This document shows, in pieces, positions 1 to 64,000 of a DNA stretch of 64,000 nucleotides. The position numbers were made by a program, and so were the translations under genes. The DNA is taken from assembly GCF_058153355.1 (NCBI RefSeq), contig NZ_CM177019.1. One strand, written 5' to 3'. Numbering within the stretch: position 1 is the stretch's first letter; each line of letters opens with the position of its first letter. Below the pieces are notes generated by a model, which searched no databases, was not told the DNA's origin, and worked only from the letters and a program-made list of their open reading frames with translations.

Positions 1-23302: not shown

Positions 23303-25075
23303 ATGCGTACAGAATATTGTGGACAGCTCCGTTTGTCCCACGTGGGGCAGCAGGTGACTCTGTGTGGTTGGGTCAACCGTCGTCGTGATCTTGGTAGCCT
23401 GATCTTCATCGATATGCGCGACCGCGAAGGTATCGTGCAGGTATTTTTCGATCCGGATCGTGCGGACGCGTTAAAGCTGGCCTCTGAACTGCGTAATGAG
23501 TTCTGCATTCAGGTCACGGGCACCGTACGTGCGCGTGACGAAAAAAATATCAACCGCGATATGGCGACCGGCGAAATCGAAGTGCTGGCCTCCTCGCTGA
23601 CCATCATCAACCGCGCAGACGTTCTGCCGCTTGACTCTAACCACGTCAACACCGAAGAAGCGCGTCTGAAATACCGCTACCTCGACCTGCGTCGCCCGGA
23701 AATGGCTCAGCGCCTGAAAACCCGCGCTAAAATCACCAGCCTGGTGCGCCGTTTTATGGATGACCACGGCTTCCTCGACATCGAAACTCCGATGCTGACC
23801 AAAGCCACGCCGGAAGGTGCGCGTGACTACCTGGTGCCTTCTCGTGTGCACAAAGGTAAATTCTACGCACTGCCGCAATCCCCGCAGTTGTTCAAACAGC
23901 TGCTGATGATGTCCGGTTTTGACCGCTACTATCAGATAGTCAAATGCTTCCGTGACGAAGACCTGCGCGCTGATCGTCAGCCTGAATTTACTCAGATCGA
24001 TGTGGAAACTTCTTTCATGACCGCGCCGCAAGTGCGTGAAGTGATGGAAGCGCTGGTGCGTCATCTGTGGCTGGAAGTGAAGGGCGTGGATCTGGGCGAT
24101 TTCCCGGTAATGACCTTTGCAGAAGCAGAACGCCGTTATGGTTCTGATAAACCGGATCTGCGTAACCCGATGGAACTGACTGACGTTGCCGATCTGCTGA
24201 AATCCGTTGAGTTCGCGGTATTCGCAGGTCCGGCGAACGATCCGAAAGGCCGCGTTGCTGCTCTGCGTGTTCCGGGTGGCGCATCGCTGACCCGTAAGCA
24301 GATCGACGAATACGGTAACTTCGTTAAAATCTACGGCGCGAAAGGTCTGGCGTACATCAAAGTTAACGAACGTGCGAAAGGTCTGGAAGGTATCAACAGC
24401 CCGGTAGCGAAGTTCCTCAACGCTGAAATCATCGAAGCCATCCTGGATCGTACTGCCGCGCAAGATGGCGATATGATTTTCTTCGGTGCTGATAACAAGA
24501 AAATTGTTGCCGACGCGATGGGCGCATTGCGTCTGAAAGTGGGTAAAGACCTTGGTCTGACCGACGAAAGCAAATGGGCACCGCTGTGGGTTATCGACTT
24601 CCCGATGTTTGAAGATGACGGTGAAGGCGGCCTGACGGCAATGCACCATCCGTTCACCTCACCGAAAGATATGACGGCGGCAGAGTTAAAAGCTGCACCG
24701 GAAAATGCGGTGGCGAACGCTTACGATATGGTCATCAATGGTTACGAAGTGGGCGGTGGTTCTGTGCGTATCCATAATGGGGATATGCAGCAGACGGTGT
24801 TTGGCATTCTGGGGATCAACGAAGAGGAACAGCGCGAGAAATTCGGCTTCCTGCTCGACGCCCTGAAATACGGTACTCCGCCGCACGCAGGTCTGGCATT
24901 CGGTCTTGACCGTCTGACCATGCTGCTGACCGGTACCGACAACATCCGTGACGTTATCGCCTTCCCGAAAACCACGGCGGCAGCGTGTCTGATGACCGAA
25001 GCGCCAAGCTTTGCTAACCCGACTGCCCTGTCCGAGCTGAGCATTCAGGTTGTGAAGAAGGCAGAGAATAATTGA
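23303..25075 (+). CDS. aspS: aspartate--tRNA ligase
   Basis: 590-aa product matching recalled E. coli AspS. Confidence 0.95.
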
Positions 25076-25076
25076 T

Positions 25077-25520
25077 ATGACTTATAAGCGTCCCGTTTCT
25101 ATTCTGGTGGTTATTTATGCGCAAGATACGAAACGGGTGCTGATGTTACAGCGGCGTGATGATCCCGATTTCTGGCAGTCGGTAACCGGCAGTGTGGAAG
25201 AGGGGGAAACCGCGCCGCAAGCCGCCATGCGCGAAGTAAAGGAAGAGGTCACCATTGATGTTGTCGCTGAACAACTGACCTTAATTGACTGTCAGCGCAC
25301 GGTGGAGTTTGAAATTTTTTCACATTTACGTCATCGCTATGCGCCGGGCGTAACGCGTAATACGGAATCTTGGTTCTGTCTTGCACTCCCGCACGAGCGC
25401 CAGATCGTTTTCACTGAACATCTGGCCTACAAGTGGCTTGATGCGCATGCTGCGGCGGCGCTCACAAAGTCATGGAGCAACCGGCAGGCGATTGAACAGT
25501 TTGTAATTAACGCTGCCTGA
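25077..25520 (+). CDS. nudB: dihydroneopterin triphosphate diphosphatase (Nudix)
   Basis: Nudix box present; position after aspS. Confidence 0.85.
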
Positions 25521-25548
25521 ACAGGCAGGGCTACCTGGAGATATTTTT

Positions 25549-26289
25549 ATGGCAGGTCATAGTAAATGGGCCAACACCAGACATCGTAAAGCTGCGCAGG
25601 ATGCTAAGCGCGGTAAAATCTTCACTAAAATCATTCGTGAACTGGTAACCGCGGCTAAGTTGGGCGGTGGCGATCCGGATGCTAACCCGCGTCTGCGAGC
25701 AGCCATTGATAAAGCACTGTCTAACAACATGACCCGTGACACCCTGAACCGCGCAATTGCCCGTGGTGTGGGTGGTGATGATGATGCAAACATGGAAACC
25801 ATCATCTACGAAGGTTACGGTCCTGGCGGCACGGCAATCATGATTGAATGTCTGTCTGATAACCGCAACCGTACCGTTGCTGAAGTGCGTCACGCATTCA
25901 GCAAATGTGGCGGTAACCTCGGTACTGATGGTTCCGTAGCCTATCTGTTCAGCAAAAAAGGCGTGATCTCCTTCGAGAAAGGCGATGAAGACACCATCAT
26001 GGAAGCAGCTCTGGAAGCTGGTGCTGAAGATGTTGTGACCTATGATGATGGCGCGATTGACGTCTACACTGCATGGGAGGAAATGGGCAAAGTACGCGAC
26101 GCTCTGGAAGCGGCAGGTCTGAAAGCAGACAGCGCGGAAGTTTCCATGATCCCGTCCACCAAAGCTGATATGGATGCAGAAACCGCACCGAAACTGATGC
26201 GTCTGATCGATATGCTGGAAGATTGCGACGACGTGCAGGAAGTCTACCATAACGGTGAAATCTCTGATGAGGTTGCAGCGACTCTCTGA
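25549..26289 (+). CDS. yebC: YebC/PmpR-family transcriptional regulator
   Basis: [10 protein letters not shown]-terminus typical of YebC family; 246 aa. Confidence 0.9.
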
Positions 26290-26323
26290 TGAGGCCTGCT
26301 AAACAGCAAAACGGAGACGCGTG

Positions 26324-26845
26324 ATGGCTATTATTCTCGGCATTGACCCGGGTTCGCGCGTGACCGGCTATGGCGTCATCCGCCAGGTGGGCAGGCAGCT
26401 GTCCTACCTGGGTAGCGGATGTATACGCACCAAAGTGGATGATTTACCGTCTCGTCTTAAGCTCATCTATGCGGGCGTGACGGAAATCATCACCCAGTTC
26501 CAGCCTGATTATTTCGCCATTGAACAAGTCTTTATGGCTAAAAATGCCGACTCGGCCCTGAAGCTGGGGCAGGCGCGTGGCGTGGCGATTGTGGCGGCGG
26601 TGAATCAGGAATTACCGGTATTTGAATACGCGGCACGTCAGGTAAAGCAAACGGTGGTAGGTATTGGTAGTGCCGAAAAAAGCCAGGTGCAGCATATGGT
26701 TCGCACCTTGCTGAAACTCCCCGCTAATCCTCAGGCGGATGCCGCTGATGCGCTGGCAATTGCCATCACCCACTGCCACGTTAGTCAGAATGCGATGCAG
26801 ATGAGCGAATCGCGGCTGAACCTGGCGAGAGGGCGACTGCGTTAA
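26324..26845 (+). CDS. ruvC: Holliday junction resolvase RuvC
   Basis: [18 protein letters not shown]-terminus; 173 aa. Confidence 0.9.
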
Positions 26846-26846
26846 G

Positions 26847-27449
26847 TTATACCGCCTCGGTCAATTCAGGCTGAGGCGTTTCTACTCCCTCCGCATGAAT
26901 CAACACCAAACCCGGATGATGCCACAAACTGGCTGGCGTGACGGTTTTACGCTCCCACGGAATCGAACCTAAAAACCAGAATTTCCAGAAAGTGAGTTTT
27001 GCATTCGGATTGCTATTTAACAGTTCTCCAAACGTCTCAATTTCACCCACCGGGATACATAGCGCCTCTTTATAAATATCAAAAACGAATTTTGAACAGA
27101 ACTGGCGGGAAGATTCGTATTTAAAACCGGTGTGGTAGAACTTATGCAACCGGGCAGGGACCTTTTCGACAAGAGCAAGTTTCTGCTCTTCGGTTAAACC
27201 TCCTGCCAGGCGGCGAACACCGTAGCGTTGATCGGTCGACCGTTCAATAAATCGTGACAAAGTTGTGATTGTGGAGAGCGGAACTCGACTCTCCGCAACC
27301 AGGTAATCATCACCGTCATGTCCGATGATTATCCCCACATGGTTGCTCCAGCATTTCGAGGCAGCAGAGATTTGCCCAAACAGGCGAGCACCGATGCAGG
27401 TAAAAACAATATCACCGGTTTCATATTTAGCTGGGTAATTTATTTTCAC
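26847..27449 (-). CDS. yebB: YebB-family protein
   Basis: 200-aa ORF convergent with ruvC at the expected position. Confidence 0.7.
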
Positions 27450-27542
27450 TATATCAATCCATTATTTATATATAAAACAGCATCTATCTTTCGTGATGGT
27501 AAAGCATTAGCATTGTATTGTAATCATGACAAGGAATGTTTT

Positions 27543-28256
27543 ATGCGGTTATTTGTTAATGTGATAATTATAGTTTCGATCAGTCAATGCGTGAATGTAT
27601 TTGCTCAAGATAATGTCATTCGCTATCCCTGGCGATATGGACGTATTTCTTTAAATGAGAATAATGAGTTTGTGCCTCAAATTATTCATATGCGTGATGA
27701 TATCTACGGCGTGGGTGAAGCTGGTGCAAGCCTTAACGATGCGAGAATGGCGCAAAGTGGTGTCACCGTGAGGCTTAGCGTTATACAGCAGGGGCAGGTG
27801 GTGAATGCTTTACTGGATTTCTACAATAGCAATAATCAACCTGCTTATATCTTTGAAGGTGGTTTGATGCCTTGCAATAAAGCCTTTGACATCACAACAA
27901 GCAACATTGTCCTTGATGGGATGTGTGGAATTTATGATGGGGTCGATGGCTGGCAAGTTATTCCTGCGGGTGATCATTATAAAGAATCATTTTCACTCAC
28001 TCAGGCTTTTGAATTTCTGCCGGGAAAACATCATTATAAAATTAATGCCGGAAGTTTTATCATCAGAGTGGGGGATGATATTTTTGCAAGAGAGGACGCC
28101 GAAAGCATTCTTTTTGATTTGATTAACTGGCGATATGGCTATGTGCTAAAAAGTTATGAAAGGGTGTCGAAGGGGGATTTGATGGCAGGATATTATGCTC
28201 TGTATGAATACTCAGGCGCTGACATAATTGATGAGTATGATATTTACTCAAACTAG
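27543..28256 (+). CDS. hypothetical secreted protein, 237 aa, low-GC
   Basis: AAGGA then ATG at 27543; N-terminal signal-peptide-like segment; AT-rich codon usage unlike neighbours. Confidence 0.5.
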   Translation: MRLFVNVIIIVSISQCVNVFAQDNVIRYPWRYGRISLNENNEFVPQIIHMRDDIYGVGEAGASLNDARMAQSGVTVRLSVIQQGQVVNALLDFYNSNNQPAYIFEGGLMPCNKAFDITTSNIVLDGMCGIYDGVDGWQVIPAGDHYKESFSLTQAFEFLPGKHHYKINAGSFIIRVGDDIFAREDAESILFDLINWRYGYVLKSYERVSKGDLMAGYYALYEYSGADIIDEYDIYSN

Positions 28257-28404
28257 GTCTCGATTGATCTTAATGGTGACGAGTTAGCGCATACGGAGTC
28301 ATATCAGTGGCGTATTGATAGTGGAATGATCCCGCAAAAATTCAGCGTTCAGGGACTCGCTGAATGATTAGTCCTCTACCTGCTTGCCAGATACAGAGGC
28401 GCGG

Positions 28405-28989
28405 ATGAATTTATCAAGCGTATTCAATCAGCTTTTAATCTCATTTGCTCTTGCCGGGACGTTGATATTAAGCATCTATCTCATGGAAGCTCACTACCCA
28501 CGTTTCAGGAAGCCAATTGCGCTCTTTTACTTCTTTTTAGCGATTTATACCAGTTATGCTGCCGTTCTGGAGTATGAGTACCACCGCAATAGCTTGACTA
28601 CGCTCGCAAAAGTTTCTTCGGTTCGTTATACCAGTAATTTTGAGCGTAGCGCCTCGCACTCCTGCAATTTACTGCGGGGAGGAAGGATTGATTGCACGGG
28701 GCTGTATGCCTATGACCTGACCTGGCAGATTGACGGTAAGACCTGGAATTTGCATGTTGAGGACAAGCGTATAAAACCAGGATTCACCATGTGCGTGAAG
28801 GTTGTAAAAGATCGCCCCGCCATCGGGAAACCCTGTGAAAACGTGTTTTTCAATATCAGCCCTTTGCCGATTCTGATAGCTATATGGGCAATAAGCGCAT
28901 TTATATTTGCGGTCTTACTCCTTCACCAACTAAAAAAATGCCGCGAATGGAAGCACGCCAGCAAGGAACGTGGAAAAATTGGCCATTAG
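28405..28989 (+). CDS. hypothetical membrane protein, 194 aa, low-GC
   Basis: GAGG then ATG at 28405; two N-terminal and one C-terminal hydrophobic segments flanking a Cys-containing central domain. Confidence 0.5.
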   Translation: MNLSSVFNQLLISFALAGTLILSIYLMEAHYPRFRKPIALFYFFLAIYTSYAAVLEYEYHRNSLTTLAKVSSVRYTSNFERSASHSCNLLRGGRIDCTGLYAYDLTWQIDGKTWNLHVEDKRIKPGFTMCVKVVKDRPAIGKPCENVFFNISPLPILIAIWAISAFIFAVLLLHQLKKCREWKHASKERGKIGH

Positions 28990-29089
28990 AAGTCAAAGAA
29001 AGAGTGCGATGTAAGGTGATTCATAGAAAATTTCAGATACCGTGAGCCAAAGGATTATCAGTTCTGAAATGATTTAATATCATCCCTCG

Positions 29090-29105
29090 CTGGATATCTA
29101 TCCAG
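29090..29105 (+). promoter_or_regulatory. LexA box of the ruvAB operon
   Basis: CTGGATATCTATCCAG palindrome about 50 bp upstream of ruvA. Confidence 0.7.
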
Positions 29106-29156
29106 CATTTTTTTATCATACAGCATTATCTTTGATTCATTACGCAGGAGCGTCAT

Positions 29157-29768
29157 GTGATAGGCAGACTCAGAGGCATCATCATTGAAAAACAACCCCC
29201 GCTGGTATTAATTGAAGTGGGCGGCGTAGGCTATGAAGTGCATATGCCGATGACCTGTTTTTATGAACTCCCTGAAGCGGGTCAGGAAGCGATCGTTTTC
29301 ACCCACTTTGTGGTGCGTGAAGACGCGCAACTGCTGTACGGTTTTAACAATAAACAAGAGCGCACGTTGTTCAAAGAGTTGATCAAAACCAACGGCGTTG
29401 GGCCTAAACTGGCATTGGCAATCCTCTCCGGAATGTCAGCGCAGCAGTTCGTTAATGCCGTTGAGCGTGAAGAAGTCGGGGTTCTGGTGAAACTGCCGGG
29501 TATTGGCAAAAAAACCGCCGAACGCTTGATTGTCGAAATGAAAGACCGATTTAAAGGTTTACATGGCGATCTCTTTACGCCAGCTGCCGACCTGGTACTC
29601 ACGTCACCTGCGAGCCCGGCGACCGACGATGCTGAACAGGAAGCGGTTGCCGCGCTGGTGGCGCTGGGCTATAAACCACAAGAAGCAAGCCGCATGGTGA
29701 GCAAAATCGCTCGCCCTGACGCCAGCAGTGAAACATTAATTCGCGAAGCCCTGCGCGCCGCGTTATGA
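29157..29768 (+). CDS. ruvA: Holliday junction helicase subunit RuvA
   Basis: GTG start; [15 protein letters not shown]; 203 aa. Confidence 0.95.
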
Positions 29769-29773
29769 GGTAA

Positions 29774-30787
<1,014 letters not shown>

Positions 30788-30825
30788 GTTGAATAAGGCA
30801 TTCAAGCCGCTTCCGACATTGGCGA

Positions 30826-32085
<1,260 letters not shown>

Positions 32086-32158
32086 CATGCCTGCAATCTG
32101 GGAAACCGGGGTAGAAAAAAACTTGCAGGCCATAACAGTATCTACCAAAAGTAGCGAA

Positions 32159-32196
32159 CCGTAGGTCGGATAAGGCGCTCGCGCCGCATCCGACAA
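32159..32196. repeat. REP element (right half of the IS insertion target)
   Basis: GTAGGTCGGATAAGGCGCTCGCGCCGCATCCGACA. Confidence 0.6.
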
Positions 32197-32213
32197 ATGT
32201 GTTCAGCGACAGA

Positions 32214-32999
32214 TTAGCTGGCTTGCTTTTTCATCATACTGATAATAAATAACAGTGCCGCACATAGCACTACCGACGGACCCGCCGGCGTATCGTAAAA
32301 TGCGGAAAAGGTTAAACCGCCAGTTACTGCCACCATTCCCACCAAAACAGCGACACCGGCCATCTGTTCCGGCGTGCGGGCAAAGCGACGCGCTGTAGCT
32401 GCAGGAATAATCAGCAGCGAAGTAATAATCAACGCGCCGACAAATTTCATCGCTACACCAATCGTCAATGCTGTCACCAGCATCAACAACAATTTCACGC
32501 GCTGTAATTTCACACCATCAACAAACGCCAGATCCGGGCTAATCGTCATTGACAGCAAATTGCGCCATTGCCAGAACAGAATCGCCACCACGATGACCAC
32601 GCCAATCGCAATAGAGATGAGATCTTCTGGCGTCACTGCCAGCAAATCACCGAACAGGTAAGCCATCAAATCAACACGAATGTTAGACATCAGACTAACG
32701 ACCACCAGGCCCAGCGACAGGGCACTGTGCGCCATAATCCCTAATAACGTGTCGATCGCCAGCTGTGGGCGCTTCTCCAGCCATACCAGACCGCCCGCCA
32801 GCAGCAGCGTAACCGCAATCACCGCATAGAATGGATTAACGTCCAGCAACAAACCAAACGCGACGCCAAGTAACGAGGCATGAGCCAGTGTATCACCGAA
32901 ATAAGACATACGACGCCAGACCACAAACGAACCCAGCGGACCCGCGGCACAGGCGAGCATGATCCCGGCTAACCAACCAGGAAATAATAATTCAATCAT
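32214..32999 (-). CDS. znuB: zinc ABC transporter permease
   Basis: 261-aa polytopic membrane protein. Confidence 0.9.
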
Positions 33000-33751
33000 G
33001 AGCGATCATTTCCCCGACGCAAAACAATTCGTCCCTGTAAATCGTGACGATGATTATGATGATGGCGATAGATACCCAGTTGTTCAGCACCACGAGGACC
33101 AAACATAGAAATAAACTCCGGATGCAGGGAAACAACTTCCGGTGTGCCGGAACAACAAATGTGGTGATTCAGGCAAAGCACTTCATCGGTTTTTGCCATT
33201 ACCAGATGCAGATCGTGAGAGACCATTAAAACGCCACAATCCAGTTCGCGACGCAACTGGTCAATAAGGTCATATAACGCCACCTGACCATTCACATCCA
33301 CGCCCTGAGTGGGTTCATCCAGCACTAATAATTGCGGTCGATTTAACAATGCTCGCGCTAACAATACACGCTGTGTTTCGCCACCCGAGAGCTTTTGCAT
33401 CGGTGCGTTAATCAGATGCCCGGCCTGGACACGTTTCAGTGCAGGCAAAATATCTTCTTTATGTGTGCCAGGGCGTAAGCGTAAAAATCGATTTACGGTC
33501 AGTGGCAATGTGGTGTCGAGATACAGCTTCTGCGGTACGTAGCCGATGCGCAGTTTTCCGTTGCGCTTGATAACCCCTTCATCGGGTGTTACCAGTCCGA
33601 GCACTACCCGTACCAGTGTCGACTTACCTGCGCCATTTGGCCCAAGTAAAGTTAAAATTTTTCCAGGTTTAAGTTCCAGCGACACATCAGAGAGGACGCG
33701 GCGTTGGCCGAAAGAAACCGAGACATTTTCCAGGGAAACCAGACTTGTCAT
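32996..33751 (-). CDS. znuC: zinc ABC transporter ATPase
   Basis: Walker [10 protein letters not shown] and LSGGE signature. Confidence 0.9.
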
Positions 33752-33776
33752 GTTAATTTTAGTCTTGCAGTAGTCA

Positions 33777-33796
33777 TGAAATGTTATAATATCACA
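33777..33796. promoter_or_regulatory. Zur box in the divergent znuA / znuCB promoter region
   Basis: TGAAATGTTATAATATCACA palindrome between divergent genes. Confidence 0.7.
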
Positions 33797-33829
33797 CTTC
33801 TCATATTCATTACGATGATTGGTCGCATT

Positions 33830-34762
33830 ATGTTACATAAAAAAACGCTTCTTTTCGCAGCATTATCCGCCGCTCTCTGGGGGGGGGCAACACAGGCCGC
33901 AGATGCTGCCGTTGTCGCTTCGCTTAAACCCGTTGGGTTCATCGCTTCTGCCATTGCTGATGGGGTAACAGAAACGGAGGTTTTACTACCTGACGGCGCT
34001 TCAGAACATGATTATTCACTGCGTCCATCAGATGTAAAACGCTTACAGAACGCGGACTTAGTCGTTTGGGTTGGCCCGGAGATGGAAGCGTTCATGCAAA
34101 AACCGGTAAGTAAATTACCTGAAGCGAAACAGGTAACGATTGCGCAGCTAGAGAATGTGAAACCGCTGCTGATGAAAAGTATTCACGGCGATGATGATGA
34201 TCACGACCACGCGGAAAAAAGTGACGAAGATCACCATCACGGCGATTTCAACATGCATCTTTGGCTTTCCCCAGAGATAGCGCGGGCTACAGCGGTTGCA
34301 ATCCATGGAAAATTAGTGGAATTTATGCCGCAAAGTCGAGCCAAACTTGACGCCAACCTGAAGGATTTTGAGGCACAATTAGCCTCAACCGAAAAGCAGG
34401 TTGGTAACGAGCTCGCGCCGCTCAAGGGGAAAGGTTATTTCGTTTTTCACGATGCTTACGGCTATTTCGAAAAACAGTTCGGACTGACACCGCTTGGTCA
34501 TTTTACCGTTAACCCTGAGATTCAACCTGGCGCGCAGAGTTTACATGAAATAAGAACACAGTTGGTTGAGCAAAAAGCAACCTGCGTTTTTGCTGAGCCA
34601 CAGTTCAGGCCAGCGGTCGTTGAGAGCGTCGCTCGAGGGACATCCGTTCGTATGGGAACGTTGGATCCCCTGGGGACGAATATCAAACTGGGTAAAACAA
34701 GCTATTCAGAATTCCTGAATCAATTAGCCAACCAGTATGCGAGCTGCCTGAAAGGAGATTAA
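33830..34762 (+). CDS. znuA: zinc ABC transporter periplasmic binding protein
   Basis: Signal peptide then His/Asp-rich loop ([22 protein letters not shown]); ATG at 33830. Confidence 0.9.
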
Positions 34763-34777
34763 TGAGGAAGTGATTAC

Positions 34778-36100
34778 GTGCAACAGATAGCCCGCTCTGT
34801 CGCCCTGGCGTTTAATAATTTACCGCGACCACACCGCGTTATGTTGGGGTCGCTCACCGTTCTTACTCTGGCCGTCGCTGTCTGGCGGCCCTATGTTTAT
34901 CACCGCGATGCCACGCCAATTGTCAAAACCATTGAGCTGGAACAGAACGAAATTCGTTCGCTCTTACCTGAAGCCAGTGAGCCGATTGATCAAGCTGCAC
35001 AAGAAGATGAAGCCATTCCCCAGGATGAACTGGATGACAAAATCGCCGGTGAAGCGGGCGTGCATGAATATGTTGTTTCCACTGGCGATACGCTAAGCAG
35101 CATTCTCAATCAGTATGGTATTGATATGGGTGATATCACCCAACTGGCTGCTGCCGACAAAGAATTGCGTAACCTGAAAATCGGTCAACAACTTTCCTGG
35201 ACATTAACCGCGGACGGCGAATTGCAGCGCCTTACCTGGGAAGTATCTCGTCGGGAAACCCGAACCTATGACCGCACTGCCGCTAACGGTTTTAAAATGA
35301 CCAGCGAAATGCAGCAAGGGGAATGGGTTAACAATCTGCTGAAAGGTACCGTCGGAGGAAGTTTTGTTGCCAGCGCCAGAAACGCCGGTTTAAGCAGCGC
35401 CGAAGTGAGCGCTGTGATTAAAGCTATGCAGTGGCAAATGGACTTCCGCAAACTGAAAAAAGGCGATGAATTTGCGGTGTTAATGTCACGAGAAATGCTT
35501 GATGGCAAACGTGAGCAAAGTCAGCTGCTGGGCGTACGTTTGCGTTCAGAAGGTAAAGATTATTACGCAATCCGCGCTGAAGATGGCAAATTCTACGACC
35601 GTAACGGCACTGGTCTGGCGAAAGGATTCTTGCGATTCCCGACGGCGAAACAATTCCGTATCTCTTCTAACTTTAACCCGCGTCGTACTAACCCGGTGAC
35701 TGGTCGCGTTGCACCGCACAGAGGTGTTGATTTCGCCATGCCACAGGGTACGCCAGTACTTTCAGTGGGTGACGGTGAAGTGGTGGTTGCCAAACGCAGT
35801 GGCGCAGCAGGTTATTATGTGGCTATTCGTCATGGTCGTAGCTACACCACGCGTTATATGCACTTGCGTAAGATTCTGGTGAAACCAGGACAGAAGGTGA
35901 AACGTGGCGACCGTATCGCGCTTTCCGGTAATACCGGACGTTCAACCGGGCCGCATCTGCACTATGAAGTATGGATAAACCAGCAGGCCGTAAACCCGCT
36001 GACGGCAAAACTGCCGCGTACCGAAGGGCTGACCGGCTCCGATCGTCGCGAATTCCTGGCGCAGGCCAAAGAGATTGTGCCGCAGCTACGGTTTGATTAA
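34778..36100 (+). CDS. mepM: murein DD-endopeptidase MepM (LysM and M23 peptidase domains)
   Basis: GTG start; M23 motifs HRGVDFA and GPHLHYE. Confidence 0.9.
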
Positions 36101-36219
36101 TTAACATCCATTCGCAGCCGGTACGCAGTCAGTACCGGCTTTTTTTATTTGGTGCGGGGCAAGTTGCGCCGCTACACTATCACCAGATTGATTTTTGCCT
36201 TATCCGAAACTGGAAAAGC

Positions 36220-37191
36220 ATGGAAACGAAAAAAAATAATAGCGAATACATTCCTGAGTTTGATAAATCCTTTCGCCATCCTCGCTACTGGGGAGCATGG
36301 CTGGGCGTAGCAGCGATGGCGGGTATCGCTTTAACACCGCCAAAGTTCCGCGATCCCATTCTGGCACGGCTGGGACGTTTTGCCGGACGACTGGGAAAAA
36401 GCTCACGCCGTCGTGCGTTAATCAATCTGTCGCTCTGCTTTCCAGAACGTAGTGAAGCCGAGCGCGAAGCGATTGTTGATGAGATGTTTGCCACCGCGCC
36501 GCAAGCGATGGCAATGATGGCTGAGTTGGCAATACGCGGGCCGGAGAAAATTCAGCCGCGCGTTGACTGGCAAGGGCTGGAGATCATCGAAGAGATGCGG
36601 CGTAATAACGAGAAAGTGATTTTTCTGGTGCCGCACGGCTGGGCCGTCGATATCCCGGCCATGCTGATGGCCTCGCAAGGGCAGAAAATGGCAGCGATGT
36701 TCCATAATCAGGGCAACCCGGTTTTTGATTATGTCTGGAACACGGTGCGTCGTCGCTTTGGCGGTCGTCTGCATGCGAGAAATGATGGTATTAAACCATT
36801 CATCCAGTCGATACGTCAGGGCTACTGGGGATATTATTTACCCGATCAGGATCATGGCCCCGAGCACAGCGAATTTGTTGATTTCTTTGCCACCTATAAA
36901 GCGACGTTGCCCGCGATTGGTCGTTTGATGAAAGTGTGTCGTGCGCGCGTTGTACCGCTGTTTCCGATTTATGATGGCAAGACGCATCGTCTGACGATTC
37001 AGGTGCGCCCACCGATGGATGATCTGTTAGAGGCGGATGACCATACGATTGCGCGGCGGATGAATGAAGAAGTCGAGATTTTTGTTGGTCCGCGACCAGA
37101 ACAATACACCTGGATATTAAAATTGCTGAAAACTCGCAAACCGGGCGAAATCCAACCGTATAAGCGCAAGGATCTTTATCCCATCAAATAA
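36220..37191 (+). CDS. lpxM: lipid A myristoyltransferase
   Basis: 323-aa late acyltransferase-like product at the expected position. Confidence 0.9.
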
Positions 37192-37216
37192 AAAAAGCCT
37201 CTCGCGAGGAGAGGCT
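37191..37216 (-). terminator. rho-independent terminator downstream of pykA
   Basis: GCCTCTC-GCGAG-GAGAGGC hairpin preceded by an A-run on the plus strand. Confidence 0.5.
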
Positions 37217-37281
37217 TCCGCCGTGTGATAAGTTCAAGTTTGCTTCAGAAGATTCGAAATCTGTTGAACTATCATTGAACT

Positions 37282-37316
37282 GTAGGCCGGATGAGGCGTT
37301 TTCGCCGCATCCGGCA
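37282..37316. repeat. REP element
   Basis: GTAGGCCGGATGAGGCGTTTTCGCCGCATCCGGCA. Confidence 0.6.
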
Positions 37317-37322
37317 ACGTAC

Positions 37323-38765
37323 TTACTCTACCGTTAAAATACGCGTGGTATTAGTAGAACCCACGGTACTCATCACGTCGCCTTGGGTGACAATCACTAG
37401 GTCACCAGACATCAAGTAACCTTTATCACGCAGCAGATTAACCGCTTCGCTGGCAGCTGCTACGCCGTCATTAGCGCTATCAAAGTGCACCGGCGTAACG
37501 CCACGATAGAGAGCAGTCAGATTCAGCGTACGTTCATGGCGCGACATAGCGAAAATCGGCAGACCGGAGCTGATACGGGAGGTCATCAGAGCGGTACGAC
37601 CCGATTCGGTCATAGTGATGATCGCCGTAACGCCTTTCAGGTGGTTAGCCGCGTACATTGCTGACATGGCGATAGCTTCTTCCACATTGTCGAACTGAAC
37701 GTCCAGACGGTGTTTAGAAACGTTGATGCTCGGGATTTTTTCCGCACCCAGGCAAACACGCGCCATGGCTGCAACGGTTTCTGAAGGATACTGACCAGCA
37801 GCAGTTTCTGCAGACAGCATCACAGCGTCAGTACCATCCAGAACGGCGTTTGCTACGTCCATGACTTCTGCACGGGTCGGCATTGGATTAGTAATCATTG
37901 ACTCCATCATCTGGGTCGCAGTGATTACCGCGCGGTTTAACTGACGTGCACGACGGATCAACGCTTTCTGAATGCCGACCAGTTCAGGGTCGCCAATTTC
38001 CACACCGAGGTCGCCACGTGCAACCATTACCACATCAGAGGCGAGGATAATGTCATCCATTGCATCCTGGCTGCAAACGGCTTCCGCACGTTCAACTTTG
38101 GCGACAATTTTTGCATCACAACCTGCGTCGCGAGCCAGGCGGCGTGCATAGTTCAGATCTTCGCCGCAGCGCGGGAAGGAAACAGCCAGATAATCTACGC
38201 CAATCAACGCCGCAGTCTTAATGTCTGCTTTGTCTTTTTCGGTCAGCGCTTCAGCCGACAAACCACCGCCGAGTTTGTTGATACCTTTATTGTTGGAGAG
38301 CGGACCGCCGACGGTCACTTCGGTGAACACTTTCATGCCCTGAACTTCCAGTACTTTTAACTGAACGCGACCATCGTCCAGCAGCAGGATGTCACTAGGC
38401 ACGACGTCAGCAGGCAGGCCTTTGTAGTCGATACCGACTTTTTCTTTATCGCCTTCACCTTTACCCAGGTTGGCGTCGAGCAGGAATTTATCCCCAATAT
38501 TGAGGAAAACTTTGCCTTCTTTAAAGGTGGATACACGGATTTTGGGCCCCTGGAGGTCACCCAGAATAGCCACATGACGCCCCAGTTTTGCGGCAATCTC
38601 ACGAACTTTATCCGCGCGCATTTTGTGATCTTCAGGAGAGCCGTGAGAAAAGTTCATCCGTACAACGTTTGCACCCGCAGCGATAACTTTCTCAAGGTTA
38701 TTATCGCGATCTGTTGCTGGGCCTAACGTGGTAACGATTTTTGTTCTGCGAAGCCTTCTGGACAT
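37323..38765 (-). CDS. pykA: pyruvate kinase II
   Basis: 480-aa product from [17 protein letters not shown]. Confidence 0.95.
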
Positions 38766-38892
38766 GTAATACTCCGTTGACTGAAACAACCAGGTGTTGC
38801 TTGAACATGAAATCCGAATGAAATAACGCCGTTATGGCGATAAAGTAATCTCATTCGGATGTCGTATAAGATTAGAACAGTGACAGTCGTTT

Positions 38893-39762
38893 TTAGCGAT
38901 CGTCACTTAAATTAAGTAACTGCTTATCAAAACGCGATTCCTTCAGCGCTTCCTTGACCCGCTTCAAGTTATCTCTGAATTTTGCACCGCGTCGCAAAGT
39001 AAAACCTGTTGCCAGCACATCTATCACGGTCAGCTGTGCAAGTCGAGAAACCATGGGCATATAAATGTCAGTATCTTCCGGTACATCGAGGGTAATTGCT
39101 AGCGTTGCTTCTCGGGCAAGCGGGGTACCCGCAGAGGTGAGGGCAATCACCATGGCGTCGTTTTCCCGTGCCAACTGCGCCAACTCGACCAGATTTTTTG
39201 TTCTTCCAGTGTGAGAAATCAGCACCACCACGTCTCCGTCGCTACAATTCATACAACTCATGCGTTGCAGCACGATATCATCGGAGTACACCACCGGAAC
39301 ATTAAAACGAAAGAACTTATTCATCGCATCGTGGGCAACGGCGGCAGAAGAGCCTAATCCAAAAAACGCGATTTTTTTGGCCTGAGTGAGCAAGTCGACG
39401 GCGCGGTTAACGGCAGATTTATCCAGTGAATGACGGACATGATCGAGCGTCGCCATTGCCGACTCAAATATTTTTCCCGTGTATGATTCAACGCTGTCAT
39501 CTTCATTGACGTTGCGATTAACATAGGGGGTGCCATTCGCCAGACTTTGTGCCAGATGCAGTTTAAAATCAGGAAAACCGCGCGTGTCCATACTGCGACA
39601 GAAACGATTCACCGTCGGTTCACTAACATTGGCCTCCAGCGCCAGAGCAGCAATACTCGAATGGATCGCGTTATCGGGCGAAGCCAGAATGACCTCGGCA
39701 ACTTTGCGCTCTGATTTGCTCAAATGTTCCAGCTGAGACTGGATTTTTTCCAGCATATTCAT
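38893..39762 (-). CDS. hexR: RpiR-family transcriptional regulator HexR
   Basis: N-terminal HTH and C-terminal SIS domain; divergent from zwf. Confidence 0.9.
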   Translation of the reverse strand: MNMLEKIQSQLEHLSKSERKVAEVILASPDNAIHSSIAALALEANVSEPTVNRFCRSMDTRGFPDFKLHLAQSLANGTPYVNRNVNEDDSVESYTGKIFESAMATLDHVRHSLDKSAVNRAVDLLTQAKKIAFFGLGSSAAVAHDAMNKFFRFNVPVVYSDDIVLQRMSCMNCSDGDVVVLISHTGRTKNLVELAQLARENDAMVIALTSAGTPLAREATLAITLDVPEDTDIYMPMVSRLAQLTVIDVLATGFTLRRGAKFRDNLKRVKEALKESRFDKQLLNLSDDR

Positions 39763-40099
39763 GATGTAAAGAGACTCACGGGTAATGACGATTTCCGCAC
39801 TGAAAGAAATCGAAATGCAGTTTTGACAGATATTACGCCTGTGCGCTGTGTTAATGACAAAAGCAGATAAAAAAGTTGTTATTTTTTTTCATAACATGAT
39901 CAGTGTCAGATTTTTACCCAATGGAAAACGATGATTTTTTTATCAGTTTTGCCGCACTTTGCGCGCTTTTACTGTAATCGCACGGGTGGATAAGCGTTTA
40001 CAGTTTTCGCAAGCTCGTAAAAGCAGTACAGTGCACCGTAAGAAAATTACAAGTATACCCTGGCTTAAGTACCGGGTTAGTTAACTTAAGGAGAATGAC

Positions 40100-41575
40100 A
40101 TGGCGGTAACGCAAACAGCCCAGGCCTGTGACCTGGTCATTTTCGGCGCGAAAGGCGACCTTGCGCGTCGTAAATTGCTGCCTTCCCTGTATCAACTGGA
40201 AAAAGCCAGTCAGCTCAACCCGGACACCCGGATTATCGGCGTAGGGCGTGCTGACTGGGATAAAGCGGCTTATACCAAAGTTGTCCGCGAGGCGCTCGAA
40301 ACTTTCATGAAAGAAACCATTGATGAAGGTTTATGGGATACCCTGAGTGCACGTCTGGATTTTTGTAATCTCGATGTCAATGACACAGCTGCATTCAGCC
40401 GTCTCGGTGCGATGCTGGATCAAAAAAATCGTATCACCATTAACTACTTTGCCATGCCGCCCAGCACTTTTGGTGCAATCTGCAAAGGGCTTGGCGAGGC
40501 AAAACTGAATGCTAAACCGGCACGCGTAGTCATGGAGAAACCGCTGGGGACGTCGCTGGCGACCTCGCAGGAAATCAATGATCAGGTTGGCGAATACTTT
40601 GAGGAGTGCCAGGTTTACCGTATCGACCACTATCTTGGTAAAGAAACGGTGCTGAACCTGTTGGCGCTGCGTTTTGCTAACTCCCTGTTTGTGAATAACT
40701 GGGACAATCGCACCATTGATCATGTTGAGATTACCGTGGCAGAAGAAGTGGGGATCGAAGGGCGCTGGGGCTATTTTGATAAAGCCGGTCAGATGCGCGA
40801 CATGATCCAGAACCACCTGCTGCAAATTCTTTGCATGATTGCGATGTCTCCGCCGTCTGACCTGAGTGCAGACAGCATCCGCGATGAAAAAGTGAAAGTA
40901 CTGAAGTCTCTGCGCCGCATTGACCGCTCCAACGTGCGCGAAAAAACCGTACGCGGGCAATATACTGCGGGCTTCGCCCAGGGCAAAAAAGTGCCGGGAT
41001 ATCTGGAAGAAGAGGGCGCGAACAAGAGCAGCAATACGGAAACCTTCGTGGCGATTCGCGTCGATATTGATAACTGGCGCTGGGCCGGTGTGCCATTCTA
41101 CCTGCGTACTGGTAAACGTCTGCCGACCAAATGTTCTGAAGTTGTGGTCTATTTCAAAACACCTGAACTGAATCTGTTCAAAGAGTCGTGGCAGGATTTG
41201 CCTCAGAATAAACTGACTATCCGTCTACAACCTGATGAAGGCGTGGATATCCAGGTACTGAATAAAGTTCCTGGCCTTGACCACAAACATAACCTGCAAA
41301 TCACCAAGCTGGATTTGAGCTATTCAGAAACCTTTAATCAGACGCATTTAGCAGATGCCTATGAACGTCTGCTGCTGGAAACCATGCGCGGTATTCAGGC
41401 ACTGTTTGTACGTCGTGATGAAGTAGAAGAAGCCTGGAAATGGGTGGACTCCATTACTGAGGCGTGGGCGATGGACAATGATGCGCCGAAACCGTATCAG
41501 GCCGGAACCTGGGGACCGGTTGCCTCGGTGGCGATGATTACTCGTGATGGCCGTTCCTGGAATGAGTTTGAGTAA
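40100..41575 (+). CDS. zwf: glucose-6-phosphate 1-dehydrogenase
   Basis: 491 aa with RIDHYLGKE motif. Confidence 0.95.
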
Positions 41576-41653
41576 TATCTGCACTCATCCTTTATGGTTA
41601 TTTTACCGGTAACATGATCTTGCACAGATTGTAGAACAATTTTTACACTTTCA

Positions 41654-41688
41654 GGCCTCGTGTGGATTCACCCACGAGGCTTTTTTTA
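41654..41688 (+). terminator. rho-independent terminator after zwf
   Basis: GCCTCGTG...CACGAGGC hairpin followed by TTTTTTT. Confidence 0.6.
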
Positions 41689-41809
41689 TTACACTGACTG
41701 AAACGTTTTTGCCCTATGAGCTCCGGTTACAGGCGTTTCAGTCATAAATCCTCTGAATGAAACGCGTTGTGAATCATCCTGCTCTGACAACTCAATTTCA
41801 GGAGCCTTT

Positions 41810-43621
41810 ATGAATCCACAATTGTTACGCGTAACAAATCGAATCATTGAACGTTCGCGCGAGACTCGCTCTGCTTACCTCGCCCGGATAGAACAAGCGA
41901 AAACTTCGACCGTTCATCGTTCGCAGTTGGCATGTGGTAACCTGGCACACGGTTTCGCTGCCTGCCAGCCAGAAGACAAAGCCTCTTTGAAAAGCATGTT
42001 GCGTAACAATATCGCCATCATCACTTCCTATAACGACATGCTCTCCGCACACCAGCCTTATGAACACTATCCAGAAATCATTCGTAAAGCCCTGCATGAA
42101 GCGAATGCGGTTGGTCAGGTTGCGGGCGGTGTTCCGGCGATGTGTGATGGTGTCACCCAGGGGCAGGATGGAATGGAATTGTCGCTGTTAAGCCGCGAAG
42201 TGATTGCGATGTCTGCGGCGGTGGGGCTGTCCCATAACATGTTTGATGGTGCGCTGTTCCTCGGTGTGTGCGACAAGATTGTCCCGGGTCTGACGATGGC
42301 AGCCCTGTCGTTTGGGCATTTGCCTGCGGTGTTTGTGCCGTCAGGTCCGATGGCAAGCGGTTTGCCAAATAAAGAAAAAGTGCGGATTCGCCAGCTTTAT
42401 GCTGAAGGTAAAGTGGACCGCATGGCGCTGCTGGAGTCAGAAGCTGCGTCTTATCATGCTCCAGGGACATGTACTTTCTACGGTACCGCCAATACGAATC
42501 AGATGGTGGTGGAGTTTATGGGGATGCAGTTGCCGGGCTCTTCTTTTGTTCATCCGGATTCTCCGCTGCGCGATGCTTTGACCGCTGCCGCTGCGCGCCA
42601 GGTTACACGCATGACCGGCAATGGTAATGAATGGATGCCGATCGGTAAGATGATCGATGAGAAAGTGGTGGTGAACGGTATCGTTGCACTGCTGGCGACC
42701 GGTGGTTCCACTAACCACACCATGCACCTGGTGGCGATGGCGCGCGCGGCTGGTATTCAGATTAACTGGGATGACTTCTCTGACCTTTCTGATGTTGTAC
42801 CGCTGATGGCACGTCTCTACCCGAACGGTCCGGCCGATATTAACCACTTCCAGGCGGCAGGTGGCGTACCGGTTCTGGTGCGTGAACTGCTCAAAGCAGG
42901 CCTGCTGCATGAAGATGTCAATACGGTGGCAGGCTTTGGTCTGTCTCGTTATACCCTTGAACCATGGCTGAATAATGGTGAACTGGACTGGCGGGAAGGG
43001 GCGGAAAAATCACTCGACAGCAATGTGATCGCTTCCTTCGAACAACCTTTCTCTCATCATGGTGGGACAAAAGTGTTAAGCGGTAACCTGGGCCGCGCGG
43101 TTATGAAAACCTCTGCCGTGCCGGTTGAGAACCAGGTGATTGAAGCGCCTGCGGTTGTTTTTGAAAGCCAGCATGACGTTATGCCGGCCTTTGAAGCGGG
43201 TTTGCTGGACCGCGATTGTGTCGTTGTTGTCCGTCATCAGGGGCCAAAAGCGAACGGAATGCCAGAATTACATAAACTCATGCCGCCACTTGGTGTATTA
43301 TTGGACCGGTGTTTCAAAATTGCGTTAGTTACCGATGGACGACTCTCCGGCGCTTCAGGTAAAGTGCCGTCAGCTATCCACGTAACACCAGAAGCCTACG
43401 ATGGCGGGCTGCTGGCAAAAGTGCGCGACGGGGACATCATTCGTGTGAATGGACAGACAGGCGAACTGACGCTGCTGGTAGACGAAGCGGAACTGGCTGC
43501 TCGCGAACCACACATTCCTGACCTGAGCGCGTCACGCGTGGGAACAGGACGTGAATTATTCAGCGCCTTGCGCGAAAAACTGTCCGGTGCCGAACAGGGC
43601 GCAACCTGTATCACTTTTTAA
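41810..43621 (+). CDS. edd: phosphogluconate dehydratase
   Basis: 603-aa ILVD/EDD-family product. Confidence 0.95.
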
Positions 43622-43657
43622 GACGACAAATTTGTAATCAGGCGAGAGAAAACTCTG

Positions 43658-44299
43658 ATGAAAAACTGGAAAACAAGTGCAGAATCAATCCTGACCACCG
43701 GCCCGGTTGTACCGGTTATCGTGGTAAAAAAACTGGAACACGCGGTGCCGATGGCAAAAGCGTTGGTTGCTGGTGGGGTGCGCGTTCTGGAAGTGACTCT
43801 GCGTACCGAGTGTGCAGTTGACGCTATCCGTGCTATTGCCAAAGAAGTGCCTGAAGCGATTGTGGGTGCCGGTACGGTGCTGAATCCACAGCAGCTTGCA
43901 GAAGTCACCGAAGCGGGTGCACAGTTCGCAATTAGCCCGGGTCTGATCGAGCCGCTGCTGAAAGCTGCTACCGAAGGGACTATTCCTCTGATTCCGGGGA
44001 TCAGCACTGTTTCCGAACTGATGCTGGGTATGGACTACGGTTTGAAAGAGTTCAAATTCTTCCCGGCTGAAGCTAACGGCGGCGTGAAAGCCCTGCAGGC
44101 GATCGCGGGTCCGTTCTCCCAGGTCCGTTTCTGCCCGACAGGTGGTATTTCTCCGGCTAACTACCGTGACTACCTGGCGCTGAAAAGCGTGCTCTGCATC
44201 GGTGGTTCCTGGCTGGTTCCGGCAGATGCGCTGGAAGCGGGCGATTACGACCGCATTACTAAGCTGGCGCGTGAAGCTGTAGAAGGCGCTAAGCTATAA
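43658..44299 (+). CDS. eda: KDPG/KHG aldolase
   Basis: 213-aa product. Confidence 0.95.
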
Positions 44300-44303
44300 A
44301 AGT

Positions 44304-44336
44304 CAAAATGCCCGATCGTGAATCGGGCATTTTTGT
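44304..44336. terminator. bidirectional terminator between eda and purT
   Basis: ATGCCCGAT-CGTGA-ATCGGGCAT hairpin flanked by an A-run and a T-run. Confidence 0.6.
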
Positions 44337-44353
44337 AGCGTTTTTCGCCGGGG

Positions 44354-45532
44354 TTAAGCTTGTACTTTTACCTGTGCTGCGGCGTGCTTTGCGCGCTCAA
44401 TCGCTTCATCAACGCTCTCAGCGGTCGCCAGCGCTACACCCAGACGACGGCTGCCATCAATTTCCGGCTTACCAAATAAACGAATCTGCAAACCTGCCCC
44501 TACGGCATTCTGCACATTATCAAACGTGACATTCTGACTGGTCAGTTGTGGCAGGATAACGGCAGAAGCTGCAGGGCCATACTGGCGGATCCCGCCAACC
44601 GGAAGTCCGAGGAAAGCACGCACATGCAGGGCAAATTCCGAGAGATCCTGAGAAATTAACGTCACCATCCCGGTATCATGTGGGCGAGGGGAGACCTCAC
44701 TGAAAATCACCTCATCACCACAGACAAACAGCTCGACACCAAACAGCCCATAACCGCCCAGTGCCAGCACCACTTTACGGGCAATCTCTTGCGCACGTTC
44801 CAAAGCCAGCTGGCTCATTTGCTGTGGTTGCCAGGATTCACGATAGTCGCCATCTTCCTGGCGATGACCTACCGGTGCACAGAAATGGACGCCATCCACC
44901 GCGCTGACGGTTAGCAGGGTAATTTCGAAATCAAACTTAACGACGCCTTCAACAATTACGCGGCCCGCTCCGGCGCGTCCACCTTGCTGAGCGTATTCCC
45001 ACGCATGTGTAAGCTGCTCGGCGGAACGAATAAACGTCTGCCCTTTGCCGGAAGAGCTCATTACCGGTTTAACTATGCAGGGATAGCCAATAGCGGCAAC
45101 TGCTTCGCGGAAAAGACTTTCGCTATCGGCAAAACGATAAGTTGAAGTGGGTAGCTGCAGTTCTTCTGCCGCCAGGCGACGGATACCCTCGCGATTCATC
45201 GTTAATTTCGTTGCGCGAGCGCAGGGGACAACATTCCGTCCTTCCTTTTCAAGCTGGATCAGCATATCGGTGGCAATAGCTTCGATCTCCGGCACGATAT
45301 AATGTGGTTTTTCCAGTTCAACCACACGGCGTAATGCATCACCATCAAGCATATTAATGACATGGGAGCGATGCGCGACATGCATAGCTGGCGCGTCGGT
45401 ATAGCGATCGACGGCAATCACCTCTACGCCGAGACGCTGACACTCGATGGCCACTTCTTTACCCAGTTCACCGGAGCCTAATAACATCACGCGAGTTGCT
45501 GCCGGACGCAGCGCAGTGCCTAATAACGTCAT
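44354..45532 (-). CDS. purT: formate-dependent GAR transformylase
   Basis: 392-aa ATP-grasp product. Confidence 0.95.
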
Positions 45533-45630
45533 AACGAATATCCCCTGATTAATTCCGCGCGCAGTATAAACGAAAACGTTTGCGCGTGTCTTTATTGTTG
45601 ATGTTGATTTCCCAATCGAGAAGAAATATA

Positions 45631-45646
45631 CTGTATAAAATCACAG
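45631..45646 (+). promoter_or_regulatory. LexA box upstream of yebG
   Basis: CTGTATAAAATCACAG, 20 bp upstream of the yebG start. Confidence 0.7.
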
Positions 45647-45665
45647 TTATTATGAGAGGCTGCAA

Positions 45666-45956
45666 ATGGCGGTTGAAGTTAAATACGTAGTCATTCGTGA
45701 GGGCGAAGAGAAAATGTCGTTTACCAGCAAAAAGGAAGCCGATGCTTATGACAAAATGCTTGATACGGCGGATCTGCTTGACACCTGGCTGACAAATTCT
45801 CCAGTGCAAATGGAAGACGAGCAACGTGAAGCCCTTTCGCTATGGCTGGCAGAACAAAAAGATGTGCTGAGCACCATTCTGAAAACCGGCAAATTACCGT
45901 CCCCACAGGTCGTCGGTGCTGAATCCGAAGAGGAAGATGCCTCACACGCGGCCTGA
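45666..45956 (+). CDS. yebG: DNA damage-inducible protein YebG
   Basis: 96-aa product with a LexA box upstream. Confidence 0.85.
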   Translation: MAVEVKYVVIREGEEKMSFTSKKEADAYDKMLDTADLLDTWLTNSPVQMEDEQREALSLWLAEQKDVLSTILKTGKLPSPQVVGAESEEEDASHAA

Positions 45957-45974
45957 AGCAACTTGCGCTCCTGA

Positions 45975-46379
<405 letters not shown>

Positions 46380-46705
46380 TGGCCTCTGATAATTCGATTG
46401 ACCGTCGGCGGATGCGGCGCGAGTGCCTGGTCCGCCCTATAAGGCACTTCAATCGTAGGCCTGGGAAGACGCAACAGCGTCGCATCGGGCAATCAGCATC
46501 AAACAATGCCACTCAAAACGTCAAATTACGTTCACCTAAAATACCCTTATCACCTGATATACAGTGAACACCTTACCTGGCGCGAATTTCTTTGAATAAC
46601 GGCCTGCCGACCCGCTTATTTGCGCATCTTTTGTCTCGATATACATTTTCTGACATCCTCATCCGCTATGCTACAGGCACTAAAAATGGTTATTGAGGAG
46701 CAAAT

Positions 46706-47365
46706 ATGGCTAACTGGTTAAATCAACTGCAATCCCTGCTTGGGCAAAGCAGTTCTTCTACCTCCTCGTCTGCGGATCAGGGATTGGGCAAACTTTTAGT
46801 GCCTGGCGCATTAGGCGGACTGGCTGGGCTGCTGGTCGCAAATAAATCAGCACGTAAACTTCTTACGAAATATGGCACCAACGCGTTGCTGCTTGGCGGC
46901 GGAGCGGTAGCGGGTACGGTGCTGTGGAATAAATACAAAGATAAAATTCGCGCGGCGCATCAGGACGAACCGCAGTTTGGCGCGCAAAGTACGCCGCTGG
47001 ATGAGCGTACGGCACGTTTGATCCTTGCGCTGGTCTTTGCCGCTAAAAGTGATGGTCATATTGATGCCAGAGAACGTGCGGCAATCGACCAGCAATTGCG
47101 TGAAGCCGGCGTGGAAGAGCAGGGGCGTTTACTCATTGAGCAGGCAATCGAACAACCGCTGGATCCACAACGCCTGGCTACCGGGGTCCGCAATGAAGAA
47201 GAGGCGCTGGAAATCTATTTCCTGAGCTGCGCGGCTATTGATATTGACCATTTTATGGAACGCAGTTACCTGAATGCACTGGGTGACGCGCTGAAAATCC
47301 CCCAGGACGTTCGTGACGGCATTGAACGAGATCTCGAACAGCAAAAACGCACTTTGGCGGAATAA
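46706..47365 (+). CDS. yebE: inner membrane protein YebE (DUF533)
   Basis: 219-aa ORF at the expected position. Confidence 0.8.
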
Positions 47366-47544
47366 TTCCGCTCTGGATAGCCTGAAGTTGACTATTTCGG
47401 GCTATCCAGAACCGCACAGCCATTTGAGCAGGCTGATTTTCTCTGTCTGCATAACATTCGATATCCGCGCCATTACCTGTCATCATCTAAGCAATGACTA
47501 CCCTGTTTCGCTTGCATCCCCGGTGAGTTTTGCCACCCTTATAA

Positions 47545-50288
<2,744 letters not shown>

Positions 50289-50311
50289 GGCATGCTCCAG
50301 GCCGAAAAAGC

Positions 50312-50968
50312 CTAGCGTAATGGAATGATATCGCCTTGCCAACCCTGTGATGAACGCTGACCGACTAACAATAATGAACCACGATCGGCGCGAACGATGA
50401 GACGACCATGTTCATCCCATAGTGCACTGTTACCACGGGCATTTGCCATCAGCACGGCAATTGAGTACTGATGTGAAAAAAATTGTAAGCGGCGGGTCGA
50501 CGCCAGCAGGTCGGGTTCCCCCAGACATTGCCCTGTCGTAAATAGTGAACAGGTCGGATCCATATCCATACCTTGCGGTTGTTCATCGACCACCGTGATG
50601 GTTCTGGAACGACGGCCCAGACATGCACCATGACTCTGATGGTAGATCCCTGGCGTTTTTCGCCACGGTGCGAACACCGCAATTCCACGAATAAAGCGAT
50701 CGTTATATTCAACGGGAAGGCCGGCAATGATGGTCATTCGCCAGGTCGTTGCAGCATAACAAAGCGGGTCTAACAGCGAGAGATCGGGTGGGGCAGGAAG
50801 GGCACGTCGCGAATAATCACACCCCAGTAAAGAAAGCGATGGAAAAACTAACAGCTGACATTGTAGCCTGGCGGCGGCCCTCACAAACTCCAGATGATGA
50901 GCTACCTGTTCGGTCAGTGAGGTTTTACGAGGCTCATATTGCGCTGCTGCAACTTTCCAGAACGACAT
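50312..50968 (-). CDS. yobB: carbon-nitrogen hydrolase family protein YobB
   Basis: 218-aa ORF at the expected position. Confidence 0.8.
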   Translation of the reverse strand: MSFWKVAAAQYEPRKTSLTEQVAHHLEFVRAAARLQCQLLVFPSLSLLGCDYSRRALPAPPDLSLLDPLCYAATTWRMTIIAGLPVEYNDRFIRGIAVFAPWRKTPGIYHQSHGACLGRRSRTITVVDEQPQGMDMDPTCSLFTTGQCLGEPDLLASTRRLQFFSHQYSIAVLMANARGNSALWDEHGRLIVRADRGSLLLVGQRSSQGWQGDIIPLR

Positions 50969-51069
50969 AATGACTTCCTTTTCAAAATGACTGCAAATTA
51001 TGGGTGCGGTTTAGAAAATACTCATAATTTAGCAGGCGTTATGTAAGAAAGTGTAACTCTGTATAAGTT

Positions 51070-51300
51070 TTATTTAAGTTTGGGCTCGTAAGGTAAACGT
51101 GACAGATTGACCGAAGCCAAACGGTGGGCGATAAGCCGCTCGTGAAACCAGCTGCGCAAATGTTCAGGCTGTTCACGTTCAACCGCTTCAGCGATCACCG
51201 GCATATTGTAGCGTTCTTTAAATGCCACCCCGGCTGCCGCCAAATCGACATTCACTTTATCCATTTCTGTTTGATCCAGTTTAGCCAGATTCTTCAGCAT
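51070..51300 (-). CDS. holE: DNA polymerase III theta subunit
   Basis: 76-aa product [31 protein letters not shown]. Confidence 0.85.
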
Positions 51301-51438
51301 TCTTAATCTCCTCATCATTCGCGGGCAAAAGTTACTAAGAGTGAGCCTAGATGGCAAGCCGGAATTGATGATCCTCGACTCAGACATTAGACAAGGTTAT
51401 GCTCTGTAAAAAAGTTATTACAAAAAGGAATAGATAAT

Positions 51439-51813
51439 ATGACTTCAACTGCACGCTCCCTTCGCTACGCGCTGGCAATCCTGACCACTACGTTGGTGAC
51501 ACCTTCCGTCTGGGCACATGCGCATTTAACGCATCAGTATCCTGCGGCAAACGCGCAAGTGACAGCTGCCCCGCAGGCAATCACTTTAAACTTCTCGGAA
51601 GGCGTTGAAACAGGATTCAGTGGTGCAAAAATCACGGGGCCAAAAAACGAAAATATTAAAACATTACCGGCGAAGCGGAATGAGCAGGACCAAAAGCAAC
51701 TGATTGTTCCACTGGCCGATTCGCTGAAACCCGGAACCTACACCGTTGACTGGCATGTTGTTTCGGTGGACGGGCATAAAACGAAAGGACACTACACCTT
51801 TAGCGTGAAATAA
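51439..51813 (+). CDS. yobA: copper resistance protein CopC homologue (YobA)
   Basis: Signal peptide and CopC-like fold; 124 aa. Confidence 0.85.
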   Translation: MTSTARSLRYALAILTTTLVTPSVWAHAHLTHQYPAANAQVTAAPQAITLNFSEGVETGFSGAKITGPKNENIKTLPAKRNEQDQKQLIVPLADSLKPGTYTVDWHVVSVDGHKTKGHYTFSVK

Positions 51814-51816
51814 ATC

Positions 51817-52689
51817 ATGCTGGCGTTTACCTGGATCGCGCTGCGATTTATCCATTTCACCTCGCTGATGCTGGTTTTTGGCTTCGCAATGTACGGTGCC
51901 TGGCTGGCCCCCTTAACGATTCGTCGCTTGCTGACGAAGCGTTTTCTGCGTTTACAACAGCACGCTGCCGTCTGGAGTTTGATCAGTGCCACTGCAATGC
52001 TCGCCGTTCAGGGCGGGTTGATGGGAACGGGATGGTCAGATGTATTTTCGCCAAACATTTGGCTGGCTGTTTTGCAAACGCAGTTTGGTGGCGTCTGGTT
52101 ATGGCAAACTGTTCTCGCCCTCGTAACGTTGATCGTCGCCCTTATGCAACCGCGTAATATGCCACGTTTGCTGTTTATGCTCACTACCGCGCAATTTATT
52201 CTGCTGGCGGGAGTCGGGCATGCGACGCTGAATGAAGGGGTAACGGCGAAAATCCATCAGACTAATCACGCGATTCACCTGATCTGTGCGGCGGCGTGGT
52301 TTGGAGGATTACTGCCGGTGCTCTGGTGTATGCAACTCATCAAAGGCTGTTGGCGACACCAGGCTATTCAGGCGCTGATGCGTTTTTCCTGGTGCGGGCA
52401 TTTTGCGGTGATCGGCGTACTGGCAAGCGGCGTGCTTAATGCATTGTTGATTACCAGATTTCCCCGCACGCTTACGACTTACTGGGGCCAACTCTTATTG
52501 CTCAAAGCCATCCTGGTGATGATTATGGTGGTCATCGCGCTGGCTAATCGTTATGTTCTTGTACCGCGCATGAGGCAGGATGAAGATCGTGCGGCTCCCT
52601 GGTTTGTGTGGATGACTAAACTCGAATGGGCGATAGGTGCGGTAGTGCTGGTGATCATCAGCCTGCTTGCGACTCTCGAACCTTTTTGA
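51817..52689 (+). CDS. yebZ: CopD-family inner membrane protein (YebZ)
   Basis: 290-aa polytopic membrane protein directly after yobA. Confidence 0.85.
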   Translation: MLAFTWIALRFIHFTSLMLVFGFAMYGAWLAPLTIRRLLTKRFLRLQQHAAVWSLISATAMLAVQGGLMGTGWSDVFSPNIWLAVLQTQFGGVWLWQTVLALVTLIVALMQPRNMPRLLFMLTTAQFILLAGVGHATLNEGVTAKIHQTNHAIHLICAAAWFGGLLPVLWCMQLIKGCWRHQAIQALMRFSWCGHFAVIGVLASGVLNALLITRFPRTLTTYWGQLLLLKAILVMIMVVIALANRYVLVPRMRQDEDRAAPWFVWMTKLEWAIGAVVLVIISLLATLEPF

Positions 52690-52701
52690 TGGATTACGAA
52701 A

Positions 52702-53043
52702 ATGATGAAAAAAAGTATTCTGGCGTTTCTGTTACTCACCAGTTCTGCAGCGGCGCTGGCGGCACCGCAGGTGATTACCGTCAGTCGTTTTGAAGTGGGT
52801 AAAGACAAATGGGCATTTAACCGCGAAGAGGTGATGCTGACATGCCGACCGGGCCATGCGTTGTATGTTATTAATCCGAGTACCCTCGTGCAGTATCCTT
52901 TGAACGATATCGCACAAAAGGAAGTCGCCAGCGGGAAGACCAATGCCCAGCCCATTTCGGTGATTCAGATTGATGATCCTAACAATCCAGGTGAAAAAAT
53001 GAGTCTGGCACCGTTTATAGAGCGAGCTGAAAAACTCTGTTAA
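52702..53043 (+). CDS. yebY: DUF2511 protein YebY
   Basis: 113-aa secreted protein. Confidence 0.8.
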
Positions 53044-53071
53044 TTACCTAAAATAGCCTTTTGATTTCCAA

Positions 53072-53114
53072 TAAAAAACCGCCTCAGTTCTTTCACCAGA
53101 ACAGGCGGTTTTTA
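53072..53114. terminator. bidirectional terminator (yebY on plus strand, ryeA on minus strand)
   Basis: A-run, CCGCCT...AGGCGG hairpin, T-run. Confidence 0.55.
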
Positions 53115-53200
53115 ACATTCAAGCTGATGACCACCACGCTTTTTATTGACCATTTTGCACGCAAACTGGAAAACCTGGCGTCGTCATCTATTCTTAAAGG

Positions 53201-53303
53201 GCAAGGCAACTAAGCCCTGCATTAATGCCAACTTTTAGCGCACGGCTCTCTCCCAAGAGCCATTTCCCTGGACCGAATACAGGAATCGTATTCGGTCTTT
53301 TTT
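53201..53303 (+). ncRNA. sdsR: small RNA SdsR (RyeB)
   Basis: Sequence from GCAAGGCAACTAAGCC to the CCGAATAC...GTATTCGG hairpin and T-run matches my recollection of SdsR. Confidence 0.75.

Positions 53304-64000: not shown

Follow-up and report, generated by a model that had tools for sequence, protein, structure and literature searches.

A rare islet between yebB and ruvA carries a truncated orphan relative of predicted periplasmic immunity proteins

In the window (the whole stretch of 64,000 nucleotides analysed here), the core genes yebB and ruvA flank a variable slot that holds two independent accessory genes, referred to below as genes A and B. On balance, the evidence favours the view that gene A belongs as an orphan to a small, undescribed family whose Sec-exported products serve as immunity proteins in the periplasm, that it is independent of gene B, and that the segment carrying both arrived by recombination.

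Location, composition and rarity of the islet

Two ORFs on the plus strand, genes A and B, occupy a 1.6-kb insert between yebB and ruvA (Table 1). Its GC content is 0.416, vs. 0.506 for the whole window, and outside the prophage (22–64 kb) a value this low is reached by only 0.9% of windows of the same size, which confirms the low-GC two-gene islet noted at this site in a preliminary description. The accompanying statement that both genes are AT-rich holds for gene A (GC 0.40, GC3 0.37), but gene B is only mildly low in GC (0.45) and resembles the flanking genes (0.50–0.62) in its GC3 (0.52).

Table 1. Coordinates of the islet, its genes and the flanking features in the window
Feature	Position	Strand	Evidence or remark
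yebB	26847-27449	-	Left neighbour of gene A; YebB/Peptidase_C92 matches (Pfam, NCBIfam)
5' part of yebB, left end of recombined tract	27141-27449	-	K-12 alignment
Accessory islet	27450-29080		Rarity, alignment boundaries, GC 0.416, no flanking repeats, no Rfam match
Gene A, truncated allele, 237 aa	27543-28256	+	Orphan homologue of predicted periplasmic immunity proteins
Sec-type signal peptide of gene A, MRLFVNVIIIVSISQCVNVFA	27543-27605	+	Sole hydrophobic segment in A
Premature TAG, codon 238 of 274 in gene A	28254-28256	+	CAG in intact alleles
Lost last 37 codons of gene A, untranslated	28257-28367	+	Comparison with intact alleles; AlphaFold
Gene B, 194 aa, inner-membrane protein	28405-28989	+	Hydrophobicity, AlphaFold, homologue alignments
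ruvA-proximal LexA box, CTGGATATCTATCCAG	29090-29105	+	Just outside the right edge of the islet
ruvA	29157-29768	+	Right neighbour of gene B

The islet was found in 19 of 5,426 complete Escherichia coli genomes, in all of which it is chromosomal and located at the same yebB–ruvA position, and a scan of genome contigs detected gene A in 2 of 100,044 species representatives. Thus the islet is accessory, as had been supposed; conservation in all relatives together with a housekeeping function, which would contradict this status, was not what we found.

The islet replaces the K-12-type yebB–ruvA spacer (approximately 270 bp), which contains yobI and the distal SOS box of ruvA. In the alignment with K-12, the divergent tract begins at approximately position 27141, i.e. 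within yebB and not at its start codon: the 5' part of yebB is approximately 78% identical to K-12, whereas the 3' part is approximately 96% identical. The right edge of the islet lies immediately before the ruvA SOS box, and in all locus types examined this proximal LexA box keeps its distance from ruvA (-67 to -70).

Mobility and origin

No bounding repeats were detected in a repeat search, no mobility gene is present among the window ORFs between yebB and ruvA, and a search of Rfam with positions 26800–29400 yielded no match. As judged by the presence of an integrase or transposase, flanking direct or inverted repeats, and a tRNA target, the islet does not qualify as a mobile genomic island. 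The aspS–ruvB tract is 96.9% identical to that of Escherichia fergusonii, whereas the adjacent znu–mepM tract is only 83.8% identical; this contrast and the identity jump inside yebB favour recent exchange over simple vertical decay. The segment is likely to have entered the lineage by homologous recombination across the core genes on either side, one breakpoint lying inside yebB, and we infer that the donor was an E. fergusonii-like pool. Such genes may be able to spread through homologous recombination of their core flanks without a mobile element. An IS110-family element is located beyond ruvB (31056–32036); other carriers of the islet lack it.

Gene A is a truncated allele of a gene under selection

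The start codon of gene A is preceded by an AGGA ribosome-binding site 7 nt 5' of the ATG, and cleavage of the signal peptide is predicted between VFA and QD. The signal peptide of the protein described earlier as 237 aa in length is supported by a single N-terminal hydrophobic segment, but that length is the product of a truncation: the reading frame in the window is not intact, and in other strains the full-length gene encodes 274 aa and would end at position 28367 (intact alleles at loci L001, L008, L009, L015, L017, and L018). The L001 allele, from E. coli 2017-02-2CC, occupies positions 6244–7068 of that locus. In the AlphaFold model, a core beta strand (residues 238–244) is predicted within the 37 lost residues, and with this strand lost the window copy is probably inactive. 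Truncation of gene A is recurrent (212, 145, 257, and 237 aa), several short alleles occur in public data, and a frameshift is seen at locus L010 and in two Korean strains. Among alleles with identities down to 71%, the dN/dS ratio is 0.12–0.35, and by this measure gene A is a genuine gene under purifying selection.

Searches of Pfam, NCBIfam, PADLOC, and PHROGs with genes A and B gave no usable match, in agreement with the earlier failure to recognize a family for either product. For gene A, tblastn against phage records found nothing, and sequence searches of the PDB for both genes returned noise only, with no significant match. A LexA-like box, CTGTATGAATACTCAG, located inside gene A (28200–28215) and 190 nt 5' of gene B, was considered as a possible SOS control element of B and rejected; we regard it as a chance occurrence because it is not conserved at loci L009, L018, L019, and L004.

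Relatives of gene A follow VgrG-linked metallopeptidases

An exhaustive profile search of 1.84 billion proteins identified only 39 relatives of gene A. One distant relative was found by tblastn in E. coli KE48, where it sits in an island with the order PAAR-VgrG-'peptidase M35'-X-X'. The gene A profile aligned with X at 97% probability (E 5e-11, 228 columns) and with X' at 92% probability (E 8e-7) in hhalign, and the corresponding island of E. coli MS7163 has the order PAAR-VgrG-M35-X'. The effectors of KE48 (200 aa, WP_000107952.1) and MS7163 (253 aa, WP_000342574.1) are 32% identical and their downstream proteins 28% identical, indicating that the two diverge together. All four relatives whose loci were looked up are encoded directly downstream of a protein that contains HELSH or HEMSH and shows homology (E 1e-11 to 1e-30) to the effectors of E. 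coli, and in all four a VgrG C-terminus lies upstream of this protein (E 1e-14 to 1e-75). In one locus, two effector-relative pairs are arranged in tandem. A local hmmsearch with the gene A profile matched 7 of the 7 context-linked proteins tested. All relatives examined carry a hydrophobic leader at the N terminus, and two cysteines (C111 and C128) are invariant across the family.

Since the members examined elsewhere lie directly downstream of VgrG-linked M35/aspzincin HExxH metallopeptidases, the gene A family most likely consists of cognate immunity proteins, a function read from gene order alone. The product of gene A is only 21–28% identical to the members linked to type VI secretion systems (T6SSs), and at this distance it may protect against another effector or have another role. 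In the window ORFs examined, no cognate effector, VgrG, or PAAR gene adjoins A, whose neighbourhood consists of yebB, B, and ruvA, and we call gene A an orphan because no T6SS gene was present among these ORFs. The large upstream ORFs, considered as a possible T6SS cluster inside the window, proved to be lambdoid prophage tail genes and a gene for an IpaH-type ligase. At least part of the vgrG island that carries the M35-like effector is present in 666 of the 5,426 E. coli genomes (approximately 12%).

In E. coli BCE049, a vgrG effector locus encodes an M35-like peptidase that was toxic only when directed to the periplasm (PMC7904677), and it is linked to the effectors considered here by its M35-like description. 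In the literature searched, an immunity partner of M35-like effectors was neither named nor tested, and no paper on aspzincin T6SS effectors was found.

Predicted fold of the gene A product

The AlphaFold model of the gene A product has a mean pLDDT of 55 and a pTM of 0.56, and the sandwich core alone is confident. In a Foldseek search of the PDB with this model, the top four matches were AsaP1 entries and the fifth was the intracellular proteinase inhibitor of Bacillus subtilis. Thus the predicted beta-sandwich core appears similar in fold to the AsaP1 pro-enzyme and BsuPI. The catalytic domain of AsaP1 is mainly helical, and for this reason the part matched by gene A is presumably the inhibitory propeptide (approximately residues 23–170 in 2X3A). 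Differences are also apparent. The gene A product has no detectable sequence similarity to the AsaP1 propeptide (PDB 2X3A, 2X3B, and 2X3C) or BsuPI (PDB 3ISY), and no Pfam or NCBIfam model matched it at E <= 1. Unlike the AsaP1 propeptide, it is a separate secreted protein and not a covalent prodomain, and it has two poorly predicted regions that are extra to the core (residues 22–61 and 182–227).

Gene B is not an obligate partner of gene A

Gene B encodes the three-TM membrane protein that had been described, as its hydrophobic segments (residues 3–29, 37–56, and 146–177) coincide with helices in the AlphaFold model, whose quality (pLDDT 61) is too low for a fold search. In the predicted layout, TM1 and TM2 are followed by a beta-rich periplasmic domain containing four invariant cysteines, and TM3 leads into a cytoplasmic tail that is basic. 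The gene has a relaxed dN/dS ratio (0.5–0.7), and its product is without the C-terminal cytoplasmic extension present in Superficieibacter. DUF4131, the N-terminal TM/OB domain of ComEC, was weakly matched by five of six B members (best E 4.9e-4, below the gathering score and mostly over the TM helices), and a DUF3592-like identity suspected by eye received no support from hmmscan. A search of plasmids with gene B gave no match.

Pseudocitrobacter (L004 and L019) and Escherichia sp. E1V33 (L018) have gene A but no B, the slot of B being occupied in the latter by an unrelated 228-aa membrane protein, and Superficieibacter (L011–L013) has B but no A. No remnants of A or B were detected in the loci lacking them or in the yobI spacer of K-12. 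These distributions indicate that A and B are not an obligate pair; B is a separate gene that accompanies the ruvA end of the interval.

Proposed role of gene A and alternative explanations

The VgrG-linked M35-like metallopeptidases are T6SS effectors whose site of action would be the target cell's periplasm. The similarity of the sandwich core to the AsaP1 pro-enzyme and BsuPI suggests a likely mechanism in which the A-family protein binds to the effector in the periplasm and blocks its active site in the manner of a propeptide, as the AsaP1 propeptide occupies the active-site cleft of its own enzyme. An intact gene A at yebB–ruvA, with no effector nearby, would then protect its carrier from M35-armed competitors. 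A bolder version, which is possible but which we regard as rather doubtful, is that the family represents an unrecognized class of T6SS immunity proteins derived from, or mimicking, the propeptide of an M35 zymogen. Such a split zymogen would fire the catalytic domain as a toxin and keep the prodomain at home as the antidote, orphan copies being protective. If so, intact orphan copies would make E. fergusonii, as well as rare lineages of E. coli, resistant to M35-armed vgrG islands, and the suggested origin would be mechanistically simple, namely the reuse of a protease prodomain as an antidote.

That genes A and B form a single functional module, a secreted toxin or stress factor with a membrane immunity or sensor partner, we consider very improbable. 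The two genes are indeed neighbours in the same orientation (with 148 bp between them here and 37 bp where A is intact), they occur together in E. coli, E. fergusonii, and one further locus (L003, where A is 49% identical), and both products face the periplasm. However, either gene occurs at several loci without the other and without remnants of the missing one, the slot of B is filled by a different membrane protein in L018, the relatives of A follow effectors with no B-like gene nearby, and A has no toxin-like domain. The toxin/immunity pair suggested in the preliminary description therefore survives only in its immunity direction, as A is related to predicted immunity proteins and not to toxins and B is not the partner; no supporting evidence was obtained for the envelope-stress pair proposed alongside it. 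Decay provides another account, in which the islet is a remnant of ancestral Escherichia genes with no present function and a location without special meaning. It would explain the nonsense codon in the window, the frameshift of the Korean strains and the several short public alleles, the relaxed dN/dS and absent cytoplasmic extension of B, and the retention of the same position in the sister species. Against it, most A alleles are intact with low dN/dS ratios, and both the identity jump in yebB and the contrasting identities to E. fergusonii speak for recent exchange. It also covers the state of the window gene but is silent on the function of the family, and we judge it decidedly unlikely.

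A somewhat stronger competitor, although still an unlikely one, is that A is a periplasmic beta-sandwich protein unrelated to T6SS defence, e.g. an inhibitor of host or endogenous proteases or a partner of the YebB amidase, and that its relatives were recruited as immunity genes. The low identity to T6SS-linked members fits this explanation, as does the fact that A forms its own clade. In at least three genera this clade keeps to the yebB side of the interval, where A is subject to purifying selection and no T6SS genes are nearby. On the other hand, yebB is universal in E. coli and A is present in 0.35% of the genomes, and YebB has no signal peptide in our reading of its sequence, which would place A and YebB in different compartments. 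The repeated truncations, together with the L010 frameshift, fit a dispensable, conditionally useful gene, and orphan immunity genes at non-T6SS sites are an established pattern (PMC7400221; bioRxiv 10.1101/471110). If the orphan immunity reading of gene A is correct, the M35-like class of T6SS effectors has an unannotated immunity family, and a testable function becomes available for 'hypothetical proteins' of E. coli, E. fergusonii, and Pseudocitrobacter. Orphan immunity genes shape survival of contact-dependent killing in the gut; for the source genome itself, the practical weight is small because its A copy is truncated.

Comparison with known systems

Clusters and islets of orphan immunity genes are known from the acquired interbacterial defence clusters of Bacteroidales (bioRxiv 10.1101/471110), a putative islet of S. 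Typhi (PMC7400221), and the arrays of Vibrio cholerae (PMC8189183). As in these, gene A is homologous to effector-adjacent immunity candidates and lies away from effectors and T6SS genes, and it is patchily distributed, apparently horizontally exchanged, and often decaying. It differs in being a single gene and not an array, in occupying a core-gene spacer and seemingly moving by recombination of the flanks and not with a mobile element, and in its low identity (given above) to any effector-linked member.

Among the VgrG-island modules of E. coli, VT1/VTI1 and other VT modules have been reviewed (PMC6730261), and the M35 locus of BCE049 is known as 'module 5' (PMC7904677). In PAAR-VgrG-effector-immunity islands at yncG/yddH, relatives of A stand where the immunity gene is expected, and the likeness extends to an effector type that is toxic in the periplasm and to immunity candidates that carry signal peptides, whereas the window copy of A has no VgrG, PAAR, or effector nearby. 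In Pseudomonas aeruginosa, the C-terminal metallopeptidase of VgrG2b is neutralized by the periplasmic immunity protein PA0261 (PMC6899460), an arrangement that resembles the one proposed here in combining a T6SS-delivered zinc metallopeptidase in the target periplasm with a periplasmic immunity protein. The VgrG2b effector domain differs in being fused to VgrG and in belonging to another metallopeptidase family, and A is set beside PA0261 by description. Gene A always adjoins yebB, which may reflect a functional link to yebB or simple inheritance of the locus.

Gene content and composition of the yebB-ruvA islet

Two plus-strand ORFs, designated genes A and B, occupy the interval between yebB and ruvA, which the preliminary description had presented as a low-GC islet. 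The two ORFs, together with the low GC content of the islet (0.416 for 27450-29080, compared with 0.506 for the window) and the strong AT-richness of gene A (GC3 0.37), confirm this observation; within the non-prophage part of the window, 0.9% of equal-sized windows are at or below the islet GC. Gene B is only mildly AT-rich, and its GC3 (0.52) resembles that of the flanks. No flanking repeats were detected around the islet by a repeat search, and neither a mobility gene nor an Rfam match was found in it.

Coordinates of the islet, its neighbours, and other features of the window
Feature	Position	Strand	Remarks
Lambdoid prophage tail module	39-19292		gpZ, tape measure, gpJ, Lom, two tail-fibre genes and assembly protein
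IpaH-type gene	19472-21223	-	LRR_TTSS and NEL E3 ligase; follows prophage tail module, adjoins yecD
Two palindromic CTGT-N8-ACAG boxes	22088-22131		28 bp apart; near prophage/yecD junction
yebB	26847-27449	-	Left core neighbour
Gene A	27543-28256	+	237 aa; AGGA ribosome-binding site
LexA-box-like sequence CTGTATGAATACTCAG	28200-28215		Within 3' end of gene A, 190 nt upstream of gene B
Gene B	28405-28989	+	194 aa
ruvA-proximal LexA box CTGGATATCTATCCAG	29090-29105		Directly after right edge of islet (~29080)
ruvA	29157-29768	+	Right core neighbour
IS110-family transposase gene	31056-32036		DEDD_Tnp_IS110 and Transposase_20; between ruvB and znuB; insert ~30866-32142
CTGT-N8-ACAG box	45631-45646

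The only hydrophobic segment of the gene A product is an N-terminal leader (MRLFVNVIIIVSISQCVNVFA|QD). The gene B product contains three hydrophobic segments (residues 3-29, 37-56, and 146-177) and a 90-residue middle domain with four invariant cysteines, which can be assigned to the periplasm by the positive-inside rule, given the basic residues in loop 1 and the C-terminal tail. The gene B product is thus predicted to be a small protein of the inner membrane whose four-cysteine domain faces the periplasm; its only profile signal was to DUF4131, below threshold and lying largely across the TM helices. Consistent with the earlier failure to recognise a family, the gene A product was matched by no entry of Pfam, NCBIfam, PADLOC, or PHROGs and, in a PDB sequence search, by no solved structure.

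Distribution of genes A and B

A word-indexed search of 5.8 billion proteins yielded 6 clusters of A relatives and 16 of B relatives, every one from the Enterobacteriaceae, and A is encoded by 2 of 100,044 species representatives. The order yebB-A-B-ruvA is found in E. fergusonii (L015-L017) and, with an additional PstS-like gene upstream, in a metagenomic locus (L003) whose A product is 49% identical. Pseudocitrobacter loci (L004 and L019) have the order yebB-A-ruvA without B, and in Escherichia sp. E1V33 (L018), the gene after A encodes an unrelated multi-TM cysteine-rich protein of 228 aa. Conversely, B occurs without yebB and A in Superficieibacter sp. (L011 and L012), and after yebB and a gap in Superficieibacter electus (L013). 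No remnants of the missing gene were found in these loci. A keeps to the yebB side and B to the ruvA side of a polymorphic slot. The pairing of a secreted with a membrane protein, raised as speculation in the preliminary description, is contradicted by the loci containing A without B (L004, L018, and L019) and B without A (L011-L013), and the two genes thus do not form a pair.

In Enterobacteriaceae, the ruvC-yebB-ruvA interval forms a hot spot at which small accessory genes accumulate (L003, 3753-5246; L008, 1-850; L013, 2803-3582; L018, 6854-7540). Its cargo includes a PstS-like protein of 497 aa bearing TM helices at its N terminus, a GDSL lipase, and the 228-aa replacement of B.

Relatives of gene A in VgrG-linked loci

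A tblastn search against plasmid records identified one distant relative of A in E. coli KE48, in a vgrG island adjoining yddH/nhoA. In this island, PAAR and VgrG genes are followed by that of a 200-aa 'peptidase M35' carrying an HEFSH motif (Pfam Aspzincin_M35, E 3e-5), then by the A relative and a second paralogue. In profile comparisons, the A profile matched the first relative with 97% probability (E 5e-11, 228 columns) and the second with 92% probability (E 8e-7). The same island of the UPEC strain MS7163 encodes a different M35-like effector (253 aa) followed by the second paralogue only. The effectors of the two strains are 32% identical and the downstream proteins 28%, so that effector and downstream gene diverge together; in KE48, the second paralogue persists as a trailing orphan. 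The island is present, at least in part, in 666 of 5,426 E. coli genomes.

When 1.84 billion representative proteins were searched exhaustively by profile, only 39 relatives of A emerged, and contexts were looked up for four (E 1e-16 to 1e-10). Each of the four lies directly downstream of a gene for a homologue of the E. coli effectors with an HELSH or HEMSH motif (blastp E 1e-11 to 1e-30), and the C-terminal region of a VgrG (E 1e-14 to 1e-75) is encoded upstream of that gene. One of the four loci has two effector-relative pairs side by side; in a different one, we take the start of the downstream ORF to be TssF-like. Effector-immunity cassette stacking is illustrated by a metagenomic contig (L022, 351-3127) in which two M35-like effector/A-family pairs stand in tandem behind a VgrG gene, with the second effector shortened to 160 aa. 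All relatives examined have N-terminal hydrophobic leaders. Thus, each of the A-family members examined outside yebB-ruvA (8 genes in 6 loci) is found where the immunity gene of a VgrG-linked M35-like effector would be expected.

Predicted structure and proposed role of the A family

An AlphaFold2 model of A, built from an 11-sequence alignment, was weak overall (mean pLDDT 55, pTM 0.56) but contained a confident beta-sandwich core (residues 62-105, 136-180, and 230-245; pLDDT 70-88). Foldseek searches of the PDB placed the AsaP1 entries 2X3A/B/C at ranks 1-4 (E 4.6e-5 to 8e-4), followed at rank 5 by the intracellular proteinase inhibitor of B. subtilis (3ISY). AsaP1, an M35 aspzincin, was crystallised in its pro-enzyme form; the sole beta-sandwich of that structure is reportedly the inhibitory propeptide, the catalytic domain being mainly helical. 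From this architecture, rather than from aligned residues, we take the part matched by A to be this propeptide. The effector itself matches AsaP1 at residues 272-316, the catalytic HExxH region.

We propose that A-family members are exported to the periplasm, where they would bind an incoming or self-delivered M35-like T6SS effector and, as a propeptide does, block its active site; intact yebB-ruvA copies of A would shield their carriers from M35-armed competitors. Because no effector, VgrG, or PAAR gene was found near the yebB-ruvA copy, we call A an orphan immunity homologue, an assignment that gene order and the weak structural model make somewhat probable. A differs from a cognate immunity gene in lacking an adjacent effector and, in this genome, also in its broken reading frame. 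The toxin/immunity idea of the preliminary description was partly right in pointing to such a link and wrong in detail, since A resembles an antidote and not a toxin, and its partner is not B.

Orphan T6SS immunity genes and immunity islets are already established (bioRxiv 10.1101/471110; PMC7400221; PMC8189183; review PMC6730261), as are E. coli vgrG-island effector-immunity modules (review PMC6730261). In a published experiment, an M35-like peptidase from a vgrG effector locus of E. coli BCE049 showed toxicity solely upon targeting to the periplasm (PMC7904677). The records examined label A-family members 'hypothetical protein' only, and we found no description of the family, its link to M35-like effectors, or its resemblance to the M35 pro-enzyme AsaP1.

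Truncation of gene A

The leader of the gene A product was correctly described, but 237 aa is not its full length. The window carries a truncated allele, with TAG at 28254-28256 where other strains read CAG and continue to window position 28367 (274 aa). Owing to the nonsense codon, the product lacks its final 37 residues, among them the predicted core strand 238-244, and gene A is probably inactive here. Other short alleles are present in public data, i.e. a 212-aa allele in 79 contigs (including strain M863) and alleles of 145 and 257 aa, and the gene is frameshifted in two Korean strains. Such common truncated alleles fit a conditionally useful, dispensable gene. The dN/dS of A (0.12-0.35) reflects purifying selection; that of B is more relaxed (0.5-0.7 among close alleles).

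Origin of the islet and ruvAB control

Of 5,426 complete E. coli genomes, 19 carry the islet, each time on the chromosome and at this site. In its place, K-12-type genomes contain a ~270 bp spacer, to which the 21-codon yobI and a distal ruvA SOS box (CTGTGCCATTTTTCAG) are confined (K-12-type locus L002, 2874-2973, versus window 29000-29105). The proximal LexA box lies at -67 to -70 of ruvA in all locus types examined, from four genera, and is the only one kept in the A/B-type loci. Since the distal box is restricted to the K-12-type spacer, the two spacer types may differ in how LexA controls ruvAB.

The 3' part of yebB is ~96% identical to that of K-12, and the stretch from ~27141 to the start codon is ~78% identical, which places a recombination breakpoint inside yebB and not at its start codon. 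Core genes of the window are 97.0-97.5% identical to nearly all E. coli. The aspS-ruvB tract (23405-30866) is 92-95% identical to K-12 and 96.9% identical to E. fergusonii, versus 83.8% to the latter for the adjacent znuB-mepM tract (32146-35267). This mosaic suggests inter-species recombination over ~7.5 kb, and the sequence comparisons indicate a segment exchanged by homologous recombination between E. fergusonii-like and divergent E. coli lineages, donor and direction being inferred.

Other features of the window

The LexA-box-like sequence in gene A is conserved in the closest alleles only and thus probably reflects chance. The window contains 18 CTGT-N9-CAG matches, a threefold excess over the 6.2 expected, and the palindromic CTGT-N8-ACAG boxes are good LexA-box candidates. 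The IS110-family insert is absent from K-12 and from another islet carrier, E. coli 2017-02-2CC (L001). The IpaH-type gene represents type III effector cargo, and the genome that carries it shares only ~97% identity with typical E. coli in its core.
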